From a virus: a stretch of DNA of 64,000 nt. The stretch lies in the UHGV virus genome UHGV-0129253; one strand, 5' to 3'. The notes beneath the pieces are model-generated. The model was not told the origin of the DNA. It made no database searches and saw nothing but the letters and a program-made list of their open reading frames with translations. Of this stretch, positions 1 through 64,000 are shown piece by piece; position 1 is the first letter of the stretch, and each line of letters begins with the position of its first letter. A program made the position numbers and the translations under genes.

Positions 1-11
1 TCAAGTTTACA

Positions 12-650
12 TTGAAAGGTTATGCAGAGGATGCGGTAGGCCAGATCATTATTGATAAAGGCATCGTTAAGTTTGAGGGGGATTTTGATGAATCCGCGAA
101 AACATTCATAGACTTCGTTGCCAAACGTTGGAGCGAGCAATGGAAAGACCTGGAAAAGCGCGCTAGTGAGTTTGATCGGTTCATGGATGCAATGGATACA
201 GCAAAAGAGGCTCTTGCTGCCGGGACTCCGTTAGATCTGGAGTCACTTTTCAACGGCGAAGTGGCCTCTGCGATGTTCGCCACCATGTTCGCGGGTGAGT
301 TCGTCCGCAGCGGTGCCAAAAACTACCTTGAGCTGGATTACAACGTCCCTGCAATTGGCGATTTCGTCGTTACCATCCAACGCAAAGAAGGTAAGACGCC
401 AGGTGAACGCGTCGCAGAGCTTGAGGCCGTTGTGGATCAGCGTAACGGAGAGTGTGACCGTTTGATCAACGAGCTTCATGCACTTCGGGAAGAAAGAATA
501 TGCGCGGGTAGCAATACACGTAATGCAGCGGATATCTACTTCCAGTTAGTTGAGGAATGCCAGATTCCACCAGGCGGCTCTCTTGTCGATTACGTCAGAC
601 ATTTAATGGCGGAAGTTAACTCCAGCCATAAAGATGGTGAGGTGCGCTGA
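12..650 (+). CDS. Hypothetical protein, possibly 5'-partial (TTG at window edge, no upstream in-frame stop)
   Basis: 212-aa ORF; stop overlaps next start (ATGA). Confidence 0.45.
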   Translation: MKGYAEDAVGQIIIDKGIVKFEGDFDESAKTFIDFVAKRWSEQWKDLEKRASEFDRFMDAMDTAKEALAAGTPLDLESLFNGEVASAMFATMFAGEFVRSGAKNYLELDYNVPAIGDFVVTIQRKEGKTPGERVAELEAVVDQRNGECDRLINELHALREERICAGSNTRNAADIYFQLVEECQIPPGGSLVDYVRHLMAEVNSSHKDGEVR

Positions 651-1030
651 TGTTTGGCATTGACGCACAGCGTATAGCCGCTTTTGCAAAAAGCCCTCTT
701 GATAATCCCTTGTCTCGTAGTGAGCAAATGGAGCTGGCAAGGCTTTTTCTTCACATTCAAAAACAGGCAGACATTTTCAATAACATGCCTAATCAACCTA
801 TTCTGGATGGTCACATCCAGATGGTCATTAACAGTCATGAGAAAGGCTGGGCTGCAATCGTCCCCTGCACAATTACATACAAGTTGGCGAAAGAGGTTCA
901 AGAGTTTCGAAAAGCCAGTGTCGAATCGGAGTCTACCAAAGCCGCAATAAACACTCTTATTCGCATGGGGTTCACATGGACCGGTGGAGCCTACTGGCAA
1001 GCACCTCAACCCATTTTATCCGGCAATTAG
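650..1030 (+). CDS. Hypothetical protein
   Basis: 126-aa ORF translationally coupled to upstream ORF; hairpin downstream. Confidence 0.5.
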   Translation: MFGIDAQRIAAFAKSPLDNPLSRSEQMELARLFLHIQKQADIFNNMPNQPILDGHIQMVINSHEKGWAAIVPCTITYKLAKEVQEFRKASVESESTKAAINTLIRMGFTWTGGAYWQAPQPILSGN

Positions 1031-1061
1031 GCGCTACAAATCCTTCTGCATGAATAAATAA

Positions 1062-1080
1062 AGGCCATAACTTATGGCCT
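1062..1080 (+). terminator. Perfect hairpin AGGCCATAA-C-TTATGGCCT after ORF 650-1030 (no clear T-run)
   Basis: 9-bp inverted repeat read directly. Confidence 0.35.
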
Positions 1081-1081
1081 T

Positions 1082-1140
1082 AAATAAATTGTTTTCTACC
1101 TTTTCTTATTTGTGAAAATAAACCAGCACTTGGTAGTGCT
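1082..1140 (+). promoter_or_regulatory. Early-type promoter module: degenerate palindrome AAATAAATTGTTTT, TGTGAAAAT extended -10-like box, palindrome AGCACTtggtAGTGCT
   Basis: Same ~40-bp module (ATTTGTTTTCTACC...TGTGAAAAT) recurs at 8011 and 12461. Confidence 0.35.
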
Positions 1141-1168
1141 TATGTAACAGCAAAGAAGAGAAAAACAC

Positions 1169-1720
1169 ATGAGTAACAAAATCGAAAATCCCGTAGTTCT
1201 CATTCACAAGCGCGAGAACCACGACTCCTATGCGGTGGCGATCACCAATGGGAGTCACGATTTTTACGATGGCCTGCTAATGGCCTCAGTGTCGCCTGAT
1301 GAGGCAGACAACTCTTTTGCCGTCTTCGCTATGGTTGGTTACTACATGGCTGCCGAAATTGAGAAGTTGCGGGCGCAGAGAGACGCATTAGCGGCGGAGA
1401 ATGTGGCATTGCGATCTAAGGCTGCGGAACTGGCACATGAAGCGTCAAAAATTTACTCGGCATATAACGCCACTATCACAGAGCCTGACGGGGATTTTAT
1501 GGACATGCAGACATTGCATGAAATGCAGTGCATAGAAACTCCAGCCACCGATGCTTTTCTGGCTGAAGTACGTGCGCAGGGCGTGGATATGGCTCGTAAC
1601 GCGATGATTGATTTTGTTGATGGTGAAGTTGGGCCAAACAAGAACGTTCCGGGGCTGATTAGAGGCGCAGAGATATGCGTAAGTATTGCTGAACAGCTTC
1701 GCAAAGGAGGCAACCAGTGA
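1169..1720 (+). CDS. Ead/Ea22-like prophage early protein
   Basis: 183-aa ORF; resembles the ead/Ea22-like family of lambdoid prophage early regions (from memory, not searched). Confidence 0.55.
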   Translation: MSNKIENPVVLIHKRENHDSYAVAITNGSHDFYDGLLMASVSPDEADNSFAVFAMVGYYMAAEIEKLRAQRDALAAENVALRSKAAELAHEASKIYSAYNATITEPDGDFMDMQTLHEMQCIETPATDAFLAEVRAQGVDMARNAMIDFVDGEVGPNKNVPGLIRGAEICVSIAEQLRKGGNQ

Positions 1721-2523
1721 GCAAGATTGACTATCAGGCACTGCGTGAAAAGGCAGAGAAAGCAACGTGTGGCGAGTGGGCGCTAGAATATGGAGATGGC
1801 AGATTTGATGGTGATGATGCACTAATTCATCGCGAGGCTGCTGGATATATTCCCATTTGCAGAATTGAAGGAGCGCATCCTGAAAGCGGTTTCGATGAAG
1901 ATTTCCAAATGGAGCAGCAGGCCAATGCTGAATTCATCGCCGCAGCCAACCCGGCTACTGTGCTGGTATTACTGGATGAACGGGAAAGGAACCAGCAATA
2001 CATCAAACGCCGTGACCAGGAGAACGAGGATATTGCGCTAACGGTTGGGAAGCTGCGCGTTGAGCTGGAAGCCGCAGAGAAGCGCATTGCTGAACTGGAG
2101 TCACTGATGGAACCAAAGTTACCGCAGCCAGCGGTGGTTGACAACGATAAGTTCCGAGCGGATTTTGAACGGTGGATGGTTGAGGATGAAAAGTGCATCG
2201 TAGGAAGCTCTGACCCTTATCCAGCTGGGATTGAGTCACGCAACTGGAGAGCATGGAACGCCTGCCGCGCCGCCATGCTTCAGAGTCAAGATAGTGGCAT
2301 TAAGGATAGCTGGATAAGCTGTAGTGAGCGAATGCCGGATACCAAAACAGCCGTTCTTGTTGCCAAGGAGTTTGATAGGAAAGGTGACTGGCGAATGAAA
2401 TGGGCGACTTACATCCCGGGGCATCCTGACGCTAATGATGGGTGGATCATTCCTGGGGCGTCGTGGAAACCGTCACACTGGATGCAGCTACCAGAACCTC
2501 CGCAGGAGTCGCAGAGTGAATAA
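1717..2523 (+). CDS. Ead/Ea22-like family protein with coiled-coil and Trp-rich C-terminal region
   Basis: 268-aa ORF, GTG start overlapping upstream stop. Confidence 0.5.
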   Translation: MSKIDYQALREKAEKATCGEWALEYGDGRFDGDDALIHREAAGYIPICRIEGAHPESGFDEDFQMEQQANAEFIAAANPATVLVLLDERERNQQYIKRRDQENEDIALTVGKLRVELEAAEKRIAELESLMEPKLPQPAVVDNDKFRADFERWMVEDEKCIVGSSDPYPAGIESRNWRAWNACRAAMLQSQDSGIKDSWISCSERMPDTKTAVLVAKEFDRKGDWRMKWATYIPGHPDANDGWIIPGASWKPSHWMQLPEPPQESQSE

Positions 2524-2737
2524 AGCAGAGTTATTTCAGAAAATATCGGCTCTCGCGACTGAATGTCACGCTATAGCATCTGAGCTTGATGTTGGCGGTG
2601 AACGAACCGAGATGTTCGAAATATACAGTGTGCTGCGCAATCTCTGTCGGCGTGGCTACGCCACTCAAGTAGGGCGAATGACTAACCCACTACTCTCATC
2701 CTGTGATGAGGATGACTCGGATGAGGATGACGAATGA
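2516..2737 (+). CDS. Small hypothetical protein with acidic C-terminus (DEDDSDEDDE)
   Basis: GTG start at 2516 with AGGAG ~9 nt upstream; the ORF track's longer start overlaps the upstream gene. Confidence 0.45.
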   Translation: MNKAELFQKISALATECHAIASELDVGGERTEMFEIYSVLRNLCRRGYATQVGRMTNPLLSSCDEDDSDEDDE

Positions 2738-3399
2738 TGCATAAATCAGTAGCCGGTGAGTTTCAGAAGGAAGTCGATAATACTACCGTTCTATTGGACG
2801 ATATTTTAAGCATTCTCGCGCTTCTTGAGGCTGGCGATTGGTCAGAACATTGCACTAAAACGGAGTTAGGCGGTCGGCTTGAAAGAGAGATTACACGACT
2901 TATTGGTGATGCGCAGGAAGCTACAGTCACTAGTTATGAGTTAATCGCTGAAGCCTGGCGTTTGATGGATGGACAAGATCCTAAAACTAGCGATTGGCAT
3001 AGCAAGGCTTCGAAGTATTTAAATTCCGATAGGGTAGAAAAAGTTGATGATGTGAAACCGAAGCCAGTAGACCACGGTTTCCGCGATAACTGCGAATGCT
3101 CTAGTTGCCAGACCACGGCCCGTATTTGTTCCGAATTGACAGATAAGTCCAGCCTAATCTACGAAGTTAATGTAGGCGGTAATACATGGGTCGAATGCAC
3201 AAGAGCTGCATACGTAAGAGCAAAAGACAAGGGTGAATTAACCAGAGTTGTTGCCCATCACCCAAATAATGAGCTTAAAGATCACCAGATTAGAGAACTG
3301 GTGAACGAGTTGCGGGATATTGCGGTTCAGTACCACGGAACGCAGCAATTGCGGGAGAAAATTGCCAGAGCAGTGAACAACTCAGTCCGTAAAAAATAA
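2734..3399 (+). CDS. Hypothetical protein (Cys cluster CECSSCQ)
   Basis: 221-aa ORF, ATGA overlap with upstream gene. Confidence 0.5.
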   Translation: MMHKSVAGEFQKEVDNTTVLLDDILSILALLEAGDWSEHCTKTELGGRLEREITRLIGDAQEATVTSYELIAEAWRLMDGQDPKTSDWHSKASKYLNSDRVEKVDDVKPKPVDHGFRDNCECSSCQTTARICSELTDKSSLIYEVNVGGNTWVECTRAAYVRAKDKGELTRVVAHHPNNELKDHQIRELVNELRDIAVQYHGTQQLREKIARAVNNSVRKK

Positions 3400-3786
3400 G
3401 CAATAGTACGATAAAGAGGCCCCATGCTCTTGATGGGGCCTGTAGCAACTAGCGTTATGGACGCTGGTTTACGTACTCAATGATCGCTTTGATAATCGCG
3501 AACATCGGCGGCACGATTTTGAACAGTAAGTTAACCATAACAGGCCTCACTTAGTTTTATCGCGCCTAGCTGCAAATACCTTTGGGCTTGCCTTTGCAGT
3601 TGCAATATCTGTAGTCGCCAGATACTTACGGCACGATTTCGAGTTAAGGTAAGGTTTTAGAGTCACCAAAAACCTGGACTTAAATCTTCTTTGAGAACAA
3701 CGATGTTTAGTAAATGGTCATTATTACCTGGTATGACCACTCAACGTTTCTTGATGAATCCAGTACATTCGGTTAATCTTAATTCA

Positions 3787-3870
3787 GTCGCCAGATACTT
3801 ATGGCTCAGGAACAGAGCCGCAAACTCTGTTTCCTTTTAAAAAGCCCAGCCTAGTCAACTGGGCTTTTTA
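3787..3870 (+). ncRNA. Candidate small RNA: repeated 16-mer AGTCGCCAGATACTTA, then hairpin AGGAACAGAG/CTCTGTTTCCT, then terminator hairpin plus T-run
   Basis: No ORF; two hairpins and a terminator in ~65 nt; the 16-mer also occurs at 3615. Confidence 0.25.
3843..3870 (+). terminator. Rho-independent terminator (AGCCCAG...CTGGGCT + TTTTT)
   Basis: 7-bp stem, 9-nt loop, T5 run. Confidence 0.55.
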
Positions 3871-4164
3871 ATGTCTATTTTTAACCCAACATACCCTCAA
3901 TACTGCAACATCAGTGTCTTGCGAATTAAGATAGTGTGAATAGATTTTTCATGCAAGTGCATAAGCCTGTGGATAACTCAGGAAGGAAAAAGTGACTTCT
4001 GCGCACTTTAGACAGGACAAGGCGTTCGAAAAAGTCAATGGGAAGAAAAAATTTGTTAAAAATAACGTTTGTTTGAATTGTATATATTTATGCCTTTCAA
4101 TAGTTAGCATCTTATTAACATCTTTTTTAAGAGATAGAGTTCAAAAATATATAGCTTCAATATA

Positions 4165-4184
4165 TACTGTATGTGTATACAGTA
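4165..4184. promoter_or_regulatory. LexA (SOS) box TACTGTATGTGTATACAGTA
   Basis: Perfect CTGT-N8-ACAG, 17 nt upstream of the UmuD'-like start. Confidence 0.7.
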
Positions 4185-4200
4185 TTAAGAGGCGAGTATT

Positions 4201-4590
4201 ATGGGCTTCCCTTCTCCTGCGGCGGATTATGCTGAGAGCCGTATTTCTCTTGATCAGCAGATAATTAGACATCCTTCAGCGACCTACTTCATGAGGGCAG
4301 CTGATAGTCATCATCGTGAGGGAATATTACAGGGTGCATTGCTGGTGGTCGATTCCTCACTTACCCCGGTTGATGGTTCTCTGCTTGTATGCGCTCTGGA
4401 TGGGGAATATCGCGTAAAAAGATACCGGAAGTACCCACGTCAGCATCTGGAGGATTTAAGAACCGGTAAGAAGGAAGCATTGCCAAAGGATGACGATGGA
4501 TGCACGGGCAGCAATGCCGTGTTTGGTGTGATCACTCACATTATCAACGACGCAAGAAGTGGCGAGTTTGATGATTGTCCTGTGATGTAG
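4201..4590 (+). CDS. UmuD'-like SOS mutagenesis protein (S24 LexA-like peptidase fold), HumD-like pre-processed form
   Basis: MGFPSPAADY...HPSATYF... begins at the UmuD Cys24-Gly25 cleavage position; LexA box upstream; no umuC partner in window. Confidence 0.75.
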   Translation: MGFPSPAADYAESRISLDQQIIRHPSATYFMRAADSHHREGILQGALLVVDSSLTPVDGSLLVCALDGEYRVKRYRKYPRQHLEDLRTGKKEALPKDDDGCTGSNAVFGVITHIINDARSGEFDDCPVM

Positions 4591-4601
4591 GAGAACTGTT
4601 T

Positions 4602-4626
4602 AGGTGGTGCAATGCACCACCTTTTT
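4602..4626 (+). terminator. Hairpin AGGTGGTGCA-A-TGCACCACCT + TTTT between convergent humD-like and mrp
   Basis: 10-bp stem plus T-run. Confidence 0.55.
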
Positions 4627-4627
4627 A

Positions 4628-5728
4628 TCACACTGCGCGGAATGCGATTTCGCCAGGTATTACTTCACCTTGCCAATACATTTGGGCAGCAACGCGATCT
4701 GCGAGGTCACGATAAATAGCCGTAAATTCACTATCTGGACGACTAATAACGGTTGGTGTTCCGTTATCCAGATCTTCACGAAGAGAGATATGAAGTGGCA
4801 TTTGGCCTAACAACTGCGTGTTGTATTTCTCGGCCAGTTTCTGTGCGCCACCGGTGCCAAAAATTGGCTCGTGATGACCGCAGTTACTGCAAATATGCAC
4901 ACTCATGTTTTCGACGATACCCAGTACCGGCACTTCGACTTTTTCGAACATCACAATGCCTTTCTTCGCATCGATCAGCGCGATGTCTTGCGGCGTAGTT
5001 ACCACAACCGCACCAGTTACAGGAATGTTCTGCGCCAGCGTCAACTGAATATCACCAGTGCCCGGCGGCATATCGAGAACGAGATAGTCCAGATCAGGCC
5101 ATATAGTTTCCTGCAACATCTGCATCAGCGCCTTGCTGGCCATCGGTCCACGCCACACCATTGCATTGTCGTCGGTGACCAGATAACCAATAGAGTTGGT
5201 TGCCAGGCCATGAGACATGATAGGTGCCATGTGAGTACCGTCAGGTGAGGTTGGACGTTGGTTTTCCGCGCCCAGCATGGTTGGAATTGATGGACCATAG
5301 ATATCGGCATCCAAAATACCAACTTTCGCACCTTCAGCAGCCAACGCCAGTGCCAGGTTTACCGCCGTGGAGGATTTACCCACGCCGCCCTTGCCTGAGC
5401 TGACGGCGATAATGTTCTTAACGCCATTAATGCCTGGTTGGTTTTTGACGCGCTTAAGCGTGGCAATGTTGTACGACAGCTTCCAGTCAATAGCCTTTGC
5501 GCCAGTGATACGGAGCAGATCACCACTACATTGCTCTTTCAGGTCTTCAAAAGGCTTATTCCACACGAAAGGCATGATTAGTTCGACATGCAGTGTGTCA
5601 TCCATCAACGCAACATGGTGTAACGCTTTAAGCGTAGTCAGGTTGTGTTTCAGGGTTGGGTGCTGAAAATTAGCCAGCGTACCGGCTACCATTGCTCTCA
5701 GGGCATCCGGCGATTTGGACTCGCTCAT
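4628..5728 (-). CDS. mrp: Iron-sulfur cluster carrier ATPase Mrp/ApbC
   Basis: 366 aa, P-loop SSGKGGVGKS, near-full-length match to enterobacterial Mrp; divergent from metG as in E. coli. Confidence 0.9.
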   Translation of the reverse strand: MSESKSPDALRAMVAGTLANFQHPTLKHNLTTLKALHHVALMDDTLHVELIMPFVWNKPFEDLKEQCSGDLLRITGAKAIDWKLSYNIATLKRVKNQPGINGVKNIIAVSSGKGGVGKSSTAVNLALALAAEGAKVGILDADIYGPSIPTMLGAENQRPTSPDGTHMAPIMSHGLATNSIGYLVTDDNAMVWRGPMASKALMQMLQETIWPDLDYLVLDMPPGTGDIQLTLAQNIPVTGAVVVTTPQDIALIDAKKGIVMFEKVEVPVLGIVENMSVHICSNCGHHEPIFGTGGAQKLAEKYNTQLLGQMPLHISLREDLDNGTPTVISRPDSEFTAIYRDLADRVAAQMYWQGEVIPGEIAFRAV

Positions 5729-5885
5729 CCCGTCTCCTTTATTTTAATTTGCGCAATTGTCGCCTTGTAGTGTACTCCAGCTACGGCATTTAATCATTTA
5801 TGAGAAATGCTGTTATCACATGGCAGACATAAGGCCATTTTGTTACTATCAAGCCCCTTTTCACTACAAAGAAGTAATGCCTACT

Positions 5886-7919
5886 ATGACCCAAGTCGCG
5901 AAGAAAATTCTGGTGACGTGCGCGCTGCCGTACGCTAACGGCTCAATCCACCTCGGCCATATGCTGGAGCACATCCAGGCTGATGTCTGGGTTCGTTACC
6001 AGCGAATGCGCGGCCACGAGGTTAATTTCATCTGTGCCGACGATGCCCACGGTACGCCGATCATGCTGAAAGCGCAGCAGCTTGGTATCACACCGGAGCA
6101 GATGATTGGCGAAATGAGTCAGGAACACCAGACTGATTTCGCAGGCTTTAACATCAGCTATGACAACTATCACTCGACGCACAGCGAAGAGAACCGCCAG
6201 CTGTCTGAGCTTATCTATACTCGCCTGAAAGAGAACGGTTTTATTAAAAACCGCACTATCTCTCAGTTGTACGATCCGGAAAAAGGCATGTTCCTGCCGG
6301 ACCGTTTTGTAAAAGGCACCTGCCCGAAATGTAAAGCGCCAGATCAATACGGCGATAACTGTGAAGTCTGCGGCGCAACATATAGCCCGACTGAATTGAT
6401 CGAGCCGAAATCGGTGGTTTCTGGCGCTACCCCGGTAATGCGTGATTCTGAACACTTCTTCTTTGATCTACCCTCTTTCAGCGAAATGTTGCAGGCATGG
6501 ACCCGCAGCGGCGCGTTGCAGGAGCAGGTGGCGAACAAAATGCAGGAATGGTTTGAATCCGGCCTGCAACAGTGGGATATCTCCCGCGATGCGCCTTACT
6601 TCGGTTTTGAAATTCCGAACGCGCCGGGCAAATATTTCTACGTCTGGCTGGACGCGCCGATTGGCTACATGGGTTCCTTCAAGAATCTGTGCGACAAGCG
6701 CGGCGATACCACCAGCTTCGATGAATACTGGAAGAAAGACTCCACCGCCGAGCTGTACCACTTCATCGGTAAAGATATTGTTTACTTCCACAGCCTGTTC
6801 TGGCCTGCCATGCTGGAAGGCAGCAACTTCCGCAAGCCGACCAACCTGTTTGTTCACGGCTATGTGACGGTGAACGGCGCGAAGATGTCCAAGTCTCGCG
6901 GCACCTTTATTAAAGCCAGCACCTGGCTGAATCATTTTGACGCTGACAGCCTGCGTTACTACTACACTGCGAAACTCTCTTCGCGCATTGATGATATCGA
7001 TCTCAACCTGGAGGATTTCGTTCAGCGCGTGAATGCCGATATCGTGAACAAAGTGGTTAACCTGGCCTCTCGTAATGCAGGCTTTATCAACAAGCGTTTT
7101 GACGGCGTGCTGGCAGGCGAACTGGCTGACCCGCAACTGTACAAAACCTTTACTGATGCCGCTGAAGTGATTGGCGAAGCATGGGAAAGCCGCGAATTTG
7201 GTAAAGCTATCCGTGAAATCATGGCACTGGCTGACCTGGCTAACCGCTATGTCGATGAACAGGCTCCGTGGGTGGTGGCGAAGCAGGAAGGTCGCGATGC
7301 CGATCTGCAGGCGATTTGCTCTATGGGCATTAACCTGTTCCGCGTGCTGATGACTTACCTGAAACCGGTACTGCCGAAACTGACTGAACGTGCAGAAGCA
7401 TTCCTGAATACAGAACTGACCTGGGATGGTATCCAGCAACCGCTGCTGGGCCATAAAGTGAATCCGTTCAAGGCACTGTATAACCGTATCGATATGAAAC
7501 AGGTGGAAGCACTGGTGGAAGCATCCAAAGAAGAAGTGAAAGCCACAGCCGCACCGGTAACTGGCCCACTGGCTGACGACCCGATTCAGGAAACCATCAC
7601 CTTTGACGACTTCGCCAAAGTTGACCTGCGTGTGGCGCTGATTGAAAACGCGGAGTTTGTTGAAGGTTCTGACAAACTGTTGCGCCTGACGCTGGATCTC
7701 GGCGGTGAAAAACGCAATGTCTTCTCAGGCATCCGTTCTGCTTATCCAGACCCACAGGCACTGATTGGTCGTCACACCATTATGGTGGCTAACCTGGCTC
7801 CGCGTAAAATGCGCTTCGGTATCTCCGAAGGCATGGTGATGGCTGCTGGCCCCGGCGGGAAAGATATCTTCCTGTTAAGCCCGGATGTCGGTGCTAAACC
7901 TGGCCACCAGGTTAAGTAA
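5886..7919 (+). CDS. metG: Methionine--tRNA ligase
   Basis: 677 aa from ATG 5886 ([25 protein letters not shown]...); HIGH-type and KMSKS motifs; the ORF track's 5757 start is an upstream artefact. Confidence 0.95.
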
Positions 7920-7941
7920 TTAAGCAACCATTCTTCACAAT

Positions 7942-7965
7942 GCCCAGCAATACGCTGGGCATTTT
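7942..7965 (+). terminator. metG terminator (GCCCAGC...GCTGGGC + TTTT)
   Basis: Hairpin plus T-run 23 nt after stop. Confidence 0.55.
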
Positions 7966-8003
7966 CATATAGACACAACCCCTTCTGACTTTAACAAACC
8001 CTA

Positions 8004-8018
8004 AAACAATTTGTTTTC
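8004..8018. promoter_or_regulatory. Early-type palindrome AAAACAA-T-TTGTTTT
   Basis: Perfect 7-bp arms; upstream of a GATAAT -10-like box. Confidence 0.4.
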
Positions 8019-8052
8019 TACCTTTTATTGATTGAGATAATAAGCCACATAA

Positions 8053-8068
8053 GAAAACAAATTGTTTC
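8053..8068. promoter_or_regulatory. Early-type palindrome GAAAACAAATTGTTTC
   Basis: 13 nt upstream of ATG 8081. Confidence 0.4.
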
Positions 8069-8080
8069 GGAGTGGTTGAA

Positions 8081-8380
8081 ATGTTGAACATTACCCAAGC
8101 CTACCAGGTGGCATTGATCAGTTCATCTCATACATCAGAGGAAGATGCTCGCCGATTCATGATCGCAAGCAATGAGCTGGATTGGGTTTCACAAATTGAC
8201 GGCGGTTGTATTGTCCACGCTGGGTTACAGGATGATGTCTGGAAAGAGGACTTGCGTCGATATGGTATATCCGAAGGCGCGATTGCTAACATTCAGAAAG
8301 TACTTGATGTAGGCTTTGACTCTGTACATTTTGATTGTGGTGCGCCGGTCGTTGAAGGGCTTGAGTGCTGGAACTGGTAA
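8081..8380 (+). CDS. Hypothetical protein
   Basis: ATG 8081 with GGAG upstream. Confidence 0.5.
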   Translation: MLNITQAYQVALISSSHTSEEDARRFMIASNELDWVSQIDGGCIVHAGLQDDVWKEDLRRYGISEGAIANIQKVLDVGFDSVHFDCGAPVVEGLECWNW

Positions 8381-8425
8381 CAGATATTAAAGCATTGGTA
8401 GTTTGTTTTTAGGATTATCAAAGAA

Positions 8426-9160
8426 ATGAAAAAGTTGAAAAGTTTAGAAATCCCTGGGACTGGTTATAAATTCTTTATGGACAACGCGGAGTGTGCACCT
8501 AACGCGTTGGAAAAAATACAAAGTCTTATCAACAGCCTTACTGAAGAAGCGAAAGAACTGAATAGCGAGGCGACAAAGGACAATACAGCTAAAATCCAAT
8601 GCTTAAATCTCGTTTCTTATTGTTTATATCAAGTGTCCAAGACACTGATTAAAGGCAATATCTATTACGACGATGAAGACACCTCGACACCTGAAGAAAA
8701 AGATAGCGATGAAGAACTCTATGAAGATATCTCTACTAGTGCGGGTCACGCTGCCTTCGATGCTATGGGTAAATCGTCAGGCATCAGATCGTTTGTTGAA
8801 CAGAACAATTCGACAATAATGATTGAGTACTGTGAACAAACAAGCTCCAAGGCCATACATGTTCTTCACGATGTTGCTGCAGGGGTTCGCTGTGAGGCTG
8901 AAGCGGTCAGAAAAGATGTATTTGGTGCAGACAGTAATACCGTGAAAGCGTTCATCAACAGTGCTCTGCTAAATTCTTACTCAAACCTTATCGTCAATGC
9001 GGCACTATGCGCAAATTCTGGTGAAGAACACATTGTCATAACCGAAACCAAATATGAGCATCAACAGTCACCAACCATAGAAGAGGTAACTGCATTGGCT
9101 ATCAAACAGGCGAGTGAAATTAGTGATGAAATTCTCTCTCTGCTAAACAAAACTAAGTAA
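8426..9160 (+). CDS. Hypothetical acidic protein
   Basis: 244-aa ORF with acidic stretches (DDEDTSTPEEKDSDEELYED). Confidence 0.5.
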   Translation: MKKLKSLEIPGTGYKFFMDNAECAPNALEKIQSLINSLTEEAKELNSEATKDNTAKIQCLNLVSYCLYQVSKTLIKGNIYYDDEDTSTPEEKDSDEELYEDISTSAGHAAFDAMGKSSGIRSFVEQNNSTIMIEYCEQTSSKAIHVLHDVAAGVRCEAEAVRKDVFGADSNTVKAFINSALLNSYSNLIVNAALCANSGEEHIVITETKYEHQQSPTIEEVTALAIKQASEISDEILSLLNKTK

Positions 9161-9229
9161 AACATTGATAATGGCGGTCACAATTTGATTCTTTTCTATA
9201 AGAATCCGTTGATCGCCACTACTCCCCTT

Positions 9230-10020
9230 CCATGCCTGGAATCACATCCTTAAATATCAATAGGTTACAGTTGTTTATACCAATAAGAAAACAACTGAAT
9301 AACAGATCAACGAAACATCAACGCTTTCACCCGATTTGGTCTAAAAAATTGACGTTTTCACACATCACTGCTTATACCCGTAATTCTACGCAGCAGACAG
9401 CGCCACAGCGTCCAATTTTCACCACAGACGACCCAACACACTACCAACAAAAACACACGCTCAAAATCGCTCCCGTTGCGTTACACAACCATATAAACAA
9501 CTTATTTTCAGGTATAACGAAACAACTAAATAACACATATGCCATTTCCAAAAACAACCAACCTCTTTATGGCAGGCTACCGAAAAGACCCACCTCTTCT
9601 CCCCAGGCTACCGGACAACCAACCTAACTTTCACAGGCAATCCGAAAACATTCATACGCGCGATACCCACGACACGCCATTACCCAAACAGCGAAGAAAC
9701 ACCAGAATCACTGAACCCCCAACGAAGCCTGTAACCGCAAGGCTTCTCTCAATCCCAAAAGACACGAAACAGAACAATCACGGGAAACGCCATTACCCAA
9801 CACACGAATAACTACAAAAGCCTTTCACACACTCCAGACAAACAACTCAAACACAATAACGAAAGGAATCGCCCACCTGCCATTACTCCATACACGGAGA
9901 AGAACAATCACCAAAACGACGAGAACACCCCATAGAAGAACCACCGCAAAACGAACGAAACCACATACACCGACAGAGAAAACAACACACCCAATTCACC
10001 AACAGAAATAGTCGCCGTAT
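9230..10020. other. G-depleted A+C-rich noncoding tract (~0.8 kb)
   Basis: Plus strand ~12-15% G by hand count on three 60-nt lines; ORFs in it translate to low-complexity sequence. Confidence 0.5.
9551..9653 (+). repeat. Direct repeats of CAGGCTACCG(A/G)A(A/C)AA..CC(A/C)ACCT (3-4 copies)
   Basis: Same family recurs at 13565-13648. Confidence 0.4.
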
Positions 10021-10219
10021 AGAACGTTCTGGAAGGAGTGAGCATTAACGCCTATAGAGAGGTTGAAACAGATAAAACACGAAGAAAACACAACATGTAT
10101 AGCGAACAAGACAGGTATGTATAAGTGGGGAGGGAAGGAGGGGTGTTGCCTCCTTTTTCGTATTTATTCAACTCCTGATTTTATCCCCCGTAACACCCCT
10201 ACGGTCAGCCTTCGGTCCA

Positions 10220-10360
10220 TACAGGGAAAAGGCTGCATCCTGCTACAGAAACGGCTGGGTTGCCTTCGGGGAACGGCTGGGGATTTTCAGGGAAACGGTC
10301 GAGTTGCCTGTGTGGATTTCGGGAAAAGGCTCGATGCCGGTTCAGGAACGGTGGCGTACC
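10220..10360 (+). repeat. Iteron array: six copies of (C)(A/G)GGAAA(A/C)GGCTG at ~21-24 bp spacing, with a DnaA-box-like TGTGGATTT
   Basis: Copies at 10222, 10246, 10268, 10288, 10320, 10343. Confidence 0.5.
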
Positions 10361-10690
10361 GGTATAGCGTGAGGGAGAGTTGCGGCTACCCACCTGTAAT
10401 GTGCGGGAAGAAGAGAGGCGCTCACGTGCAGGCGAACTTACTTACCGCAGGATTCCCTCTGAATGCCCAACTACAGCGTAATTGTGCCAGACAGCCAACG
10501 GGTCACAATCGATTTCAGTAGGTTTTCGGGGAGATGATTATTCTGCCCACCAGCCACCTTCGGCCACTAAATCAGAATAATGTAAAAAGTGTACTCGGTA
10601 CTGAACCTGAAAACTCACTGCCAAAACCACATTCACCGGAATAAAATCCTTTTCCGCCTTTGTCTTATTGCGATAATAACACCAACAAGT

Positions 10691-10704
10691 AAACAACATG
10701 TTTA
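10691..10704. promoter_or_regulatory. Early-type palindrome AAACAACATGTTTA after a GATAAT box
   Basis: Module CGATAAT(A/T)ACACCAACAAG-AAACAA..TGTTT shared with 13180 and 13670. Confidence 0.35.
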
Positions 10705-10735
10705 GACGTTATATAAACGAAGTGAGGATGAAGAG

Positions 10736-10954
10736 ATGATTAAGATGCCTGTGACGGTTGAGGTGTGGGGCGTGGATTCCCTGGCTGAGTGTCTGGATGC
10801 AGTGGGGCCGGAGTTGTACCGCAAGTTGTGGTCGTTCGTCCCGGCAGAAGGGGAATCGCCCAAAGGGAAGGATATCTGGCACCTGCTGAGTGAAGATGAA
10901 AAGCGAGAGCTGGTGGACGCGGTACACAGCGAGTTCCCGGGCGACGAAGATTAA
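10736..10954 (+). CDS. Small acidic hypothetical protein
   Basis: 72 aa; GTGAGGATG upstream; terminator downstream. Confidence 0.5.
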   Translation: MIKMPVTVEVWGVDSLAECLDAVGPELYRKLWSFVPAEGESPKGKDIWHLLSEDEKRELVDAVHSEFPGDED

Positions 10955-10961
10955 GAGTGAG

Positions 10962-10983
10962 GCCACCAGCACGGTGGCTTTTG
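10962..10983 (+). terminator. Terminator hairpin GCCACCAGCACGGTGGC + TTTTG
   Basis: One of a family of AAGGCCACCA...TGGTGGCCTT hairpins (also 11434, 13053, 13525). Confidence 0.5.
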
Positions 10984-11066
10984 TCGCTATTAACCTCCGG
11001 GGCAGCGCAGCACCGTAACGATATACTTTGTGGCCGTTTTCTTACTGGTATTGTTTACGCAATTCA

Positions 11067-11083
11067 GAAAACAACATGTTTAA
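11067..11083. promoter_or_regulatory. Early-type palindrome GAAAACAACATGTTTAA
   Basis: Downstream of a TATTGT -10-like box; module shared with 11520. Confidence 0.35.
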
Positions 11084-11093
11084 GGATTGCGTT

Positions 11094-11423
11094 ATGTTTG
11101 CAAATATCGACATCAACCAAATTAAGAAATTAACTCAAAAAGAGTTTGATCAGTTTTATGAGTTAGAAGGTTGGTCTTCCACTCTGATCAATTCGCGGTG
11201 GGTGCTTGAGCTGATGACTCGTGATGACGCACCTGCTTTGATGATTTGCGACATGGGTGAAGATGCTGACTTTATGGATATGAGCGAATTTTGTGTGGAC
11301 ACATACAACCGCAGCCAGAAGTACTACTTCACATGCGATAGCGAAAATGACGTGATTTCTAAGGTCTATCTTCACCTCGTCCAGCATTGGGACGTTCAGG
11401 AGTTTCTTGAAGTATTCGAGTAA
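11094..11423 (+). CDS. Hypothetical protein
   Basis: ATG 11094 with AAGGA 7 nt upstream; the longer track start lacks an RBS. Confidence 0.45.
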   Translation: MFANIDINQIKKLTQKEFDQFYELEGWSSTLINSRWVLELMTRDDAPALMICDMGEDADFMDMSEFCVDTYNRSQKYYFTCDSENDVISKVYLHLVQHWDVQEFLEVFE

Positions 11424-11550
11424 CCCCAACCAAAGCCAGCAATGCTGGCTTAATTTCTCTATAGCCGCAGGGAAGAACCTGCATATAGCTCATGCACCTG
11501 ATCAATATGCTTTGTAGCCGTTTTCTTACTGGTATTATTTACGCCATTGA

Positions 11551-11567
11551 GAAAACAAGTTGTTTAC
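11551..11567. promoter_or_regulatory. Early-type palindrome GAAAACAAGTTGTTTAC
   Basis: Follows a TATTAT -10-like box. Confidence 0.35.
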
Positions 11568-11576
11568 GGAGTTGTG

Positions 11577-11888
11577 ATGAAAAAATCATTGGTTCTTGGT
11601 CTGGACAAAGACCAGAAGAGAAAAGAGAAGCCTGCACTGGTTGCTCAATTAACTTTGCTAGACATCGTTGCCAATGGAACCTCTATTCGTCTGTTCCGTG
11701 AAACAGCGGTGTCTTTCGATAAAAACACCTTTACTCGTTATGTAATGAATGTTCGTCGCCAGCGTGGAAAAGGCTGGATGGCATTTCAAAGAATGTGGCC
11801 GGAACATCAGCTCGAACTGGCTTTGATGGAAGTTAACCGCGTGGCCCAGCAAGAAATTCAGAGAGCATCAGTGATGGCAATAGCCTGA
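11577..11888 (+). CDS. Hypothetical protein
   Basis: ATG 11577 with GGAG upstream. Confidence 0.5.
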   Translation: MKKSLVLGLDKDQKRKEKPALVAQLTLLDIVANGTSIRLFRETAVSFDKNTFTRYVMNVRRQRGKGWMAFQRMWPEHQLELALMEVNRVAQQEIQRASVMAIA

Positions 11889-11922
11889 TAATGTGCAAGT
11901 GGTAATTAGTCGACAGTACGAC

Positions 11923-11951
11923 AGCCCCGCCATCCTTACGGGGCTTTTTTG
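11923..11951 (+). terminator. Rho-independent terminator (AGCCCCG...CGGGGCT + TTTTTT)
   Basis: Hairpin plus T6. Confidence 0.65.
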
Positions 11952-12014
11952 TATTGTAAGTACATACTTACGATCATAGAATAGAAAAATAACCAATACA
12001 CTACGGAGAGTGAA

Positions 12015-12410
12015 ATGACCATTAAACGCGAAAAACTGACAGTTGATGTTTACTATGCCTCTGAAACCGCCGAAGGTAAGAATGTGGCAAAAATCACCGT
12101 TGTTACGTACAACACCGAAACTGGCGCCGAAGTACAGGCCAGTACGATCGTGCGTAAAGGTGATGCCTCCGACGGCGAGTACGCGATTCAATACCAGTCT
12201 ATTTTCGATGCAACTGACCCGCTGCTGCTGAAAATCGAGAACTACTTCCGCCAGGTTGATGAAGAGGTGTTTGAACCAATGATGAATATGGTTGACACCG
12301 TATTCGCCTCCAACCTGAATACCAACACTGCCTGGATTGGTCAGTACGGCCTGCGCATTACCTCTGGCATTCCTGCCGACACCTTAATCCCTGAAAGCGT
12401 ATTCGCTTAA
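12015..12410 (+). CDS. Hypothetical protein
   Basis: 131-aa ORF with GGAGAG RBS. Confidence 0.55.
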   Translation: MTIKREKLTVDVYYASETAEGKNVAKITVVTYNTETGAEVQASTIVRKGDASDGEYAIQYQSIFDATDPLLLKIENYFRQVDEEVFEPMMNMVDTVFASNLNTNTAWIGQYGLRITSGIPADTLIPESVFA

Positions 12411-12422
12411 TCCTCTTTAAAT

Positions 12423-12446
12423 GGCGCGTAAACCGCGCCATTTTCT
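12423..12446 (+). terminator. Rho-independent terminator (TGGCGCG-TAAA-CCGCGCCA + TTTTCTT)
   Basis: Hairpin plus T-run. Confidence 0.65.
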
Positions 12447-12456
12447 TATGCCCGAT

Positions 12457-12500
12457 AACAATTTGTTTTCTGCCTTATCTGATTTGTGAAAATGATTTCA
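12457..12500 (+). promoter_or_regulatory. Early-type promoter module (AACAATTTGTTTTCTGCC...TGTGAAAAT)
   Basis: Third copy of the module seen at 1082 and 8004. Confidence 0.35.
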
Positions 12501-12527
12501 CTGAAGCAACTTAATAAGGAAACCATC

Positions 12528-12902
12528 ATGGGACTTGATATCTATATCGAGACACAGCCTAAAAACGATCTGAATAACGAGGCATCCAGAAAGCAGGTTG
12601 CTTACTTCCGTAAGTTCAATGCGCTCGTTGGGTGGATGGAGCGCAACGTAGGTGAAGTCGAAAATTGTGAGCTTTTAGAATTAACGATGAATGACATTTG
12701 TTTTCTGAAGGCTCATTTGATGCACATAAACGAAAGCAATTGCGAAGAGTACTTGCCTACCCGGGAAGGTTTTTTCTTCGGCAGTCAGGAGTACGATGAA
12801 GGTTACTGGCATGACGTGGACAAGCTGAAAAAACTTGTGGAAGACCTGATCAGGAACCACGACTTTCACAATAACAGACTGACCTTCTGCGCCTGGTGGT
12901 AA
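12528..12902 (+). CDS. Hypothetical protein
   Basis: ATG 12528 with AAGGA upstream. Confidence 0.5.
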   Translation: MGLDIYIETQPKNDLNNEASRKQVAYFRKFNALVGWMERNVGEVENCELLELTMNDICFLKAHLMHINESNCEEYLPTREGFFFGSQEYDEGYWHDVDKLKKLVEDLIRNHDFHNNRLTFCAWW

Positions 12903-12904
12903 AT

Positions 12905-13036
12905 ATGGGCGATTTCAAGAAACGCCTGAAGGAAAGAGCCGAGATGGTCAGAAAGCAAAACGCCTCTTCTGTCATCAGATACGCAAGGCAGTTTAGTCGC
13001 AACAACAAATCAGTTGAGGAAAAGATCCTTAGCGTA
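12905..13036 (+). CDS. Small ORF (43 aa, basic), translationally coupled
   Basis: ATG 3 nt after upstream stop; below the track threshold; frame checked codon by codon. Confidence 0.3.
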
Positions 13037-13203
13037 ATCGGGCGATAATTATTAAGGCCACCAGCATTGGTGGTCTTAAATGACTTTTAATAACCGAAGG
13101 TTAGTTTGAAACCTGGCTATCAACTTCCAGAACCTTTCTTGTGTATTCAGCCTGTATTAACTTCTTTTATGCCTTATCTACACTGCGATAATTACACCAA
13201 CAA

Positions 13204-13220
13204 GAAAACAACATGTTTAC
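13204..13220. promoter_or_regulatory. Early-type palindrome GAAAACAACATGTTTAC after GATAAT
   Basis: Module shared with 10670 and 13670. Confidence 0.35.
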
Positions 13221-13237
13221 GCAGTGAGGATATGCTC

Positions 13238-13519
13238 ATGACTGATTTCACCATTACCCCTAAAGCACAAAATGTATTCCTTGAATCATGGCTGGACTTG
13301 CCGGAAACAGAACAGCAAGAAATGGATCATGTGGATTATGACGAGCAGGTAAGCACGCGATTCTTCCACTTTGAGGGATGCGTTTACGACATTGCCGACT
13401 TCATGCGAGATGACCGCTTCCCTGAATGGCACGCAAGCTATCCACTAAACGCCTTTGCCATGCTGATGATCCGTGTGGGTGATTCAGGGGATACCATCGA
13501 CATCGGTCTGCTCCACTAA
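13238..13519 (+). CDS. Hypothetical protein
   Basis: ATG 13238 with GTGAGGAT ~9 nt upstream. Confidence 0.45.
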   Translation: MTDFTITPKAQNVFLESWLDLPETEQQEMDHVDYDEQVSTRFFHFEGCVYDIADFMRDDRFPEWHASYPLNAFAMLMIRVGDSGDTIDIGLLH

Positions 13520-13564
13520 AGACTAAGGCCACCAATGCTGGTGGCCTTAAATGACCATCCTGTT

Positions 13565-13648
13565 TCCCGCAGGCTAAAAACACCAACCTCTTACCTCCAG
13601 GCAACCGACAAACCCACCTGTTCCCGTCCGGCTACCGCAACTTTCCAC
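13565..13648 (+). repeat. Direct repeats CAGGC(T/A)A..CGACAAACCCACCT (3 copies), second locus of the 9551 family
   Basis: Read directly. Confidence 0.4.
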
Positions 13649-13688
13649 TTTGACGCCTTATTCGTACAACGATAATTAACACCAACAA

Positions 13689-13703
13689 GAAAACAATTTG
13701 TTA
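13689..13703. promoter_or_regulatory. Early-type palindrome GAAAACAATTTGTTA after GATAAT
   Basis: ~20 nt upstream of ATG 13724. Confidence 0.35.
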
Positions 13704-13723
13704 TTTACGATAAGGAATTAATC

Positions 13724-14206
13724 ATGAATTTTATCGCTACTGTAAACGCACCCGCACATGGCAATATCGCTGTAACGTTCTCTGACATTGAAAAACGAGT
13801 ACTTGGTGCATGGCGCGACAATGAGACGGTAGAACTGTCAGCACAAGAAAAATGCATTATTGCACGCGACATCATTGGCAATCGTCGTTACTCGCGGGTA
13901 TTTGAGAAAGCGTATGTGGTAAATTCTGGGTTCGGAACGTTCGTCTTTCCGGTGCGCTCCGGGCGATTCTGCCAGTCCAAGCTGATTGAGTTCGCTACGC
14001 AGATTTCTGTCTGGATTAAAACTCAATCGTCGTTCAAATTTTCCGACGATGAAGCAGTATCGCAGGGGATGCGGATCGCCAACAATGCAATTAAATGCAA
14101 AAACATTACGTATACCGCTGGCGTTGACACATGGAAACTGTTTTGCGCTAACTTTATGCTGAATGTATACGCAAGCAACCGCATCCACATCCTTGATGGC
14201 GTGTAA
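13724..14206 (+). CDS. Hypothetical protein
   Basis: 160-aa ORF, AAGGA RBS. Confidence 0.55.
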   Translation: MNFIATVNAPAHGNIAVTFSDIEKRVLGAWRDNETVELSAQEKCIIARDIIGNRRYSRVFEKAYVVNSGFGTFVFPVRSGRFCQSKLIEFATQISVWIKTQSSFKFSDDEAVSQGMRIANNAIKCKNITYTAGVDTWKLFCANFMLNVYASNRIHILDGV

Positions 14207-14208
14207 CT

Positions 14209-14237
14209 GAGAAGAGGGCCAGAAACGGCCCTTTCTC
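14209..14237 (+). terminator. Long hairpin GAGAAGAGGGCC-AGAAAC-GGCCCTTTCTC after ORF 13724-14206
   Basis: ~11-bp stem; loop carries the iteron core GAAACGGCC. Confidence 0.4.
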
Positions 14238-14259
14238 TATAGCCACCAGCTGCCGCAGG

Positions 14260-14340
14260 GAAATTTTCAGAAACGGCGAGGAACGCATTCATGAGCCGAC
14301 GGGAAACGGCCAGGATTTTTTCGGGAAACGGCTGCATTCG
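14260..14340 (+). repeat. Second iteron array: 3 copies of (C)GGGAAACGGC
   Basis: Copies at 14268, 14300, 14322; same core as 10220-10360. Confidence 0.45.
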
Positions 14341-14742
14341 CCTTTATGTAGAAAAAAACATCGGGAAGCTGGTGGAATCCAACCAGCGGTTGTCGGACAG
14401 GCGAGCGGGGAAAATTATGATGACTTTCGTCGCCTGAGACATCCAGATTTCTTTCGTAGCGTAATCACATACGTGATTAAGTGGTGTGATTATGTGAAAA
14501 ATCACGCGCACATAATACGCGAGCGGATACGGAACAAAACAAAATGCCGATCCGCGCCGACAATTAAACGCGGATCATAAAGCAAGACTAAAAGCCAATG
14601 ATTAACCACACACCATAGCGCAATATAACGCGTTTTAAGCGCGTTAATGTGTTGAGTAATGGGTATGTACTGGTAAGGATATAAAAGCTCGTCTGTGGCG
14701 TTATTTTGGCGCTTATTTTATGTTGTTGGAGTGAGTCAAAGA

Positions 14743-14772
14743 CAATAAAAAACGCGCCATCATTGGCGCGTT
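14743..14772 (-). terminator. Minus-strand terminator (AACGCGCCATCATTGGCGCGTT, T-run on minus strand)
   Basis: Perfect 8-bp stem; A-run on plus strand. Confidence 0.55.
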
Positions 14773-14793
14773 ATGGTGGAAGTATTAGAAACG

Positions 14794-14816
14794 AAAAAAG
14801 CGCCCATAGTGGGCGC
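14794..14816 (-). terminator. Minus-strand terminator GCGCCCATAGTGGGCGC, copy 1
   Basis: Overlaps the stop of gene 14823-15053. Confidence 0.55.
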
Positions 14817-14822
14817 TTGATT

Positions 14823-15053
14823 TTATTTGTGCAAACTGATTTTAAATCCCATTTCTACAAACGCTTTTAGCATTAAAAATATATCAGCGTCATTCACGTC
14901 TGCTTTTTTCCGCTCCTGGTCGTTCAATAAGTCAATTTTTCGCGTTGTTTCATCGATAAACTCGACTGAGCGCCCAGCGTAACCAGCGATCCCAGCGATG
15001 CGATTAACAAAATAATCATTGCGCACGTTAACGCCAGCGATAAGAATAAACAT
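14823..15053 (-). CDS. Small hypothetical protein, paralog A (76 aa)
   Basis: Paralogous to 15096-15323; AAGGAG RBS. Confidence 0.55.
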   Translation of the reverse strand: MFILIAGVNVRNDYFVNRIAGIAGYAGRSVEFIDETTRKIDLLNDQERKKADVNDADIFLMLKAFVEMGFKISLHK

Positions 15054-15066
15054 GATTAAGCTCCTT

Positions 15067-15087
15067 AAAAGCGCCCATAGTGGGCGC
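15067..15087 (-). terminator. Intergenic hairpin GCGCCCATAGTGGGCGC, copy 2
   Basis: Identical stem-loop between the paralogs. Confidence 0.5.
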
Positions 15088-15095
15088 TATTGTTT

Positions 15096-15323
15096 TTATT
15101 TTTCTAAGTGAATATTAAAGCCAGCGTTTAAAAATTCTTGAAGCATTAAAGTTACATCAGCTTCATGTATTCCTGCGCGCGCTCTATGTTCTACGTCATT
15201 GATGTTTATTTTAAACGTTGTTTCGTCAACCACTTCAGAACTTAGAGCATACCCAGCTAAACCAGCAATATCATAAACAAGAGTATGATTGTTGATATTT
15301 ACGCCAGAGATGAAAATAACCAT
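15096..15323 (-). CDS. Small hypothetical protein, paralog B (75 aa)
   Basis: Tandem duplicate of 14823-15053. Confidence 0.55.
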   Translation of the reverse strand: MVIFISGVNINNHTLVYDIAGLAGYALSSEVVDETTFKININDVEHRARAGIHEADVTLMLQEFLNAGFNIHLEK

Positions 15324-15337
15324 GATTAAGCTCCTTT

Positions 15338-15357
15338 AAAGCGCCCATAGTGGGCGC
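15338..15357 (-). terminator. Intergenic hairpin GCGCCCATAGTGGGCGC, copy 3
   Basis: Identical stem-loop. Confidence 0.5.
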
Positions 15358-15370
15358 AAGATTCCATTAA

Positions 15371-16021
15371 TTACGCTTTAAAAGCATCAGCCAGATAGTT
15401 ATAGAAATCATTTTTAACGAAGCGATATTGCTGAGTGCCAGCTTTCGCGCTCCCAGCTCCTTTGACTTTTTCAACAAGTCCGAGACGTTCGCAAAGATTG
15501 ATCAACTGGTTGGCTTGAGTATAGCCAGCGTCCAATTTAATCTCGCACGCTTTTTTGGCTTCATTCATTAAATCGAAAACAGCGCCATTCGTGAACGTGT
15601 CGATCTCGTCGTTAATCATATCGATTAAAGCGAATACACGAGATCCAGACATATCAGCGACGGAATAAGTGCATTTGCCAGATTTAATTGATTTAACCAG
15701 ATAAACCAGTTTTTCCAGAGAATAACTATTAGTCATTGCATCACGGAAAAAAACTTCTGGCGTTTGTTTGCTTGCTTTGATCGCATAGTAGAAAACAGAG
15801 CACAATTTTTCGTCTTCTACAGCGTTTACAACGTTGTTGATGAAGTAAGCAAGTTTAGTGGTTGCAGCTTGCATATTTGCTTTGTCTGCTTTTGTGTGCG
15901 TACCATTTTTATAATGTTCGTTATATGTTTGAGTTGCCAGATCTGCTTTTTCGCGCAGCTCGTCGGATACAATGGCAGCAGCTTCAACGATGGATTTTTT
16001 AGAAATGATAATGTTAGCCAT
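15371..16021 (-). CDS. Hypothetical protein (216 aa)
   Basis: ORF with AT-rich promoter region upstream (16022-16300). Confidence 0.55.
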   Translation of the reverse strand: MANIIISKKSIVEAAAIVSDELREKADLATQTYNEHYKNGTHTKADKANMQAATTKLAYFINNVVNAVEDEKLCSVFYYAIKASKQTPEVFFRDAMTNSYSLEKLVYLVKSIKSGKCTYSVADMSGSRVFALIDMINDEIDTFTNGAVFDLMNEAKKACEIKLDAGYTQANQLINLCERLGLVEKVKGAGSAKAGTQQYRFVKNDFYNYLADAFKA

Positions 16022-16260
16022 GATAATTTTTCCTTATGTAAATTTAAAATTTATTGTCGTTAGCGTCTTCGCTTTCGACGAGTTCAATTATCGATATGCG
16101 AAAAAAGATTGCAAGTGTTTTTTTAAAATTTTTTGCAGGGATGAAAGTCCTAGAAATAAAAGCGAGATCGTCGAAGGTGTTCCCTAAATAAATAATCGAT
16201 TCCGGCTTTCGACCTTATATATTTAGGTTATTTGATTTGTAGATATAAAGAAGTGATGTG

Positions 16261-16290
16261 AAAAATAATAACCGGACTTAGCCGGTTATT
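16261..16290 (-). terminator. Minus-strand terminator (ATAACCGGACTTAGCCGGTTAT + T-run)
   Basis: 8-bp stem plus T-run on minus strand. Confidence 0.6.
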
Positions 16291-16302
16291 AACCTTATAG
16301 AT

Positions 16303-16611
16303 TTATTGAACAGACTCTACAGCCTTACGATTGGTGTCAAATAGCGCATCAACGAACTGTGCCGATGACTCGCTAGATTCGCAATCCAACATTGCCCGTT
16401 CTTCATTTGCCACTTTCTTACACAGTTCCACACTCTCACCTATCGCTTTTCCTGCTTTTACGGCTGCCGAAAATTGATACATACAAACTGATACATTCTG
16501 AGACGTTGAGCACACGTCATTCATCAGCGACTGAATGACAGGCTTATAGTCCATTGCATTTGCCGCAACTGAGCAAAGTAAAAATAATGGTGGTAACAAT
16601 ATCGATTTCAT
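16303..16611 (-). CDS. Secreted Cys-rich small protein (signal peptide, 6 Cys)
   Basis: N-terminal MKSILLPPLFLLCSVAANA hydrophobic leader. Confidence 0.55.
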   Translation of the reverse strand: MKSILLPPLFLLCSVAANAMDYKPVIQSLMNDVCSTSQNVSVCMYQFSAAVKAGKAIGESVELCKKVANEERAMLDCESSESSAQFVDALFDTNRKAVESVQ

Positions 16612-16614
16612 AAC

Positions 16615-17139
16615 TCAAAAAGGCAAAATTCGTTCAACCCAATCGAACAAAACAACTATTTTTCTACCGTTCTCGACACGTAGTGTAACCTGACAAGCAT
16701 CTGCGCCTGCTGACACCCCCTCAATTTCACGGCCATCCGCCATGTACACCCTTATAGATTTGTTTGCTTTGTAGGCTTGGTTGCAAATTGCAAAAAAATC
16801 GCGGCGTGATGGCCGATTATCGACATAATCAGGGTGAACTGTTAGTCGACCTTTGAAATCGTGAGCGATACTGTCAACCACACCTGATTCAATTGTACTA
16901 ATGCGTTCAAGTGGGAGCCTTATACGATTTTCTTTGTCAAAAGGGGCTGGGCAAAGGTCAACTTTGTTACGAGATGGCATGAGGCCATAAACGTACATGC
17001 AAAACGCCTGGCCATCTTCGAGAGTGACCCTTACAGGAATTTGTTCTCTGCGCCAGAACATCAGTAGTTTTTCAACGTTAGTGTAATCTCGCGGCCAGAG
17101 TTCAGCTTGGATACCGTAGGTAATATCTTTGGTTGTCAT
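16615..17139 (-). CDS. Hypothetical protein; start uncertain (alternative ATG at 17217 would overlap the upstream gene by 74 nt)
   Basis: ORF 16615-17217; internal ATG at 17139 lies 4 nt after the lipoprotein stop. Confidence 0.4.
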   Translation of the reverse strand: MTTKDITYGIQAELWPRDYTNVEKLLMFWRREQIPVRVTLEDGQAFCMYVYGLMPSRNKVDLCPAPFDKENRIRLPLERISTIESGVVDSIAHDFKGRLTVHPDYVDNRPSRRDFFAICNQAYKANKSIRVYMADGREIEGVSAGADACQVTLRVENGRKIVVLFDWVERILPF

Positions 17140-17143
17140 GTCA

Positions 17144-17566
17144 TCACAGAGTTGTTGGCAGAATGTCGATGTCACCAGAATTGCTGGTGAACACCCTGAA
17201 CGCTTTTGTGTCTCCATTCTTCAGAGTCGTTTCTCGCTCTTGACGAGCGGGGTTTAGAGCACATAAACCTGCACCTTCAAGAGATGCACCCACAATTAAT
17301 TCTCCGGCATTTAAATGGAAAGTCGCTTTTTCGCCTGTAGCCAGTTTTGCGACAGTTTCGCCATTGATGAAAATGGAAGCATCACATCCAGCTCCTACAA
17401 AACCTGCGTCTCTCATTACCACCAACGTAGCTGGCGCTGCGCTTTGATACTTGAACACTTTGGCCTGCGGTGCTGGTTTGGCGTCATGGATTGATATTGG
17501 ACGTGATTGGCACGCGGTAAGCATCAACACTGGTAACGTTAGTAGAGGGAGAAGCGAGTATTTCAT
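17144..17566 (-). CDS. Putative lipoprotein (lipobox LTAC); candidate superinfection-exclusion factor
   Basis: MKYSLLPLLTLPVLMLTAC signal/lipobox read directly. Confidence 0.5.
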   Translation of the reverse strand: MKYSLLPLLTLPVLMLTACQSRPISIHDAKPAPQAKVFKYQSAAPATLVVMRDAGFVGAGCDASIFINGETVAKLATGEKATFHLNAGELIVGASLEGAGLCALNPARQERETTLKNGDTKAFRVFTSNSGDIDILPTTL

Positions 17567-17634
17567 GTTAGTTTTAGAACAGAAAGTGAACAGTATGGGA
17601 GACTTCATCTTTGTCTCCCTAATTGATAGCGTGA

Positions 17635-17913
17635 TTATTTTAATCTGCTTAATAGCGTTTCGAGATCTTCCTTTGTCATATTAGAGTTCTCATAGATACG
17701 CATGATTTTCTCACGAGTCTTAGCGGAAGCCCCGACAGAAGATATAACCTTGTCAAAGTCGGCCATTGTCAATTGTTCCAGAATGGTATTTATGACTTCA
17801 GCCTTAGACATTTTGATATTTTTTTCTTTTAGTTTCACTTGAAACTTTCCAAGTTTGTCATTGGCCTTATCAGACAATGCTACCTGACAGTAAGTTGTTT
17901 TCTTTTCACTCAT
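17635..17913 (-). CDS. Hypothetical protein (92 aa)
   Basis: ORF immediately downstream of the helicase. Confidence 0.5.
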   Translation of the reverse strand: MSEKKTTYCQVALSDKANDKLGKFQVKLKEKNIKMSKAEVINTILEQLTMADFDKVISSVGASAKTREKIMRIYENSNMTKEDLETLLSRLK

Positions 17914-17915
17914 AA

Positions 17916-19475
17916 CTAATCTCGTTTCAGAACTCCAAAATCGAATGCTCCATCAATAGGCAATACACCTTCTGCAAAGCCAGGTGTGGTGTCGATGATG
18001 TGTTTTCGCTCATAAGAGTGAGACAACAGGTATTTGTTGCTAATGTCAATGAAATCAGTGATAAAACACACGTTTGCCTGATTTTTTTTGGCTCGTAAGC
18101 CACGACCGACACGCTGTCTCATTTCAACTTCTGCTTTCCCACCACCAGCAAGAATGACCGCACCAACGCTTGGCACATCAACACCAACATCCAGAATAGT
18201 CGAGCCTATTAAAACATCTATTTCACCAGACGCTAAACTATTCAGCTTTGCTTGCCTTGTCGTCTGGTTAGATTCCCCATAGATGAAATCAACTTTAAGA
18301 CCTGACTCCTTCATCATCTCCATCAGGATTTGCCCGTGGCGTTTAAGACGAACCAGAGTCATGCAGTTGAGTGAATGTTGCTTATAAAGCAATGCCTCGC
18401 GCACTATGGCCTCGTTACGTCCCAAATTATACACGATCCCCAACTGATAAGCCTTTTGGTAGGCGGTGCTCATACCAACTCTAAAATTGAGGTGTTTGTT
18501 GGCAAGTTCGGCCTTGATTCTGGTCTCGTCTGGCTTGTAGGCAACTTTATGATAAAGGAAGTACGGCTTTGCCAGAATGCCTCGATCAATCAGGTACTTT
18601 TCTGTGACTTTAATTTCAATTCGCCCGGCCACCGCCATCAGGCGCATGTTGGCTTCCGTCGAATCCTTCATGAACGGCGTGGCTGTAAGCGCCAGACGAT
18701 AGTCTGCGTTCACACATAATCTGGCGATGTCATAGAAATTTGAGCCTGAAGACTCATGCGCCTCTTCCAGAATAAGAAGAGAGACACTTGAAAGGAAGCG
18801 TTTCACCAACTCCCGACGTTTGAGGTGGTAGCTTTTCTTATCTGGTGTTGCATCGCGTGGTGGTTCTTCGAGGAAACTTGCAAGAGTTTGAACTGTAGCG
18901 ACGTTGATATGTCGTGATACCTGGAACTCACCCGAGCCAATGACTCCAACCTTTTGGTCTTTTAACCACGGTTCGCCATTTTCGGCGCGGTAGTCGATGG
19001 ATCTCTGGAAGTTTTCGGCCATTTGAAACATCAGAACAGAGCGGGTTGTTAAAAATAATGTCATTCGACCGATACGTGCAGCTGCTTTGCAGGCAACGTT
19101 AGATTTCCCGCCACCAGTAGCGATCTGCGCAATCATCATTCCCTCTCGAACCAGTGTTTCCACAGTCTGATCCTGATACGCATAATCAGGATTGTATGGG
19201 AATGGGTTAACCGCCGGATTTGGTTTACCAAGCGCCGGGGCTTTGTCTTTGCGGATATGAACACATTTGATGCCCGCCTTGTTCAAGTTCGCCGCTACAG
19301 GCTTGGCAAAGCCAGCAGGGAACGAGTTTTTACTCCAGTTGAACATCGTGCTTGTGCCCTTCCAGTCGCCAGTCTCGACTTCGTAGCTCAACATTTGCTG
19401 CACCAGTTGCTTTACCTTGTCATCTGCGCCAGAAATAAGCGCATTTACTGCGTTAGATACAATCCGAACAGTCAT
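17916..19475 (-). CDS. SF2 DEAD/DEAH-box helicase
   Basis: Motif I ATGGGKS, motif II ILEEAH, motif III LTATP, motif VI QRVGRGLR. Confidence 0.8.
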   Translation of the reverse strand: MTVRIVSNAVNALISGADDKVKQLVQQMLSYEVETGDWKGTSTMFNWSKNSFPAGFAKPVAANLNKAGIKCVHIRKDKAPALGKPNPAVNPFPYNPDYAYQDQTVETLVREGMMIAQIATGGGKSNVACKAAARIGRMTLFLTTRSVLMFQMAENFQRSIDYRAENGEPWLKDQKVGVIGSGEFQVSRHINVATVQTLASFLEEPPRDATPDKKSYHLKRRELVKRFLSSVSLLILEEAHESSGSNFYDIARLCVNADYRLALTATPFMKDSTEANMRLMAVAGRIEIKVTEKYLIDRGILAKPYFLYHKVAYKPDETRIKAELANKHLNFRVGMSTAYQKAYQLGIVYNLGRNEAIVREALLYKQHSLNCMTLVRLKRHGQILMEMMKESGLKVDFIYGESNQTTRQAKLNSLASGEIDVLIGSTILDVGVDVPSVGAVILAGGGKAEVEMRQRVGRGLRAKKNQANVCFITDFIDISNKYLLSHSYERKHIIDTTPGFAEGVLPIDGAFDFGVLKRD

Positions 19476-19520
19476 AAACCTCTTTCCTTAGTGCCTTTTG
19501 TATGTTATTTGGCTATTATA

Positions 19521-19540
19521 ATAAGTAAGTGATTACTTAG
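19521..19540. promoter_or_regulatory. Late-type motif ATAAGTAAGTGATTACTTAG in divergent promoter region
   Basis: First member of the (G)ATA(A/G)GTAAGTA...TACTTA family. Confidence 0.4.
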
Positions 19541-19557
19541 TGGATTGTAGCAATAAA

Positions 19558-20238
19558 ATGGATGTAAAAATCACGATTTTGCAGGTTGATGTTGCCAACC
19601 TTCGCCCGAATACCTGGAACACCAATTCGGTTGGTGCGCAGAATTTTGAAAAACTGAAAGGTTCTATCGAAAAATTGGGCTTTTTTAAGCCAATTTTGGC
19701 TCGTGAACTTGAAGATGGATTTTTTGAAATCCTCGGCGGTGAACATCGCTGGCGTGCTGCTATTGAGCAAGGAATTTCAACGGTTCCGGTGCTTTCTGTG
19801 GGCAAAATTAGCGATGTCGTAGCTAAACAGATGTCACTGGTGGACAACGAGCGATACGGTGAAGACGACCAAATCGCATTGCAACGCTTCATTGAAGAAA
19901 TTCAGTCAGAACTTGACTATCAACTGTCTGAAATCGCCCCGTATGACGACGAAATCTCGATGGTTTTAGCAAAAGAGGCGGCAATCGACCTTGAAGCACT
20001 GGAGGCATTGTCTCGTGGTAGTGATGAGCCTGTCGATACCGACAAACGAGAGAAAACCGAACGTGTGGGTGCGGAACATCAGACCATGCGCTTCAAAGTA
20101 ACTTTCGATGCGTCAGATCGTGTTGCAGAAACCATAAAAAACATCATCAAAGAGCAGGCTATTAACACCGGTAATGAAATGGAGAACGCTGGTGAGGCTC
20201 TGGTGTGGCTGGTCGACTACTACAAGGAGCGTATGTAA
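19558..20238 (+). CDS. ParB/Srx-fold (ParB N-terminal domain) protein 1
   Basis: GxxRxxA motif (EILGGEHRWRAA); start ATG 19558 (track gives GTG 19540). Confidence 0.6.
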   Translation: MDVKITILQVDVANLRPNTWNTNSVGAQNFEKLKGSIEKLGFFKPILARELEDGFFEILGGEHRWRAAIEQGISTVPVLSVGKISDVVAKQMSLVDNERYGEDDQIALQRFIEEIQSELDYQLSEIAPYDDEISMVLAKEAAIDLEALEALSRGSDEPVDTDKREKTERVGAEHQTMRFKVTFDASDRVAETIKNIIKEQAINTGNEMENAGEALVWLVDYYKERM

Positions 20239-20906
20239 TGACCAAAAAGTTTGAAATCGTATATCGCGACCCGGCAGATCTTATTCCCTATGAGATGAAT
20301 GCCAAAAAGCATGATGAACAGCAGATCCGAGATCTGGCCGCAGCCATTAAAAAGCGCGGATTTGACCAGCCAATTACGGTCGATAAGAACGACGTAATTA
20401 TTACTGGCCACGGCCGCCGTGAGGCTGCAATTTTTGCTGGACTTGAGCGCGTACCGGTTATTGTTCGTGATGATCTGAGTGATGACGAGGTACGTGCAAA
20501 GCGTCTTGAAGATAACCGACTTGCCAGCATTGATTACGATGCAATTAAGCTACAGAAAGAGCTTGAGTCGCTTGTTCTGGACGATATCGAGGTTTTCGGC
20601 TTTGAAGAGCGTGAGTTGAATGTTCTCGTTGGCAGTATGACAGAAGAAATGGACACCGACTCGCTAGTTATCGATCTTGGCGAAGAAACTAAACGACAGA
20701 AGGATGAACACACCGAGATCAGTCGTGAAGTTGCAGCGGAAGAAGTACGTGTTGTCGACGTATTGGGCTTTAAAACGCTCCCTGCTGGCTCTGCCATTGT
20801 TGTTGGTGATTTGCTTGCCCATATGGAAGAAATGACGGGAGAAAGCGGGGTAGACGCATTTGTGGCATATGCGGAGAAGATCTCTTCCGGGGAGATGGCT
20901 GCATGA
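20238..20906 (+). CDS. ParB/Srx-fold (ParB N-terminal domain) protein 2
   Basis: ITGHGRREAA motif; start overlaps upstream stop. Confidence 0.6.
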   Translation: MTKKFEIVYRDPADLIPYEMNAKKHDEQQIRDLAAAIKKRGFDQPITVDKNDVIITGHGRREAAIFAGLERVPVIVRDDLSDDEVRAKRLEDNRLASIDYDAIKLQKELESLVLDDIEVFGFEERELNVLVGSMTEEMDTDSLVIDLGEETKRQKDEHTEISREVAAEEVRVVDVLGFKTLPAGSAIVVGDLLAHMEEMTGESGVDAFVAYAEKISSGEMAA

Positions 20907-21568
20907 GCAAATACATCATCAACGTATCGTTTCAGACACGCGTAAATAAAACCACGCGCACGTTGGAAATCGCTGAGTCGTTCGGGCTTGGCCTGGACGA
21001 AAAAGAGTGGACGCTTTACGACAATCTGGAGCTGGAAGTGAAGCAGGGCGATGTGGTGTACATCACCGGCCAATCCGGTTCCGGCAAATCCGTTGTGCTG
21101 CGCGAGTTGCAACGACAGATGAAGGATGAAGGGCTGTCTGTAGCCTCCATCGATGATTTTACCTTCGATAATGAGGTTAACGTCATCGATCAGTTGGGCA
21201 AAACGACCAGTGATGCGCTTGGGTTGTTATCTATGGCTGGTCTGAACGATGCATATCTGTTTGTTCGCAAGCCTTCTGAAATGTCAGACGGCCAGAAATA
21301 TCGTCTCAAGATTGCCAAACTGATTGAGTCAGGCGCTAAAGTGTGGGCTGCTGACGAGTTCGGCGCTGTTCTCGACCGTGTAACCGCTCAGGTTGTGGCG
21401 TCTAACCTCCAGCGTGCCGCTCGAAAGGTTGGTGCGACGGTAATGGTGGCGACGACTCACGAAGACCTGAAGAACGCGCTGCGCCCTGATATGCAGATCA
21501 CCAAGCACTACAAAGAACGCGTGAAGGTGGAATATCACAATGGTAGTCATGATGAGGTCCATTCATGA
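20903..21568 (+). CDS. ABC-type ATPase (stand-alone nucleotide-binding domain)
   Basis: Walker A GQSGSGKS, signature-like SDGQKYRL, Walker B VWAADEF, H-loop ATTHED; ATGA overlap. Confidence 0.65.
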   Translation: MSKYIINVSFQTRVNKTTRTLEIAESFGLGLDEKEWTLYDNLELEVKQGDVVYITGQSGSGKSVVLRELQRQMKDEGLSVASIDDFTFDNEVNVIDQLGKTTSDALGLLSMAGLNDAYLFVRKPSEMSDGQKYRLKIAKLIESGAKVWAADEFGAVLDRVTAQVVASNLQRAARKVGATVMVATTHEDLKNALRPDMQITKHYKERVKVEYHNGSHDEVHS

Positions 21569-22455
21569 CGGACATCATCATTAAACGCTACCGCCCTGAA
21601 GAGTTTCCGCGTCATCTGGACTTTCTGGAGCGAATGACTGTTACAAAGGGAACTGTAGAGGACTGGCACGCTCTTAAGTCGCTTCACTACAAAACAGACG
21701 GCAAACCTTTCGCGCCAACTTACTATCGCTGCGAACTTGATGACCGTCTGGTGGGCGTCGTGGTTATGGCTTACCCGAAACTACTGTTGGCACCTCGCCA
21801 CCGCATGTTTCCTAAGTTGAAACCAACCACTAATACCACCGTGGCTAACCAGTACTGGGGTCGGTACGTGAATAACAACTTTGCGGTGATCAGTCGCTCA
21901 GTTGTGGATACTCAGTATCGTGGCGTAGGCGTCTCTTATCGAATGATTAACCTGGTTAGCAGGATGCATGACCGGCCAATCATTGAGATCCAGTCCTCGA
22001 TGAGCAAATACAATCCCTTCGCCATGAAAGCAGGGTTTAAGTTCATCCGTCCGGAGCGTCCGAAGAGCTATGAGAGTGCGTTGCGCGTCTTCCAGCGTCA
22101 TTTCCGTTCCGACCCTGGCGACAACGAAGCGATCGTCAAAGAGCTGTTTGCCATGAGTGAGTCTCGCCGTCGTCGTGCGCTGCGTGATCTGGTCGCTGAC
22201 TACCACAAGAACAGTTCCCTGGCAAAAGCTGGGCGGAATCGTGGCACGACGATTCAGGACATTGCCGACAGTCTGGTGGACGAGGCCAGCATTGTGAAGC
22301 TGCTCAAGGACATTCACAACCTGAGCTTTACGTCTCCGTTGTATGGTGTGTACCGAAACCCTGACTTTGGCCGTCGACTGCCTGACACGCTGCCACTGCT
22401 GGCATTCGACAAACAACCTTTGGATAAACCGTTAGAAATTGCTTTACCGGCATAA
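21565..22455 (+). CDS. GNAT-fold acetyltransferase-like protein with uncharacterised C-terminal domain
   Basis: Motif A QYRGVGVS and motif B NPFAMKAGFKFI; ATGA overlap. Confidence 0.5.
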   Translation: MTDIIIKRYRPEEFPRHLDFLERMTVTKGTVEDWHALKSLHYKTDGKPFAPTYYRCELDDRLVGVVVMAYPKLLLAPRHRMFPKLKPTTNTTVANQYWGRYVNNNFAVISRSVVDTQYRGVGVSYRMINLVSRMHDRPIIEIQSSMSKYNPFAMKAGFKFIRPERPKSYESALRVFQRHFRSDPGDNEAIVKELFAMSESRRRRALRDLVADYHKNSSLAKAGRNRGTTIQDIADSLVDEASIVKLLKDIHNLSFTSPLYGVYRNPDFGRRLPDTLPLLAFDKQPLDKPLEIALPA

Positions 22456-22464
22456 GGATTTGCC

Positions 22465-22731
22465 ATGACGTTAACCGATAAACAAAAGGACATCATCAAA
22501 ACGCTCAATCTCGGTTATGAGCGAGGTCATCTACTTGACCTGGACGAATTGCTTGAAGTTTTGCCGTACAAGACAACCAAGCAAAGTATCCAGTTCTCAA
22601 TTCGCGCTCTGATAAAAAAGGGGCTGGTGGAGAAAGGGCATACGCGCCAACGCAGTGACAATCGCTATCACCGCCGGACTCTTGGGTTAACCACTTTAGG
22701 TCGAGCCAAAGCGAAGTTACTGGTGATGTAA
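22465..22731 (+). CDS. Small putative winged-helix DNA-binding protein (88 aa)
   Basis: AAGGA RBS; basic C-terminus. Confidence 0.45.
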   Translation: MTLTDKQKDIIKTLNLGYERGHLLDLDELLEVLPYKTTKQSIQFSIRALIKKGLVEKGHTRQRSDNRYHRRTLGLTTLGRAKAKLLVM

Positions 22732-22755
22732 TCGGTCTGGGAGCTTATTTAAAGA

Positions 22756-22810
22756 CCTGCTTCTGTATATATAAATAATAAGTAACTTATTAAATATATA
22801 CGGAAGCAGG
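22756..22810. repeat. 55-bp AT-rich long hairpin CCTGCTTCTGTATATATAAATAATAAGTAACTTATTAAATATATACGGAAGCAGG, copy 1
   Basis: Identical copy at 55785-55839. Confidence 0.6.
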
Positions 22811-22846
22811 CTTCGTAAGACATGCCAGACCTAATTAAACACCCCA

Positions 22847-22861
22847 GAAAACAAGTTGGTT
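22847..22861. promoter_or_regulatory. Early-type half-palindrome GAAAACAAGTTGGTT
   Basis: Upstream of TerS-like gene. Confidence 0.3.
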
Positions 22862-22872
22862 AGCAGATGCAG

Positions 22873-22888
22873 TAAACAAGTTGTTTTA
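22873..22888. promoter_or_regulatory. Early-type palindrome TAAACAAGTTGTTTTA
   Basis: ~40 nt upstream of ATG 22927. Confidence 0.35.
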
Positions 22889-22926
22889 GAGCGCATGGAC
22901 GCGCTCTGTGTGTTTTAGAGGGATCT

Positions 22927-23559
22927 ATGACGGTCGAAAAAGACGAGGTAAAAACTCGCCTGACACCAGCGGAGTGGGCCGAAGCTGAAGCCAAATGGAC
23001 GTCAGGCGAATATACACTCTCAAAGCTGGAGGAAGAGTACGGCATTCGTCGTGAAACACTCTCCAGACATTTCAAAAAGCGAGGATTAGAGAAAGGCGCG
23101 GACTCTGTTGGGAAGATGGTTCGTGAGTCTCTTAAATCTGACGCAGAGCTTCGCGCTAAAGCCCGTGCGGAAAAGATAGAAGAACGTCGTACACGTTATG
23201 ACGGCTGGGCGTATGCGTTGGGGCAGATGGTGATGGTCGAAGTCACTACGGCCAAACGTGAGGGTAAGCCTTTAGGGGCGATTGAGGATTCTCTCAAGAG
23301 CTTACAGAGAGCCAGTAATACCCTTGCAAAATGCTTTGAAGTTTCGTCCAAAGCATTGGGCATGGATCATGCGGAAAATGACGAGGAAGAAATTCCGAAC
23401 CTGGTATTTGGTGAGCTTACGCCTTCCCAGGTGGCGAAATTACGTCAGGAAGACGACGAGCCTGAAATCATCGATGACGAATTGCTTGAGACGTTAGAAG
23501 AAGAAGCTCTAAGCGAATTTGATGCGACAGATGATGGAAGTGAAGGGGAGGACGAATAA
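22927..23559 (+). CDS. Putative terminase small subunit (N-terminal HTH, acidic C-terminus)
   Basis: Directly upstream of and overlapping TerL. Confidence 0.5.
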   Translation: MTVEKDEVKTRLTPAEWAEAEAKWTSGEYTLSKLEEEYGIRRETLSRHFKKRGLEKGADSVGKMVRESLKSDAELRAKARAEKIEERRTRYDGWAYALGQMVMVEVTTAKREGKPLGAIEDSLKSLQRASNTLAKCFEVSSKALGMDHAENDEEEIPNLVFGELTPSQVAKLRQEDDEPEIIDDELLETLEEEALSEFDATDDGSEGEDE

Positions 23560-24815
23560 TGGCAATCCCGTCCTCGCTCAGTCTTGTGCAACTGCATTCT
23601 GGACAGATGAAAGTCTTCCAGTCTCCGCATCGATTTAAAGTTGTTTGTGCTGGTCGACGCTGGGGAAAATCCCGGTTGTCGATCTCCACTATTATTCGTG
23701 CGGCGGCAAAGGAAAAAAAGCAAAGGGTCTGGTATGTCGCTCCTACTTACCAGATGGCTCGCCAGATTTTGTGGGACGATCTACAGGAAGTTCTGCCTCG
23801 TAAGTGGGTTAGGAAAAAGAACGACACCACGATGACAATCGTGTTGAAGAACGGTTCGGAGATCGCCCTCAAAGGTGCTGATAAGCCTGACACTCTGCGC
23901 GGCGTAGCGTTGCATTTTGTAGTGCTTGATGAATTTCAGGATATGAAGGCTGACACCTGGTACAAGGTGTTACGACCTACTCTTTCATCGACACGCGGCG
24001 GTGCACTGATCATTGGTACGCCAAAAGGCTTCTCGGAATTTCACAAACTGTGGACTATAGGCCAGAACGTAGAGCTGCAAAGAAAGGGACAGTGGAAGAG
24101 CTGGCAGTTTGTAACTGCCGATTCTCCGTTTGTGCCTACGGCGGAAATTGAAGCTGCTAAGAACGATATGGACCCCAAATCGTTCGCTCAGGAGTACCTG
24201 GCCAGCTTTGAGAACATGTCCGGGCGCGTTTACTACCCGTTCGATCGTAACGTGCATGTAAAACCGCTTCAGTTCAACCCTCGGTTGCCTATATGGGTAG
24301 GGCAGGACTTCAACATTGACCCGATGTCTTCAGTAATTTTGCAACCTCAGCCAAATGGTGAGCTATGGGCAATTGATGAATTGGTGCTCTTTTCCTCTAA
24401 CACGGCAGAGGTTTGTGATGAGCTTGAGAGACGCTTCTGGCGCTGGAAATCACAGATAACGGTATTTCCAGATCCGGCAGGTGCTTATCGCCAACATGCT
24501 CGCGGGGAGTCTGACGTCGACATATTCAAAGAGAAGGGATTCTTACGTGTCGATTATTCGAAAAAGCACCCGCCAATTGCGGATCGTGTTAATGCTGTTA
24601 ACCGAATGCTGATGACCGCATCTGGAGATATCCGGCTGTATATCGATCCGAAGTGCAAGCATTTGATTGATTCACTGGAAAAAGTCATCTACAAGCCTGG
24701 AACACGAGATATGGATAAGACAGGTGGCATTGAGCATAGTGCAGACGCATTGGGCTATCCAGTACATCGTAGGTATCCAGTCAAAAACCGTGTTATTCTT
24801 GGTGGTTCTCGATAG
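23559..24815 (+). CDS. Terminase large subunit
   Basis: Walker A VCAGRRWGKS, Walker B VVLDEF, C-terminal nuclease-like region; followed by portal. Confidence 0.8.
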   Translation: MAIPSSLSLVQLHSGQMKVFQSPHRFKVVCAGRRWGKSRLSISTIIRAAAKEKKQRVWYVAPTYQMARQILWDDLQEVLPRKWVRKKNDTTMTIVLKNGSEIALKGADKPDTLRGVALHFVVLDEFQDMKADTWYKVLRPTLSSTRGGALIIGTPKGFSEFHKLWTIGQNVELQRKGQWKSWQFVTADSPFVPTAEIEAAKNDMDPKSFAQEYLASFENMSGRVYYPFDRNVHVKPLQFNPRLPIWVGQDFNIDPMSSVILQPQPNGELWAIDELVLFSSNTAEVCDELERRFWRWKSQITVFPDPAGAYRQHARGESDVDIFKEKGFLRVDYSKKHPPIADRVNAVNRMLMTASGDIRLYIDPKCKHLIDSLEKVIYKPGTRDMDKTGGIEHSADALGYPVHRRYPVKNRVILGGSR

Positions 24816-24830
24816 GTAAGTAATTATCTA
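24812..24830. promoter_or_regulatory. Late-type motif ATAGGTAAGTAATTATCTA
   Basis: 12 nt upstream of portal ATG. Confidence 0.4.
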
Positions 24831-24841
24831 AGGTTATTCAA

Positions 24842-26416
24842 ATGGAATTGAACGACAAACAAATTAAGGATCTGGTGGCGCGACGCCACCCGGAATACGA
24901 AAAGAAAAAAGAACATTGGGACTTCCTCGCCAGCACTTACGCTGGCGGGCGTGGTTGGTTTACAGACAATATCTTTCGTTACTTTAAAGAGGGAGATCAG
25001 GAGTTTAAGGAGCGAGTTGAACGTGCTTATCGCTTCAACCACACTCGTGAGGTGGTAAACCTCATCAACAAATATCTCTTTAAAGAAGACATTCATAGAA
25101 ATATCGAAGAGGCACCAGAGCAGATCCGCAATTTCTGGAAACGTGCGACTCGCCAGAATGCCTCTATTGACTCATTTATGGCCGCTATTGATTTGCAGTC
25201 GTCTATTTACGGTCGCATATGGGTTGTTGTCGATAGCACGATGAGTGGTGATGTTGAGTCAGTAGCTGACGAGAAAAAGAAAGATGCTCGCGCCTACGCC
25301 TACTGGATTTCACCTCAGCAAATGCTGGATGTGGCATGGGACGACGACGGGAATATGTTGTGGGCGTTAATTGTGGAAGTCGCTCGTGATGACGCAGATC
25401 CTTTTACTTCTACAGGTCAGGAATACCAACGTTATCGTCTGTGGACACAAAACGAGTGGTATCTGTTCCGCGAGGAAGTGAAGAAGGGCGCTGGTGGAGC
25501 AGGTCGCCGTCAGGCAAAAGTTATTTTAGAGGATAGCGGTGAGCATAATCTCGGCGTAGTTCCTGTGTTTCCTGTTGATTGTATTGGAGAAAGTGAATCA
25601 CCGTATTTCAGCCCATCGTTGATCGATGATATCGCTTATCTTGATCGTGCGGTTGCAAACTATCTGTCAAACCTTGATGCCATTATTCAGGATCAGACAT
25701 TTAGCCAGTTGGCTATACCGGTACAGTCGCTTTTACCTGGTGATGAAAACCACACTAAAGTGCTTGAAATGGGCACAAAGCGAGTCTTCACCTACGATTC
25801 TGAAGGTGGAAACCAGCCGTTTTATCTGTCACCAGACCCGAAACAAGCTCAGATGATCATCACTACGATTAAGACGGTGATTAACGAAATCTACCATTCA
25901 GTTGGTGTAGCTGGTGAGCGAACGAAGCAGGACAACGCACAGGGAATCGATAATTCATCTGGTGCCGCAAAAATGTATGACTTCCAGCGTGTAAATAGCT
26001 TGCTTGTCACAAAAGCAGAGCGTCTGGAAAGGGCTGAACGCCAAATCATGCTACTGGTTGCGAAATGGATGGGGGCAGATCTGGACGAAGACCACTCTTT
26101 AATTGCGTATCCAGAAAGTTTCGATATTCGTGGCCTTACTGATGAATTTTCTGTTGCCGAGAAACTGTCATTACTTCAGGCACCGGACTCTGTACGTCGT
26201 CACCAGATGGAAATGCTTATTGAGAAGATTTTCCCGAACATTACTGAGGCGATGAAAAAGGAATTTGATAAAGATCTCTTGAATTTTCCTCCAAAAAATG
26301 ATCTAAATACCCTTGAAAATAAGTCAGTACTTACTTATGATCGTGGTACGGCCCAAGAAAGCGGGCAAGATCAACCCCGAGGGAATGGGGACTCATCTAC
26401 TCAAGAGAACGAGTGA
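24842..26416 (+). CDS. Portal protein
   Basis: 524 aa, position between TerL and scaffold. Confidence 0.75.
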   Translation: MELNDKQIKDLVARRHPEYEKKKEHWDFLASTYAGGRGWFTDNIFRYFKEGDQEFKERVERAYRFNHTREVVNLINKYLFKEDIHRNIEEAPEQIRNFWKRATRQNASIDSFMAAIDLQSSIYGRIWVVVDSTMSGDVESVADEKKKDARAYAYWISPQQMLDVAWDDDGNMLWALIVEVARDDADPFTSTGQEYQRYRLWTQNEWYLFREEVKKGAGGAGRRQAKVILEDSGEHNLGVVPVFPVDCIGESESPYFSPSLIDDIAYLDRAVANYLSNLDAIIQDQTFSQLAIPVQSLLPGDENHTKVLEMGTKRVFTYDSEGGNQPFYLSPDPKQAQMIITTIKTVINEIYHSVGVAGERTKQDNAQGIDNSSGAAKMYDFQRVNSLLVTKAERLERAERQIMLLVAKWMGADLDEDHSLIAYPESFDIRGLTDEFSVAEKLSLLQAPDSVRRHQMEMLIEKIFPNITEAMKKEFDKDLLNFPPKNDLNTLENKSVLTYDRGTAQESGQDQPRGNGDSSTQENE

Positions 26417-26437
26417 TAAGTAACAAAAGGAATTTTT

Positions 26438-27325
26438 ATGAATCTGTGGCAAATGCTTTTGGCCCGTCGTGGTCTGATGGATGTCGCTGAAGCGCATGAG
26501 CGTGGAGGCGCTGGCGGTGTAGCTGCTGATAATGAGCAGAGTACACAAGATCCTGACAAACAGGGTGAACAAAAAGAGCAGCCGAAGGGCGATGACGAAT
26601 ACGCTGGCATGACTCAGGAAGAGTTACTGGCCGAACTTCGTAAAACCAAGAAAGCTGGTGCTGAACTGCTGAAGGAGAACATGAAGCGCAAAGAGAAAGA
26701 GCGCACATTGGCCGATCAGCTTGCTCAGTACGGTGATATCGATCCGGCTCGTGCTCGCCAGCTTTTAGAAGCTGAACAGGCCGCAGAAAACGCACGTCGT
26801 GAGGCGGAGCAAGCTGAACTGGAGCGTCGTGGTGAGTTCGATGCTGTTAAAAAACAGATGATCGAAGCACACCAGGCAGAGCTGGCACAGCGTGACGAAC
26901 GTTATGCAGCACTGGAAAGTGAAAACGCATCACTGAAATCTCAATTAGTCGAGATGACCGTGGGCGCTTCCTTCAGTAACTCTCTCTTCCTACGTGACAA
27001 AGTTCTGATGACCCCGGCAAAAGCCCGCGTGATCTACGGTTCTCATTTTGAAGTGGGTGAAGACGGTAGCGTAGTGGGTTATGACAAACCGGCAGGTCAC
27101 AAAGAACGAGCTGTTCTGGTTGACGGTGAAGGTAAGCCGTTGCCGTTTGAATCCGCGATTGAACGCATTGTGCGGGCAGATCCGGAAGCTGACGCATTGA
27201 TGCGTAGCGAAGCCAAGCAGGGTGTAGGCTCACATTCCAAATCGACCTACACAATATCCCAACCGAAGAACAAGTCGACTATGGATAAGTTGGCCTCCGG
27301 TCTGGGGAAAATTGGACTTAAGTAA
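26438..27325 (+). CDS. Scaffolding protein
   Basis: Charged coiled-coil-rich 295 aa between portal and capsid. Confidence 0.55.
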   Translation: MNLWQMLLARRGLMDVAEAHERGGAGGVAADNEQSTQDPDKQGEQKEQPKGDDEYAGMTQEELLAELRKTKKAGAELLKENMKRKEKERTLADQLAQYGDIDPARARQLLEAEQAAENARREAEQAELERRGEFDAVKKQMIEAHQAELAQRDERYAALESENASLKSQLVEMTVGASFSNSLFLRDKVLMTPAKARVIYGSHFEVGEDGSVVGYDKPAGHKERAVLVDGEGKPLPFESAIERIVRADPEADALMRSEAKQGVGSHSKSTYTISQPKNKSTMDKLASGLGKIGLK

Positions 27326-27350
27326 CATCTAAATCAAAGGGAATTGATAG

Positions 27351-28226
27351 ATGCCATTACTGCGTGAAGAAGCTGAAAAGCTGTCTAACAACGAACTTGA
27401 ACAGGGCGTGATTGAAACCATCATCGATCGCGATGACCTGTTTGCCATCCTGCCTTTTATGAAAATTAATTCAAAGGCATATCTGTACAACCGTGAAAAA
27501 ACGCTGAGTGAAGCTACCTTCATCGACGTTAACGACACCATCACTGAAGGTGCAGCAACCTTCGAAGAATGCGTTGCGAAACTGCGTATTCTGGCTGGTG
27601 ACGTAGACGTTGATAAATTCCTGGCAACCACTATGGCCGACACCAATAACCAGTTGGCTATTCAGGTTCGTCAGAAAGTTAAAGGTCTGGCTCGTGCGTT
27701 CCGTCGCAACCTGATTTTGGGTGACTCCAGCTCCAACACCAAAGCGTTCGACGGCATTCCACGCCTGATGCACGCAGATCAGAAGATCGATATCGCCGGT
27801 GCATCTATGACTTTCTCTATGTTCGACGAACTGGTCGATGCGGTGAAAGATCTTGGTGCTGACTGCATCATGATGCGTTCAGAGCACCTGCGTGCTTACC
27901 GTGCGCTGCTGCGTACAGTAAACGTAGGTCCGTCTGAAATCATGATGGAGAACTTCGGTCGTCCGATGCTGTGTCATAACGGCGTTCCGTTCATCATCAA
28001 CGACTTCATCCCGACCGATTCTGGCAAAGCAAGCATCTACTGCCTGCATCTGTCAGAAGAGAACGGCGTTACTGGTCTGTATGGCGGCGACAACGCAGGT
28101 ATCGTTGTTGAAAACATTGGTACTGTACAGAACAAAGACGCAGTACGTACCCGTGTGAAGTGGTACTGCTCTCTGGCGAATAAGCACGATAAGGCTATCG
28201 CTGCACTGACCAATGTAAAAATTTAA
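27351..28226 (+). CDS. Major capsid protein
   Basis: 291 aa, canonical position; strong terminator downstream. Confidence 0.65.
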   Translation: MPLLREEAEKLSNNELEQGVIETIIDRDDLFAILPFMKINSKAYLYNREKTLSEATFIDVNDTITEGAATFEECVAKLRILAGDVDVDKFLATTMADTNNQLAIQVRQKVKGLARAFRRNLILGDSSSNTKAFDGIPRLMHADQKIDIAGASMTFSMFDELVDAVKDLGADCIMMRSEHLRAYRALLRTVNVGPSEIMMENFGRPMLCHNGVPFIINDFIPTDSGKASIYCLHLSEENGVTGLYGGDNAGIVVENIGTVQNKDAVRTRVKWYCSLANKHDKAIAALTNVKI

Positions 28227-28233
28227 TCAGTGA

Positions 28234-28254
28234 AGTAGATAAGTAATTATCTAT
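28234..28254. promoter_or_regulatory. Late-type motif AGTAGATAAGTAATTATCTAT
   Basis: Between capsid and Ig-like gene. Confidence 0.4.
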
Positions 28255-28260
28255 GTTAAA

Positions 28261-28286
28261 GGGTGGGCTATACGCCCACCCTTTTT
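28261..28286 (+). terminator. Rho-independent terminator (GGGTGGGC-tatac-GCCCACCC + TTTTT)
   Basis: 8-bp GC stem plus T5. Confidence 0.65.
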
Positions 28287-28299
28287 GTAGGAGCGAGAA

Positions 28300-29220
28300 A
28301 TGCCAGAACAAAAGATGAAGATTACGGAAGAGACATTTTCGGATTTTACGGGGCATATGTGCCGTGCCGGATTTACCAATTCTATCTCCGATGAACCTTT
28401 AACCGAGCGACAACAAAGTCAGCTATCTGCTTGTTTGCAGGCGGTTCCCCTCTCCCAATCCGTAAACATAACCCCGGCTTCACCGTCAGTTTTGGTTGGG
28501 AAAACTGTTCAACTTAGTGCAGGTATTAGTATGGGTAAGAGTGCCAGTTCATTCACCTGGAAGTCAGCGAATGATCAAATTGCAACCGTCAACGGCACTG
28601 GATTAGTAACTGGCGTAGCACCAGGCAAAGTGAAAATTACCGCAACTGATCAGGAAACCCAGCTTTCCGCGTCAGTGGAAGTCACCGTAAATCCGGTAGC
28701 CGTTCAATCCGTAACGGTAACGCCAGACTCAACCTCTGTTGAGAAAGGGAAATCAGTCAGTCTGAAAGCGAATGTTCAGCCGTCAAATGCGACGAATAAG
28801 GCTGTTACCTGGTCTTCAAAAAATGAAGATAAGGCAACGGTAGACCAGAGCGGGAACGTTACTGGTGTAGAAGTTGGCACTGCGACGATTGAGATCGTTT
28901 CCCAAGATGGCAGCAAAAAGGCAACTGCAACGGTGGAAGTAACTGCGCCTGTTGTGGCTGTTACCGGCGTCGAAATCGACCCAAATAGCACAACCGTTGA
29001 GGCAAACAAAACTGTTCAGCTGACCGCAAATGTCGAGCCGGCAGGAGCAACAAATAAAACCGTTACTTGGGAATCCAAAAATACCGAGTTTGCAACGGTG
29101 GATAGCGAAACCGGTGTTGTAACTGGCGTTGCGGCTGGTACTGCCACAATCGAGGTTACTACCCAAGATGGTAGCCACAAAGCGACAGCGACCGTAGAAG
29201 TCACTGCTGCACAGGAATAA
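28300..29220 (+). CDS. Ig-like (Big_2-type) repeat protein, likely head decoration
   Basis: Three repeats of ~80-aa units (e.g. VTPDSTSVEKGKSVSLKANVQP...). Confidence 0.65.
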   Translation: MPEQKMKITEETFSDFTGHMCRAGFTNSISDEPLTERQQSQLSACLQAVPLSQSVNITPASPSVLVGKTVQLSAGISMGKSASSFTWKSANDQIATVNGTGLVTGVAPGKVKITATDQETQLSASVEVTVNPVAVQSVTVTPDSTSVEKGKSVSLKANVQPSNATNKAVTWSSKNEDKATVDQSGNVTGVEVGTATIEIVSQDGSKKATATVEVTAPVVAVTGVEIDPNSTTVEANKTVQLTANVEPAGATNKTVTWESKNTEFATVDSETGVVTGVAAGTATIEVTTQDGSHKATATVEVTAAQE

Positions 29221-29264
29221 TCAATATTGGGCGGCGAAAGCCGCCCATGTAGAGAGAAAGCGTT

Positions 29265-29699
29265 ATGAAACCAGCAAAAATTGTTTTATTAGAACCGCAA
29301 TTTTCCGGTTATTCGGGAATGCTGTGTGGCGTTCAGTTCGAGAACGGGGTATCCGTAGCGGAGTTGCCTTTTATCGATCAGCAGAGGATTTGTGCTTCAA
29401 TGCGAGCGTCAACAGTAGAGGGCAAAAATGTTTCTCCGTCTGCCGCATACAGTGATCGTGGTGAATTGACCGCAGACCTGATTACCGAGCCAGCAGCACC
29501 TGACATTGTGCCAATGAAACGTGGGACACCAGATGAACCGGCCAAACAGATCCAGACTTTCACACGAGAAGAGTTGGAGTCAATTGCAGACAATGAAGGT
29601 ATTGCCGGTCTACGTGTGATTGGTAATCAGGTTGGTGTCAAAGCGAAAGGAATTGTCGAGATGATTGAAGGCATCCTGAAAGCACAAGGCGGTGAGTAA
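29265..29699 (+). CDS. Hypothetical head-associated protein
   Basis: 144-aa ORF in head module. Confidence 0.45.
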   Translation: MKPAKIVLLEPQFSGYSGMLCGVQFENGVSVAELPFIDQQRICASMRASTVEGKNVSPSAAYSDRGELTADLITEPAAPDIVPMKRGTPDEPAKQIQTFTREELESIADNEGIAGLRVIGNQVGVKAKGIVEMIEGILKAQGGE

Positions 29700-30532
29700 T
29701 GGCGCAGATCGACTCGTATCGTAGCGGTGAAGCTGTTTCCCTTTCATTTGCCTTCAACGTGCTGGATATCGAATCTGCTACCTACACAGTAAAGGACAGC
29801 ACCGGGGCTATTCTCGTTGATGGAGAGCCGCTAGAAATTACCAGCGGTCAAATGTCGATTCCGGTTGTCGTGTCGGCTGAATATAACCAGCTCTCTGAGA
29901 AAGAGCGAGATCTGCGGTACGTCATTGTGAAGGCTGTTGCATCGGGTCTGACGCATGAAGAGCGGCAAATGTATGTTCTGCTGAATAGTTTTGAACTGTC
30001 GATACCAGAACAGTCGTTTGCAACTGTCGCTGATGCTCAAATGCAGGCGATCGATATGCTGAATGGGGACACTTTGCTGTCGGATGGTGAAGGCTTAATG
30101 CGCAAGCGTCTCATTGAGGCTACCAGACGAATTAAAACTTTACCGTTCTCAATCCGCAAAATTCTACGTATCGACTTTGACCGATACGATCGCCCTCAAA
30201 ATATGCTGAATGTGTATGACATTCCGTGGGGAGCAGATGGAGCGTACCGGCATGATTTAGTCGATTGGGAAAAGATGACGCAGGAGAAGTTTGAAGAGTT
30301 CCCTGACTACTTCAAAGAAGCGTTGATGCTTGCCGTTGTCAACGAAGCGTGTGAGATCGCAAATGGCAATGATGTTGCCGCAGCACGAGAGGATGGCATT
30401 TTGTCAGAGTCAATCGGTGAAACAACCAACATGTACCGTACCGGTAAAGCTGCAAACGTGCATGTGGCTCGCAGTACCTGGCGCTTGCTGGTCAGTTACA
30501 TCAACAACCGTATGATTGTTCGCCGTGCGTAA
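29699..30532 (+). CDS. Hypothetical head completion/connector-region protein
   Basis: 277-aa ORF overlapping upstream stop. Confidence 0.45.
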   Translation: MAQIDSYRSGEAVSLSFAFNVLDIESATYTVKDSTGAILVDGEPLEITSGQMSIPVVVSAEYNQLSEKERDLRYVIVKAVASGLTHEERQMYVLLNSFELSIPEQSFATVADAQMQAIDMLNGDTLLSDGEGLMRKRLIEATRRIKTLPFSIRKILRIDFDRYDRPQNMLNVYDIPWGADGAYRHDLVDWEKMTQEKFEEFPDYFKEALMLAVVNEACEIANGNDVAAAREDGILSESIGETTNMYRTGKAANVHVARSTWRLLVSYINNRMIVRRA

Positions 30533-30611
30533 CGCCAGTCGCATTATTTACTTTTGGTCTAAAGGGTTTTTGGCCAGTAATGAGAGCGACCGACAACAAC
30601 AGGGAGAGAGC

Positions 30612-30956
30612 ATGAATATTTCATGGCAAACAGAAATTGCGATCTACCGCTTTGGCGCAAAGAACGTTTACGGTGAGGCGCAATTACAATTCGTCAGGAA
30701 GACGAATGTCGGCGTGGTTAAGTTCGAACAGAGTAATGAGAAATCGTCAGTTCGTGCTGATAGCTCTGGTAGTCGTGGTAAGGCGAGTCTGGAGCTGTTT
30801 GATGCTGTGTTAGTTGTCCCTTTAGAAGCGGCTGTACAACTTGATGATGTGCTGATCCTTGAAGGTCAAAAATTAAAGGTGTCCAGTGTTCATCGCCGCT
30901 GGGGGCTACGAGGAAGACCTGGGCATCTTGAAGTAGGGGCGAATATATGGGTCTGA
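30612..30956 (+). CDS. Hypothetical head-tail adaptor-like protein
   Basis: ATG 30612 with GGGAGAG RBS. Confidence 0.4.
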   Translation: MNISWQTEIAIYRFGAKNVYGEAQLQFVRKTNVGVVKFEQSNEKSSVRADSSGSRGKASLELFDAVLVVPLEAAVQLDDVLILEGQKLKVSSVHRRWGLRGRPGHLEVGANIWV

Positions 30957-31420
30957 AATACGATGCGCATCAGTTCAAACGTGCGGGGAATCGACTCAAC
31001 AACAGCCAGAAAGCATTTAAGCGATATCTTATCCGGGACATGGAAAAGCTGGCGCGTTTGGTTGAGCGTCTCAGCCGTGCAATGGCCCCGCTGGAAACCG
31101 GATCTCTGGAGACAGCCATCTTTGCCAGGGTGATTAAAGAAGGTTATTCAGGGCTGCGTATTGAGCTTTCTGTGTCTGGAGCAAAACCACGTCAGGGGCA
31201 TCCGGGCGTAGAAGTAGGTGACTATGCTAAGTACATGGAGCTGGGTAAATACCGACTCGGTTATCTTTCTCGAATGAAGAACGTGACAAACCCACCAATT
31301 GCCGGTGTTAAACCCCGTGTTGGGCCACACTTTCTGGAAAGAGCGGTGGAAATTAGCGAGAAGCAGTTCTCAGAAGCGATTCTTGAGGCTGCCAGAAAAG
31401 CCGGATTTACAAGAGGTTAA
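30947..31420 (+). CDS. Virion morphogenesis protein (HK97 gp10 / lambda Z-like position)
   Basis: 157 aa; position before tail terminator. Confidence 0.5.
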   Translation: MGLKYDAHQFKRAGNRLNNSQKAFKRYLIRDMEKLARLVERLSRAMAPLETGSLETAIFARVIKEGYSGLRIELSVSGAKPRQGHPGVEVGDYAKYMELGKYRLGYLSRMKNVTNPPIAGVKPRVGPHFLERAVEISEKQFSEAILEAARKAGFTRG

Positions 31421-31421
31421 T

Positions 31422-31805
31422 GTGTTTATTGAAGCGTTTGCAAGTTTGATGCAGAAGGCAAAGATTGGCACGGTCGGGACTGACATTTTCTGTCACTACT
31501 TGCCTGCCAATGTGAAATCTGGCGTCCTGCTTATTAACCCAAATACCGGCATCAGCATCGATCATGAGCTACAGGGCTTTTATCACGAATCATTCACAAT
31601 CATTGTGCGTGGTTCGTCAATTACTACGACGGTTGAGAAAGCCAATAAAATCATTGAGATGTTTCCAGTAGAGGAAACGGAATCTGGTGGTGTTTATTTT
31701 CGACTTGTACGACCGATGGCGATGCCAATCATTTATCCCAAAAATGATGGGGCATTAATAGAAGCAGGCATTCCTGTTGAATTTGCTGGCTATTTATTGA
31801 ATTAA
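31422..31805 (+). CDS. Putative tail terminator (lambda U-like position)
   Basis: GTG 31422 with AGAGG 5 nt upstream; track start 31299 overlaps the upstream gene. Confidence 0.4.
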   Translation: MFIEAFASLMQKAKIGTVGTDIFCHYLPANVKSGVLLINPNTGISIDHELQGFYHESFTIIVRGSSITTTVEKANKIIEMFPVEETESGGVYFRLVRPMAMPIIYPKNDGALIEAGIPVEFAGYLLN

Positions 31806-31812
31806 CTCAATT

Positions 31813-31830
31813 GGTAAGTATATACTTACT
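31813..31830. promoter_or_regulatory. Late-type perfect palindrome GTAAGTATATACTTAC
   Basis: Upstream of major tail gene. Confidence 0.4.
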
Positions 31831-31879
31831 ATTAGCGCAATGAATGCGTAGAATTAACGGAAAAAGGAGTTTTCCATCA

Positions 31880-32626
31880 ATGTCTAATACCCATGTAAAA
31901 AACATCAAACTTGGTGCCTGTAAGGTGTCGTTTGGTGGTGTGGATTTGGGTTACACCAAAGGTGGTGTTCAGGTTGAAGTAGCCACTGAAACGCTGAAAG
32001 TCACCGTCGATCAGTTGGGGCAGACCGTAATTTCCGAATTAGTTCAGGGGCGCAACATTACCATCACCGCGCCTCTGGCTGAGTCTGTACTCCAAAACAT
32101 GGTTGACCTGATGCCTGGTTCTACTCTGAGCGAAGATGACAGCTCTGTCACGATCACATCTGCACAGGGCGTTAACCTGATTGATGTGGCGAAGGAGCTG
32201 GTTCTGACTCCGCAGGACACCACCGACTATGTGTTGACCATCCCGAAAGCGGCAACCGCGGGCAACTTCACTATGACCTACCAGTCTGATGATGTTCGTG
32301 TGTTCTCTGTTCAGTTCAGTGCATACCCGGATGATGAAGGCGTTCTGGGCAAAATGAGCGGCCCTAAACCGGTAAAAACCGTGTCGATCAAACCGGAATC
32401 TCCAACCGTAAAAGCTGGAGAAACTGTGCAACTGACAGCCGAAATCACTCCAGCTGATGCCGCAGACAAAACCGGTGTTTGGGAATCCGAAGACCAGGAA
32501 AAGGCCACGGTAGATCAAACGGGTCTGGTACGTGGTGTGGCGCAGGGTTCTACAAATATCTCCTTCACCAGCAATAGCGGTGGTAAGAAGGCAACTAAGT
32601 CAGTAACGATTAACCCCGCAGATTAA
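31880..32626 (+). CDS. Major tail protein with C-terminal Ig-like domain (lambda V-like)
   Basis: ATG 31880 with GGAG upstream; C-terminal Big_2-like repeat; terminator downstream. Confidence 0.7.
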   Translation: MSNTHVKNIKLGACKVSFGGVDLGYTKGGVQVEVATETLKVTVDQLGQTVISELVQGRNITITAPLAESVLQNMVDLMPGSTLSEDDSSVTITSAQGVNLIDVAKELVLTPQDTTDYVLTIPKAATAGNFTMTYQSDDVRVFSVQFSAYPDDEGVLGKMSGPKPVKTVSIKPESPTVKAGETVQLTAEITPADAADKTGVWESEDQEKATVDQTGLVRGVAQGSTNISFTSNSGGKKATKSVTINPAD

Positions 32627-32640
32627 TCAGTAATTAAGCA

Positions 32641-32665
32641 GAGGCTCAGGATGAGCCTCTCTTTT
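32641..32665 (+). terminator. Terminator (GAGGCTC-aggat-GAGCCTC + CTTTT)
   Basis: Hairpin after major tail gene. Confidence 0.55.
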
Positions 32666-32681
32666 AAAAGGATTTTAACCA

Positions 32682-32999
32682 ATGACCAAATTACTCGATC
32701 TCGATTCCATTCTGCCTCCGAAGAAAAGCATCAAATTTGGCGGTCAGGAATATCCCATCGTTGAAATGACGGTAGGTCTGTTCGTTTCCATCAAGCAGAT
32801 GGAAGGCAAAGATCTCATGAACATGTCTCCTGTTGAGCAAGTGACAGCTTATGCAGATCTGGTTCGTAAGGTTATCCCTTCAGTACCTGACGAAGTTCTT
32901 GAAAAACTGACTGTTCCGCAACTCCAGCAGATCTTCACCTTCGCTATGGAAGTGATTGATGAAGAAAACGAAAAAGCGGCTGGCGAAGGGGCAAAGTAA
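32682..32999 (+). CDS. Tail assembly chaperone (lambda G-like)
   Basis: 105-aa acidic protein directly upstream of tape measure. Confidence 0.6.
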   Translation: MTKLLDLDSILPPKKSIKFGGQEYPIVEMTVGLFVSIKQMEGKDLMNMSPVEQVTAYADLVRKVIPSVPDEVLEKLTVPQLQQIFTFAMEVIDEENEKAAGEGAK

Positions 33000-33349
33000 T
33001 TTCCCGCGATGAATCCGGGACAAGGACCGTCTCAATAGATCTCGGATTCTATTTCAGTCGTGTAGTTGCTCACTACGCCGTGTCGCCATTAGAGCTACTG
33101 AACGTTCCTCTCACGATGTTCTGGATGCTCAGTCGCAATATAGACCGTCTGCGTGCGGAAGAGGATGTCCGCAACTTACAAGTCGCTCGTGCGTCCCAGG
33201 CGGATGGCGAGGCTGTGAAGGCGTTCATGGAGGGTTTGCAACTCAGGATTGGAAGACCAGTCGTAACAGATAAAGTCTACGATCCAAGCCAGGATAAGGC
33301 AGACCCTGACGCCAAAGAGCAACTGATGCAAATATTTGGCAGAGGATGA
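32682..33349 (+). CDS. Putative -1 frameshift fusion product (lambda GT-like)
   Basis: -1 frame is open from 32963 to 33349 and ends 8 nt before the tape-measure start; candidate slip site GAAAAAG at 32970-32976. Confidence 0.4.
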
Positions 33350-33356
33350 CAAGGGA

Positions 33357-36300
33357 ATGTCACAAAACGTAGAGTTTATCCTGTCGCTGGAAGACAAACA
33401 GTTTACAGCGTCAATCGATCGTGCGGGGAAACTGCTTACTCGATTTGGTGAGCAGGTAACAAAGCCTGCTCAAAAAATCCAAACCTTTGAACGCTCTTTG
33501 GGTTCGGTCGCCCGTATCATTGGCGTTCTGGAAAGCAAGCTCGATTCTACGGCAGATAAACTACAGGATGTAGCTGCCGGTTTTGAGCTTGCTTCAGATG
33601 CTACGCGTAAAATGCGTGGCAACATCACCAGCCTCAATTCTGGTCTTAAAGCCCTGATTGAGCGCGTCGATACGACAACTTCTTCAGTAGATAAACTCAC
33701 CGCGTCATTACGTAAAGTGCAATCAGAGCTAAATGATTTCTCTGATTGGGCGACCTATGCAAGCAAAAGCGCAAGCCGCTTTGGTACGGAGGTCAAAGAA
33801 GCCTCTGCGTCCGTGAGTGGCATGAATACGCGCCTTAATACCACGACGAAGCGACTCAGTAATTGGGGTGTCACAACGAGTCAGGCTGCCGAGGGACTGA
33901 AAAAGGTTCGTGAGCAGATGGACGAAGTTATCGGACGTCAGCAACTGATTAGCAAGCCGGTACGCGTTCGTACATCTGGAAGTGGCGATGGTGGTAGCGG
34001 GCGGCGTAGCGGCGCTTCTGGCCATAGCGGTAAAAGTAACGAAGGAGGTATGTTCTCTGGCCTTCGTGGCAACATTTTCCTGCTTGGCGAGATCGGAGAT
34101 GCAGCCAGAACGGTTACTGACATCATGTTTGGGTGGCAGAAGCCTATTGTTGAAGCTGCGGCCGAAATGGAACGTATGCGGGTGATGCTTCGAGGGTTGA
34201 ATAAGGAGAAGTCCAACCCGGGCCAGGCTGCCGCTGATGATATGAAGTACATCGTAGACATGGCGCAAAATGCGCCGTTCGCGATGCAGGCGTTAACAGA
34301 TTCCTTCGTGAAGTTTCGTTCTGCTGGCTTAGATCCAACCGATGGTTCTCTGAAGGCGCTGGTGGACTCCGTTGCTCGTTTTGGTGGTGATAGTGAGCTG
34401 TTGAAACGTGCGGCTGTGGCCGTTCAGCAGATGTCCGGTAAGGGCGTTGTGTCAATGGAAGAGCTACGTCAGCAATTAGGTGAAGCCGTTCCTAACGCGA
34501 TGCAGGCAATGGCAGACGCCGCAGGCATCACTATGGGGGAACTGACTAAAGCCGTTGCCAGCGGTACGGTTGAGGCAAAACAGGCGTTGTCTCTGATGTT
34601 TGTTGGTCTGCGTGCGGAGAATGAGAACGCAGCGAAAGACATGATGCAAACCTACACAGGTGCGCTGGCGCAACTTCAGACGTCATTCACGTTATTTGCT
34701 GATCGGGTTGGTCAGGCCGGATATCTGGATTCTCTATCGAAGGGGATGAAAGAACTGGCTTCAATCATGAATAGCGCCGAAGGGATTTCGTTTGCCAATT
34801 CTTTAGGTTCGGGGTTAACAACGGCAATCGATGGGTTGCGTCAGCTTGCTCAATGGTTAGCAAAGAACCAAGAGCTGGTGATTAATCTCGGTAAGGTCGT
34901 GGCCGCGATGGTTGCGTTCAAACTGATGCGAGCAGGGATCATGGGGGTAGTTGGCGCAGGCAGCCAGATGGTTAGCACCTTTGCCACGATGGCGACCGCC
35001 ATACAGACTCCATTTAACCTCGGCGCTACAGCAGTAACCCGATTCAATCGTGCGGCACGTATGGGGCTGGCTCCGATCCCCTCTCTTATTTTCGCCATCC
35101 GTGGGGCGATTACGGGGCTTAAAGGCGCTTTTGCTGGATTAACGGCGTTCATTGCGGCAAACCCTATAGGGGCAGCATTTACAGTCGCCACTGTAGCTGT
35201 TGCTGGCCTAATCACGTACATGACCATGCTCCGCAGCGAAACTTCAAAGGTCGTTGACGAGATTAGGAAAATACCAGAGGCGATGACGGCGGCCAAACGT
35301 GCACAAATGGCCGACCGCGCAGAAAAGCTCGAAAAGCAGATTCTTGCTGATCAACGAGCATTAAAAACTGGTGAGGGTGTTAATTACGTATCTAACTCTG
35401 CCGGTGTTATTACTCACAAAGAGTCGAAGGCTGACATCGAAGCACGCCTGAAAAAAAATCAGGAAGAGTATCAAAAGATAACCGGCACGATAGCTCTTGG
35501 TGACGGCGCTGTAGCAAAGCGTTTGGCTAAAGAGGCTGCCGAATCTCAGATTGAGAAAATTCGAGCGGAAAACCAGATTTTCGCGGCAACATTCGTGAAA
35601 GCCCGGCAGGAGGCTCTGGATAAGATCCAGAAAATCAATGATGACGGTTCACTTTCAGATGACGAAAAGAACAAGCTATTGGCACCGTTACGTGAAACGG
35701 TAAACAAAAGCTATCTGGAGCCTGCGCAAAAACTGGTTGATTCACTTTCTTCTCGTAAGAATGCGACCGAGAAGCAAATCGCGACTCTTAATGATCAGCT
35801 TGAAAAAGCCAAAAAGGATGGCAATACCGAGCAAATCCAGAAACTGCAAGGCAGTATTCGTGGTTATCAGGAGCATTTGGAAGCCGTTGCTCAGGAACTT
35901 ACTCAGGCAGAGTTCGAGAGAGATAACGCGGCCAAAACTGGTAAGGGCGTAATGTCAAACCAGGGGACTGTTCTTGGGTTAGGTACAACTGATAAAGCTG
36001 CTCAGAAGGCGTTGGCGCAATATATGCGAAACCAGATGGATTCTGCGACTTATCAGCGTACTTTGCCTGACGGCACTCCGATGATGGACTTCGAAGGTAA
36101 GCCGATTATTGGGCCTAAACAACTCAAGACGCAGCTTAATTTGCAGAAAGCATCCAGCGCCAGCTCTCTGGAGAAAATGAGCGATGAAGAGCGTGCCGCA
36201 GCCATTGCTGCACTGACTAAAGCTCGTGAACAGGATGCAGCAGCTGCCGAGAAAGCAGCCCAACGATCAGCTAACGCCTCGCAGCGTGCGGCCAAGAAGG

Positions 36301-37928
36301 AACAGGCAGCGCAACAGAAACTGGCAGCCGGATACCAGAAGGCTCTGGACAAAGCCGATCAGCTTATGGGGCAAATGGGTGAAAGCTCTAAGGCTACGGT
36401 ATCGTTTGATCAGTCTCTTCGCGATACAACGAAATCGCTGACAGATTTGGCTAATGCGGTTCCTAACGAGTTCATCACTCAAGAGATGATCGACAAGGCG
36501 AAAAAACGTCTTGAAGACCTCAAAAATGCGACACCTGAATATCGCGAGATGTTTAATCGCCGCAATGTTGAGCAGATGATCTCCACTTGGGCACCGGAGG
36601 CGGATTCCATTATTAGTGCTGGCTATACGCCGTCTCGCGAAGAGAAAGTTGCTGATTTCGAAGACACCTACAACCGCAATCTCAAAGCGTTGATAGAACT
36701 TCGTGATAAGGCGTCTGATCCTAAAGTTGTGGCGCTTTATACAAAGAAAATCAATCAACTGATTGCTGCTGGCAATACCGCGCTTATTAAAGAGACGGGG
36801 ACTGCGACGCAGAAGTTGGCACTGGAATACGAAAATCTGGCAGAGCAGATCGAAAGCACCTGGACTGATTTGTTTAGTGGCTTAACTGATGTCCTGACTG
36901 ATTTCGTTATTAACGGGAAGATGAGCTTCTCCAGCCTATCTCAGTCCATTTTGAAAGATATCACCAATATGGTCGTGAAGTCGCAGATCACGCTGCCTCT
37001 AATGAACATGTTGGGGATGGGAACCACCGCAGCTGGTAGTTCACAGAGTGGTAATTTGCTCACCGGGGTTGCTTCCGCAGTTGCCAATCAAGGTGTGCGC
37101 ATAAGCAACACTGTTAATGGCGACAAGTCGGTAGGAGAAGCCACGAAGGAGACGTCCAGTTCGGTAACTGGATTGGGGCAAACGACACAGCAGACCACCA
37201 GCGCAATTGGCACAGCAACAAATGCGATTGGTAGCTGGGTATCGGGGCTATTTGATAGCACCGAAGCCAAAGATGCTGAGACAAAAGCCGTGAAGGACTC
37301 CATCTTCTCGATGCAGAACCTCAGCTCTGTTACCGGCGCGCTGTCTGCCGCGTTTGCAATGCTTGGAGCTAATGCTTCCGGCTCTGGTAATAAGTGGTTG
37401 AGTTTTGGAGCAACGGTTGCATCTGGTCTTGTTTCAGCTTGGGCTGGCGGTGGATTCGATGGATTGATGTCCGGTTCTTCTGGCTCAACTTCCGGGTTCA
37501 ACAATCTGACCAGTTCTGCTGCCGATGGCACGAATGGTATTCCTGCAATTCCGAAGTTTGCAAATGGTGGCATATTCGGAAAAGACGGCGTGATCCCGCT
37601 CCGGGCATACCAGAAAGGCGGTATCGCCAACTCACCTCAATTGGCGTTGTTTGGGGAAGGCGATATGAATGAGGCGTATGTTCCATTGCCTGATGGTCGA
37701 ACAATCCCTGTAACGCTCAGTACCGATGGTATGAGTGGAGGAGGAAATGTTCTTTCTCCGGTATCAATTGAGATCAACGTCCATAGTGACGGTAGCACAA
37801 CTGAATCCGGCGATACAGAAAGCATATGGAACAATGCCGCTCAACGGATGAAAGCAATCGCGCTTGAGACTATCGCTCAAGAGAAACGCCCTGGCGGATC
37901 ACTCAACCCAAACACTCAACGTAACTAA
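33357..37928 (+). CDS. Tail tape measure protein
   Basis: ~1523 aa, coiled-coil rich, position after G/GT; ATG 33357 with GAGGA upstream. Confidence 0.85.
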   Translation: MSQNVEFILSLEDKQFTASIDRAGKLLTRFGEQVTKPAQKIQTFERSLGSVARIIGVLESKLDSTADKLQDVAAGFELASDATRKMRGNITSLNSGLKALIERVDTTTSSVDKLTASLRKVQSELNDFSDWATYASKSASRFGTEVKEASASVSGMNTRLNTTTKRLSNWGVTTSQAAEGLKKVREQMDEVIGRQQLISKPVRVRTSGSGDGGSGRRSGASGHSGKSNEGGMFSGLRGNIFLLGEIGDAARTVTDIMFGWQKPIVEAAAEMERMRVMLRGLNKEKSNPGQAAADDMKYIVDMAQNAPFAMQALTDSFVKFRSAGLDPTDGSLKALVDSVARFGGDSELLKRAAVAVQQMSGKGVVSMEELRQQLGEAVPNAMQAMADAAGITMGELTKAVASGTVEAKQALSLMFVGLRAENENAAKDMMQTYTGALAQLQTSFTLFADRVGQAGYLDSLSKGMKELASIMNSAEGISFANSLGSGLTTAIDGLRQLAQWLAKNQELVINLGKVVAAMVAFKLMRAGIMGVVGAGSQMVSTFATMATAIQTPFNLGATAVTRFNRAARMGLAPIPSLIFAIRGAITGLKGAFAGLTAFIAANPIGAAFTVATVAVAGLITYMTMLRSETSKVVDEIRKIPEAMTAAKRAQMADRAEKLEKQILADQRALKTGEGVNYVSNSAGVITHKESKADIEARLKKNQEEYQKITGTIALGDGAVAKRLAKEAAESQIEKIRAENQIFAATFVKARQEALDKIQKINDDGSLSDDEKNKLLAPLRETVNKSYLEPAQKLVDSLSSRKNATEKQIATLNDQLEKAKKDGNTEQIQKLQGSIRGYQEHLEAVAQELTQAEFERDNAAKTGKGVMSNQGTVLGLGTTDKAAQKALAQYMRNQMDSATYQRTLPDGTPMMDFEGKPIIGPKQLKTQLNLQKASSASSLEKMSDEERAAAIAALTKAREQDAAAAEKAAQRSANASQRAAKKEQAAQQKLAAGYQKALDKADQLMGQMGESSKATVSFDQSLRDTTKSLTDLANAVPNEFITQEMIDKAKKRLEDLKNATPEYREMFNRRNVEQMISTWAPEADSIISAGYTPSREEKVADFEDTYNRNLKALIELRDKASDPKVVALYTKKINQLIAAGNTALIKETGTATQKLALEYENLAEQIESTWTDLFSGLTDVLTDFVINGKMSFSSLSQSILKDITNMVVKSQITLPLMNMLGMGTTAAGSSQSGNLLTGVASAVANQGVRISNTVNGDKSVGEATKETSSSVTGLGQTTQQTTSAIGTATNAIGSWVSGLFDSTEAKDAETKAVKDSIFSMQNLSSVTGALSAAFAMLGANASGSGNKWLSFGATVASGLVSAWAGGGFDGLMSGSSGSTSGFNNLTSSAADGTNGIPAIPKFANGGIFGKDGVIPLRAYQKGGIANSPQLALFGEGDMNEAYVPLPDGRTIPVTLSTDGMSGGGNVLSPVSIEINVHSDGSTTESGDTESIWNNAAQRMKAIALETIAQEKRPGGSLNPNTQRN

Positions 37929-37970
37929 CTATCGACTGCCCCGACCGGGGCAGTCTCACAAGGATGTGAG

Positions 37971-38306
37971 ATGGAAAGACAAACGTTTAATTGGTATCCA
38001 GATTACGAATCTGAAAAGAGCGTAAAACCGAATGTAACGGTACTTAATTTTGGTGATGACTACGAGCAGCGACAGGCTCAAGGTCTTAATCGTATTAAAG
38101 AAGAATGGTCGTTAACCTTTACCAGATCATACAACGAAATTAATGCAATCGATGACTTCCTGACTGAGCGAGCAGGCGTTGAGTCGTTCTATTGGGTTAA
38201 TCCAAGAGGAAAACGGATTGTAGTTGTATGTGACAGTCATACGGTCAAGCGATATCAGGGGTACTGTGTCTTAACTGCTACATTCAGACAAGTATTTGAG
38301 GCTTAA
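37971..38306 (+). CDS. Minor tail protein (lambda M-like)
   Basis: 111 aa; FGDDYEQR...GLN resembles lambda gpM. Confidence 0.6.
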   Translation: MERQTFNWYPDYESEKSVKPNVTVLNFGDDYEQRQAQGLNRIKEEWSLTFTRSYNEINAIDDFLTERAGVESFYWVNPRGKRIVVVCDSHTVKRYQGYCVLTATFRQVFEA

Positions 38307-38312
38307 GTATCT

Positions 38313-38335
38313 GGATAAGTAAGTACTAATTTACT
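38313..38335. promoter_or_regulatory. Late-type motif GGATAAGTAAGTACTAATTTACT
   Basis: Between M-like and L-like genes. Confidence 0.35.
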
Positions 38336-38388
38336 ATCATTGTGGCGCTGACAGGATGTTAGCGCCTACTTATTTCAAGGATGAAACA

Positions 38389-39087
38389 ATGGGAATTAAA
38401 GCTGATATTCAGAGCTTATCTCCCTCTGCACTCATTGAGTTGTTCGTACTGGATATGTCGAACACAACTTCAGGGGGGAAGTTATTCTTCCACGCCGGAA
38501 CAAACGAACTGATGCAACCTGTCGTCTGGCAAGGAGTGACATACGAGCCGTGGCCAATCAAAGCATCAGGCTTTGACAAAACTGGCCAGGGAACGTTGCC
38601 ACGTCCAAAAATTCAGGTATCGAACTTTGCCGGAACCGTCTCTGCGGAAGTTCAGGCGAACGACGATCTTGTTGGCTGCCGCATTATTCGCAAGATGACG
38701 CTGGCTCGCTTCCTCGATGCCGTTAATTTTAAAGACGGCAACCCAACAGCAGATCCAAACCAACATTTCCCGGATGAAATGTGGTTTATCGAACAGAAAA
38801 CTCTCGAAACTCATCAGGTTGTCGAGTTTGAATTGTCCAGTGTGTTCGATTTGATGGGGGTGCAACTGCCGTATCGTCAGATCATTAAAAACACCTGCCC
38901 GTGGAAATACCGAGGGCCAGAATGCGGCTATACCGGTCCATATTTCGACAAAAATAACCAGCAGACGTCTATGTCTGGTGCTGATTACTGCACAAAACGT
39001 TATGACGCCTGTAATGCGCGTCGGAATTATTTTGCCAACGGAGTGATCCATTTTGGCGGGTTTATTGGAGCTACGCGATATGGGTAA
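38389..39087 (+). CDS. Minor tail protein (lambda L-like, Cys cluster)
   Basis: RFLDAVNF and CPWKYRGPECGYTGP...C..C match lambda gpL signatures. Confidence 0.8.
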   Translation: MGIKADIQSLSPSALIELFVLDMSNTTSGGKLFFHAGTNELMQPVVWQGVTYEPWPIKASGFDKTGQGTLPRPKIQVSNFAGTVSAEVQANDDLVGCRIIRKMTLARFLDAVNFKDGNPTADPNQHFPDEMWFIEQKTLETHQVVEFELSSVFDLMGVQLPYRQIIKNTCPWKYRGPECGYTGPYFDKNNQQTSMSGADYCTKRYDACNARRNYFANGVIHFGGFIGATRYG

Positions 39088-39877
39088 TAAAGCAATCCCT
39101 GAGCTTGGCTCTGATGTTATGCAGCAAATCTATCTCTGCGCCATAAATCGCTACCCTAATGAAGCGTGTGGCTTTCTGGTGAGAACTAATGGCGACAAAT
39201 ATCGCTTTATGGAAGCGCGAAATGTTTCGGAGAACCCGCAGAACACTTTTGTAATGCACGTTGACGACATTATGGCGGCGGAGGATGCAGGTGACGTAAT
39301 CGCAATCTGGCATTCACATACTGATGAATCAGCAGAAGCATCTGATGCCGATCGTGCAGGCTGTGAAGCGACGGAAGTTCCGTGGATGATTCTGGCTATT
39401 CGCAAGAATGTTGAGGGAGATGCCCCTTTCCATTTTAGCGAGATGAATGTGATCACACCTGATGGTTTCGAAATGCCATACCTGGGTAGACCGTATGTAT
39501 TTGGCGTATTCGATTGCTGGATGTTGTGTCGGGACTATTTGAAGCGTGAGTTTAACGTCGAGCTTAACCCGAACGCACACCTGCATATTCCATCGTGGTA
39601 CACCGGCGATAACGACATTCTCGACCAGAACTACCGAAACGAGGGATTGGTACGGCTTGCGCCTGGAACAGAGCCTCAACGTGGGGACGTCTTCTTTATT
39701 CAATACGGGAAAATGCCAGATCACTGCGCGGTTTATATCGGCGATGGAATGATTCTTCATCACCAGATCGACCGTCTTAGTTGTCGTGCTTATTACGGCG
39801 GAATGTATCAGAAACATACGACGCATCACTTGCGTCACAGAGACTTGCTCAAGGGAGATGAGACGTGTCTGAGTTAG
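39080..39877 (+). CDS. Tail tip assembly protein (lambda K-like, JAB/MPN plus NlpC/P60)
   Basis: ACGFLV... and HSH(T)DESAEASDAD JAB-like motif; start choice between 39080 and 39119 uncertain. Confidence 0.75.
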   Translation: MGNKAIPELGSDVMQQIYLCAINRYPNEACGFLVRTNGDKYRFMEARNVSENPQNTFVMHVDDIMAAEDAGDVIAIWHSHTDESAEASDADRAGCEATEVPWMILAIRKNVEGDAPFHFSEMNVITPDGFEMPYLGRPYVFGVFDCWMLCRDYLKREFNVELNPNAHLHIPSWYTGDNDILDQNYRNEGLVRLAPGTEPQRGDVFFIQYGKMPDHCAVYIGDGMILHHQIDRLSCRAYYGGMYQKHTTHHLRHRDLLKGDETCLS

Positions 39878-40458
39878 TTCATGTGCAGCTTGGCGGCCCT
39901 ATGGCCAAACATTTTGGCCGCCACTGGCATCTAAAGGTGCGCAATACAAAACAGGCTCTGGATTTAATTGAGGCCAACAAGCCTGGGTTTAAAGCATGGA
40001 TGAAGCGCAATATAAAAACCTATGACCGTTACCACATCCAGATCACCAATAAACAGGGCCACAAGTGGTCTGTTGACGAAAGTGAATATCAGATGATGGG
40101 GCAGTCTGACAACATTGCCAAAATCCGCATTACACCTGTTCCGCGAGGAAGCGGTGGATCTGCTTTTGGGTGGTTTCAGACGGTAGTAGGGGCCGCTTTG
40201 TTGGTTGTATCGGCGGTAGTGATGCCTGCTTTAGCACCTCTCGGTTTGTCACTGATGATGGGCGGCATATCACAAATCATATCGCCGCAAGCCACTAACG
40301 AAAGTGTGAGACAGGCAGATAACTCGAACTCTTATTATTTCGACGGCCCTCAAAATACAGAAAACCAGGGCAACCCAGTACAACTTATCTATGGCGAGGA
40401 AATTCTGGTTGGCTCACAGGTTGTGAGTTCTTCAATCACGATTGACCAGCTAATGTAA
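39865..40458 (+). CDS. Tail assembly protein (lambda I-like)
   Basis: VPRGSGGSA, hydrophobic segment, LIYGEEILVGSQVVS resemble lambda gpI. Confidence 0.75.
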   Translation: MSELVHVQLGGPMAKHFGRHWHLKVRNTKQALDLIEANKPGFKAWMKRNIKTYDRYHIQITNKQGHKWSVDESEYQMMGQSDNIAKIRITPVPRGSGGSAFGWFQTVVGAALLVVSAVVMPALAPLGLSLMMGGISQIISPQATNESVRQADNSNSYYFDGPQNTENQGNPVQLIYGEEILVGSQVVSSSITIDQLM

Positions 40459-40475
40459 ACAAGGATTTTTTGAAC

Positions 40476-43400
40476 ATGGAACAGTTCAAGAAGAAAAAGC
40501 TACCGCTGTTTATTGCCGGTGCGGGTGGTAAAAAAAGCAGCAAAAGCTCCAGCCGTACACCGGTTGAAGCCGACGATACCGTAAATTCTCGTGCAATGGC
40601 CGCTATCCTCGATCTTCTTGGGGAAGGGGTAATTGGCGGCTTAGTAAATGGCGCAAGATCTATTTTTATCGACGATCTGCCGATTGTAAATGAAGACGGT
40701 TCCTCCAACTTCAGCGGAATCACATGGGATTTTCGCGACGGTTCACAAGACCAGACTCCAATGTCTGGCTTTGATTTCGTTGAAACGCCTAAATCCGTCA
40801 ATATCCAGTTAAAAAAAACACATTATGTAACGGTTTCAATCGATAACGATGAAGCTGATCGGGTTCGTGTCATCATGAAGTTTCCTTCTTTGCGAAGCAT
40901 AGATAAAAAAACTGGTGACACGAACGGTACGACTGTTGAGTACAAGTTCCAGATAGCAAATGGCGACTCAACATTTGTAGATGTGGTCGCTGAAGGTGAA
41001 AAAAGCGTTGGCATTAAGCTAACAGCAAAGAAGACCGGCGTTTATTACCGTAGCTATGAGCTGAAGCTGCCTAAGCCTGGACGAGCATACAAGGTTCGTG
41101 TGGTCCGTATTACCGATGATAACAGCAGCCAGTATCTCTATAACGATACATGGGTGGACTCAATAGGTGAGATTGTAGATACACCGATGAACTACCCAAA
41201 CTCTGTGCTGGTGGGTCTGAAGGTTAATTCTGAGCAGTTTGGTAGCACCATGCCATCTCGTTCGTATTTGGTACGTGGATTAAAAATTCGCGTGCCGTCA
41301 AACTACAACGAGGCCAGCAACACTTATGATGGTGTATGGGATGGCACTTTTAAGCTGTTGTCTTCTTCAAACCCCGCGTGGATTCTCTTTGATTTGCTGA
41401 CCAATGCTCGATATGGCCTTGGTCAGTATGTGTCGGAATCTATGATTGACCTTGGCCAGTTGTACCAGATTGGTCGATATTGTGACGAAGAGGTCGATGA
41501 TGGCTTTGGTGGCAAAGAGAAACGCTTTGCAATCAATACGCAGATCACCAGTCGACAGGACGCATACCGGCTAATTCAGGATATTGCCGGAGCATTCCGC
41601 GGCATGGTGTTTTGGGCTGGTGGGATGGTCAACATCATGCAGGATAGCCCATCAGATCCGGTAATGATGTTTACCAACTCTAACGTCAAAGATGGATTGT
41701 TTACCTATAAAGGTTCTGCGCGTAAAGATCGCCCATCCGTTGCGCTCGTAACCTACAACAACAAGGAGGACGGTTATAAGCAAAACATCGAGTACGTCGA
41801 AGATCAGGACGCAATGCGCCGTTATGGTGAGCGTAAAACAGAAGTCGTAGCATTTGGCTGTACAAGCCGAGGGCAGGCTCACCGAGTTGGTTTGTGGCTT
41901 TTATATACCGCCAGAATGGAGTCGGATGTAATTACATTTACTGCCGGCTTAGACGCGTCATTTCTGATGCCTGGTGAAACCGTTCTGATTCAGAACAAAT
42001 ATCGCGCAGGCAAACGTAACTCAGGTCGAATTGTGGCGTTTACCAAAAACAGCGTCACACTCGATGCGCCTGTGTCGTTAGCCAAAGGCGGCTGCTTTAT
42101 TCGAATACTGAATCAGGAAGGCAAAATCGTTGAACGCGATGTTCTTGAAACTGGCGAAAATATAACAAAAGTTACGTTTTCAAAAGACCTGTCTTCGGCT
42201 GAAACGCCTGTTTTGAACGGCGTCTGGACTATTACAGAACCAGACCTCGAACCTATGCGCGTTCGCATCGTTAACATCGCGCAGGGGGAAACGCCGGGTA
42301 GCTTTGACATCACCGCTGTTGAGAACAATCCGTCTAAATATGAGGCAATCGACAATGGTGCAACGCTGATTCCGCAGAATACGACGGTATTGGACCCAAC
42401 TTACTCCAAGCCATCTAATTTGCAAATCACTGAAGGGACTTATCTCTCAAGCCCGGGCAACCTGTCAGTAAAACTGACTGCAACATGGGAAGGGAAATCT
42501 CCAGAGTATTGGATCAGTTGGCGACGTTCTGATGAAAACAATGTATCGAACTGGCAATCGGCGCGTGTAACCGAAGAGCAATACGAAATCGTTAATGTCG
42601 CGGAGAATGGACGCTACGACTTCCAGCTGTATGCGGTTTCATTCAACGGTAAAAAAACAGAGATTATCAGTGCCGTTTATCAGGTGTTGGGCACAATGAC
42701 ACCGCCGGATTCCCCAACGTCATTAACGGCCGTTGGAGACTATCGTAATGTGATACTGAATTGGGTTAATCCAGATTCGGTAGACCTTGATCACATTAAT
42801 GTTTACGCATCCCAGACCAACAATCTGGATACGGCGAAACTGATCGCAGAGTCTGCAAGCACCACCTTTACACATGCTGGTCTTGGGGATAGCGAAACGT
42901 GGTATTACTGGGTTCGAGCATCGAACAAGCGAGGTATGTTAAGTCCTCCGAACTCAAACTTGGGTACAGAGGCGACAACTCGCGATGTACTGTCGTTCCT
43001 GACTGGCAAAATTACATCTTCCGAGCTTGGTCAGGCTCTGCTTGAGGACATCAACAGCAAAGCCTCTCAAGAAGCAGTTGACGAGTTAAATGAGCATATC
43101 AACCAGAGCGTCGAATCTTTGGAGGGGGCGGTAAACGACGTTAAGGAAGATATAGCTGAATTAGATAAGCAGTTCAGCGATAACCTCGCGGATTTTGAAA
43201 TAAAATTCAACGAGCGTAGCGATGCTTTGGAGAACGCACAAACCGAGCTTAAAGGTGAGGTTTCGGCAACGATTGACAAGGTCAATGAAGCGTTTGAAAA
43301 AATTGATGCTACTGATGCTGCAATTGTTGAAATCGAAAACACCGTATCTGAACACGATAAAGCTCTCGCTAATACAGTCGAGGCAATAAAGGCTGCAAGA

Positions 43401-45203
43401 GATGAAGCGGCGGCTCTTATTGCTAAGGAAAGCGAGGCTCGTGTTGAAGGCGATGCTGCAAACGCTAAACAACTGGAAGTGTTGCAGTCAACGGTAGAGG
43501 AAAGCTCCGCTGCCGTTGAAGAAATGAAAAAGACGGTTGCAGAGGTCGATCGTGCCAGTGCAGAACTGACTACGAACATTGAGGCGTTAGCCAAAACAAA
43601 TATTGACCTGGCTCTTCGTCAAGATGAAGACCAGCACAAGCAGATGGTCAATAACGCGAAGATCGCAACAACACAGAAAACCTTTGCTGATGATATGTCT
43701 GCAATGGCCACGAAGGTTGAGGAAATTCGCGTAGAAATTGGCGAAGACATTAAGGCCAGTATTCTGGAAGAGTCCACCGCTCGTGCCGATGGCGATGAAG
43801 CGTTGGCAAAGCGTGTCACTCAGCTGCAATCTAAGTTTGAAGGAGATATCAGCGCGGCGATTAGTACAGAGCAGGAGGCTCGTACATCTGCCGATGAAGC
43901 TCTGACGACACAGATCACTCAGCTTGAGTCGAAAGTAAGCAACGATATCGTCGCAGCTATTAAGGAAGAACAAGAAGCCCGAGCAACGGAAGATTCGGCT
44001 CTGGCAAGCCAGATCACCCAACTTCAGGCAAAGGTTGATGATGATATTTCTGCTGCAATACGTAGTGAGCAGGAGGCCCGAGCAAGCGGGGACTCTGCGT
44101 TAGCCAAACAAATAAACCAGCTTCAGTCAAAGGTTGACGGTGATATATCCGCTGCCATCACTCAGGAGCAGGAGGCCAGAGCAAGTGCTGACCAGGCGCT
44201 CTCACGAGAAATTAACAGCCTGCGAGCACAAACCGGAACTGATATTGCCGCAGCGGTTGCTGTAGAGACAAAAGCAAGGACTGATGCCGATAGTGCATTG
44301 TCTACCCAGATTACGTCTCTTACAGCAAAAGCTAATGATCTCGAGGCGTCTCTTGCCAGAGAAACAACGGCTCGTGCAGATGGTGATACCGCTTTAACAA
44401 AAGAGGTTTCAAGTTTAAAAGCACAGACAGCGAAAGATATTAGTGCGGCCGTTGCAGTTGAAACGCAGGCTCGAACTGATGCTGACTCGGCGTTGTCGTC
44501 TCAGATCACCAAGCTGACCTCTCAATACAAAGAGGATATTAAAGCGGCTGTAGCAACCGAAACGAAAACGCGTACAGAGCAAGATGCTGCATTGGCGACT
44601 CAAATCACAAACTTAGAGTCTCAAACGGCAGCCAACATTTCCGCGGCGGTAACAACTGAAACGACAGCGAGAACGCAGGCAGATAATGCTCTGAGTGGGC
44701 GAATCGATACTCTGAAAGCAGAGGTGGATGGAAATACCGCGACAATTCAACAGCAGGCAACAGCTATTGCTGATACCAACAAAAAAGTATCAACCGCGTG
44801 GACGTTGAAAATGGAGACTTCAACGAGCGGAGGGCAGAAGTATGTTGCCGGTATTGCGCTTGGTATTGACACCACTGGGCTATCTCAGTTTTTGGTTCAG
44901 GCGGACAGGTTTGGTTTGGTCAACTCTGTTAACGGGAAGATCACAACGCCATTTGTTATCGAAAACAGTATCGCCTATATGAATGGAGCGTATATCAAGG
45001 ATGGCACAATCACCAATGCAAAAGTAGGCGATCTGCAATCTACCAATTTTGTTAGCGGTAGATCTGGATGGCGGTTCGGCAAAAATGGAACGCTTGAGAT
45101 CAACGGTAATAGCGGCGGCAATGGGCGATTGGTTATAAATGGTCAGCGGATTGACGTTTATGACGATAACAACGTCCTACGAGTAAGAATTGGCCGTCTG
45201 TGA
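40476..45203 (+). CDS. Central tail fibre / host specificity protein (lambda J-like)
   Basis: NYPNSVLVGLKVNSEQFG, AFGCTSRGQAHRVGLWL match gpJ; ~1575 aa. Confidence 0.85.
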   Translation: MEQFKKKKLPLFIAGAGGKKSSKSSSRTPVEADDTVNSRAMAAILDLLGEGVIGGLVNGARSIFIDDLPIVNEDGSSNFSGITWDFRDGSQDQTPMSGFDFVETPKSVNIQLKKTHYVTVSIDNDEADRVRVIMKFPSLRSIDKKTGDTNGTTVEYKFQIANGDSTFVDVVAEGEKSVGIKLTAKKTGVYYRSYELKLPKPGRAYKVRVVRITDDNSSQYLYNDTWVDSIGEIVDTPMNYPNSVLVGLKVNSEQFGSTMPSRSYLVRGLKIRVPSNYNEASNTYDGVWDGTFKLLSSSNPAWILFDLLTNARYGLGQYVSESMIDLGQLYQIGRYCDEEVDDGFGGKEKRFAINTQITSRQDAYRLIQDIAGAFRGMVFWAGGMVNIMQDSPSDPVMMFTNSNVKDGLFTYKGSARKDRPSVALVTYNNKEDGYKQNIEYVEDQDAMRRYGERKTEVVAFGCTSRGQAHRVGLWLLYTARMESDVITFTAGLDASFLMPGETVLIQNKYRAGKRNSGRIVAFTKNSVTLDAPVSLAKGGCFIRILNQEGKIVERDVLETGENITKVTFSKDLSSAETPVLNGVWTITEPDLEPMRVRIVNIAQGETPGSFDITAVENNPSKYEAIDNGATLIPQNTTVLDPTYSKPSNLQITEGTYLSSPGNLSVKLTATWEGKSPEYWISWRRSDENNVSNWQSARVTEEQYEIVNVAENGRYDFQLYAVSFNGKKTEIISAVYQVLGTMTPPDSPTSLTAVGDYRNVILNWVNPDSVDLDHINVYASQTNNLDTAKLIAESASTTFTHAGLGDSETWYYWVRASNKRGMLSPPNSNLGTEATTRDVLSFLTGKITSSELGQALLEDINSKASQEAVDELNEHINQSVESLEGAVNDVKEDIAELDKQFSDNLADFEIKFNERSDALENAQTELKGEVSATIDKVNEAFEKIDATDAAIVEIENTVSEHDKALANTVEAIKAARDEAAALIAKESEARVEGDAANAKQLEVLQSTVEESSAAVEEMKKTVAEVDRASAELTTNIEALAKTNIDLALRQDEDQHKQMVNNAKIATTQKTFADDMSAMATKVEEIRVEIGEDIKASILEESTARADGDEALAKRVTQLQSKFEGDISAAISTEQEARTSADEALTTQITQLESKVSNDIVAAIKEEQEARATEDSALASQITQLQAKVDDDISAAIRSEQEARASGDSALAKQINQLQSKVDGDISAAITQEQEARASADQALSREINSLRAQTGTDIAAAVAVETKARTDADSALSTQITSLTAKANDLEASLARETTARADGDTALTKEVSSLKAQTAKDISAAVAVETQARTDADSALSSQITKLTSQYKEDIKAAVATETKTRTEQDAALATQITNLESQTAANISAAVTTETTARTQADNALSGRIDTLKAEVDGNTATIQQQATAIADTNKKVSTAWTLKMETSTSGGQKYVAGIALGIDTTGLSQFLVQADRFGLVNSVNGKITTPFVIENSIAYMNGAYIKDGTITNAKVGDLQSTNFVSGRSGWRFGKNGTLEINGNSGGNGRLVINGQRIDVYDDNNVLRVRIGRL
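43780..44770 (+). repeat. Tandem in-frame ~87-bp repeats (>=10 units) encoding coiled-coil motif (D/S)AL(A/S)xQITxLxSKVxxDISAAIxxEQEAR
   Basis: Read directly in J-like translation. Confidence 0.6.
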
Positions 45204-45234
45204 TGGTGGAAAAAAAATTTTATATCGGTAAAAA

Positions 45235-45254
45235 TAGGTAAGTAATTACTTAAT
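45235..45254. promoter_or_regulatory. Late-type perfect palindrome GTAAGTAATTACTTA
   Basis: Upstream of tail fibre gene. Confidence 0.4.
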
Positions 45255-45296
45255 GGCGGGCAAGGATAACCCGCCAAATCAAGGAGCATATTCAAC

Positions 45297-48200
45297 ATGT
45301 GGTACAGGGAAGGTACTATCACATTTACACAGGGTAGCAATACTCTGGTTGGGGCAGGGACAGCCTGGAACGTAACAGCTAATGGTGTGTTGCCGGGGAT
45401 GATCGTCATTGGCCCCGACAATAAGCTGTATGAGATCAAGCGCGTAATAAGCGATACGAATATTGTTCTCTCAGAACCTTATACCGGCGAAACTCAGTCT
45501 GAAGTTCCGTGCCGAATCATTACGACCTATGAAGGCGACTTAACACAGTTTAGCGCGCGCTTTACTGCGCTAATGTCGCGTATGTCGGCTGATTCCAAGT
45601 CTATGCGCAGTTGGTTGACTGCGCTGGATGAGGTGACAATCGAGCGTGAAGACGGTACAGAAGTGGCCGTTAAGCCGCTGATGCAGATCGTCAACGAGCA
45701 CAACGAAAACGTTGAGTGGTATAAAAATAACACTGACGCGATTGATGCCGCTGGCGACAAAGCTCGTGAGGCGGCGGCCAGTGCTGCCGCAGCGGCAGAA
45801 AGCGCCAATACCGCTGGAGAAAAAGCCTCTCAAGCGTCTCAAAGTGCATCCGCTGCGGCATCCTCACAAAGTGCCGCAAGTGCGAGTGCAACTGCTGCGA
45901 AAAAATCTGAAACGAATGCTGCAGCGTCACAAAAATCTGCAGCCACTTCTGCATCCACCGCGACCACGAAAGCGTCAGAAGCTGCCACCTCAGCCAGAGA
46001 TGCGTCGGCTTCAAAAGAGGCGGCAAAATCATCAGAAACGAGCGCAGCCTCGAGCGCCAGTAGTGCAGCCTCCTCGGCAACAGCGGCAGGCAATTCCGCG
46101 AAGGCGGCAAAAACGTCCGAGACGAACGCCAGGTCTTCTGAAACGGCAGCGGGACAGAGTGCCTCGGCTGCGGCAGGCTCAAAAACAGCGGCTGCGTCGT
46201 CTGCCAGTGCCGCGTCAACAAGTGCCGGGCAGGCCTCAGCCAGTGCCACCGCCGCCGGAAAATCGGCAGAAAGTGCCGCATCGTCTGCTTCAACAGCCAC
46301 AACGAAGGCTGGCGAAGCCACTGAACAGGCCAGCGCAGCAGCGAGGTCTGCTTCCGCAGCGAAGACATCCGAAACGAACGCGAAAGCGTCGGAAACCAGC
46401 GCAGAATCCTCAAAAACGGCTGCCGCATCGTCCGCCAGTTCGGCGGCGTCATCGGCATCATCGGCGTCTGCTTCAAAAGATGAGGCGACCAGACAAGCGT
46501 CCGCAGCGAAGGGCAGCGCCACGACAGCATCCACGAAGGCGACAGAGGCAGCTGGCAGTGCGACGGCGGCAGCACAGAGCAAAAGTACGGCGGAATCCGC
46601 GGCAACGCGCGCCGAGACAGCGGCAAAACGGGCAGAGGATATTGCATCCGCCGTGGCGCTTGAGGATGCAAGTACGACGAAAAAGGGGATAGTACAGCTC
46701 AGCAGTGCGACCAACAGTACGTCTGAAACGCTGGCCGCAACGCCAAAAGCAGTTAAAGCAGCCAATGACAATGCGAATAGCAGGGTGCCATCTAACCGAA
46801 AAGTTAACGGAAAAGCACTGACTGCGGATATAACATTAACGCCGAAAGATATTGGTACTTTAAATTCAGTAACGATGTCTTTCTCTGGCGGGGCTGGGTG
46901 GTTCAAACTGGCTACGGTTACCATGCCACAAGCGAGTTCCATCGTTTACATCGCATTGATTGGTGGCGCTGGTTACAACGTCGGTTCCCCACATCAGGCA
47001 GGCATTTCAGAACTGGTTCTACGAGCAGGCAATGGAAACCCCAAAGGAATTACCGGGGCTTTGTGGAAGCGTACAGCCGTCGGATTAACGAATTTCGCCT
47101 GGATCAACACATCCGGCGATACATATGATATTTACGTTGAGATTGGCAATTATGCGACGAGTGTAAATATCCATTGGGATTGTACTGCAAATGCGTCAGT
47201 TTCTGTTTATACCTCGCCAACATATTCAGCGAGTAAGCCTTCCAGCGTTACCGATGGTGTTGTTTATACGATGTATAGCACACATCAGAAACCGACGCCG
47301 TTAGATATTGGAGCACTGCCAACAACCGGAGGAACAGTTTCAGGTCCGTTGTCTGTTACAGGTGGATTAACTGGTTCATTGAATGGTAATGCAAGTACAG
47401 CCACGAAATTGCAGACGGCAAGATCTATCGGTGGAGTTGTTTTCGACGGTTCTGCAAATATTAATTTGCCAGGTGTTAATACGACTGGTAATCAGAATAC
47501 AACGGGCAACGCTGCAACCGCTACAAAACTACAGACAGCGCGTACAATCAACGGTGTTAAGTTTGATGGTTCTGCGGACATAACGCTGACTCCTGCGAAC
47601 CTTGACGTATACAGCAAAAGCGAAATAGACAATAAAAAAGGGATGAGAAAATACACTTTTTCAGCGCCTGCAAATGCAGTAAGCGGTAAGTGGTATCCTA
47701 TAGTCTTTCGCCGATCTGGAGGCAGTACCGATGAATTAGCCTCACGAGTTGTGATAACTACTTATTCCTCAGCTGGCGGATACGCCATGAATAATTGTGA
47801 ATTTAATGGGTTTGTTATGCCTGGCGGTTGGTCTGATCGCGGTTCATATGCGGCTGGTTTTTTCTCAATATATTCTACTGCTGAGCGAGCTATACACTCG
47901 ATTATTTCAAGTGTGAAAGATGACGATTTGTGTAGTGTATTTTACGTTGAAGCCAGAGCATTCCCTATCAAGATATTTGCTGAGGAGGGCTTGAACGTAA
48001 TTGTTCCAACGGCTGATTATGCAGTTGGTCAAACCACTTATAAGTGGGGGGCAACTGATCCTTTATCAGAAAGTACGAATGCACAGATAATTTTGGACTT
48101 TAAAAATGGACGAGGTTATTACTGTTCACATCCATTTATTTCAAGTCTTTCAGGAAATGCTGCTACAGCAACGAAATTGCAGACTGCAAGAACTATCGGC

Positions 48201-50333
48201 GGCGTGGCCTTCGATGGATCTGCGAACATAAATTTGCCTGGTGTAAACACGGCAGGTAATCAGAATACAACGGGCAACGCGGCTACTGCTACGAAGTTGC
48301 AAACAGCGAGAAACATCAATGGTGTTAAGTTTGATGGCTCAGGCGATATCAACATTAATACACTGGTATCTCGTGGCCGAGTTACGGCGTTAAGCGGCTC
48401 TACTCAAGGCACTGCTGGCATTCAAATGTATGAGGCGTACAACAATAGCTACCCGACCATGTATGGCAACGTATTGCACATGAAAGGTGCGAGTGCTTCT
48501 GGTGAGGGCGAGATGCTTGTTGGCTGGAGCGGAACGGATGGTGCTCATGCACCGGTTTATGTTCGTTCACGCCGTGATACTTCGACAGCGAATTGGTCTG
48601 GTTGGGCGCAGGTCTATACCACTGCTCATAAACCCACAGCGAAAGATGTTGGGGCTGCACAGACGTTTAGCGCGTCATACAGTACTGGGGCTGGCAACTG
48701 GACTACCGCTGAATTTATCGCATGGCTGAAGGAGCGTGGTGCTTTCGCCGTACCGTATTGGATGATGAAAGGCTCTTGGTCATATGCCGACAATAAAATT
48801 ATCACTGATACAGGTGTCGGCAATATTTGTCTTGCTGGTGCGGTTATCGAGGTTTTAGGTCACGAAGGCGCAATGACCATCCGAGTTACTACGCCTACAA
48901 CGACAACCGGAGGTGGTATTGCCAGTGCTCAGTTCACCTATATTAATCACGGTAGCGCGTATGCCCCTGCCTGGCGCAGAGATTACAACACGACTCTCAA
49001 ACCCACTGCGGCTGATGTCGGTGCGTTGCCGAGCGGTGGCGGCACACTTTCCGGCGCACTCACATTATCTATGGCTGCGCCAAGTGTCCAGTTACGAGGG
49101 CAAGGTACGGACACCAGACAGTACATCATGGCTTACAGAACCGATGGCGCTACATCATGGTATGTGGGCAAGGCTAACAACGGCTCCGATAATGCGATGT
49201 TCTGGAACTATACCGGCTCCAACGGAATTGAATTGGCTGCCGATGGCAATGTGCGTATTAATGCGAAGGGTAAACAGTTTACGTTCGCAAACAATGGGAA
49301 CTTAGGTCTTGTTGCTTCGTTAGATCAGAGTTCAGTTCCACAGGGTACTTACCATCAAGTAGCTCTTAACACTGGCACTGTTGGTGGTAAATCGTACCTT
49401 CGAAAATTCCGCGGCGGCAACACAGACACCATTTGGCATGAGACGGTTCAGGGCGGCTTCCTTCGTTGGGCAACCGGCAATGCTGATGAGCAAGAAGAAC
49501 TGTCTATCAGTACTGGCTATGGTGTTCGAGCAAGAGGTGAAATCACTTCCCTTAGCGCCAATGGTCTAAGAGTGGCTTACGGGAATTACGGCTTCTTTAT
49601 TCGCAATGATGGCGGAACAACTTACTTCTTGCTGACTGCTTCTGGCGACAAGTTCGGAAGCTGGAATGCTTTGCGTCCAATGTACATTAACAACGCTTCA
49701 GGCGCGGTTACGATGGGGAACGGGTTGTCGCTTGCCGGTGGCTTAAATGTCACGAGCGGAAATATCCGAATCCCGACGTCGAGTACATCTTGGATCGACA
49801 TGAGAAACAATGCCGCTCTGTCTAACAGTTCTGCGGTTGCCACTTCCTCTGCATCGGCCATTATTCGTCAGGAGCACGCCGATCGTCATTATTTTGTTGG
49901 TGGTTTAGGCAACTCTCAGTTCGGGTTCTACATGATTAACAAGTCACGAACCGCGAACGGCACGGATGCGAACGCATACCTCCAGAATGACGGTACTTGG
50001 GTTTGCGGCGGTAATGGCAGCTTTAATGACGTTTATATCCGTTCTGACCGCCGTAGTAAGCGCAATATTCGCAAGATTGACCGGGCGCTCGACAAGCTGG
50101 AGCAGATCGAAGGTGTTCTCTACGAGATTCAGGTCTGTGGCCGTTATGAGCAGTCTGGTGGCCTCATCGCTCAGGATGTCCAGAATGTTCAACCTGAACT
50201 GGTAACGGTCGACCATAACGATCAGTCAGGAGAGCCTCGTCTGCGTCTTAACTACAACGGCGTTATCGGCATGTTGGTTGAGGCTGTCAAAGAGTTGCGC
50301 GAGGAAGTGCGCGAACTGAAGGCAAAAATGTAA
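45297..50333 (+). CDS. Side tail fibre with Ala/Ser-rich region, tail-fibre repeats and C-terminal S74 intramolecular chaperone domain
   Basis: Repeats GNAATATKLQTAR.I.GV.FDGS; C-terminal SDRRSKRNI...LREEVRELKAKM typical of endosialidase-type chaperone. Confidence 0.8.
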   Translation: MWYREGTITFTQGSNTLVGAGTAWNVTANGVLPGMIVIGPDNKLYEIKRVISDTNIVLSEPYTGETQSEVPCRIITTYEGDLTQFSARFTALMSRMSADSKSMRSWLTALDEVTIEREDGTEVAVKPLMQIVNEHNENVEWYKNNTDAIDAAGDKAREAAASAAAAAESANTAGEKASQASQSASAAASSQSAASASATAAKKSETNAAASQKSAATSASTATTKASEAATSARDASASKEAAKSSETSAASSASSAASSATAAGNSAKAAKTSETNARSSETAAGQSASAAAGSKTAAASSASAASTSAGQASASATAAGKSAESAASSASTATTKAGEATEQASAAARSASAAKTSETNAKASETSAESSKTAAASSASSAASSASSASASKDEATRQASAAKGSATTASTKATEAAGSATAAAQSKSTAESAATRAETAAKRAEDIASAVALEDASTTKKGIVQLSSATNSTSETLAATPKAVKAANDNANSRVPSNRKVNGKALTADITLTPKDIGTLNSVTMSFSGGAGWFKLATVTMPQASSIVYIALIGGAGYNVGSPHQAGISELVLRAGNGNPKGITGALWKRTAVGLTNFAWINTSGDTYDIYVEIGNYATSVNIHWDCTANASVSVYTSPTYSASKPSSVTDGVVYTMYSTHQKPTPLDIGALPTTGGTVSGPLSVTGGLTGSLNGNASTATKLQTARSIGGVVFDGSANINLPGVNTTGNQNTTGNAATATKLQTARTINGVKFDGSADITLTPANLDVYSKSEIDNKKGMRKYTFSAPANAVSGKWYPIVFRRSGGSTDELASRVVITTYSSAGGYAMNNCEFNGFVMPGGWSDRGSYAAGFFSIYSTAERAIHSIISSVKDDDLCSVFYVEARAFPIKIFAEEGLNVIVPTADYAVGQTTYKWGATDPLSESTNAQIILDFKNGRGYYCSHPFISSLSGNAATATKLQTARTIGGVAFDGSANINLPGVNTAGNQNTTGNAATATKLQTARNINGVKFDGSGDININTLVSRGRVTALSGSTQGTAGIQMYEAYNNSYPTMYGNVLHMKGASASGEGEMLVGWSGTDGAHAPVYVRSRRDTSTANWSGWAQVYTTAHKPTAKDVGAAQTFSASYSTGAGNWTTAEFIAWLKERGAFAVPYWMMKGSWSYADNKIITDTGVGNICLAGAVIEVLGHEGAMTIRVTTPTTTTGGGIASAQFTYINHGSAYAPAWRRDYNTTLKPTAADVGALPSGGGTLSGALTLSMAAPSVQLRGQGTDTRQYIMAYRTDGATSWYVGKANNGSDNAMFWNYTGSNGIELAADGNVRINAKGKQFTFANNGNLGLVASLDQSSVPQGTYHQVALNTGTVGGKSYLRKFRGGNTDTIWHETVQGGFLRWATGNADEQEELSISTGYGVRARGEITSLSANGLRVAYGNYGFFIRNDGGTTYFLLTASGDKFGSWNALRPMYINNASGAVTMGNGLSLAGGLNVTSGNIRIPTSSTSWIDMRNNAALSNSSAVATSSASAIIRQEHADRHYFVGGLGNSQFGFYMINKSRTANGTDANAYLQNDGTWVCGGNGSFNDVYIRSDRRSKRNIRKIDRALDKLEQIEGVLYEIQVCGRYEQSGGLIAQDVQNVQPELVTVDHNDQSGEPRLRLNYNGVIGMLVEAVKELREEVRELKAKM
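45760..46650 (+). repeat. Low-complexity Ala/Ser/Thr-rich coding repeat (GC-rich) inside the tail fibre gene
   Basis: Generates long spurious ORFs in other frames and on the minus strand. Confidence 0.6.
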
Positions 50334-50399
50334 TCAAGGTGAATGGTGAGGGGCCACCCTCACCAATTCAGGATATTCACATCAAAAAGGAGATTAGAT

Positions 50400-51182
50400 G
50401 TGCCAATTGTCGGTGTTCCCGGTTGGATTGGGTCTTCGGCTGTCAGTGTGACAGGCCAGAGATGGATGAGTGCGGCTCGAACGGCGGTGCAACTGCCAGC
50501 GGCTGGTTCAATGTCTCAAATGGCCGGGCGATCTAAAGAAGTTCAGTACAGCATCGGTGCGAATCATAACTACAACAAAGACACACTGATCAACTATTTA
50601 AAATCCCAGGGGGCGACGCCAGTCGTTGTTACCATTACAGGGGATCTGGTGTCGTCCAGTAGCGGCGTGCCATGTTTAGATTTCCCGAGTTCACTTACCA
50701 ACTCTTATATCAGCCTTGTAATCAACGCAGGTGTGACTGTCTATGGACGCGGTGGCAATGGTGGTAGTAACGCTGCCGGTGCTGCTGGTGGTAACGCAAT
50801 TAATAATGGCATCGGTACACGCTTGCGTATTACGAATAATGGTGCAATCGCTGGAGGTGGTGGCGGCGGTGGCGGCGGTAACAGGGGTCGACTAGTATTT
50901 GGTGGTGGCGGTGGGTGCCCATTCGGTGCTGGTGGGTCTTCCTCTCATATGAGTTCCGGTGCAACTGCTGGTACTATTTCCACTCCTGGTAAGGGATCTG
51001 TTGGTGAGGGGTCTCTTAGTGCATATACAGGCGGTTCGGGTGGTAATGTCGGTGCTGCTGGAGGAAGATGTAATACTCAAGGTAACGGTACAGAATATAA
51101 CGGCGGAGCAGCTGGTAAAGCTGTTACTGGTAATGCTCCAACTTGGACTAAAGTTGGGGCAATTTACGGCGCTCATGTGTAA
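50400..51182 (+). CDS. Glycine-rich protein, possibly tail fibre-associated
   Basis: GTG 50400 with AAGGAG 7 nt upstream; poly-Gly tracts. Confidence 0.45.
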   Translation: MPIVGVPGWIGSSAVSVTGQRWMSAARTAVQLPAAGSMSQMAGRSKEVQYSIGANHNYNKDTLINYLKSQGATPVVVTITGDLVSSSSGVPCLDFPSSLTNSYISLVINAGVTVYGRGGNGGSNAAGAAGGNAINNGIGTRLRITNNGAIAGGGGGGGGGNRGRLVFGGGGGCPFGAGGSSSHMSSGATAGTISTPGKGSVGEGSLSAYTGGSGGNVGAAGGRCNTQGNGTEYNGGAAGKAVTGNAPTWTKVGAIYGAHV

Positions 51183-51195
51183 GTACTTACCTACC
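51177..51195. promoter_or_regulatory. Late-type palindrome GTAAGTACTTAC
   Basis: Upstream of lysis cassette. Confidence 0.35.
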
Positions 51196-51256
51196 AAGTG
51201 TGGGCGTTTTATGATATAAAACCGCCATCCCGATTTGACTTTTCATGGAGGAAAAC

Positions 51257-51580
51257 ATGTCGAACGAGATGGCGGGCGTTACAACAGAGCAAGTTGAGCG
51301 TATTGCCGCGATCGTTGCTCGGGAGGTTGTTGGCAAATTAGGTAAAGAGCTACGTGAAGAAATTGGCCAGGAGGTCAATGATCAGCTGAAAACCTACTTT
51401 GGTGATATGACCCCGGCGCAACATAGTATTCAACACTCCAATCTGGACAAACTCCTTAACCGGTTAGATTCCATCTCAAGTGGGTTCTTTGGCGGCATTG
51501 TTTCTAAAATAACGTCGTTCATTATTACCGCACTGCTTTTGGGGTTAGCCGCGTATGGCGTAAAAAGTGGACTGCAATAA
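51257..51580 (+). CDS. Putative holin or membrane lysis protein (single C-terminal TM)
   Basis: Hydrophobic FIITALLLGLAAYGV; first gene of lysis cassette. Confidence 0.4.
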   Translation: MSNEMAGVTTEQVERIAAIVAREVVGKLGKELREEIGQEVNDQLKTYFGDMTPAQHSIQHSNLDKLLNRLDSISSGFFGGIVSKITSFIITALLLGLAAYGVKSGLQ

Positions 51581-51593
51581 CAGGAGATCAAGG

Positions 51594-52286
51594 ATGAAAA
51601 CTCCGAGAGGCATTCGTAATAACAACCCTGGCAACCTCGACAAAGGTTCGCCGTGGCAGGGGCTAATCGACAACCCTGCCGAACCGCGCTTTTGCACGTT
51701 TAAAGACCCTGTTTGGGGGATTCGTGCGCTGGCGGTGACTCTAATTACCTACCACGACAAACGTCGCGCAAAAGACGGCTCAAGTATCGATACCATTCGT
51801 GAAGTTATTGAACGTTGGGCACCGCCGAATGAAAACAATACTGACGCCTACATTAATGAGGTGTCTAAAGCCGTTGGTGTAACCGCAGACATGATTATCG
51901 ATCTGCATGATTACGACATTCTTCGACCTTTGGTTGAGGCAATCATTCGCCATGAGAATGGGCGAGGTCCGCTAAAAACGCTGAACACCTGGTATGCGGC
52001 AGAAGTTATTGAGGAAGGTCTGCGTCGAGCTGGCGTTGTTAAGCCGGCGAAAACCGTGAAGGCTGTTCCTGTAACTAAAGAAACCGCAGGCGCAACTGTT
52101 ACAGCAGGTATTGGTCTGGCGCAGCTGGCCGATGTTATGCCGCAGGTTTCCGCTGCTATGGATAAAGCACAAGGTCATATCTCTAGCGGGGATACAGTAC
52201 GCATCATCTTCGGTATTGCCACCATTGTTGTGGCAGGATTCATTGCCTGGTCGCAGGTAAGAAAACACCAGAAAGGGATGGTCTAA
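51594..52286 (+). CDS. Putative endolysin / lysis protein (by position), with C-terminal TM segment
   Basis: 230 aa between holin-like and spanin genes; function not recognised from sequence. Confidence 0.35.
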   Translation: MKTPRGIRNNNPGNLDKGSPWQGLIDNPAEPRFCTFKDPVWGIRALAVTLITYHDKRRAKDGSSIDTIREVIERWAPPNENNTDAYINEVSKAVGVTADMIIDLHDYDILRPLVEAIIRHENGRGPLKTLNTWYAAEVIEEGLRRAGVVKPAKTVKAVPVTKETAGATVTAGIGLAQLADVMPQVSAAMDKAQGHISSGDTVRIIFGIATIVVAGFIAWSQVRKHQKGMV

Positions 52287-52287
52287 T

Positions 52288-52539
52288 ATGCTAGGCAGCC
52301 TGATGACAAAGCTAAAAGTTGCTTTGATTACGCTGGCTGCCGTTCTTTTCGTTCTTGTCGGCGCTTACACGATGGGCGGGAATGCGGCGCGACGAGCAAT
52401 GGAAGAGAAGGCAAAACAGGAAGACAGAAAACGACTTCAAAACACAGTGAAAGTGGTGAATGAGACGAACAGTGAAATACGTCAGAAAGATGCTTCTGCC
52501 ATTCATCGTGAGCTGCATGATAAGTGGATGCGTCATTAA
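52288..52539 (+). CDS. i-spanin (Rz-like): N-terminal TM plus charged coiled coil
   Basis: MLGSLMTKLKVALITLAAVLFVLVGAY then EEKAKQEDRKRLQ. Confidence 0.55.
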   Translation: MLGSLMTKLKVALITLAAVLFVLVGAYTMGGNAARRAMEEKAKQEDRKRLQNTVKVVNETNSEIRQKDASAIHRELHDKWMRH

Positions 52540-52675
52540 GCCACAAACCACTAGCGTGTTGTTCTGCGATGGCGCTGAACCTATTTATATCAGCAATGAC
52601 GATGTAATGACCGAAGAAACCGAACGCCAAATCCTTTTTCACAATACGATGGGAGAGAGAGTTTGCGGTTGGTGA
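52490..52675 (+). CDS. o-spanin (Rz1-like) lipoprotein, +1 frame overlapping the i-spanin 3' end
   Basis: Signal MLLPFIVSCMISGC with lipobox ISGC; overlaps 52490-52539. Confidence 0.55.
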   Translation: MLLPFIVSCMISGCVIKPQTTSVLFCDGAEPIYISNDDVMTEETERQILFHNTMGERVCGW

Positions 52676-52707
52676 TGTCGAAGTTCCCCTCAAATGAGGG
52701 GGACACA

Positions 52708-53229
52708 TTATTCTTCGAACAATTTTTCGATAGATTTTGTTGGATAGAACAAAGAACGATCGTTGTTACCAACCAGCTGGATAAAGCCCAAACTTTTATA
52801 AAACGCCCTGGCTTTATCGTTCAACGCCTCAACGAAAAGCCCATGAATGCCTACCGCAAGAGATGCATTGTACACAACACGCATTGCGTGAGTTACAAGC
52901 ATTGAGCCAAGCCCCTGACCTTGAAGAGATTTGTCCAAAGCCAGTCTGCCTAAAGTGATACTTGGGACATTCCGATAAGGCACTTTCTTTTGCTGACTCT
53001 TTGAAGGTAAGGTTTCTTTCTCAAAGCAGCTGCCTGACAAAGTGTAATAACCTAATACCTTTGGTATTTCTTCTTTAGTGCAAAGCACATAAGCGCGAAG
53101 AATTTTTCCTTCATGCTGTCTTTTTAAGTGGTTGGTCAAAAATGCGTTTAGTGACTCTTCGCCGCAATCAAAACCGTTTAGATCATAATCGTTCTCTCCA
53201 GAGAAAATCTCGATCGTCGTATTGCTCAC
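52708..53229 (-). CDS. GNAT-family toxin (TacT/AtaT/KacT-like type II TA toxin)
   Basis: 173 aa GNAT; paired with upstream DUF1778-type antitoxin. Confidence 0.75.
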   Translation of the reverse strand: MSNTTIEIFSGENDYDLNGFDCGEESLNAFLTNHLKRQHEGKILRAYVLCTKEEIPKVLGYYTLSGSCFEKETLPSKSQQKKVPYRNVPSITLGRLALDKSLQGQGLGSMLVTHAMRVVYNASLAVGIHGLFVEALNDKARAFYKSLGFIQLVGNNDRSLFYPTKSIEKLFEE

Positions 53230-53236
53230 GAGTAAA

Positions 53237-53506
53237 TTACTCCATGCTTTTCAGACGATTGGCAGCTCGTTTCAGCTTGTCGTTCGGTGCCGGAGGATTG
53301 CTTATAGCATCCATAACCAGATTCCAGGACTCTTCACTTAGAACCAGTCTACGGTGTTGCTCTATCACCTTCACGGCACGTTCGGATGCACTGCTAACCA
53401 TGAACTGGGTAATGCTCTGGTTAGACATTGCGGCAGCTTCCTCGATGATGCTTTTATCGTCATCGGTTAATCTCAAATCGATGCGCTGCTTTTTCAGTGC
53501 GGACAT
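53237..53506 (-). CDS. DUF1778 / RHH antitoxin (TacA/AtaR-like)
   Basis: 89 aa, 7 nt upstream of the GNAT gene on the same strand. Confidence 0.75.
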   Translation of the reverse strand: MSALKKQRIDLRLTDDDKSIIEEAAAMSNQSITQFMVSSASERAVKVIEQHRRLVLSEESWNLVMDAISNPPAPNDKLKRAANRLKSME

Positions 53507-53775
53507 GTGTACCCCCTGATGGCCGGTGATGTAGGAAGGCCATCATTGCTCTCTATTTAAACTGAGTTTTCGACTCAAAGGTTATTTAACTGGGCTATAG
53601 CCCATTGCGTATGTGTCATCAAATTGTGTACGGCAATTTACCGTACTCGTAATATAGAGATGATTGTCACTTTTTTCAACAGACAAATGAAAACAGTTAC
53701 TAGCAATAGGCAATAACAACCTACTAAATAACCTTTACACCGCAGCCGTAGGCATTTAGGCTATATCACATATAA

Positions 53776-53791
53776 GAAAACAAGTTGTTTC
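53776..53791. promoter_or_regulatory. Early-type palindrome GAAAACAAGTTGTTTC upstream of the ParA-like gene
   Basis: 35 nt upstream of ATG 53826, followed by GATAAT. Confidence 0.4.
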
Positions 53792-53825
53792 AGACGATAA
53801 TTATATACGCAAAGGGAACTCTCCA

Positions 53826-54494
53826 ATGACCAAGATCTTTGTGGTTGGCGGCACAAAGGGCGGGCCTGGCAAATCCACTGTTGCCCAGCAAATTGCCGTT
53901 TGCCTGAAAGTCAAAAAGAAGAAGAAGGTTTATATCACTGATATAGATATTCAGCGCACGACAACAAGCTGGTGTGAAGACCGTAGACAGAACGAAGACC
54001 TTGAGCTGATTCCTTTTGCATACGTTCAGGATGACATCATTAAGCACCTAAAATCGCTTCAGGGTAGAGCTGAGTTTGTAGTGGTAGATGCTGGTGGCTT
54101 TGACTCCGAAATTCAGCGACAAGCGATGCTGATGGCCGACGTTATCATTATCCCGCTTCGTCCCAAGCGTCGTGATTTGAAATCTCTGCGTGACATTGAT
54201 CCTATTATCGACAATGTTCGTAATGTAAACGATAAAGTGAAGGTCCGCGCGGTCATGAACCAGTGCCCGGCTTTGCCATCACAAGTGTCTCGCATTCTGG
54301 CGGCTAAAGAGATTGTTGAGACGTTTGGCATCGAGTCTGCGCCAGTCAATTTATATAACCGCAACGTCTATGATGATGCGGAAGAGTCTGGTCGTTCTAT
54401 CTTTGAAATGACCGGTAGCGAGCGCGACAAAAAGGCGGAAGCCGAGTTTGAAGAATTTGTAGATTATCTGTTGAGTCTGGAGGAAGAAGAATAA
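53826..54494 (+). CDS. ParA/ParF-type partition ATPase
   Basis: Deviant Walker A GGTKGGPGKST; 222 aa. Confidence 0.8.
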   Translation: MTKIFVVGGTKGGPGKSTVAQQIAVCLKVKKKKKVYITDIDIQRTTTSWCEDRRQNEDLELIPFAYVQDDIIKHLKSLQGRAEFVVVDAGGFDSEIQRQAMLMADVIIIPLRPKRRDLKSLRDIDPIIDNVRNVNDKVKVRAVMNQCPALPSQVSRILAAKEIVETFGIESAPVNLYNRNVYDDAEESGRSIFEMTGSERDKKAEAEFEEFVDYLLSLEEEE

Positions 54495-54853
54495 TGTCCA
54501 TGAAAATGGGTGACCTAGCAAAGCGCAAAGAGCCTGATGCACCGGCCAAGAACACAACTCCTTTGCGCCAACCAGTCAGACCACAGGGACGCCCGACTCG
54601 TGGCAAAGAGAAAATTAAAAGCCGCACAATGTCACTGGAGGACGAATACTTCGAACTGCTGGAAATGATGAAGTTCATCCCTCGTTTCGAGAAGTTCACC
54701 CGTTCTGACGTGATTCGCGCAGCCATTTTCCATCTGGCAGAGAAGTCACCGCAGGAAATCGAGGACATCGTGAAATTGAATGAGGCGATCACCGCTGCCG
54801 ATGTCACGATGCGTACCGATGAAATCAAACGAGAGTTGATGAAGAAAGGTTAA
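54494..54853 (+). CDS. Putative partition partner (ParG/ParB-like, basic N-terminus)
   Basis: 119 aa, start overlapping ParA-like stop. Confidence 0.5.
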   Translation: MSMKMGDLAKRKEPDAPAKNTTPLRQPVRPQGRPTRGKEKIKSRTMSLEDEYFELLEMMKFIPRFEKFTRSDVIRAAIFHLAEKSPQEIEDIVKLNEAITAADVTMRTDEIKRELMKKG

Positions 54854-54858
54854 AAATC

Positions 54859-54889
54859 ATGCATTGGCGCGTACATTGCGCCAATGCAT
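54859..54889. terminator. Perfect palindrome ATGCATTGGCGC-gtacatt-GCGCCAATGCAT between convergent genes
   Basis: 12-bp arms; bidirectional terminator or centromere-like site. Confidence 0.45.
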
Positions 54890-54905
54890 AACTACAGTGT
54901 CAGCT

Positions 54906-55673
54906 TTATGCCGCGCTAACACTATGTTCAGTCCTAACCACCCCAACCTTCACAAAAGGGCTACCGTAGCTTGGTGGCTTCTTGATTAATTTGCCTACAT
55001 ACAGTTTTCTAATATGCTCATCGGCTATTCTGCCAACAAATTCATAACGTTTTGTGTCGGGGCCAAGAGCTATATCCCTTGTAAAGTACTGCTGAGAACC
55101 GGCTTTGACCCAGCATTCAATCTGATAAACTTCCATTATTAGCCCACCATATGTAGCGTAGGCATATTTGAGATTCTCGTCTCTTGGAACCTTTGCCCAT
55201 ACGCCACGCGTAGCTTCATATAATGCCAGAGCGGACATTCCTGACTTGTAGGTGCTGTTTAGCAGGAAGGCAAGACCGGCGTGCTCAGGAGCAATTTCAG
55301 TTTCCTCTTGCAGCACTAAGTGATGGTAGGCGTCCAGTGATATTCTGCCCATCATGGAACCACTTCCTCGTACCTTATTCGTAAGCTCTCCGACCCCCAT
55401 AAGGTCGATGCATGTCGCCTCAACAAGTTTGGCTGTGGTTTCATCCATACCATGACGAAGAATATCTATGCCTAATTTTTTATTAGCCAAAAGTTCTTTG
55501 ATCCGCATGGATTTGGGAGAGTCATCGGGATACTTGATGTGATCGAGACAACGAGTCGATTTGCCTTTTCCTATGTAAAACGGTCTTTTCATCTTGTCTT
55601 CTGTATCATAGAGGCAGTAAACATAGTATTTAGCCTTATCCAATGATCTCGCGTATACCGATAAATCGTCCAT
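54906..55673 (-). CDS. GIY-YIG nuclease-domain protein
   Basis: N-terminal YYVYCLYD...RPFYIGKGKSTR motif; 255 aa. Confidence 0.6.
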   Translation of the reverse strand: MDDLSVYARSLDKAKYYVYCLYDTEDKMKRPFYIGKGKSTRCLDHIKYPDDSPKSMRIKELLANKKLGIDILRHGMDETTAKLVEATCIDLMGVGELTNKVRGSGSMMGRISLDAYHHLVLQEETEIAPEHAGLAFLLNSTYKSGMSALALYEATRGVWAKVPRDENLKYAYATYGGLIMEVYQIECWVKAGSQQYFTRDIALGPDTKRYEFVGRIADEHIRKLYVGKLIKKPPSYGSPFVKVGVVRTEHSVSAA

Positions 55674-55784
55674 TATTGCATCTCTTTGCTACTGACTAAT
55701 GCGTTCTATTTTACACATAAGTTTTTAATCAATTTAACAGGCTCAAAGTGTAGAGCTTCTGGGCGTCTAAGACGACAAGTTATG

Positions 55785-55839
55785 CCTGCTTCTGTATATA
55801 TAAATAATAAGTAACTTATTAAATATATACGGAAGCAGG
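55785..55839. repeat. 55-bp AT-rich long hairpin, copy 2 (identical to 22756-22810)
   Basis: Exact repeat read directly. Confidence 0.6.
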
Positions 55840-55922
55840 TCTTTTAAAAGACACCACCAGAACAACTCCCTTCCGTTTCCACTTCCAAAAACTGCCACCA
55901 GTCGCTATCATCCGCTCATCGT

Positions 55923-55944
55923 GATAAGTAAGTAACTACCTACC
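55923..55944. promoter_or_regulatory. Late-type motif GATAAGTAAGTAACTACCTACC
   Basis: Upstream of gene 55956. Confidence 0.35.
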
Positions 55945-55955
55945 AGGTGAGCCAC

Positions 55956-56696
55956 ATGAGCCAGATCTTTTTCGATACCATCGACAACGACCAGTACGAC
56001 TTCATGACAGAGTGGAATACCGCTGTTATGGACAAGTGGGTCGCTGAAAACATTGGTTTGTCGCGCTGTAAAGACGAGGCTGAACTCTTCGAGACGAAGT
56101 GGTTTGATTACCGCGACATGCATCCTCTCATGGCCACCTGTCTTTTTACGGAGGCATACAAACGTCAGTACTCAAATATCATGCTGACGCACGGTCGCGA
56201 ACACTTTGAAACAGCTCCGTTCACCACCGGGTTAAAACGCCTGCCTTATCAGGAGTTGTCGACTGCCAATAAAACGTCGCTATGGAAAGCGCGCCAGTTT
56301 GCGGATCGCTATTGCTGCTCATACGACTACTTTATCTCCACCGTTCTTTCCGCAGCTGCACGACGGCTGTGGGACAAGCTGCCGCGCCCACAGCATTTAT
56401 GGCAGCAAGAACTGATTGAGATATTCGAAGAGAAATTAGCCAGACGCGCAACAACCCGTCTGGATGACTCTCTGGTTAGCTTTAAGCATATGGGGGACAT
56501 GCAGTTCAACCCGATTCAGGAAAGCTATTTTGAGTGGATTCTGGAGCGTTTACGCACCATCCCTCGCAGCAAGCGCATACGCGCAATTTTCTCCGCTATC
56601 TGGCTAATGGAAATCGTTCCAGAGCGCCTTATTTCCGCCCACTTTCCAGAAGAACTGGAAGAAGCACGGCGGTTTATTGATCCCCTATCTAATTAA
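55956..56696 (+). CDS. Hypothetical protein, first gene of the replication module
   Basis: ATG 55956 (track gives GTG 55947). Confidence 0.45.
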   Translation: MSQIFFDTIDNDQYDFMTEWNTAVMDKWVAENIGLSRCKDEAELFETKWFDYRDMHPLMATCLFTEAYKRQYSNIMLTHGREHFETAPFTTGLKRLPYQELSTANKTSLWKARQFADRYCCSYDYFISTVLSAAARRLWDKLPRPQHLWQQELIEIFEEKLARRATTRLDDSLVSFKHMGDMQFNPIQESYFEWILERLRTIPRSKRIRAIFSAIWLMEIVPERLISAHFPEELEEARRFIDPLSN

Positions 56697-56705
56697 CTAA
56701 TACTA

Positions 56706-56721
56706 GAAAACAATTTGTTTA
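56706..56721. promoter_or_regulatory. Early-type palindrome GAAAACAATTTGTTTA
   Basis: 19 nt upstream of helicase ATG. Confidence 0.4.
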
Positions 56722-56739
56722 AAAAACAAAGGAAAGCAC

Positions 56740-58080
56740 ATGACCGAACTTTGCCATACAGGACGCGGGCTGTCCGAAGAGTTTGATGAAGATTTTCAGA
56801 ACAGATTGACGGCCTATTTTTGTCGTGATCACGAGTTTCTTACTCGTGCTGGAGATCTGGTTGTACCTAGCCAATTTGCCAATGCGGCCAATGCCATATT
56901 GGTTAATATGGTTTCGGGCTATTACCGTATGTACAAGAGCGCGCCCTCTTCATCTGCGATTCTGGATATGCTTAAGCGTGCGAAACGCGATAAGACTATC
57001 CGTGAGGAACTATTCGCCGATGTTGTTGCTGCGTTTAAGCGCATCCTTGCAGAAAAATTGTCTGATACCTCGTACATGGTTGACCAGGTATCAACCTTCG
57101 CAAAAAGCGTAGCGTTTGATGATGCTCTGATTAAGGCTGCTGAACTGAAAGAGAAAGGCGACTTTCAGGGGGCGATGGCAATCATGGCCAAGGTTCAGCA
57201 GATTGGATCGAACGAAGCGACCGGAATCTATGACTACTACACCTCCGCAAGTGAGCGATTGAAAGCGCGTGAATATGAGGCTTCAGAGGAGTATGTACCA
57301 AACAGTATTACAACTGGACTCCCTCTTCTCGATAGGTTGCTGTACCAAAAAGGCTGGGCAAAGCGCGAAATGGTGCTCTTCATGGGGTTCGCTAAATCCG
57401 GTAAATCGACCGCAATGGGTGAGTTTTCCATAAACGCAACGCTTGCTGGCTACAATGTTCTGTATCTCTCGCTGGAGGTTCACACCACCATTTTATCCGA
57501 CCGTTTTGATGCAAGATTGTCGGAGACAGAAATGTCCAAGCTGGTGGAACGGCGCGATGAGGTTCATCGTAAGTTGGCAGAGTTGGGAGCCACGAAGGGG
57601 ATTGGTAGTTTGTGGGTTGTTGAGCGTCCGTCAGGAAGTATGTCACCGGCAGATCTGGATCGTATGCTTAACAGCATGAAAGCCAATGGCATGGTGCCTG
57701 ACATGGTTGTTGTCGACTATGCAGATTTGATGCGTGCCAGTTATGACCTTCGTGATGATCGCGCCAACATACGTAGTATCTATACCGACTTACGTGCTCT
57801 TTATGACAAACACAACGTTGCTGGTATCACAGCATCGCAAACAAACCGTGAAGGTGGCGCGTCAGAAGTTGCCACAATGATGCACGCTGCCGACAACATC
57901 GAAAAAGTACGTATTGCTGACCTGGTAATAACGATCAACAAAACCGAAGAAGAAGAAGCGAAAGGAGAGGCTCGTCTCTACTTTGCTGGTTCACGTAACC
58001 AGCAGGGAGGGATCAGCATTCGCGTTAAACAAAACCTCGAACAAATGCGCTTCATTGAGCGAATCTTAGACGTTACCTAA
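56740..58080 (+). CDS. DnaB-family replicative helicase
   Basis: Walker A GFAKSGKST, Walker B VVVDYADLM, SQTNRE motif. Confidence 0.7.
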   Translation: MTELCHTGRGLSEEFDEDFQNRLTAYFCRDHEFLTRAGDLVVPSQFANAANAILVNMVSGYYRMYKSAPSSSAILDMLKRAKRDKTIREELFADVVAAFKRILAEKLSDTSYMVDQVSTFAKSVAFDDALIKAAELKEKGDFQGAMAIMAKVQQIGSNEATGIYDYYTSASERLKAREYEASEEYVPNSITTGLPLLDRLLYQKGWAKREMVLFMGFAKSGKSTAMGEFSINATLAGYNVLYLSLEVHTTILSDRFDARLSETEMSKLVERRDEVHRKLAELGATKGIGSLWVVERPSGSMSPADLDRMLNSMKANGMVPDMVVVDYADLMRASYDLRDDRANIRSIYTDLRALYDKHNVAGITASQTNREGGASEVATMMHAADNIEKVRIADLVITINKTEEEEAKGEARLYFAGSRNQQGGISIRVKQNLEQMRFIERILDVT

Positions 58081-58161
58081 AAAATAAGCGTGGAGAACAC
58101 CTCCACGCTTGATTCATTGGTGAAACAACTTTTCTTTTGCCAAACCACAAAAGAAAAACAC

Positions 58162-59343
58162 ATGAGCCTTTATGTTATATCAACATTTAGGTTGGTCACA
58201 ATATTGCCTGTTAAAAGTGGAATTATCGTGAGCGAGCTGAAAGAGCTAATTACCGAATTAGATTTTGAACAATGGTTGGATACTGAAGGTATCGTTTATC
58301 GACGTGGAGGCGTGAGTACTCGCGGTCGTGAAGTGAATATCAAGGAGTGTCCGGTATGTGGCAGCTCCAACTGGAAGGTATATTTCAATCTGACCAGTGG
58401 CGTCGGTAAATGCTTCGCTGGTGATCATCCCGAAGAGATTCAGTTCAATAAGCTGGTCTTCCTCAAGCACTACAGCGGCAAATCACGACGACAGTTCGAG
58501 GAATATGTGCAGAACGCCCTTCTTTCCCAGGGGTGGGCACCAAAGAAAGAAGAGATAGTGCTTGCAAGCACAGTCGAGTTAGAGGGACCACTTGCACTCC
58601 CTCGTCATTACGAACTTCCTATAGATGGCCGTCTTCCAGACTATCTGGTTGAACGAAACATATCGCCTGAAATGGCAAAGTATTTTGACCTACGATACTG
58701 CGTCGAAGGCAAGCACGCTTATGTAGATCCGTATACAGATCAGGTTAAAGGACAGATATTCGATATGCGAATACTGATACCGGTTTACGATCTGGATGGG
58801 GTAATGAAGACATTTCAGGGGCGAGACATTACCGGTACAGCAGAACGCCGCTACCTCTTTCCTATGCAGCTTCCAGCTTCAGGTAAGTTTCTCTACAACG
58901 GCCATAATGCGGTCGGCAAACAGACTGTAGTTGTCTGTGAGGGGGCGTTCGATGTTATGGGAGTTAAACGAGCTATTTTTGATGAAGAAACATTACGTGA
59001 TTACGTGGAACCGATAGGAACGTTCGGGATGCATCTATCTGGTAACACCACTCAGGATGCAGAAGATCAGTTGGGCGCGTTCCTGACGCTCAAGGCGCGT
59101 GGATTACGTAATGTGATCATGATGTGGGATAGTGAAAAGCAAGCTATACGCAACACTATGGCCGCAGCCAGGCGACTGACCAGTATTGGTCTTAATGTCA
59201 AAGTAGCATGTTTGGGCGAGGAAGGACTCGACCCAGGCGATGCAACGCCAGAACAAATTATCAAAGCCTATTATCGGGCAAAACCGTATACCAAACAGTT
59301 GGAGTTGCAAAGCAAGGTTTTGGGCATTAAGGCGCTATCGTAA
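58162..59343 (+). CDS. DNA primase (zinc ribbon plus TOPRIM-like); start uncertain (58090 to 58230)
   Basis: CPVCGSS...CFAGDH zinc-binding motif; VVVCEGAFD and MWDSE acidic motifs. Confidence 0.5.
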   Translation: MSLYVISTFRLVTILPVKSGIIVSELKELITELDFEQWLDTEGIVYRRGGVSTRGREVNIKECPVCGSSNWKVYFNLTSGVGKCFAGDHPEEIQFNKLVFLKHYSGKSRRQFEEYVQNALLSQGWAPKKEEIVLASTVELEGPLALPRHYELPIDGRLPDYLVERNISPEMAKYFDLRYCVEGKHAYVDPYTDQVKGQIFDMRILIPVYDLDGVMKTFQGRDITGTAERRYLFPMQLPASGKFLYNGHNAVGKQTVVVCEGAFDVMGVKRAIFDEETLRDYVEPIGTFGMHLSGNTTQDAEDQLGAFLTLKARGLRNVIMMWDSEKQAIRNTMAAARRLTSIGLNVKVACLGEEGLDPGDATPEQIIKAYYRAKPYTKQLELQSKVLGIKALS

Positions 59344-59355
59344 CAAGTGCCGCTA

Positions 59356-59378
59356 AAATAAGTAGATGATTACTTATC
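59356..59378. promoter_or_regulatory. Late-type palindrome ATAAGTAgatgaTTACTTAT
   Basis: Upstream of gene 59419. Confidence 0.4.
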
Positions 59379-59418
59379 TTTCTGTAAGAATACTTTCATC
59401 TGTTAGCTAGGAGTTGGT

Positions 59419-60195
59419 ATGAAAGACGAAATTCAGAAATTAGCCTGCGACATCATTGATAAAACTGGTTTAGAAATCAGCGAGAGCAATCGACTAGACA
59501 TCATTGAAAAAGCGGTAAAAACAGCAATGGATCATATCGCCACTCGTTTGGTTGAGATCCCGCTACCAGGGCTACCTTATCTGAAAGTTGAGTTACACGT
59601 ATGGGGTGAACCTTCTTGTGCACGGCGTTCTGCATTAGTTGTTTTTATTAGCAAAGAAAACCCGCTCAGTCTTAAAGTGCAGGTTGGTGCATGGATGGAT
59701 GGCAAAGTGATCTACACAAATACCGTTTTTTGTCTTTCAAACGACGAAACTATTGAAGCGGCCATTCAAGAAGCAGTTCTAGCAATGCGCAGCAGCGGTT
59801 TGATGAAGAATAACTACGAAGAGTACTTGCGTTCGATAAGTGGTGAAAAGACATTATCTCTGAAAGCAGATTTCGTTACCCCGAAAAATCTGTTGGAAGT
59901 CTTGCTTAATAAAGGGGCTAATGATGCCGTAAATGTAATCAGAGAGAGTGAGTATGCGTCTCTTTGCGACATGTGCAAAAGCCAGTTGGATCTGGTGCAT
60001 ATCGTTATTGATGCTGGGAAGGCATGTGATGGCGTAATGGCGGAATTTGCTTGGAAGGTGGTCAGGATTGCTAACGAATTACCGATGATAGAGCAAGAGG
60101 CCAAATCATACGCCACCAATCATGTCACAGAGCTTCTTGCCCCCTATCGCTTAGAAAGCAATCAGCGCAAGATGGTTAGCTGGGGAAGTTGGTAA
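59419..60195 (+). CDS. Hypothetical protein (258 aa)
   Basis: ORF with GGAG RBS. Confidence 0.5.
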   Translation: MKDEIQKLACDIIDKTGLEISESNRLDIIEKAVKTAMDHIATRLVEIPLPGLPYLKVELHVWGEPSCARRSALVVFISKENPLSLKVQVGAWMDGKVIYTNTVFCLSNDETIEAAIQEAVLAMRSSGLMKNNYEEYLRSISGEKTLSLKADFVTPKNLLEVLLNKGANDAVNVIRESEYASLCDMCKSQLDLVHIVIDAGKACDGVMAEFAWKVVRIANELPMIEQEAKSYATNHVTELLAPYRLESNQRKMVSWGSW

Positions 60196-60227
60196 TCTCT
60201 CCGCGCGTCGTTTTTTACGCAAATAAC

Positions 60228-60253
60228 GATAGGTAAGTACAAGATTATTTATG
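60228..60253. promoter_or_regulatory. Late-type motif GATAGGTAAGTACAAGATTATTTATG
   Basis: Overlaps start of gene 60251. Confidence 0.3.
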
Positions 60254-60733
60254 GCGGTAGTTGTGAAAGCTGATTTGTCAAAAATCCCTTCTATTTCAGG
60301 AAATAACGGTTATTCACTTCGTTGTGAGGAAGTAAAGATAAACGGTGAGTCGGCATATTGCAGCTATTCCGTTTGCCAGCACACCATTCTTGCCTTCAAA
60401 GAAAACCGTCTTCCTCGAACTTCTTTCCAGTCGTGCGCAACCGCTATTAAAGCAGGCAAATGCAAGGCGTTAAAAATGATGGTTGAAGAGATTCGTAAAG
60501 GAGAATCTCTGTATTTCGAAGATATGACCGCGCTCATTAAGGAGGTTGAAGAACGGAATAAACAAGCCAGAACTATAAAACGAAAACGTGACAGTGTAAC
60601 GATTAATAGCATGGTTAAGAAGAGCACCACATCACAAACAGCGATCACTGACGTGTATGCGGCGTTGCTTGAAGAAACAACAAAAGAAACACATGAGCAA
60701 ATCGATCAACATATGGAGGCAAAACAACAATGA
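60251..60733 (+). CDS. Hypothetical Cys-containing protein (160 aa)
   Basis: ORF. Confidence 0.45.
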   Translation: MAVVVKADLSKIPSISGNNGYSLRCEEVKINGESAYCSYSVCQHTILAFKENRLPRTSFQSCATAIKAGKCKALKMMVEEIRKGESLYFEDMTALIKEVEERNKQARTIKRKRDSVTINSMVKKSTTSQTAITDVYAALLEETTKETHEQIDQHMEAKQQ

Positions 60734-62052
60734 AAAAGTTGATCGCACTTAAGCATAAGCTGGACGAAATGAAAGCTATGGGAACCAATGCAAAAAAAGA
60801 GGCATTGACCAACATGGATGACTTCGAGCAAAGCATGGTTTCATTGATGCTCAACCCTTTCATCCGTTTTGGGGTAAAGAAATACAAAGTGGCAGAGCCG
60901 CTTAGTGAGTCCGTCCCAAGTGACGAAAAAGCCATTGATGTACTGAATAAGCTGGCCTCTCGCGAGCTGACGGGGAACGCAGCAATAGAAGCTGTTGAGT
61001 CTATCGTGGCGTCAATGTGCGCCGATGGGCAGGACGTGTTCCGTCGTTTCCTCTTAAAAGACCCGAAAGCAGGTGTTGGGATTAGCCTATGCAACAAGGT
61101 TTTTGAAAATCCCATTCCGAAATTCGAGGTGCAGCTGGCGTCACCGTATAAAGAAAAAGGCGACAAATACCCCTTCAAGCCAAATCCTAAAGCAAAATGG
61201 CCGATGATTGGCAGTCTTAAGCTCGATGGTTTGCGAGTAATTTGTGAGGTTATTGTTGACGAGGAAGAGGTGAACTTCCTTTCTCGTACTGGTAATCCAA
61301 TCACGTCTCTCGATCACCTAAAGCCAGCCATGCTCGAATTAGGCAAACTTTCAGGCCACAAACACATCTTCTTCGATGGTGAAGGAACAGCCGGTTCATT
61401 TAACCAGTCCGTATCTGCATTGCGCAAAAAGAACGTGCAGGCAATTGGCGCTATTTATCATGTTTTCGACTTCTTCCTACCGGAATGGCGGGCACAGGCT
61501 AAATCCAAAGAGTATGCAAAGACAGGTATGAAGCTGAAAGAGCGCCTGGCTATTCTCGTGGCGTTGTTCAAAAACGATCGCAGTGAAGACTACGCGCAAG
61601 ACATTCACCTACATCCGTTCTACATCATCCATAGCCACGAAGACTTCATCGAACGCTTCATGAAACGCCTGGACGATAACGAAGAAGGGGAGATGGGCAA
61701 AGATCCGAACTCTGTTTACGAGTTTAAACGTACCCGCAGCTGGTGGAAGTTAAAAGACGAAGATTCAGAAGATGGTGAAATTATCGATTTTGAGCCTGGC
61801 GACCCGGACTCTGGTTTTGCCAACACGCTTGGAAAAATTGTTATTCGTCTTGAAAACGGCGTCATCGTTCGTGCGAGCGGCATTAAGCATAAATATCTGG
61901 ACGAGATCTGGAACAACAAAGAGAAGTACCGTGGTCGTATTGTCGAGGTTCATTGTCACGAGAAAACGCCTGATGGCAGCTTACGCCACCCACGACTGAA
62001 ATGGCCGCGTTGCTTACGCGATACCGAAGATCGAATCGGAGATAAAGAATGA
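60730..62052 (+). CDS. ATP-dependent DNA ligase
   Basis: Adenylation motif I KLDGLR, motif III FFDGEG; 440 aa. Confidence 0.7.
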   Translation: MKKLIALKHKLDEMKAMGTNAKKEALTNMDDFEQSMVSLMLNPFIRFGVKKYKVAEPLSESVPSDEKAIDVLNKLASRELTGNAAIEAVESIVASMCADGQDVFRRFLLKDPKAGVGISLCNKVFENPIPKFEVQLASPYKEKGDKYPFKPNPKAKWPMIGSLKLDGLRVICEVIVDEEEVNFLSRTGNPITSLDHLKPAMLELGKLSGHKHIFFDGEGTAGSFNQSVSALRKKNVQAIGAIYHVFDFFLPEWRAQAKSKEYAKTGMKLKERLAILVALFKNDRSEDYAQDIHLHPFYIIHSHEDFIERFMKRLDDNEEGEMGKDPNSVYEFKRTRSWWKLKDEDSEDGEIIDFEPGDPDSGFANTLGKIVIRLENGVIVRASGIKHKYLDEIWNNKEKYRGRIVEVHCHEKTPDGSLRHPRLKWPRCLRDTEDRIGDKE

Positions 62053-62264
62053 TCGTATTAAGTAAAAGGGAGAAAGAAACGCTTCATGAAATCAGTAAGT
62101 GGCCGGAGTTCCCTGAGTACTGGAAGCCTAAAACGCGAGCTAAGTTAGAGCGTTTAGGGTTGGTTGCAAACGTTTCTGAAACGTGGTGCTCGGCCAACTA
62201 CCAGTTAACTGATAAAGGGAAAGTATTGCTACAGCAATTAGTAGAATCAGGAGTGTTAAAATGA
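62049..62264 (+). CDS. Hypothetical small protein (71 aa)
   Basis: ATGA overlap with ligase stop. Confidence 0.45.
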   Translation: MIVLSKREKETLHEISKWPEFPEYWKPKTRAKLERLGLVANVSETWCSANYQLTDKGKVLLQQLVESGVLK

Positions 62265-62413
62265 TTCCATACATCTCATTAGCTTTTATGGGTGGCTTCC
62301 TTATCGGCTTCGGCATCTGTCGTGATTTAATTAAGCAGGAACTTAAAACCAAAACACTGTGCATCGGAAAGCGTGTGTATCGGGTAGTTCATGAAACAAA
62401 GGTGAAAAAATGA
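62261..62413 (+). CDS. Small membrane protein (50 aa, one TM), translationally coupled
   Basis: ATGA overlaps at both ends; frame verified codon by codon; below track threshold. Confidence 0.3.
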   Translation: MIPYISLAFMGGFLIGFGICRDLIKQELKTKTLCIGKRVYRVVHETKVKK

Positions 62414-62700
62414 GCAATTTAACTTCTTGGGAATGGTGGTTGGCCACCTATTTCTTAGCGGCCGGAGTCGCATTCGCCTTTTACGTAGGTCAGTTAGTCG
62501 TAAAACTGTTGCTGATTAAATTTGCTAGTCATAAACGTATCGATGATGGTCTGTGGCGTCTTGGCACCCTGGTGGAAACTCGCTACGGGCAACTTAAGGA
62601 GAACGAAACCATTACTATCCAAGCGAAACGATTCACTGCCACCATCACAAGAACACCTAGTCGTAGAGTGGCCTTGATCATAAAAGTCACAACCGAATAA
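62410..62700 (+). CDS. Small membrane protein (96 aa)
   Basis: N-terminal TM WWLATYFLAAGVAFAFYVGQLVV. Confidence 0.5.
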   Translation: MSNLTSWEWWLATYFLAAGVAFAFYVGQLVVKLLLIKFASHKRIDDGLWRLGTLVETRYGQLKENETITIQAKRFTATITRTPSRRVALIIKVTTE

Positions 62701-62709
62701 AAACATGAT

Positions 62710-62731
62710 GATAAGTATTTACTTACTTATC
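62710..62731. promoter_or_regulatory. Late-type motif GATAAGTATTTACTTACTTATC, possibly driving the tRNA region
   Basis: Last member of the family; no plus-strand CDS follows before the tRNAs. Confidence 0.3.
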
Positions 62732-62937
62732 TTTTATGTATAAGATGACTTTGTTTTCGTTGAGACGCGACTGTTTGAACTTAAATACAAGTGCAAACGA
62801 AGAAGTCTATCTGGCAGTAGCCTAATAAGCCAAACACCAGCGAGGTCAGTTTCCAGCCTCGTTACCGAAATGGGACACACTGAGCGAGTGTGATTGCAGA
62901 ACGCAGGAGGGAACATTCATGTTCCCTCCGATGAAGT

Positions 62938-63014
62938 AACAGAATGGGCGGTTGGTATATTTTCAACTCCATATGACTCCCGGATTCTTAGCCACTGACC
63001 GCCCATCCTGTTAC
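62938..63014. repeat. Long hairpin element (arms ACAGAATGGGCGGT / ACCGCCCATCCTGT)
   Basis: ~14-bp arms around a ~45-nt interior containing a second palindrome GGGAACATtcATGTTCCC nearby. Confidence 0.35.
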
Positions 63015-63090
63015 GTCATTTTGTTCAATTATGTCGTTTATACTGGGTTAAAAAGCGGCGACGTAGCCCGGCTGGTATGGTTAGCCAGCA

Positions 63091-63212
63091 CACAACGTTG
63101 AGGCCATTACATTTTTATCAATTCTAAGGTTCTATTCACAGAGATACCGGCGAGCGTTGATATGTAACATGTTGGGCAAACATTCAATCGGAGTAGTGGC
63201 CTCAACGTTGTG
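63091..63212. repeat. Long hairpin element 1 (20-nt arms CACAACGTTGAGGCCATTAC / GTAGTGGCCTCAACGTTGTG)
   Basis: One G-T position, ~82-nt loop. Confidence 0.5.
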
Positions 63213-63478
63213 AAGACAGGATTGTTGTGTAGGTTTAACCACTGTTGCCATTGGTGCCTGTTTTCACAACAAATGATTCCATACATCACATTGTATAAAT
63301 TACAAAGTAGGTGCTGTCCTCAGAAACATCATCTACTTAAAGATTTTGCCTTCTACTATTGAGCGAAGTCGAAAGCGTCTGGCACTAACGAAAAGTGCAA
63401 GTAGCGGTGCGTTTCCTGGCAGAAACTAAACCGTCGCGATTGGCACTGTTGAGTAATAAATACTGGCAGTGCTGAATT

Positions 63479-63553
63479 GATGGTGTAGCTCAGCGGTAGA
63501 GCAGTTGGCTGTTAACCAACTGGTCGGTGGTTCGAATCCACCCACCATCGCCA
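63479..63553 (+). tRNA. tRNA-Asn (anticodon GUU)
   Basis: Hand-folded cloverleaf: acceptor GATGGTG/CACCATC, D-stem GCTC/GAGC, anticodon loop CTGTTAA, T-arm GGTGG-TTCGAAT-CCACC, encoded CCA; unlike the enterobacterial tRNA-Asn as I recall it. Confidence 0.8.
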
Positions 63554-63558
63554 ATTTA

Positions 63559-63645
63559 GGGGAGTTAGTCCGTAGGGGCAGCGGGGTAGACTGTAAATCT
63601 ACTGTCATTGCGACTCGGGTGGTTCGACTCCATCACTCCCCACCA
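63559..63645 (+). tRNA. tRNA-Tyr (anticodon GUA), type II with long variable arm; D-arm non-canonical
   Basis: Acceptor GGGGAGT/ACTCCCC, anticodon arm GTAGA-CTGTAAA-TCTAC, variable-arm hairpin GTC-ATTGC-GAC, T-arm GGTGG-TTCGACT-CCATC, encoded CCA. Confidence 0.6.
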
Positions 63646-63649
63646 AATT

Positions 63650-63725
63650 GCCGGTTTAGCTCAGTTGGTAGAGCGCCTGCCTTGTAAGCAGGATGTCAGC
63701 GGTTCGATCCCGTTAACCGGCACCA
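63650..63725 (+). tRNA. tRNA-Thr (anticodon UGU)
   Basis: Acceptor GCCGGTT/AACCGGC, D-stem GCTC/GAGC, anticodon arm CCTGC-CTTGTAA-GCAGG, T-loop TTCGATC, encoded CCA. Confidence 0.8.
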
Positions 63726-63726
63726 A

Positions 63727-63815
63727 CACAACAGGTAAGAGCATTGGGCGAATCGGCGATACTGACCCACAAGCCCGTAAATCGATAGAGTCAGACCAGT
63801 GCTCTTACCGTTGTG
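63727..63815. repeat. Long hairpin element 2 (arms CACAACAGGTAAGAGCATTGG / CCAGTGCTCTTACCGTTGTG)
   Basis: Starts immediately after tRNA-Thr CCA; paralogous to 63091 and 63868. Confidence 0.5.
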
Positions 63816-63867
63816 AGGAAGTGCAGCTCTTTGAAGCAACCAGAAGATAAGCATCTGGCTTCACAAC

Positions 63868-63944
63868 ACAACGATAAGATCATTACGGTTAATCGTCGTT
63901 CATGTGCACAATGACTGGTCGAAAGTAGTGATCTTACCGTTGTG
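63868..63944. repeat. Long hairpin element 3 (arms ACAACGATAAGATCATTAC / GTAGTGATCTTACCGTTGTG)
   Basis: Same terminal CACAAC...CGTTGTG signature with compensatory changes. Confidence 0.5.
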
Positions 63945-64000
63945 ATGAATGCACAGGCTGATGTGCCGCAACTACAGTAGTGCGCGCTTTGCGGGGCTTG

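Follow-up and report, generated by a model that had tools for sequence, protein, structure and literature searches.

The window, by which we mean the whole stretch of 64,000 nucleotides that was analysed, belongs to an E. coli SSU5-like phage-plasmid and carries a four-gene lysis cassette at positions 51257-52675 (Table 1). The four open reading frames of the original prediction were all recovered at the same positions, and they are not chance frames, as all four products match PHROG profiles (2e-68, 5e-87, 1e-25 and 3e-25). At the DNA level, the cassette is 96.5% identical to that of phage Cyrano and 82% identical to that of SSU5, and the four genes are labelled holin, endolysin, Rz and Rz1 in both annotations. 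The ATG at 51257 has a GGAGG Shine-Dalgarno sequence 5 nt upstream, and AGGAG precedes the endolysin start at 51594. Longer versions of the two genes, from ATG 51245 for the holin-like gene and from GTG 51567 for the endolysin, were considered and rejected, since the chosen starts have good Shine-Dalgarno sequences and match the N-termini of the homologs.

Table 1. Coordinates of the lysis cassette and its parts within the window
Feature	Position	Strand	Basis
Putative holin-like or lysis-timing gene, 107 aa, phrog_5093 (function unknown)	51257..51580	+	PHROG 2.2e-68
Endolysin, Enc34/M4Lys type, 230 aa	51594..52286	+	phrog_873 'endolysin' 5e-87; PDB 7Q47 E 6.6e-54
Endolysin catalytic domain, aa 1-150	51594..52043	+	all-helical, lysozyme alpha-lobe-like PHA02564 fold
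Endolysin C-terminal membrane domain, aa 159-230	52068..52283	+	hydropathy, conservation in 28 homologs, M4Lys match
i-spanin (Rz-like), 83 aa	52288..52539	+	phrog_1026 'Rz-like spanin' 1.3e-25
o-spanin (Rz1-like)	52460..52675	+	phrog_1275 'Rz-like spanin' 2.9e-25
GC-rich stem-loop (9 bp) between the end of the o-spanin gene and the GNAT-toxin gene convergent with it	52683..52704	.	pattern match only

The 230-aa protein had been described as carrying no assignable motif, and Pfam likewise returned no family above threshold. The HMM and structure search that had been suggested for it did find a muralytic fold, of the Enc34/PHA02564 type: residues 3-152 match PDB 7Q47, the Enc34 endolysin's catalytic domain, in phmmer (E value in Table 1). 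The AF2 model reached a pLDDT of 84-96 across aa 1-150, and its comparison with 7Q47 in Foldseek gave a TM of 0.90 and an rmsd of 1.5 A at 59% identity. On the sequence match and the model, the protein is thus assigned a muralytic fold. Glu121, the predicted catalytic residue, together with Trp75 and Tyr86, was invariant in 28 homologs, and W75/Y86/E121 align with W79/Y95/E131 of Enc34 in the numbering of the Enc34 paper. Over its full length the protein is 57% identical to M4Lys (E 1e-90) and 55% identical to Enc34 ORF39, with homology extending through the C-terminal 75 aa, and compared with SSU5 the gene has 95 synonymous-only versus 12 non-synonymous codon differences. These alignments demonstrate the identity of the protein, the conservation of its parts and its homology to characterised proteins, and its designation as an endolysin is borne out by M4Lys, a full-length homolog that has been characterised experimentally (PMC7143992). 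It had been allowed that the protein might lack any muralytic fold and that another endolysin might lie elsewhere on the element. The fold is present, no other endolysin is annotated anywhere in the SSU5 genome, and no muralytic Pfam domains were found in the tape-measure, J-like or fibre proteins of the window.

The endolysin's C-terminal part is a predicted membrane domain, in which a PVTKET linker motif is followed by a proximal helix, a short loop with SSG, a distal transmembrane domain (TMD) and a basic tail, RKHQKGMV. The hydrophobic segment noticed originally at the end of the protein corresponds to the distal TMD (aa 204-222, nt 52203-52259), which is strongly hydrophobic with a KD of 2.07. 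The proximal helix (aa 165-183, nt 52086-52142) is rich in Gly, Ala and Thr and weakly hydrophobic (KD 1.06), and contains conserved Q, D/E and P residues. Twelve positions of the membrane domain were invariant in the 28 homologs (P159, T161, E163, A167, G174, Q177, A179, P183, A188, S198, A218 and Q221), and the region is 53% identical to the same region of M4Lys (E 2.5e-25). Conservation of the membrane domain equals that of the catalytic core, which argues for a specific function. AF2 had low confidence here (pLDDT <50, aa 159-200) and placed helices at 162-170, 178-194 and 200-226. When the C-terminal 81 aa were compared with PHROGs and Pfam, no named holin family was matched; the hits were the protein's own phrog_873 and sub-threshold DUF6187 and SLATT_1. 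The topology predicted as likeliest is N-in/C-in, in which the weak proximal helix is followed by the strong distal TMD and the basic tail lies in the cytoplasm. For the Siskin endolysin, its authors likewise predict two TMDs and an N-in/C-in arrangement (PMC6498227), whereas a single TMD and a periplasmic catalytic domain are predicted by the M4Lys authors (PMC7143992).

The original prediction had called such a C-terminal anchor atypical, which is true of endolysins in general, but the class has already been described (Siskin in 2019, M4Lys in 2020 and Enc34 in 2022). M4Lys (BSPM4_0038, putative lysis protein A) of the Salmonella chi-like phage BSPM4 has the same PHA02564 domain and C-terminal membrane domain and, like the endolysin of the window, sits upstream of homologous overlapped spanins. 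BSPM4 is a virulent flagellotropic siphovirus, whereas the window is a phage-plasmid, and the window's endolysin lacks a 6-residue insertion that M4Lys has after the catalytic Glu. Enc34 ORF39 (PDB 7Q47, PMC8943055) and the Siskin endolysin (PMC6498227) have the same fold, the same catalytic Glu/Trp/Tyr and a predicted 'two-helix' C-terminal TMD; their gene order is also the same (holin, endolysin, overlapped Rz/Rz1), with nearly equal gene sizes, while their holin is of a different family from the window's holin-like protein. According to the Enc34 paper, this architecture is confined to Chivirus and its near relations (PMC8943055), whereas we found it in SSU5-type phage-plasmids of many Enterobacterales.

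Published experiments on these homologs bear directly on how such an endolysin may work. M4Lys alone lyses E. coli, requiring neither a holin nor Sec, and azide does not block this lysis (PMC7143992). Lysis was abolished when the TMD or just the last 13 aa were deleted; the TMD alone was bacteriostatic, and the catalytic domain degrades peptidoglycan, with N-acetylglucosaminidase activity measured for M4Lys (PMC7143992). By itself, the upstream single-TMD protein of BSPM4 did little, and it caused a slight delay in lysis by M4Lys (PMC7143992). Similarly, full-length Enc34 ORF39 is toxic, while its truncated catalytic domain is soluble and muralytic (PMC8943055). The Enc34 authors point out that M4Lys was strongly induced when it lysed cells independently of a holin (PMC8943055), and it is possible that this lysis is an over-expression artefact. 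In the literature searched, no later mechanistic work on C-terminal TMD endolysins, on M4Lys or on the 'class IV' holin proposed for Siskin turned up beyond the 2019-2022 papers.

Two further types of membrane-bound endolysin were compared. LysAP of Acidovorax phage AP1 also has a C-terminal TMD, which is needed for membrane localisation and lysis, and its full-length form is toxic while the TMD-deleted form is harmless (PMC8879335). However, LysAP has an unrelated GH24 lysozyme domain and no spanins in its cassette, and the likeness is one of functional analogy, not of homology. SAR endolysins that work with pinholins (P1 Lyz, phage 21 R21) are likewise tethered to the membrane, with release or activation coupled to the membrane state, and are likewise able to lyse cells when no large-hole holin is present. 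In them the SAR domain is N-terminal and Sec-exported, whereas the endolysin of the window has a hydrophilic N-terminus (MKTPRGIRNNNPGN) and C-terminal hydrophobic segments, and lysis by its homolog M4Lys is azide-insensitive (PMC7143992). No SAR domain was found in it, as no 19-aa segment before residue 195 reaches a KD of 1.2.

The spanin genes follow immediately, with the i-spanin start 1 nt after the endolysin stop. As had been proposed, the 83-aa i-spanin has an N-terminal TMD (aa ~9-29, KD up to 2.38) and, after it, a charged helical part of 54 aa in the periplasm. It lacks Cys, is homologous to Enc34 ORF40 (E 6e-9) and matches its Rz-like profile (Table 1). The proposed 61-aa lipoprotein, starting inside the i-spanin gene in its +1 frame, was likewise found: it is the version from ATG 52490, with ATG 52460 and GTG 52472 as further start candidates. 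Depending on the start, the overlap is 50-80 nt, and the o-spanin gene runs 136 nt past the i-spanin stop. The ISGC lipobox lies at 52520-52531, with Val and not Asp at +2, in keeping with outer-membrane sorting, and the mature lipoprotein has 48 aa with two further conserved Cys. The o-spanin aligns with that of SSU5 and is 43% identical to Enc34 ORF41 (E 7e-21). Both proteins are much shorter than their counterparts Rz and Rz1 in lambda, where Rz has 153 aa. The overlapped architecture resembles that of P2 LysB/LysC, and the Chi spanin family has the o-spanin of SSU5 among its members (Kongari et al. 2018, PMC6139136); judged by sequence, the spanins of the window belong to this published family.

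The first gene of the cassette is less easily placed. Its 107-aa product adjoins the endolysin gene, 13 nt upstream, and is small with one TMD, as expected of a holin. The sole hydrophobic stretch is the C-terminal TMD (aa ~81-102, nt ~51497-51562; Kyte-Doolittle 2.0), preceded by a charged helical N-terminal part of ~80 aa that contains the invariant motif G49/H56/H60 (HxxxH). Past the TMD there are 5 residues (KSGLQ), and the charged C-terminal tail typical of holins is absent. AF2, run on a 12-sequence alignment, gave an all-helical model that was uninformative at a pLDDT of 47. No Pfam family was found for the protein, nor any similarity to a named holin family. Hence the term 'holin-like' holds for position and the single TMD, but not for membership of any known family. 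The single-TMD proteins upstream of the endolysin in BSPM4 and in the window are unrelated, the TMD being N-terminal in the former and C-terminal in the latter. Homology to a chi-type holin was considered and rejected, since BLASTP found no similarity to the BSPM4 or Enc34 holins, a MAFFT alignment was spurious and the TMDs lie at opposite ends. Among 1.8 billion representatives, 55 relatives were found, all unnamed. Compared with SSU5, the gene differs at 38 codons by synonymous-only changes and at 5 by non-synonymous ones.

The gene contexts of distant relatives were compared in a census of 11 loci (a 7-sequence family alignment gave only 2 loci in IMG/VR), with TMDs in the distant cassettes called by a simple hydropathy window. 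For eight of the 11 relatives, an identifiable endolysin gene follows one or two genes downstream (five Peptidase_M15_3, one Amidase_2, one phrog_669 and one Enc34-type), and endolysins of at least four types occur in the lysis cassettes that the family heads. A further small protein with 1-3 TMDs was present in nine of the 11 cassettes, indicating that the phrog_5093 family need not be the hole-former. Of these extra proteins, one matches a holin PHROG (E 4e-10), and a second has only weak matches (E 0.007 and 0.08) to two holin PHROGs. When the partner endolysin was soluble (Peptidase_M15_3, Amidase_2 or phrog_669), the extra membrane protein was always in the cassette, while it was absent when the endolysin has a C-terminal TMD (the window, SSU5 and locus L017). 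Most of the extra proteins are unannotated, and other roles are possible for them.

Taken together, these results support, at a probability of roughly 85%, a reading of the region as an SSU5-type phage-plasmid's late lysis cassette, with a membrane-domain endolysin, a putative 107-aa timing protein and Chi-family spanins. The original reading, a lysis cassette with overlapped Rz/Rz1-type spanins and a C-terminally anchored endolysin, is supported by the PHROG, PDB and homolog evidence. The cassette is real but already known, because published work on related phages covers both this type of endolysin and its spanin partners; the phrog_5093 gene is its only less-charted part.

We propose that the endolysin would accumulate at the inner membrane, held by its conserved C-terminal membrane domain, and that its N-terminal domain would act as a glycosidase of the Enc34/PHA02564 type. 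Given the homology with M4Lys and Enc34 ORF39, the membrane domain is predicted to be more than a passive anchor and may give the catalytic domain access to peptidoglycan without Sec or a separate holin; in effect it would behave as a holin-like module that acts in cis. All functional data were obtained on homologs that are 55-57% identical and belong to chi-like phages, whose upstream 'holin' differs. The tail-anchored phrog_5093 protein would set or modulate the timing, as a holin or a holin regulator, and it may be a regulator rather than a holin. After degradation of the wall, the overlapped Chi-family i-spanin/o-spanin pair would disrupt the outer membrane.

The 107-aa protein could instead be the holin or pinholin of a canonical holin-endolysin system, in which the C-terminal TMD tethers an inactive enzyme that is released on holin-induced depolarisation. 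We regard this as possible, although at less than even odds. The gene is in the classic holin position, has the 'holin' label in Cyrano and SSU5 and is under strong purifying selection, and its relatives head cassettes with four endolysin types. Moreover, a LysAP/HolAP model has been published for the 'C-terminal SAR' endolysin of phage AP1 (PMC8879335), and the Enc34 authors deem a pinholin-type model possible (PMC8943055). The same authors argue, however, that no mechanism is known for exporting an N-terminal domain of ~200 aa by means of a C-terminal anchor (PMC8943055), and a purely tethered enzyme would thus sit on the cytoplasmic side. Lysis by M4Lys without its upstream partner (PMC7143992) also speaks against a canonical system, as do the missing charged tail and holin-family match of the 107-aa protein and the further small membrane protein in nine of the 11 distant cassettes.

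Somewhat unlikely, in our view, is an arrangement in which the 107-aa protein is an antiholin or timing regulator and the C-terminal domain of the endolysin is what forms the hole in SSU5-like elements. It would fit the extra membrane protein that accompanies soluble endolysins and is missing where the endolysin has a C-terminal TMD, and the delay of M4Lys lysis by the unrelated BSPM4 protein (PMC7143992) suggests it by analogy; the invariant HxxxH adjoining the TMD is a possible sensing motif. The pattern, however, comes from 11 contexts with TMDs called by hydropathy, and the extra proteins could serve otherwise.

We consider it unlikely that phrog_5093 is an undescribed lysis-timing class that gates a self-exporting 'holin-endolysin fusion' whose C-terminal domain makes the membrane lesion. 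The idea is suggested by the same presence of a separate small membrane protein with soluble endolysins and its absence with a C-terminal TMD. The phrog_5093 protein would then expose ~80 residues with the HxxxH motif to the cytoplasm, cross the membrane once at its C-terminus and have almost no periplasmic tail.

Finally, an assignment of the 230-aa protein to the virion-associated (entry) lysins, and not to the endolysins, is highly improbable and was rejected on gene context: although the PHA02564 domain, named 'virion protein' at NCBI, is frequently found within ejection or tail proteins and occurs in PHROGs for tail injection transglycosylase, tape measure and head protein, in internal virion protein D (Kayfunavirus) and other T7-like internal virion or ejectosome proteins (~40% identity to the window's catalytic domain) and in core protein Gp29 of phage E1004 (PDB 9vvp, E 3e-21), the virion domains are N-terminal modules of entry proteins of >1,000 aa, whereas the window's protein is small and stand-alone with a membrane anchor, lies between the holin-like gene and the spanins, is translationally coupled to the i-spanin, belongs to a type of element (SSU5) with no other annotated endolysin and has a homolog, M4Lys, that lyses from within (PMC7143992).

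As a discovery the cassette carries little weight, being annotated in deposited phages, with an endolysin class for which a crystal structure and lysis assays exist and with a catalogued spanin family. Its interest lies in the occurrence of the same endolysin with a different upstream partner in phage-plasmids, a natural swap that could help to separate the roles of the partner and the TMD. The swap bears on how a C-terminally anchored catalytic domain reaches the periplasm without Sec or a holin, and phrog_5093 is an uncharacterised family at the head of cassettes of such varied endolysin type.

A scan for promoters and terminators in the region gave a site count no higher than in shuffled sequence. 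The stem-loop downstream of the o-spanin gene is possibly a shared transcription terminator, though without a clear T-run, and stem-loops of this kind number 4 in the region against 3.5 expected by chance.

Of 5,426 complete E. coli genomes, 250 (~4.6%) contain the cassette, which was plasmid-borne in every case, yet all its genes are labelled 'hypothetical protein' by RefSeq on these plasmids, which constitutes an annotation gap. Some of the cassette-bearing E. coli plasmids also have resistance genes.

The four cassette genes are tightly packed on the + strand (51257-52675), and sequence comparison shows them to be translationally coupled. PHROG profiles matched all four proteins (2e-68, 5e-87, 1e-25 and 3e-25, in gene order). 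Compared with Salmonella phage SSU5 (82% DNA identity), the 107-aa gene carried 38 synonymous-only and 5 non-synonymous codon changes and the 230-aa gene 95 and 12, while the counts were 17 versus 21 and 16 versus 16 in the spanin genes, which evolve faster than the first two. The cassette was found in 250 of 5,426 complete E. coli genomes, plasmid-borne in every case, with its genes named 'hypothetical protein' by PGAP. These ORFs are not a chance pattern, and coordinates, hydropathy and lipobox bore out the original prediction in its description of the ORFs, the overlapped spanins and the hydrophobic C-terminus of the 230-aa protein. The cassette DNA was 96.5% identical to Escherichia phage Cyrano; identity with other E. 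coli phage-plasmids was 92-94%, and the surrounding 10 kb matched non-mobilizable E. coli plasmids of ~106-113 kb. The four genes are annotated as Holin, Endolysin, Rz spanin and Rz1 spanin in Cyrano, and as putative holin, endolysin and Rz-like spanins in SSU5 RefSeq.

Genes of the lysis cassette and its flanks
Feature	Position	Strand	Remarks
Tail fibre, 1678 aa	45297..50333	+	upstream of separate gp38 adhesin
T-even-type gp38 adhesin	50343..51182	+	Pfam GP38 2.7e-69 plus Gp38_N; directly 5' of cassette
107-aa protein	51257..51580	+	GGAGG 5 nt 5' of ATG
230-aa protein	51594..52286	+	AGGAG upstream
83-aa protein	52288..52539	+	start 1 nt past preceding stop
Fourth ORF	start 52460, 52472 or 52490, end 52675	+	+1 frame relative to 83-aa gene
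GNAT acetyltransferase toxin	52708..53229	-	convergent with cassette; 'KacT toxin' in Cyrano
TacA1-type antitoxin	53237..53506	-	Pfam TacA1 3.5e-26; convergent with cassette
ParA/MipZ-type partition ATPase	53826..54494	+	
119-aa protein	54494..54853	+	after ParA/MipZ-type ATPase; Pfam: no match

The 230-aa protein had been described as lacking any assignable motif, which is explained by Pfam having no family for it. Sequence and structure searches nevertheless found a muralytic fold: residues 3-152 matched the Hafnia phage Enc34 endolysin in its catalytic domain (PDB 7Q47, E 6.6e-54), and an AlphaFold model built with 28 homologs was confident over aa 1-150 (block pLDDT 84-96) and superposed on 7Q47 with a TM-score of 0.90 (rmsd 1.5 A, 59% identity). 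Glu131, Trp79 and Tyr95, highlighted for the Enc34 endolysin (PMC8943055), align with E121, W75 and Y86, all invariant in the 28-sequence alignment. Full-length identity of the protein was 57% with M4Lys (Salmonella phage BSPM4) and 55% with Enc34 ORF39. Match and model thus indicate that it carries a muralytic catalytic domain and is most probably an endolysin of an already described class. The alternative, that it lacks such a fold and the endolysin lies elsewhere on the element, has this fold against it; moreover, nothing else in the SSU5 annotation was named as an endolysin, lysozyme, amidase or transglycosylase, and no muralytic Pfam domain turned up in the tape measure, J-like protein or fibre of the window. 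Among the 120 full-length homologs listed of 1,870 protein database matches, none carried a precomputed Pfam domain on the catalytic part; therefore, an experimentally validated endolysin domain appears to be without a Pfam family. Among those listed are proteins of Cronobacter, Klebsiella, Serratia, Photorhabdus, Xenorhabdus, Providencia, Pectobacterium, Pasteurella and pHCM2. SSU5 also encodes, at 86898..87596 (36898..37596 of our extract L006), a protein annotated as 'lysozyme inhibitor LprI family protein', which is curious given the lysozyme-like endolysin of the element.

The hydropathy scan revealed a strong hydrophobic segment at aa 204-222 of the 230-aa protein, followed by RKHQKGMV. 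The C-terminal 75 residues were 53% identical to M4Lys (E 2.5e-25), and in the 28-sequence alignment this region was as conserved as the catalytic core, with a PVTKET motif, invariant G174, Q177, A179, P183 and A188, an SSG motif, and invariant A218 and Q221 within the region of the distal transmembrane segment (TMD). Sequence comparison shows this region to be a conserved membrane domain. An N-in/C-in hairpin is its putative topology, although the proximal helix reached a Kyte-Doolittle value of only 1.06 and AlphaFold confidence was low for aa 159-200. The Siskin genome announcement was the first to describe an endolysin with a pair of predicted C-terminal TMDs, N-in/C-in, beside a holin with an N-terminal TMD, N-out/C-in (PMC6498227). 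M4Lys alone lyses E. coli in 20-60 min, and azide does not block this lysis, which is lost upon removal of the TMD or of only the last 13 residues; the TMD by itself is bacteriostatic, and peptidoglycan is cleaved by the catalytic domain, whose specificity is that of an N-acetylglucosaminidase (PMC7143992). The upstream 'lysis protein B' of BSPM4 had little effect alone and made M4Lys lysis slightly slower (PMC7143992). Full-length Enc34 ORF39 is toxic, while its catalytic domain is soluble and muralytic; according to its authors, export of an N-terminal domain via a C-terminal signal has no known mechanism (PMC8943055). LysAP of Acidovorax phage AP1 likewise depends on a C-terminal TMD, but is an unrelated catalytic type, a GH24 endolysin (PMC8879335). 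C-terminal anchoring is therefore atypical, as originally proposed, yet not undescribed, since Siskin, M4Lys, Enc34 and LysAP make it a published category. By analogy with the experiments on homologs, the C-terminal domain of the window's endolysin would be required for lysis and, together with the catalytic domain, would suffice independently of Sec and holin.

The prediction of overlapping Rz/Rz1-like spanins was borne out as well. The 83-aa protein has an N-terminal hydrophobic segment (aa ~9-29), and the +1-frame ORF encodes an I-S-G-C lipobox (52520-52531) with Val at +2 and a mature lipoprotein of 48 aa. The two spanin genes share 50-80 nt, and the o-spanin gene runs on for another 136 nt past the end of the i-spanin gene, an 'overlapped' architecture. 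The 83-aa and 71/61-aa proteins matched PHROGs annotated as Rz-like spanins, and aligned with Enc34 ORF40/41 (E 6e-9 and 7e-21) and with two BSPM4 ORFs whose annotation in that phage is incorrect. Spanin complexes disrupt the outer membrane after wall degradation, and this i-/o-spanin pair would break it at that stage. The SSU5 o-spanin is listed in the 'Chi' o-spanin family (Kongari et al. 2018, PMC6139136). Public o-spanin annotations are inconsistent: the Cyrano Rz1 CDS (7345..7464 of extract L001) is a 39-aa fragment without lipobox; SSU5 RefSeq has two nested same-frame CDSs (4263..4493 and 4347..4493 of L003); and in BSPM4 (3190..3600 of L002), where both spanin ORFs are clearly present, the i-spanin ORF is unannotated, an opposite-strand 'hypothetical protein' being called instead, and the o-spanin ORF is covered only by a CDS labelled 'hypothetical protein'.

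Taken together, the lysis cassette was confirmed as an observation, and its interpretation is supported by PHROGs, the 7Q47 match, spanin homology and the Cyrano and SSU5 annotations. The finding is already known: deposited phages carry annotations for these genes, a structure and lysis assays exist for the endolysin class, and the catalogued spanin family includes SSU5. The remaining interest lies in the export mechanism of the endolysin catalytic domain and in the phrog_5093 family, to which the 107-aa protein belongs and for which we provide a first context survey.

This first cassette gene is the least understood part. Its product has a single hydrophobic segment at the C-terminal end (aa ~81-102) and no Pfam family, and phrog_5093 has no assigned function. 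BLASTP found no similarity to the chi-type holin, whose TMD lies at the opposite end. That putative BSPM4 holin (ORF_37, 2150..2488 of L002), called class IV in the literature (PMC7143992, PMC6498227), matched phrog_7686 (E 6e-58), labelled 'Rz-like spanin' in PHROGs; its N-terminal TMD and coiled-coil-like domain are i-spanin-like too. Among deposited phages, the 107-aa protein occurred in only 12 of 50,697 records, all SSU5-like. The family is wider in metagenomes: among 1.8 billion representative proteins, a profile search yielded 55 relatives of ~100-140 aa, all matching phrog_5093. Family members share the motif FGDMxxxQHxxQHxR...D...S.NFWG, with Gly49, His56 and His60 invariant, and all end in one TMD and a very short tail.

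The gene context of 11 distant members was surveyed, with TMDs called by a simple hydropathy window. The relative was followed by a Peptidase_M15_3 endolysin at five loci, an Amidase_2 endolysin at one, an Enc34-type endolysin with C-terminal TMD and then a phrog_1026 spanin at one (L017), a PHROG-annotated holin and then a phrog_669 endolysin at one (L012), a small multi-TMD protein with no recognisable endolysin nearby at two (L007, L018), and the contig end at one (L013). Because these contexts span several endolysin types, the family is a lysis-cassette component independent of endolysin type. In a broad sense this context supports the 'holin-like' label of the 107-aa protein, whose role is inferred and which belongs to no named holin family. 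One observation points the opposite way: cassettes with a soluble endolysin always contained an additional small protein carrying 1-3 hydrophobic segments, whereas those with a TMD-bearing endolysin (window, SSU5, L017) had no second small membrane protein. In this small sample, the pattern fits the hypothesis that the membrane lesion is made by the C-terminal domain of the endolysin itself, with the phrog_5093 protein acting as a timing regulator. At five metagenomic loci (L009, L010, L014, L015, L012), the endolysin and small membrane protein were followed by ~200-aa N-terminal-TMD proteins sharing the C-terminal motif (L/V)SRG(E/Q)LW(L/M)L(D/N)...ALVDYV...QRERLG, with weak spanin PHROG matches (E 3e-4 to 9e-3); the L009 gene has an embedded +1-frame lipobox ORF.

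The gene neighbours in the window, with tape measure, J-like tip protein, fibre and gp38-type adhesin upstream and a TacT/TacA-type toxin-antitoxin pair, ParA and replication genes downstream, are consistent with the SSU5 layout. SSU5 carries other genes in place of the toxin-antitoxin pair. A long stretch of the fibre is of low complexity and rich in Ala/Ser/Thr; the protein also carries Gp34/gp37 trimerisation domains and, at its C-terminus, a Peptidase_S74 intramolecular-chaperone domain. The Cyrano fibre is shorter and different. Cyrano has no gp38 adhesin gene directly 5' of the cassette, and in metagenomic contig L012 a GP38 gene (90..995) directly precedes the phrog_5093-like gene. The position of the 119-aa protein gene after the ATPase suggests a partition adaptor; its Cyrano equivalent is labelled 'RelE/ParE putative toxin'.

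What the first reader, a model, noticed from the sequence alone, without database searches (positions are those of the whole stretch)
52708..53506. GNAT/DUF1778 type II toxin-antitoxin pair next to the partition genes
A DUF1778 RHH antitoxin lies directly upstream of a GNAT toxin of the TacT/AtaT/KacT type (aminoacyl-tRNA acetylating toxins), ~300 bp from a ParF-like ATPase gene. This is the classic layout of a plasmid addiction module and supports episomal maintenance. The upstream region carries a palindrome (TACGG-CAATTTAC-CGTA) that may be the autoregulatory operator.
Basis: partly seen in the sequence, partly recalled or inferred. Interest (0 to 1): 0.5.

Follow-up and report, generated by a model that had tools for sequence, protein, structure and literature searches.

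The report
AtaRT/KacAT-type toxin-antitoxin on a phage-plasmid
This is an intact but ordinary toxin-antitoxin gene pair of the well-studied AtaRT/KacAT family, with its own promoter and repressor-binding site, carried as an add-on cassette beside the partition genes of an SSU5-like E. coli phage-plasmid, where it most likely penalises loss of the element.

Summary
On the minus strand, an 89-aa DUF1778/TacA antitoxin (53237-53506) sits 7 nt upstream of a 173-aa GNAT toxin (52708-53229).

- **Family:** the toxin hits AtaT and KacT crystal chains over its full length at E about 1e-78. It keeps catalytic Y144 and the acetyl-CoA residue G108. The antitoxin hits KacA and AtaR at E about 1e-41 and keeps DNA-contact residues R8, D10 and R12.
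- **Operator:** It has the half-sites and spacing of the crystallised KacAT operator and starts 4 nt after a sigma-70-like -10. It is perfect upstream of the antitoxin in 40 of 43 species-level loci, with none in 125 kb of control sequence.
- **Setting:** the window is an E. coli SSU5-like phage-plasmid. The module is a 1.06-kb cassette (52673-53728) in a variable slot between the Rz/Rz1 lysis genes and a ParF-like parA.
- **Selection and expression:** dN/dS is 0.04-0.10, and the closely related phage Cyrano homologue is transcribed in lysogens.

Post-segregational killing is inferred from the family, not shown here. This is a new member of a known kind, of low interest. One side observation is a covarying hairpin just before the antitoxin ribosome-binding site.

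The parts
53237..53506 (-). Antitoxin gene (89 aa). It has an N-terminal ribbon-helix-helix DNA-binding part and a C-terminal toxin-binding part, and is an AtaR/KacA orthologue.
   Evidence: Pfam TacA1/DUF1778 E=3.5e-26. KacA 5zgn E=2.5e-41 and AtaR 6ajm E=5e-40. R8, D10 and R12 are invariant in alignment A2; these are the KacA DNA-contact residues (PMC6698736). dN/dS is 0.04-0.10.
52708..53229 (-). GNAT toxin gene (173 aa, GTG start), an AtaT/KacT orthologue. A GGAG ribosome-binding site lies inside the last codons of the antitoxin gene.
   Evidence: Acetyltransf_1 E=1.6e-8. AtaT 6gts E=1.5e-78 and KacT 5xun E=2e-75, full length. G108, Y144, Y85, R95, F30 and L27 are conserved and are functionally required in AtaT (PMC7595197). 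dN/dS is 0.06. RefSeq uses the same coordinates in the identical locus of NZ_MT773674.1.
53628..53646 (.). Operator palindrome GTACGG-CAATTTA-CCGTAC, the predicted binding site for two antitoxin RHH dimers of the T2A4 complex.
   Evidence: It occurs once in the window and in 0 of 100 shuffles. It has the half-sites and spacing of the crystallised KacAT operator (PMC6698736). It is present upstream of the antitoxin in all 7 first loci, including chromosomal ataRT, in 40 of 43 species-level loci with 0 hits in 125 kb of control, and in 47 of 50 viral contigs.
53651..53679 (-). Sigma-70-like promoter of the operon: -35 TTGAAA (53679-53674), 17-nt spacer, -10 TATATT (53656-53651). The predicted transcription start is near 53644, inside the operator.
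   Evidence: 10 of 12 consensus matches. A -10-like hexamer precedes the operator in most homologous loci (14-nt contexts). The KacAT palindrome is reported to span the transcription start site (PMC6698736). The transcription start here is inferred, not mapped.
53507..53644 (-). 5' leader of about 138 nt. It contains a hairpin at 53517-53545 (TGATGGCC-13 nt-GGCCATCA) immediately 5' of the ribosome-binding site GGGGG (53512-53516).
   Evidence: Fold (z = -1.9 for the whole leader). The leader is homologous in about 10 loci. Covariance model R1 finds the hairpin before the antitoxin ATG in 11 loci at E<=4e-8. Six of its 10 pairs show changes on both sides, with covariation 0.354 against 0.257 in shuffles (0 of 500 reach it). 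Its function is unknown. There is no Rfam match.
52683..52704 (.). GC-rich hairpin between the convergent Rz1 and toxin genes, a likely terminator separating late lysis transcription from the toxin-antitoxin operon.
   Evidence: Terminator-like site. An equivalent CCCCTC/GAGGGG hairpin is present in all phage-plasmid versions. It is flanked by A and T runs in the Enterobacter and Citrobacter alleles.
52673..53728 (.). Extent of the accessory cassette (terminator hairpin, toxin, antitoxin, leader, operator, promoter) relative to phage-plasmids that lack it.
   Evidence: Homology to SSU5 and PhiR41_1 stops at about 52657-52672 and resumes at 53729-53730. SSU5, PhiR41_1 and pGD31-F25 carry two unrelated plus-strand ORFs there, and pA4 carries one unrelated minus-strand ORF.
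53826..54853 (+). Context: partition operon, made of ParF-like ATPase (53826-54494) and a 119-aa partner (54494-54853). It is transcribed divergently from the toxin-antitoxin pair.
   Evidence: ParA_partition 115.7 bits, E=1.9e-33, below the curated cut-off of 180 bits, plus MipZ, AAA_31 and CbiA matches. Best solved relatives are ParF 4dzz and ParA 5u1g, both E=1.2e-10. The 119-aa protein has no Pfam hit and belongs to PHROG 5111, of unknown function.
52288..52675 (+). Context: the end of the phage lysis cassette, Rz (52288-52539) and the overlapping Rz1 lipoprotein (52460-52675). These are convergent with the toxin gene.
   Evidence: ORFs. They are annotated as Rz and Rz1 spanins in phage Cyrano and SSU5.

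Best explanation
**What it is.** This is a complete, selectively maintained type II toxin-antitoxin operon of the AtaRT/KacAT branch of the GNAT/DUF1778 family. It is carried as a self-contained 1.06-kb cassette in an SSU5-like E. coli phage-plasmid.

**Shown by sequence and comparison.** The operon order is promoter, operator, leader of about 138 nt, antitoxin, 7-nt gap, GTG-initiated toxin. All residues needed in AtaT for acetyl-CoA binding and catalysis are present, as are most residues needed for tRNA acceptor-stem binding. The antitoxin keeps the three residues that read the operator in KacA. The operator matches the crystallised one and overlaps the predicted transcription start.

**Inferred from the family.**
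[quoted passage not shown] For clade A toxins such as AtaT and KacT the targets in vivo are Gly-tRNA and several hydrophobic aminoacyl-tRNAs, and Met-tRNAfMet in vitro.
- The antitoxin C-terminus wraps the toxin, blocking acetyl-CoA binding and dimerisation.
- A T-A2-A2-T heterohexamer sits on the two half-sites and represses the promoter, with de-repression when toxin exceeds antitoxin.
- Lon degrades free antitoxin.

**Biological role (inferred, about 60-65% likely to be the main one).** Daughter cells that lose the low-copy prophage-plasmid stop making antitoxin and are arrested by the longer-lived toxin. The module would therefore back up the adjacent ParF-type partition system.
For: - Gene anatomy and profile matches.
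- Full-length similarity to AtaT and KacT at E about 1e-78, and to KacA and AtaR at E about 1e-41.
- G108, Y144, Y85, R95, F30, L27, S76, K77, K81, K82 and K165 are conserved. These are shown to matter in AtaT (PMC7595197).
- R8, D10 and R12 are conserved in the antitoxin (PMC6698736).
- The operator is identical in half-sites and spacing to the KacAT crystal operator. It lies 4 nt after a -10 element. It is unique in the window and conserved in 40 of 43 genomes and 47 of 50 viral contigs.
- Purifying selection: dN/dS 0.04-0.10.
- The homologue in phage Cyrano/pLF82 (the region is 94% identical in DNA) is transcribed in lysogens at 35-fold (toxin) and 60-fold (antitoxin) above the prophage background, and the element is present at about 5.5 copies per cell (PMC9928086).
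- Precedent for plasmid stabilisation by this family: GmvAT on Shigella pINV, which is Lon-dependent (PMC6519299).
- Substrates of clade A toxins (PMC9177977).
- The module is in the same slot, flanked by parA and Rz, in 46 of 50 viral contigs and in 144 plasmid records.
Against: - Nothing here tests toxicity, neutralisation, antitoxin lability or plasmid stabilisation.
- Many SSU5-like phage-plasmids lack the module and carry unrelated genes in the slot. About 20% of matching plasmid records have it. It is therefore dispensable for maintenance.
- At about 5 copies per cell and with a partition system, plasmid loss may be rare, which weakens selection for killing of segregants.
- GmvAT stabilised its plasmid mainly at 21 degrees C, not 37 degrees C.
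- About 30% of complete E. coli genomes carry chromosomal ataRT (1627 chromosomal places in 5426 genomes). Its antitoxin is 75% identical and its operator half-sites are identical, so it could blunt addiction.
- A native GTG start made one related toxin (KacT4) non-toxic on overexpression (PMC9431474).
Confidence: 0.8

Rival explanations
1. The module's main benefit is defence or competition rather than addiction. On infection by another phage, or entry of a competing phage-plasmid, host or antitoxin synthesis is shut off, the toxin is freed and translation stops (abortive infection or exclusion).
For: - It sits in a variable accessory slot of the kind that holds defence cargo.
- The slot on the other side of the par operon holds a PD-T4-3 anti-phage protein (PADLOC E=1.3e-23).
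- It is expressed during lysogeny like a moron.
- Toxin alleles in the same slot have diverged much further (62-99% identity) than the antitoxin (84-100%) or ParA (83-100%).
Against: - Neither protein matches any PADLOC defence model.
- A full-text search found no paper whose title or abstract reports a GNAT/DUF1778 pair acting in phage defence; the papers were not read.
- The only demonstrated element-level role in the family is plasmid stabilisation.
- The two roles are not mutually exclusive.
Confidence: 0.13
2. It acts as a host-benefiting stress or persistence switch: a moron that slows growth and raises antibiotic tolerance of the lysogen, with no role in keeping the element.
For: KacT and TacT are reported to induce tolerance or persistence when expressed (PMC6698736 introduction and model; PMC9431474). 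The module is transcribed in lysogens.
Against: The persistence roles of type II modules rest largely on overexpression. The module's location on a mobile low-copy replicon next to par genes fits element-level selection better. Nothing here tests this reading.
Confidence: 0.05
3. It is a decayed or non-toxic remnant, or an ordinary acetyltransferase with an unrelated small regulator.
For: The toxin starts with GTG. The NCBIfam matches to named acetyltransferases (RimI and others) are weak and below cut-off.
Against: - Both ORFs are intact and under strong purifying selection.
- Every catalytic and cofactor residue is kept.
- The toxin is 69-72% identical to toxins of proven activity.
- The operator and DNA-reading residues are kept.
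- The pair is maintained together in 50 of 50 viral contigs.
Confidence: 0.02

Closest known systems
AtaR-AtaT of E. coli O157:H7 (chromosomal; PDB 6ajm, 6gts, 7chd)
   Same: Same gene order and sizes. The toxin is 69% and the antitoxin 75% identical. G108 and Y144 are kept and most tRNA-contact residues are identical. The operator has the same GTACGG-N7-CCGTAC form directly after the -10.
   Different: - The ataRT operator is 26 nt from the ATG, with no structured leader. Here it is 121 nt away, with a hairpin before the ribosome-binding site.
- Three contact residues differ: R40 to E, K79 to Q, and A26 to S.
- This copy is on a phage-plasmid; ataRT lies between panM and livJ on the chromosome.
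- The DNA is only about 65% identical.
KacA-KacT of Klebsiella pneumoniae (PDB 5xun, 5zgn with operator DNA)
   Same: The antitoxin's best hit is KacA (E=2.5e-41), and R8, D10, R12, M65 and I68 are kept. The operator half-sites and 7-bp AT-rich spacer match the crystallised 27-mer. Regulation by conditional cooperativity through a T-A2-A2-T hexamer is expected by homology.
   Different: KacA R77 is K77 here and Q70 is N70. kacAT is chromosomal with a short leader (30 nt in K. pneumoniae ATCC 13883). Stoichiometry and cooperativity are untested for this allele.
GmvA-GmvT on Shigella pINV
   Same: It is a GNAT/DUF1778 pair on a low-copy plasmid that also has partition systems, and it is shown to stabilise the plasmid in a Lon-dependent way (PMC6519299). 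It is the functional precedent for the addiction reading.
   Different: GmvT belongs to the Gly-tRNA-specific clade D, not clade A (PMC9177977). Its stabilising effect is temperature-dependent (21 degrees C). No sequence comparison was made here.
Phd-Doc of phage-plasmid P1
   Same: It is a type II toxin-antitoxin module that secures inheritance of a plasmid prophage, autoregulated by conditional cooperativity (cited in PMC6698736). This is the same ecological logic.
   Different: The protein families are unrelated (Fic-type kinase toxin, Phd antitoxin), and it is a core feature of P1. This module is an optional cassette.

Membership tests
GNAT/DUF1778 (TacAT/AtaRT/KacAT) type II toxin-antitoxin | Two-gene operon, antitoxin first, with the genes adjacent | tested here: met
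   The antitoxin (53237-53506) is followed after 7 nt by the toxin (52708-53229) on the same strand.
GNAT/DUF1778 (TacAT/AtaRT/KacAT) type II toxin-antitoxin | The antitoxin carries the DUF1778/TacA ribbon-helix-helix domain | tested here: met
   PF08681 E=3.5e-26, covering 79 of 80 profile positions.
GNAT/DUF1778 (TacAT/AtaRT/KacAT) type II toxin-antitoxin | The toxin is a GNAT with the acetyl-CoA-binding glycine and the catalytic tyrosine | tested here: met
   GNAT profiles pass their cut-offs. G108 and Y144 are invariant in alignment A1; their roles are described in PMC7595197.
AtaT/KacT branch (clade A of Bikmetov et al. 2022) | Closest relatives are AtaT and KacT rather than TacT, ItaT or AtaT2 | tested here: met
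   AtaT and KacT chains score E 1e-78 to 2e-75, and the next group of GNAT toxin structures scores E 4e-21 or weaker. No tree was built.
AtaT/KacT branch (clade A of Bikmetov et al. 2022) | GTACGG-N7-CCGTAC operator overlapping the promoter, read by R8, D10 and R12 of the antitoxin | tested here: met
GNAT/DUF1778 (TacAT/AtaRT/KacAT) type II toxin-antitoxin | The toxin arrests growth and the cognate antitoxin neutralises it | not testable with these tools
   Needs expression assays.
GNAT/DUF1778 (TacAT/AtaRT/KacAT) type II toxin-antitoxin | The toxin acetylates the amino group of aminoacyl-tRNA | not testable with these tools
   Needs LC/MS or in-vitro acetylation. It is inferred from 69-72% identity to AtaT and KacT.
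GNAT/DUF1778 (TacAT/AtaRT/KacAT) type II toxin-antitoxin | T2A4 heterohexamer on DNA | not tested
   No complex was modelled. It is inferred from homology to 5zgn and 6ajm.
Plasmid addiction (post-segregational killing) module | Encoded on a low-copy extrachromosomal replicon | tested here: met
   The region is 100% identical to E. coli plasmids NZ_MT773674.1 and NZ_CP061531.1. The window is an SSU5-like phage-plasmid with repA and parA in its close relative. Cyrano is present at about 5.5 copies per cell.
Plasmid addiction (post-segregational killing) module | The antitoxin is less stable than the toxin (protease-labile) | not testable with these tools
   Lon dependence is shown only for GmvAT.
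Plasmid addiction (post-segregational killing) module | Presence lowers the frequency of plasmid-free segregants | not testable with these tools
   Needs a plasmid-loss assay.
Catalogued anti-phage defence systems (PADLOC) | The protein matches a model of a known or candidate defence system | tested here: not met
   There is no PADLOC hit for the toxin or the antitoxin at E<=0.01, whereas the neighbouring gene 54906-55673 hits PD-T4-3.

The most novel reading that the evidence does not exclude
The plasmid and phage-plasmid versions of AtaRT/KacAT-type modules may carry an extra, undescribed layer of control. This would be a leader of about 120 nt whose covarying hairpin abuts the antitoxin ribosome-binding site. 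Its conserved UUCCU-containing loop could pair with that site and tune antitoxin translation or mRNA stability. In SSU5-like phage-plasmids the module, fixed in one slot while its toxin diverges quickly, may serve exclusion of competing phages or phage-plasmids as well as addiction.
Probability: 0.2. Interest if true: 0.45.

Novelty: new member of a known kind. Interest (0 to 1): 0.2.

Why it matters
SSU5-like phage-plasmids are common in clinical E. coli, Shigella, Salmonella and Klebsiella and sometimes carry ESBL genes. A close relative of this window, with an identical toxin-antitoxin region, carries ISEcp1-blaCTX-M-199. A working addiction module would help explain why such elements persist without selection and resist curing.

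The module itself adds no new biology. It is a plain orthologue of two crystallised systems, already annotated as KacT-like in phage Cyrano. The practical value of this work is a precise map of promoter, operator, leader and cassette borders, which makes the stability, cross-talk and defence questions directly testable.

Tried and rejected
- **Rfam:** a scan of 52500-53900 at E<=1 gave no known RNA family in the leader.
- **PADLOC:** no defence-system match for either protein.
- **12-bp inverted repeat:** a perfect repeat, AAAGGTTATTTA / TAAATAACCTTT (53577-53588 and 53725-53736), brackets the promoter and touches the cassette border. It is not kept in the 90%-identical Cyrano/L007 lineage, so I dropped it as a functional site.
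- **Leader peptide:** a 14-codon ORF in the leader is not conserved in Cyrano (read from the sequences).
- **Longer antitoxin start:** Cyrano annotates a 101-aa antitoxin. That extension is out of frame in this window, and the conserved N-terminus MSALKKQRIDL matches residue 1 of the crystal chains. The start at 53506 stands.
- **Window identity:** I first assumed the window was plasmid pM-199-4197. Direct comparison showed it is a close relative (about 99% over most of its length) with rearranged stretches, and it lacks the ISEcp1-blaCTX-M-199 insertion.
- **MAFFT alignment of the leader hairpin:** it put the window one base out of register. I used a covariance-model alignment instead.
- **Literature:** the paper on CTX-M-199 carriage and one on phage-like plasmids said nothing about this module.
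- **metG link:** I considered a link between the element's metG cargo and a Met-tRNA-acetylating toxin. The two do not strictly co-occur: NZ_CP031294.1 has metG but not the module.
Full report
**1. The observation**

The interval 52708-53506 holds two adjacent minus-strand ORFs. One is an 89-aa protein (53237-53506, ATG start). After a 7-nt gap comes a 173-aa protein (52708-53229, GTG start). A GGAG ribosome-binding site for the second gene lies in the last codons of the first.

- The first protein matches Pfam TacA1/DUF1778 at E=3.5e-26.
- The second matches the GNAT profiles Acetyltransf_1, _7 and _10 above their cut-offs.
- Against solved structures, the toxin aligns over its full length with AtaT (6gts, E=1.5e-78; 6ajm; 7chd) and KacT (5xun, 5zgn; E about 1e-75). 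The next GNAT toxins score only 4e-21 or weaker.
- The antitoxin aligns with KacA (E=2.5e-41) and AtaR (E=5e-40).

The neighbouring gene at 53826-54494 is a small ParA. Its best solved relatives are ParF of TP228 (4dzz) and a 214-aa ParA (5u1g), both at E=1.2e-10. It lies 319 bp away and is divergently transcribed.

**2. Are the proteins likely active?**

I aligned the toxin with chromosomal AtaT and four plasmid homologues.

- Kept: G108 (acetyl-CoA binding), Y144 (catalysis), Y85, R95, F30, L27 and L136, and the acceptor-stem contacts H34, R37, S76, K77, S78, K81, K82 and K165. Mutating these weakens or abolishes AtaT toxicity (PMC7595197).
- Changed: R40 to E, K79 to Q, R71 to K, and A26 to S.

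The antitoxin keeps R8, D10 and R12, which read the operator bases in the KacAT-DNA crystal and are needed for binding (PMC6698736). It also keeps M65 and I68 of the toxin interface. KacA R77 is K here.

dN/dS between the window and the 90%-identical sister lineage is 0.06 for the toxin and 0.04 for the antitoxin. It is 0.08-0.10 for the antitoxin against more distant alleles. Both genes are under purifying selection.

**3. Promoter and operator**

The exact pattern GTACGG-N7-CCGTAC occurs once in the window and in none of 100 shuffles.

The 27-bp duplex co-crystallised with KacA4KacT2 is AAATGTACGGTTATTAACCGTACATGA. It has the same two half-sites separated by a 7-bp AT-rich spacer, and that palindrome spans the kacAT transcription start (PMC6698736).

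In the window a sigma-70-like promoter lies on the minus strand: TTGAAA, 17 nt, TATATT (53679-53651; 10 of 12 consensus matches). It ends 4 nt before the palindrome, so the predicted start falls inside the operator.

Conservation of the motif:
- It is present directly after a -10-like hexamer upstream of the antitoxin gene in all seven loci first examined. These include chromosomal ataRT of O157:H7 and plasmid copies whose flanks are otherwise unalignable.
- In one-genome-per-species loci fetched with the antitoxin alignment, 40 of 43 have a perfect copy within 300 nt upstream. There is no perfect or one-mismatch copy in the remaining 125 kb. The spacer varies, and the distance to the ATG ranges from 14 to 165 nt in this set.
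- In viral contigs, 47 of 50 have a perfect copy.

The operator assignment is therefore well supported by homology and conservation, though binding has not been measured for this allele.

**4. Genomic setting**

The window is an E. coli SSU5-like phage-plasmid.
- The 2.6 kb around the module is 100% identical to plasmid pM-199-4197 (NZ_MT773674.1) and 94% identical to phage Cyrano (pLF82). The 1,150-bp module query is also 100% identical to NZ_CP061531.1.
- Over most of its length the window is about 99% identical to pM-199-4197, but it is not that plasmid. It lacks the ISEcp1-blaCTX-M-199 insertion.
- Upstream lie tail-fibre, holin, endolysin and Rz/Rz1 genes. Downstream lie parA, a 119-aa partner, then helicase, ligase and other replication genes.

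Homology to SSU5 and PhiR41_1 stops at about 52657-52672 (the end of Rz1) and resumes at 53729-53730. The module with its terminator hairpin, leader, operator and promoter is therefore a 1.06-kb cassette.

Other phage-plasmids carry different content in this slot:
- two unrelated plus-strand ORFs (SSU5, PhiR41_1, pGD31-F25);
- one unrelated minus-strand ORF (K. pneumoniae pA4);
- other alleles of the same toxin-antitoxin family (Enterobacter, 71% DNA identity; Citrobacter, toxin 63% and antitoxin 89% identical).

About 144 plasmid records carry the full module, out of more than 700 that match the surrounding backbone. Of 50 IMG/VR viral contigs encoding a relative of the toxin, all have the antitoxin and 46 have parA and Rz on either side in the same layout.

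A GC-rich hairpin (52683-52704) separates the convergent Rz1 and toxin genes. It is structurally conserved in all phage-plasmid versions.

**5. How it most likely works**

By homology (inferred):
- The toxin dimer acetylates charged tRNAs. Clade A toxins AtaT and KacT modify Gly-tRNA and several hydrophobic aminoacyl-tRNAs in vivo (PMC9177977; PMC7595197).
- The antitoxin C-terminus blocks acetyl-CoA binding and toxin dimerisation.
- A T-A2-A2-T hexamer represses the promoter with conditional cooperativity (PMC6698736).

Two published results bear on this module. The Cyrano homologue is transcribed in lysogens well above the prophage background, and Cyrano is kept at about 5.5 copies per cell (PMC9928086). 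GmvAT, a member of the same superfamily, stabilises Shigella pINV in a Lon-dependent way (PMC6519299).

Addiction of the prophage-plasmid is thus the best-supported role. I put it at about 60-65% as the main role.

Weaknesses of the addiction reading:
- The module is optional within the phage-plasmid group.
- GmvAT worked mainly at 21 degrees C.
- About 30% of complete E. coli genomes carry chromosomal ataRT. Its antitoxin is 75% identical and its operator half-sites are the same, so it could cross-repress or neutralise. Cross-neutralisation between chromosomal and plasmid GNAT/RHH pairs has been seen once in Klebsiella (PMC9431474).

**6. Rivals**

- **Defence or exclusion role.** This is suggested by the variable slot, the PD-T4-3 gene on the other side of par, and the faster divergence of the toxin than of the antitoxin or ParA. 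There is no PADLOC match, and a full-text search turned up no paper whose title or abstract reports it.
- **Host persistence role.** This cannot be excluded.
- **Decayed or non-toxic gene.** This is very unlikely given selection and residue conservation.

**7. Comparison with known systems and novelty**

The module meets every sequence-level defining feature of the AtaRT/KacAT branch. The biochemical features cannot be tested here. It differs from the two crystallised systems in three ways: its replicon, a few tRNA-contact residues, and a long leader.

It is already annotated as a KacT-type toxin in Cyrano. It is a new, uncharacterised member of a known kind, and interest is low.

**8. Side observation**

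In loci with long leaders, a hairpin lies immediately 5' of the antitoxin ribosome-binding site. In the window it is TGATGGCC-13 nt-GGCCATCA at 53517-53545.

A covariance model built from ten such leaders finds it before the antitoxin ATG in 11 loci at E<=4e-8. On the model-fitted alignment, 6 of 10 pairs show changes on both sides. Covariation is 0.354 against 0.257 in shuffles (0 of 500 reach it), and slid controls are far lower.

That alignment is fitted to the structure and the sequences are related, so this is suggestive rather than proof. The function is unknown. The chromosomal ataRT and kacAT loci, with leaders of 26-30 nt, lack it.

Noticed in passing
window 53507-53644 (minus strand), hairpin 53517-53545; also L001, L005, L007, L013, L018, L020, L022, L024, L033, L042: There is a conserved leader of about 120 nt between the operator and the antitoxin ATG. 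A hairpin with covarying stems abuts the ribosome-binding site, and several loci share the loop UUCCUACAUCAC. The chromosomal ataRT and kacAT loci lack it, and it has no Rfam family.
   Followed up: partly
window 52673-53728 versus L002, L003, L006, L055, L056, L057: The slot between Rz1 and parA is a cargo hotspot in SSU5-like phage-plasmids. It holds several diverged alleles of this toxin-antitoxin family or unrelated genes of unknown function. Across alleles in the same slot, the toxin diverges much faster (62-99% identity) than the antitoxin (84-100%) or ParA (83-100%).
   Followed up: partly
window 54906-55673 (minus strand): The gene just after the par operon matches the PD-T4-3 anti-phage defence protein (PADLOC E=1.3e-23; Pfam LEM-3-like GIY-YIG). 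Other phage-plasmids carry DUF2971 or P-loop NTPase genes at this position, so it is a second variable slot flanking par.
   Followed up: partly
window 4628-5728 (minus strand, apbC) and about 5886-7919 (plus strand, metG): The phage-plasmid carries a second copy of methionyl-tRNA synthetase with its chromosomal neighbour apbC. About 200 E. coli-type phage-plasmid records share this cargo, and it is 80-95% identical (mostly 90-95%) to the chromosomal locus. It does not strictly co-occur with the toxin-antitoxin module. A link to a toxin that can acetylate Met-tRNAfMet is pure speculation.
   Followed up: partly
window 53577-53588 and 53725-53736: A perfect 12-bp inverted repeat (AAAGGTTATTTA / TAAATAACCTTT) brackets the promoter-operator region, and its right arm sits on the cassette-backbone junction. 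It is not conserved in the Cyrano lineage.
   Followed up: yes
L006 about 3290-3460, and IMG/VR loci L088-L106: In the Enterobacter- and Klebsiella-type alleles the leader contains tandem CTGAAAA and TCGAAAAACTGAAAA repeats. The copy number varies, so the operator-to-ATG distance ranges from 121 to 222 nt. These could be protein-binding iterons or a partition site lying in the divergent parA-antitoxin intergenic region.
   Followed up: no
window 54494-54853 (plus strand); L001 5194-5553: The 119-aa gene overlapping the parA stop codon is annotated 'RelE/ParE putative toxin' in phage Cyrano. It has no Pfam hit, and its only NCBIfam match (aCcr1_fam, 21 bits against a 60-bit cut-off) is weak. 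It sits where a ParG-like centromere-binding partner is expected, so the toxin label looks unsupported.
   Followed up: partly
window about 62786-62790: Compared with its close relative pM-199-4197, the window lacks the ISEcp1-blaCTX-M-199 insertion of about 3 kb. The window is therefore the unloaded version of an ESBL-carrying phage-plasmid backbone.
   Followed up: partly
window 53227-53229: The toxin uses a GTG start codon. In Klebsiella, KacT4 toxins almost always start with GUG and are non-toxic on overexpression until the start is changed to AUG (PMC9431474). The weak start may set a low toxin:antitoxin ratio.
   Followed up: no

What the first reader, a model, noticed from the sequence alone, without database searches (positions are those of the whole stretch)
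53826..54889. ParF/ParG-like partition pair with adjacent perfect 12-bp-arm palindrome and no integrase in the window
A small deviant-Walker-A ATPase plus a 119-aa partner, a TA module, a replication module (helicase, primase, ligase) and the absence of any recognisable integrase or excisionase in 64 kb suggest a phage-plasmid lifestyle. The palindrome ATGCATTGGCGC...GCGCCAATGCAT downstream could be a terminator or a centromere-like site.
Basis: partly seen in the sequence, partly recalled or inferred. Interest (0 to 1): 0.55.

Follow-up and report, generated by a model that had tools for sequence, protein, structure and literature searches.

The report
Partition operon of an SSU5-type phage-plasmid
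This is the plasmid-partition operon of a well-known kind of E. coli phage that lives as a low-copy plasmid; the neighbouring palindrome is only the transcription terminator of an inserted cargo gene, not a centromere.

Summary
All three observed features are real. They are a 222-aa deviant-Walker-A ATPase (53826-54494), a translationally coupled 119-aa gene (54494-54853), and a perfect 12-nt-arm palindrome (54859-54889).

The window is a piece of an SSU5/pHCM2-type phage-plasmid of E. coli. The par locus is 100% identical to the circular 112-kb plasmid pM-199-4197. It occurs in 264 of 5,426 complete E. coli genomes, always on plasmids and never on a chromosome.

The ATPase is ParF-like. The partner belongs to a tiny orphan family that looks ribbon-helix-helix-like, but this is unproven.

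The palindrome travels with the opposite-strand GIY-YIG gene, not with par. It is present in 29-30 of 30 related loci that carry that gene and in none of the 59 that lack it. On the minus strand it is followed by UUUUU. It is therefore that gene's intrinsic terminator, not a centromere.

The par operon sits between two variable cargo slots. It ends at a conserved 55-nt hairpin (55785-55839).

Its promoter carries a 16-nt element found at about 19 promoters of the element.

The centromere itself remains unidentified.

Relatives carry an integrase-family gene about 2 kb beyond the window, so "no integrase" was not the right argument. The phage-plasmid conclusion is nevertheless correct, and it is already known.

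The parts
53734..53762 (+). Putative par promoter: -35 TTTACA (53734-53739), 17-nt spacer, -10-like TAGGCT (53757-53762). The spacer contains the boxes GTAGGC (53748) and TTAGGC (53756).
   Evidence: Read from the sequence. The core is nearly invariant in 52 unique upstream sequences from 89 loci. TTTACA-17-TAGGCT, with GCCGTAGGC, is also kept in the distant relative L216. The promoter scan did not list it, because it fails that scan's 9-of-12 threshold. The assignment is an inference.
53775..53790 (+). 16-nt element AGAAAACAAGTTGTTT, with palindromic core AAACAA-N-TTGTTT. It lies about 13-15 nt after the -10 and 35 nt before the parA ATG. It is one copy of a family spread across the whole element.
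   Evidence: 30 strand-hits (16 sites) in the window against 3.0 expected; 0 of 100 shuffles reach that number. Position relative to start codons. Conserved at par in L010, L011 and L218, but absent in L215-L217.
53826..54494 (+). parA: a small ParF-like (type Ib) deviant-Walker-A partition ATPase, 222 aa.
   Evidence: Pfam MipZ/AAA_31/CbiA. The best solved relatives are ParF 4dzz and ParA 5u1g, E 1.2e-10, aligned over residues 9-199. NCBIfam ParA_partition E 1.9e-33, below its cut-off. PHROG 164 'ParA-like partition protein'.
54494..54853 (+). 119-aa partner, presumed centromere-binding adaptor. It has a conserved N-terminal MGDLAKR, a basic PQGRPTRGK arm, and then IKSRTMSLEDE...FTRSDVIRAAI, a ribbon-helix-helix-like pattern.
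   Evidence: Start overlaps the parA stop. PHROG 5111, unknown function. No Pfam or PDB sequence hit. Only 18 representatives among 1.84 billion proteins, and those whose context was read all sit next to a ParA. Weak hints of a ribbon-helix-helix fold. Transcribed with parA in lysogens.
54853..54893 (-). Intrinsic terminator of the GIY-YIG gene. On the minus strand, the hairpin made by the 12-nt-arm palindrome (core 54859-54889) is followed by GAUUUUUA. This run is the A-tract 54852-54856, which overlaps the stop codon of the 119-aa gene.
   Evidence: Minus-strand RNA: 16-bp stem, -25.1 kcal/mol, z -4.5, then the U-tract. The plus strand has no U-tract. The palindrome co-occurs with the GIY-YIG gene and is absent from the 59 par loci without it. 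In L087 the loop differs but the arms and the A-tract are kept.
54906..55673 (-). GIY-YIG (LEM-3-like) cargo gene that occupies the variable slot between the 119-aa gene and the par terminator.
   Evidence: Pfam PF22945 E 5.5e-7; PHROG 5356. Present in 30 of 89 related loci. Cyrano and SSU5 carry other genes in this slot.
55785..55845 (+). Conserved 55-nt inverted repeat (CCTGCTTCTGTATATAT...ATATATACGGAAGCAGG) followed by TCTTTT. Probably the terminator of the par transcription unit. An identical copy lies at 22756-22810.
   Evidence: Plus-strand hairpin -30.2 kcal/mol, z -7.1. Found in 86 of the records held, and in nearly all variants the T-run follows. G.U wobbles favour the plus strand. 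In the empty-slot locus L048 it lies 36 nt after the stop codon. In Cyrano, transcript level falls from 54.6 to 6.2 across it.
52708..53506 (-). TacA/TacT-type (DUF1778 + GNAT) toxin-antitoxin cassette in the variable slot upstream of par. Its own promoter and GTACGG-N7-CCGTAC palindrome lie at 53628-53679.
   Evidence: Pfam. Minus-strand promoter TTGAAA/17/TATATT. The cassette is present in 45 of 87 loci and absent in 42 that have the same par genes. It is highly expressed in Cyrano lysogens.

Best explanation
The locus is the active-partition operon of an SSU5/pHCM2-type phage-plasmid.

A weak sigma-70-type promoter (TTTACA-17-TAGGCT) drives a bicistronic, translationally coupled operon. The first gene encodes a small ParF-like Walker ATPase. 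The second encodes a 119-aa adaptor.

By analogy with type Ib systems, the adaptor would work in three ways (all inferred, not shown):
- it dimerises and binds DNA through a central ribbon-helix-helix-like segment flanked by a basic arm;
- it stimulates the ATPase through its conserved, disordered N-terminus;
- it thereby couples plasmid copies to the nucleoid-bound ATPase.

The operon lies between two hotspots for cargo genes. In this window the upstream slot holds TacAT and the downstream slot holds a GIY-YIG gene. The operon ends at a conserved 55-nt hairpin terminator.

The 12-nt-arm palindrome is the Rho-independent terminator of the convergent GIY-YIG gene. It stops antisense transcription from entering par. 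It is not part of the partition machinery.

The centromere has not been located. The best candidate is the invariant promoter core, about 60 nt long, upstream of parA.
For: Shown by tools:
- Identity with known phage-plasmids.
- Exclusively plasmid location in 264 complete genomes.
- Full-length similarity of the ATPase to ParF, with the Walker A, DxDxQ and Walker B motifs aligned.
- Gene overlap TAATG.
- Synteny: ParA and the small partner are adjacent at every partner locus that includes the upstream flank (89 of 90), and also in relatives with only 30-40% identity.
- The palindrome tracks the GIY-YIG gene: 29 exact plus 1 variant out of 30 loci with the gene, and 0 of 59 without it.
- The palindrome has a minus-strand hairpin plus U-tract.
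- The 55-nt hairpin plus T-run lies directly after par in empty-slot loci.

From the literature (PMC9928086). Cyrano's ParA and 119-aa proteins are identical to the window's.
- Cyrano is kept at 5.5 copies per cell.
- In lysogens ParA reads 49.8, the 119-aa gene 89.1 and the slot gene 54.6, against a background of 9.8.
- The level drops to 6.2 after the hairpin.
- RepA, the repressor and the integrase are also on.

Inferred, not shown: the DNA-binding mode, ATPase stimulation, and the position of the centromere.
Against: - No iterated repeat array typical of type Ib centromeres was found near par.
- The ATPase scores below NCBIfam's ParA_partition cut-off (115.7 against 180 bits).
- No partition or stability experiment on this system was found in the papers searched.
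Confidence: 0.85

Rival explanations
1. The 12-nt-arm palindrome is the centromere, or an operator, of the ParA/119-aa system.
For: It lies 6 nt after the stop codon of the 119-aa gene, is perfectly symmetrical, and is unique in the window. Some par systems have their centromere downstream.
Against: 59 related loci lack it, many of them with 100% identical ParA and 119-aa proteins. It is present only where the GIY-YIG gene is present. Homology with Cyrano, SSU5 and the Klebsiella relatives stops exactly at the stop codon. It has the anatomy of a minus-strand terminator.
Confidence: 0.03
2. The 119-aa protein binds the 16-nt element AGAAAACAA-N-TTGTTT, both at its own promoter and at about 19 other promoters. 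It would then act as a global repressor, and the dispersed sites would act as centromeres, as with SopB sites in N15 or KorB sites in RK2.
For: The element is a perfect copy at the par promoter. It is enriched about ten-fold in the window. It is kept at par in relatives with 33-61% identical partner proteins: L010, L011 and L218. Type Ib adaptors normally autoregulate. A GRP-containing basic arm next to a ribbon could fit a CAA-N-TTG core flanked by A/T tracts; this is inference only.
Against: - Three distant lineages keep ParA and the partner but have no such element upstream of parA or anywhere in the 3.8-7.7 kb read. Two of them (L215, L216) keep the same SRT strand residues; the third is L217.
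- In Cyrano lysogens par is on, while other element-bearing genes (helicase, primase, nrdB) are near background. This speaks against one shared repressor setting all of them.
- The element is oriented and sits in 5' leaders next to ribosome-binding sites.
- Another candidate binder exists: the FljA-like protein.
Confidence: 0.1
3. The 119-aa protein is a RelE/ParE-type toxin, as annotated in the Cyrano record, and the pair is not a partition system.
For: Only the annotation of CYRAN_29.
Against: - No match to any toxin family in Pfam, NCBIfam or PDB.
- It always follows a ParA-type ATPase, and their reading frames overlap.
- It has a disordered basic N-terminus.
- A separate, genuine TA pair lies next door.
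Confidence: 0.02
4. The real partner of the ATPase is one of the two ParB_N-domain proteins encoded about 33 kb away (19540-20906), and the 119-aa protein has another role.
For: ParB_N-domain genes exist in the element. One of them is used as the 'parB' marker for SSU5-type elements.
Against: - They are unlinked to parA and sit with an ABC ATPase upstream of the packaging genes.
- They are silent in Cyrano lysogens (5.0 and 9.5 against a background of 9.8), while ParA and the 119-aa gene are on.
- pMT1 keeps them although it uses its own P1-type ParAB.
Confidence: 0.04

Closest known systems
ParF/ParG of plasmid TP228 (type Ib partition)
   Same: - A small Walker ATPase without an N-terminal DNA-binding domain. 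ParF is the best solved match, aligned over its whole length.
- A small downstream partner with a flexible basic N-terminus.
- Transcription as one operon.
   Different: - The partner has no detectable sequence similarity to ParG (hhalign probability 0.1%).
- It is longer (119 against 76 aa) and has two extra C-terminal helices.
- No array of short boxes like parH was found upstream.
SegA/SegB of Sulfolobus, and the delta/omega pair of pSM19035 (ParA plus a ribbon-helix-helix adaptor)
Partition systems of the phage-plasmids P1 (ParAB-parS) and N15 (SopAB with four dispersed centromeres)
   Same: A temperate phage maintained as a low-copy plasmid by a ParA-type system. N15 is the precedent for centromere sites scattered among phage promoters.
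   Different: P1 and N15 use type Ia systems: a large ParA with an HTH, and a ParB with a ParB_N domain. This one is type Ib-like. Its centromere is unknown.
SSU5 / pHCM2 / Cyrano (pLF82) phage-plasmids
   Same: The same element family and the same locus: 86-100% DNA identity across par. ParA is already annotated in SSU5 (SSU5_033) and Cyrano (CYRAN_28).
   Different: This window carries a GIY-YIG gene in the slot after par, where Cyrano and SSU5 carry other genes. SSU5 has other genes instead of TacAT upstream of parA.

Membership tests
Type Ib (ParF-like) partition ATPase | Deviant Walker A, KGGxxGK[ST], with the signature N-terminal lysine | tested here: met
   GTKGGPGKST at residues 9-18. 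It aligns to ParF's KGGSGKTT.
Type Ib (ParF-like) partition ATPase | Small size (about 200-230 aa) with no N-terminal HTH domain, and similarity to ParF along the whole length | tested here: met
   222 aa. Residues 9-199 align to ParF residues 8-189, E 1.2e-10. The DxDxQ and hhhhD(A/G)G motifs align.
Type Ib (ParF-like) partition ATPase | Reaches the curated cut-off of NCBIfam NF041546 'ParA family partition ATPase' | tested here: not met
   115.7 bits against a cut-off of 180, although E is 1.9e-33 and the alignment covers the full profile. It is a divergent member.
Type Ib (ParF-like) partition ATPase | ATP-dependent dimerisation, non-specific DNA binding, and ATPase stimulation by the partner | not testable with these tools
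   Biochemistry is needed.
ParG-type ribbon-helix-helix centromere-binding protein | A small gene immediately downstream of parA, co-transcribed with it | tested here: met
   TAATG overlap. Conserved synteny: 89 of 90 partner loci, plus distant lineages. Similar transcript levels in Cyrano.
ParG-type ribbon-helix-helix centromere-binding protein | Ribbon-helix-helix fold | tested here: inconclusive
   For:
- the sequence pattern IKSRTMSLEDE...FTRSDVIRAAI;
- NCBIfam aCcr1 (a ribbon-helix-helix family), E 2.3e-4, below its cut-off;

Against:
- no Pfam hit;
- Foldseek found nothing;
- the pLDDT-85 monomer model gives only generic helical hits.

A dimer model could not be run.
ParG-type ribbon-helix-helix centromere-binding protein | Sequence homology to ParG | tested here: not met
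   hhalign probability 0.1%.
ParG-type ribbon-helix-helix centromere-binding protein | Binds an array of short repeats at or upstream of the par promoter (centromere and operator) | tested here: inconclusive
   No array was found. What exists is an invariant promoter core with two TAGGC boxes and one palindromic element. Binding cannot be tested here.
SSU5-supergroup phage-plasmid | Backbone homology to SSU5/pHCM2 (structural, lysis and replication genes) | tested here: met
   The window aligns to pM-199-4197 at about 96-99% over most of its length.
SSU5-supergroup phage-plasmid | Extrachromosomal maintenance with a plasmid replicon | tested here: met
   265 of 265 places are on plasmids in complete E. 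coli genomes. Relatives are circular, carry the IncFIB replicon, and have a RepA gene that lies outside the window. Cyrano is kept at 5.5 copies per cell. The replicon state of this particular contig cannot be seen from the window.
Rho-independent terminator (for the 12-nt-arm palindrome) | A stable GC-containing hairpin immediately followed by a U-tract, just downstream of a stop codon | tested here: met
   Minus strand: the GIY-YIG stop codon at 54906, a hairpin of -25.1 kcal/mol, then GAUUUUUA. The simple scan did not list it. Termination itself was not measured.
Partition centromere (for the 12-nt-arm palindrome) | Co-inherited with the partition genes | tested here: not met
   Absent from 59 of 89 loci that encode the partner protein, including many where both Par proteins are 100% identical to the window's.

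The most novel reading that the evidence does not exclude
The orphan 119-aa adaptor recognises the 16-nt element AGAAAACAA-N-TTGTTT. A perfect copy marks the par promoter, and about 19 further copies mark promoters and leaders around the 112-kb element. Partition and genome-wide gene control of the phage-plasmid would then be carried out by one small protein acting on dispersed sites. This would be a type Ib counterpart of N15 SopB or RK2 KorB.
Probability: 0.1. Interest if true: 0.65.

Novelty: new member of a known kind. Interest (0 to 1): 0.3.

Why it matters
SSU5-type phage-plasmids sit in about 5% of complete E. coli genomes. They carry resistance genes such as blaCTX-M. How they are partitioned has not been studied experimentally, as far as the papers searched show.

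This analysis establishes four things.
- It fixes the operon's boundaries.
- It corrects the annotation of the partner gene, which is called a RelE/ParE toxin in Cyrano.
- It removes a false centromere candidate.
- It shows that the par operon is flanked by two cargo hotspots, whose genes can ride on lysogen-active transcription.

The lifestyle inference itself is already textbook for this family, so the finding as stated is ordinary.

Tried and rejected
1. pMT1 of Yersinia pestis as a natural experiment. It lacks ParA and the 119-aa gene yet keeps the 13-mer palindrome at 6 sites and one copy of the 55-nt repeat. I first read this as evidence that the element is independent of par. I rejected the test as inconclusive: from memory of the literature, pMT1 is very close to pHCM2, which has the pair, so the loss may be recent.

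2. A scan of IMG/VR for the exact 16-mer. It returned mostly single chance hits plus SSU5-like contigs, so it was uninformative.

3. A search for FljA-like genes in other phage groups, to test the link between regulator and motif independently. Only SSU5-type phages have one.

4. Fold evidence for ribbon-helix-helix:
- Foldseek against the PDB found nothing.
- Profile searches of the PDB found nothing.
- hhalign against ParG was negative.
- The second, better model gave generic hits.

5. Tandem-repeat and repeat searches for a centromere array. None was found.

6. The 55-nt inverted repeat as a centromere. I considered this because the window holds two identical copies and the repeat is conserved downstream of par. 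Four observations favour a terminator instead: its T-run, its plus-strand G.U wobbles, its position at operon ends, and the nine-fold transcript drop across it in Cyrano. pMT1 keeps one copy without this par system.

7. One literature search was badly framed and returned nothing useful.
Full report
**Observation.**
The three features are present as described.
- ORF 53826-54494 (+) encodes 222 aa with the deviant Walker A GTKGGPGKST.
- ORF 54494-54853 (+) encodes 119 aa. It starts inside the overlap TAATG.
- The arms ATGCATTGGCGC and GCGCCAATGCAT lie at 54859-54870 and 54878-54889. They are perfectly complementary and 7 nt apart. The exact 12-mer occurs nowhere else in the window.

- A DUF1778/TacA antitoxin and a GNAT toxin lie on the minus strand at 52708-53506.
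- A DnaB-like helicase lies at 56740-58080. It is followed by the primase homologue and an ATP-dependent ligase.

**What the element is.**
The region matches Salmonella phage SSU5 (86%), Escherichia phage Cyrano (95%) and 724 plasmid records. It is 100% identical to the circular 112,469-bp IncFIB plasmid pM-199-4197.

The window aligns to the stretches of that plasmid that I compared. Window position 1 corresponds to about plasmid 89425, and position 64000 to plasmid 22830. Identity is about 96-99%, apart from a few replaced segments, one stretch I did not fetch, and an ISEcp1-blaCTX-M insertion that the window lacks.

SSU5-type elements are a defined supergroup of phage-plasmids (PMC7969092).

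In 5,426 complete E. coli genomes the par locus occurs in 264. All 265 copies are on plasmids and none is on a chromosome.

Cyrano is plasmid pLF82. It is kept at 5.5 copies per cell and forms siphovirus particles (PMC9928086). Its ParA and 119-aa proteins are identical to those of the window.

**The two proteins.**
The ATPase matches Pfam MipZ/AAA_31/CbiA and PHROG 164 'ParA-like partition protein'. Its closest solved relatives are ParF of TP228 and a ParA (5u1g), aligned from residue 9 to 199. The Walker A, DxDxQ and Walker B motifs are in register. It falls below the NCBIfam ParA_partition cut-off, so it is a divergent member.

The partner has no Pfam, NCBIfam-level or PDB sequence match.

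Its family is very small. There are 25 clusters in 5.8 billion sequences, and 18 representatives in 1.84 billion. In every partner locus that includes the upstream flank (89 of 90), and in lineages with only 30-40% identity whose context I fetched, the gene follows a ParA gene. The same tail-fibre, lysis and par synteny is kept.

Three segments are conserved:
- an N-terminal MGDLAK(R/K);
- a basic PQGRPTRGK arm;
- IKSRTMS-EDE...FTRSDVIRAAI, which reads like the strand, helix A and helix B of a ribbon-helix-helix protein.

The fold evidence is weak and mixed.
- There is a sub-threshold match to the aCcr1 family.
- The better monomer model (pLDDT 84.8) is four helices with only generic matches.
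- hhalign against ParG is negative.

I therefore call it a type Ib-style adaptor. The ribbon-helix-helix fold is likely but unproven.

**The palindrome.**
I compared 90 related loci from IMG/VR, GTDB genomes, phages and plasmids.
- The exact palindrome is present in 29 of the 30 loci that carry the GIY-YIG gene. The thirtieth has a loop variant with the same arms.
- It is present in none of the 59 loci that lack the gene. Many of those encode ParA and partner proteins 100% identical to the window's.
- Homology to Cyrano, SSU5 and the Klebsiella relatives ends exactly at the stop codon of the 119-aa gene.

On the minus strand the palindrome forms a 16-bp stem (-25.1 kcal/mol, z -4.5). It begins 13-17 nt after the GIY-YIG stop codon and is followed by GAUUUUUA. 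On the plus strand no U-tract follows.

It is therefore the intrinsic terminator of the convergent cargo gene. It would stop antisense transcription from running into par. The centromere reading is contradicted by its distribution.

**Operon boundaries and cargo slots.**
Downstream of the variable slot, nearly all loci share a 55-nt inverted repeat (55785-55839), usually followed by TCTTTT. Four observations point to a terminator.
- Its plus-strand hairpin is -30.2 kcal/mol.
- Arm variants create G.U pairs on the plus strand only.
- In the empty-slot locus L048 it lies 36 nt after the stop codon.
- In Cyrano the normalised transcript level falls from 54.6 (slot gene) to 6.2 (next gene) across it.

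I take it as the terminator of the par transcription unit. An identical copy lies at 22756-22810, ahead of the packaging operon. A third lies elsewhere on the related plasmid.

The distance from the partner gene's stop codon to the start of the next conserved gene takes many values, from about 190 to about 2,200 nt. The slot upstream of the par promoter holds TacAT variants in 45 of 87 loci and something else in 42.

So par is flanked by two cargo hotspots.

**Promoter and the 16-nt element.**
Only about 100 nt upstream of parA are conserved in all relatives. Their core is nearly invariant: TTTACA, 17 nt, TAGGCT, then AGAAAACAAGTTGTTT.

The palindromic part of that last element is not specific to par. 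With up to 2 mismatches it gives 30 strand-hits (16 sites) in the window against 3.0 expected, and 0 of 100 shuffles reach that number. Further copies lie on the rest of the plasmid.

At up to one mismatch there are 19 copies. Fourteen of them are oriented with AGA on the 5' side and lie 4-40 nt upstream of a start codon, about 16-18 nt after a -10-like hexamer. Among the genes preceded by the element are the helicase, nrdB, a TerB-like gene and many small early genes. A weaker two-mismatch copy precedes the primase.

Who binds it is open.
- Against the 119-aa protein: three distant lineages keep the ParA-partner pair, two of them with the same SRT strand residues, yet have no such element upstream of parA. 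In Cyrano lysogens par is expressed while the helicase, primase and nrdB are near background.
- A concrete alternative is the FljA-like protein encoded at 16615-17217 (Pfam PF03614, E 2.5e-84). FljA blocks translation of fliC mRNA (PMC2652032). The E. coli fliC leader contains CAAGTTGT 14 nt before its ribosome-binding site, which is the same core as the element.

This is a lead, not a result.

**Centromere.**
I found no repeat array of the kind known for type Ib centromeres. The invariant promoter core is the best remaining candidate. Its GTAGGC and TTAGGC boxes are partly kept in L010, L011 and L216. This is inference only.

**Integrase and lifestyle.**
The window has no integrase. The related complete plasmid does carry a Phage_integrase-family gene overlapping an HTH regulator, about 2.2 kb past the window's right end. 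So do pMT1 and Cyrano (CYRAN_44 and CYRAN_45).

This does not argue for integration, since all copies are plasmid-borne. By analogy with Cre of P1, the enzyme probably resolves dimers. That is my inference.

In Cyrano lysogens the genes above the background of 9.8 include the following:

| Gene | Normalised level |
|---|---|
| RepA | 133 |
| Repressor | 95.8 |
| Integrase | 49.5 |
| ParA | 49.8 |
| 119-aa gene | 89.1 |
| TA modules | well above background |

The two ParB_N-domain genes, which are used elsewhere as 'parB' markers, are silent at 5.0 and 9.5. That argues they are not the partition adaptor.

**Comparison and novelty.**
The system works like a type Ib ParA system (TP228 ParF/ParG, pSM19035 delta/omega, SegAB).
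- The ATPase passes the membership tests I could run, except one curated score cut-off.
- The partner passes the tests on position and coupling, fails sequence homology to ParG, and is undecided on fold.

The phage-plasmid lifestyle is already known for this family, and ParA is already annotated in SSU5 and Cyrano. These points are new but modest:
- the identification of the partner as an orphan adaptor family, mis-annotated as a RelE/ParE toxin in Cyrano;
- the operon map with two cargo slots and a shared hairpin terminator;
- the reassignment of the palindrome.

The dispersed 16-nt element is the most interesting by-product and deserves its own follow-up.

Noticed in passing
window 1082, 8004, 8055, 9495, 10691, 11069, 11553, 12456, 13206, 13691, 16650, 22849, 22874, 53778, 56708, 58123 (start of each 13-mer): An oriented 16-nt element, AGAAAACAA-N-TTGTTT, occurs at about 16 sites in the window and at 5 more on the rest of the related plasmid. 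That is roughly ten times the chance expectation. Most copies lie in 5' leaders, 4-40 nt before a start codon and 16-18 nt after a -10-like hexamer. It looks like the operator of an unknown regulon that covers the whole element.
   Followed up: partly
window 16615-17217 (-): A 200-aa protein with a full-length match to Pfam 'Repressor of phase-1 flagellin' (FljA), E 2.5e-84. It is kept in SSU5, Cyrano, the Klebsiella relatives and, by position, pMT1. The E. coli fliC leader carries CAAGTTGT, the core of the 16-nt element, 14 nt before its ribosome-binding site. This protein is therefore a candidate binder of the element.
   Followed up: partly
window 22756-22810 and 55785-55839: Two identical copies of a 55-nt AT-rich inverted repeat with conserved arms CCTGCTTCYGTATA. 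A third copy lies on the related plasmid near 96,030, and one is kept in pMT1. Each sits at an operon boundary. They are probably strong hairpin terminators, but conservation of the arm sequence across distant relatives is unusual for terminators.
   Followed up: partly
window 22849-22916: The leader of the packaging operon has two copies of the 13-mer palindrome 25 nt apart. They are followed by a terminator-like hairpin, AGAGCGC-N6-GCGCTCT plus GTGTGTTTT, just before the small terminase gene (22927). This resembles a late operon controlled by antitermination.
   Followed up: no
window 54854-55784: The gap between the 119-aa gene and the 55-nt hairpin is a cargo hotspot. The distance from the stop codon to the next conserved gene takes many values, from about 190 nt (empty) to about 2,200 nt, among 88 loci. 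In this window it holds a GIY-YIG (LEM-3-like) gene with its own terminator. In Cyrano the slot gene is transcribed at par-operon level in lysogens.
   Followed up: partly
window 53577-53588 and 53725-53736; 53628-53646: A perfect 12-nt inverted repeat, AAAGGTTATTTA/TAAATAACCTTT, brackets the TacAT promoter region. My rough estimate is that such a pair is very unlikely by chance in 320 nt. It is seen only in this cassette variant and is unexplained. Inside it, GTACGG-N7-CCGTAC is conserved among TacAT variants and is probably the TacA operator.
   Followed up: no
window 4201-7919: A methionyl-tRNA synthetase gene (metG, 5757-7919), an ApbC/Mrp-like ATPase gene (4628-5728, minus) and an S24 peptidase gene (4201-4590) lie inside the phage-plasmid. 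They are plasmid-borne in the listed relatives. In Cyrano lysogens the S24 and ApbC-like genes are expressed, while metG is near background.
   Followed up: partly
window 19540-21568: Two adjacent ParB_N-domain genes plus an ABC-type ATPase gene lie upstream of the packaging genes. They are silent in Cyrano lysogens, so they probably belong to the lytic programme rather than to partition. One of them is used in surveillance as the SSU5 'parB' marker.
   Followed up: partly
L002 (Cyrano) 4992-5351: The Cyrano record annotates the 119-aa partner gene (CYRAN_29) as a 'RelE/ParE putative toxin', and a paper counts it as a moron toxin. No toxin family matches it. The name probably arose from confusion between Par (partition) and ParE.
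   Followed up: yes
L006, L010, L011: Metagenome-assembled genomes labelled Bacillota, Candidatus Fimivivens and Sphingobacterium contain contigs with this enterobacterial phage-plasmid locus. These are most likely binning errors.
   Followed up: no
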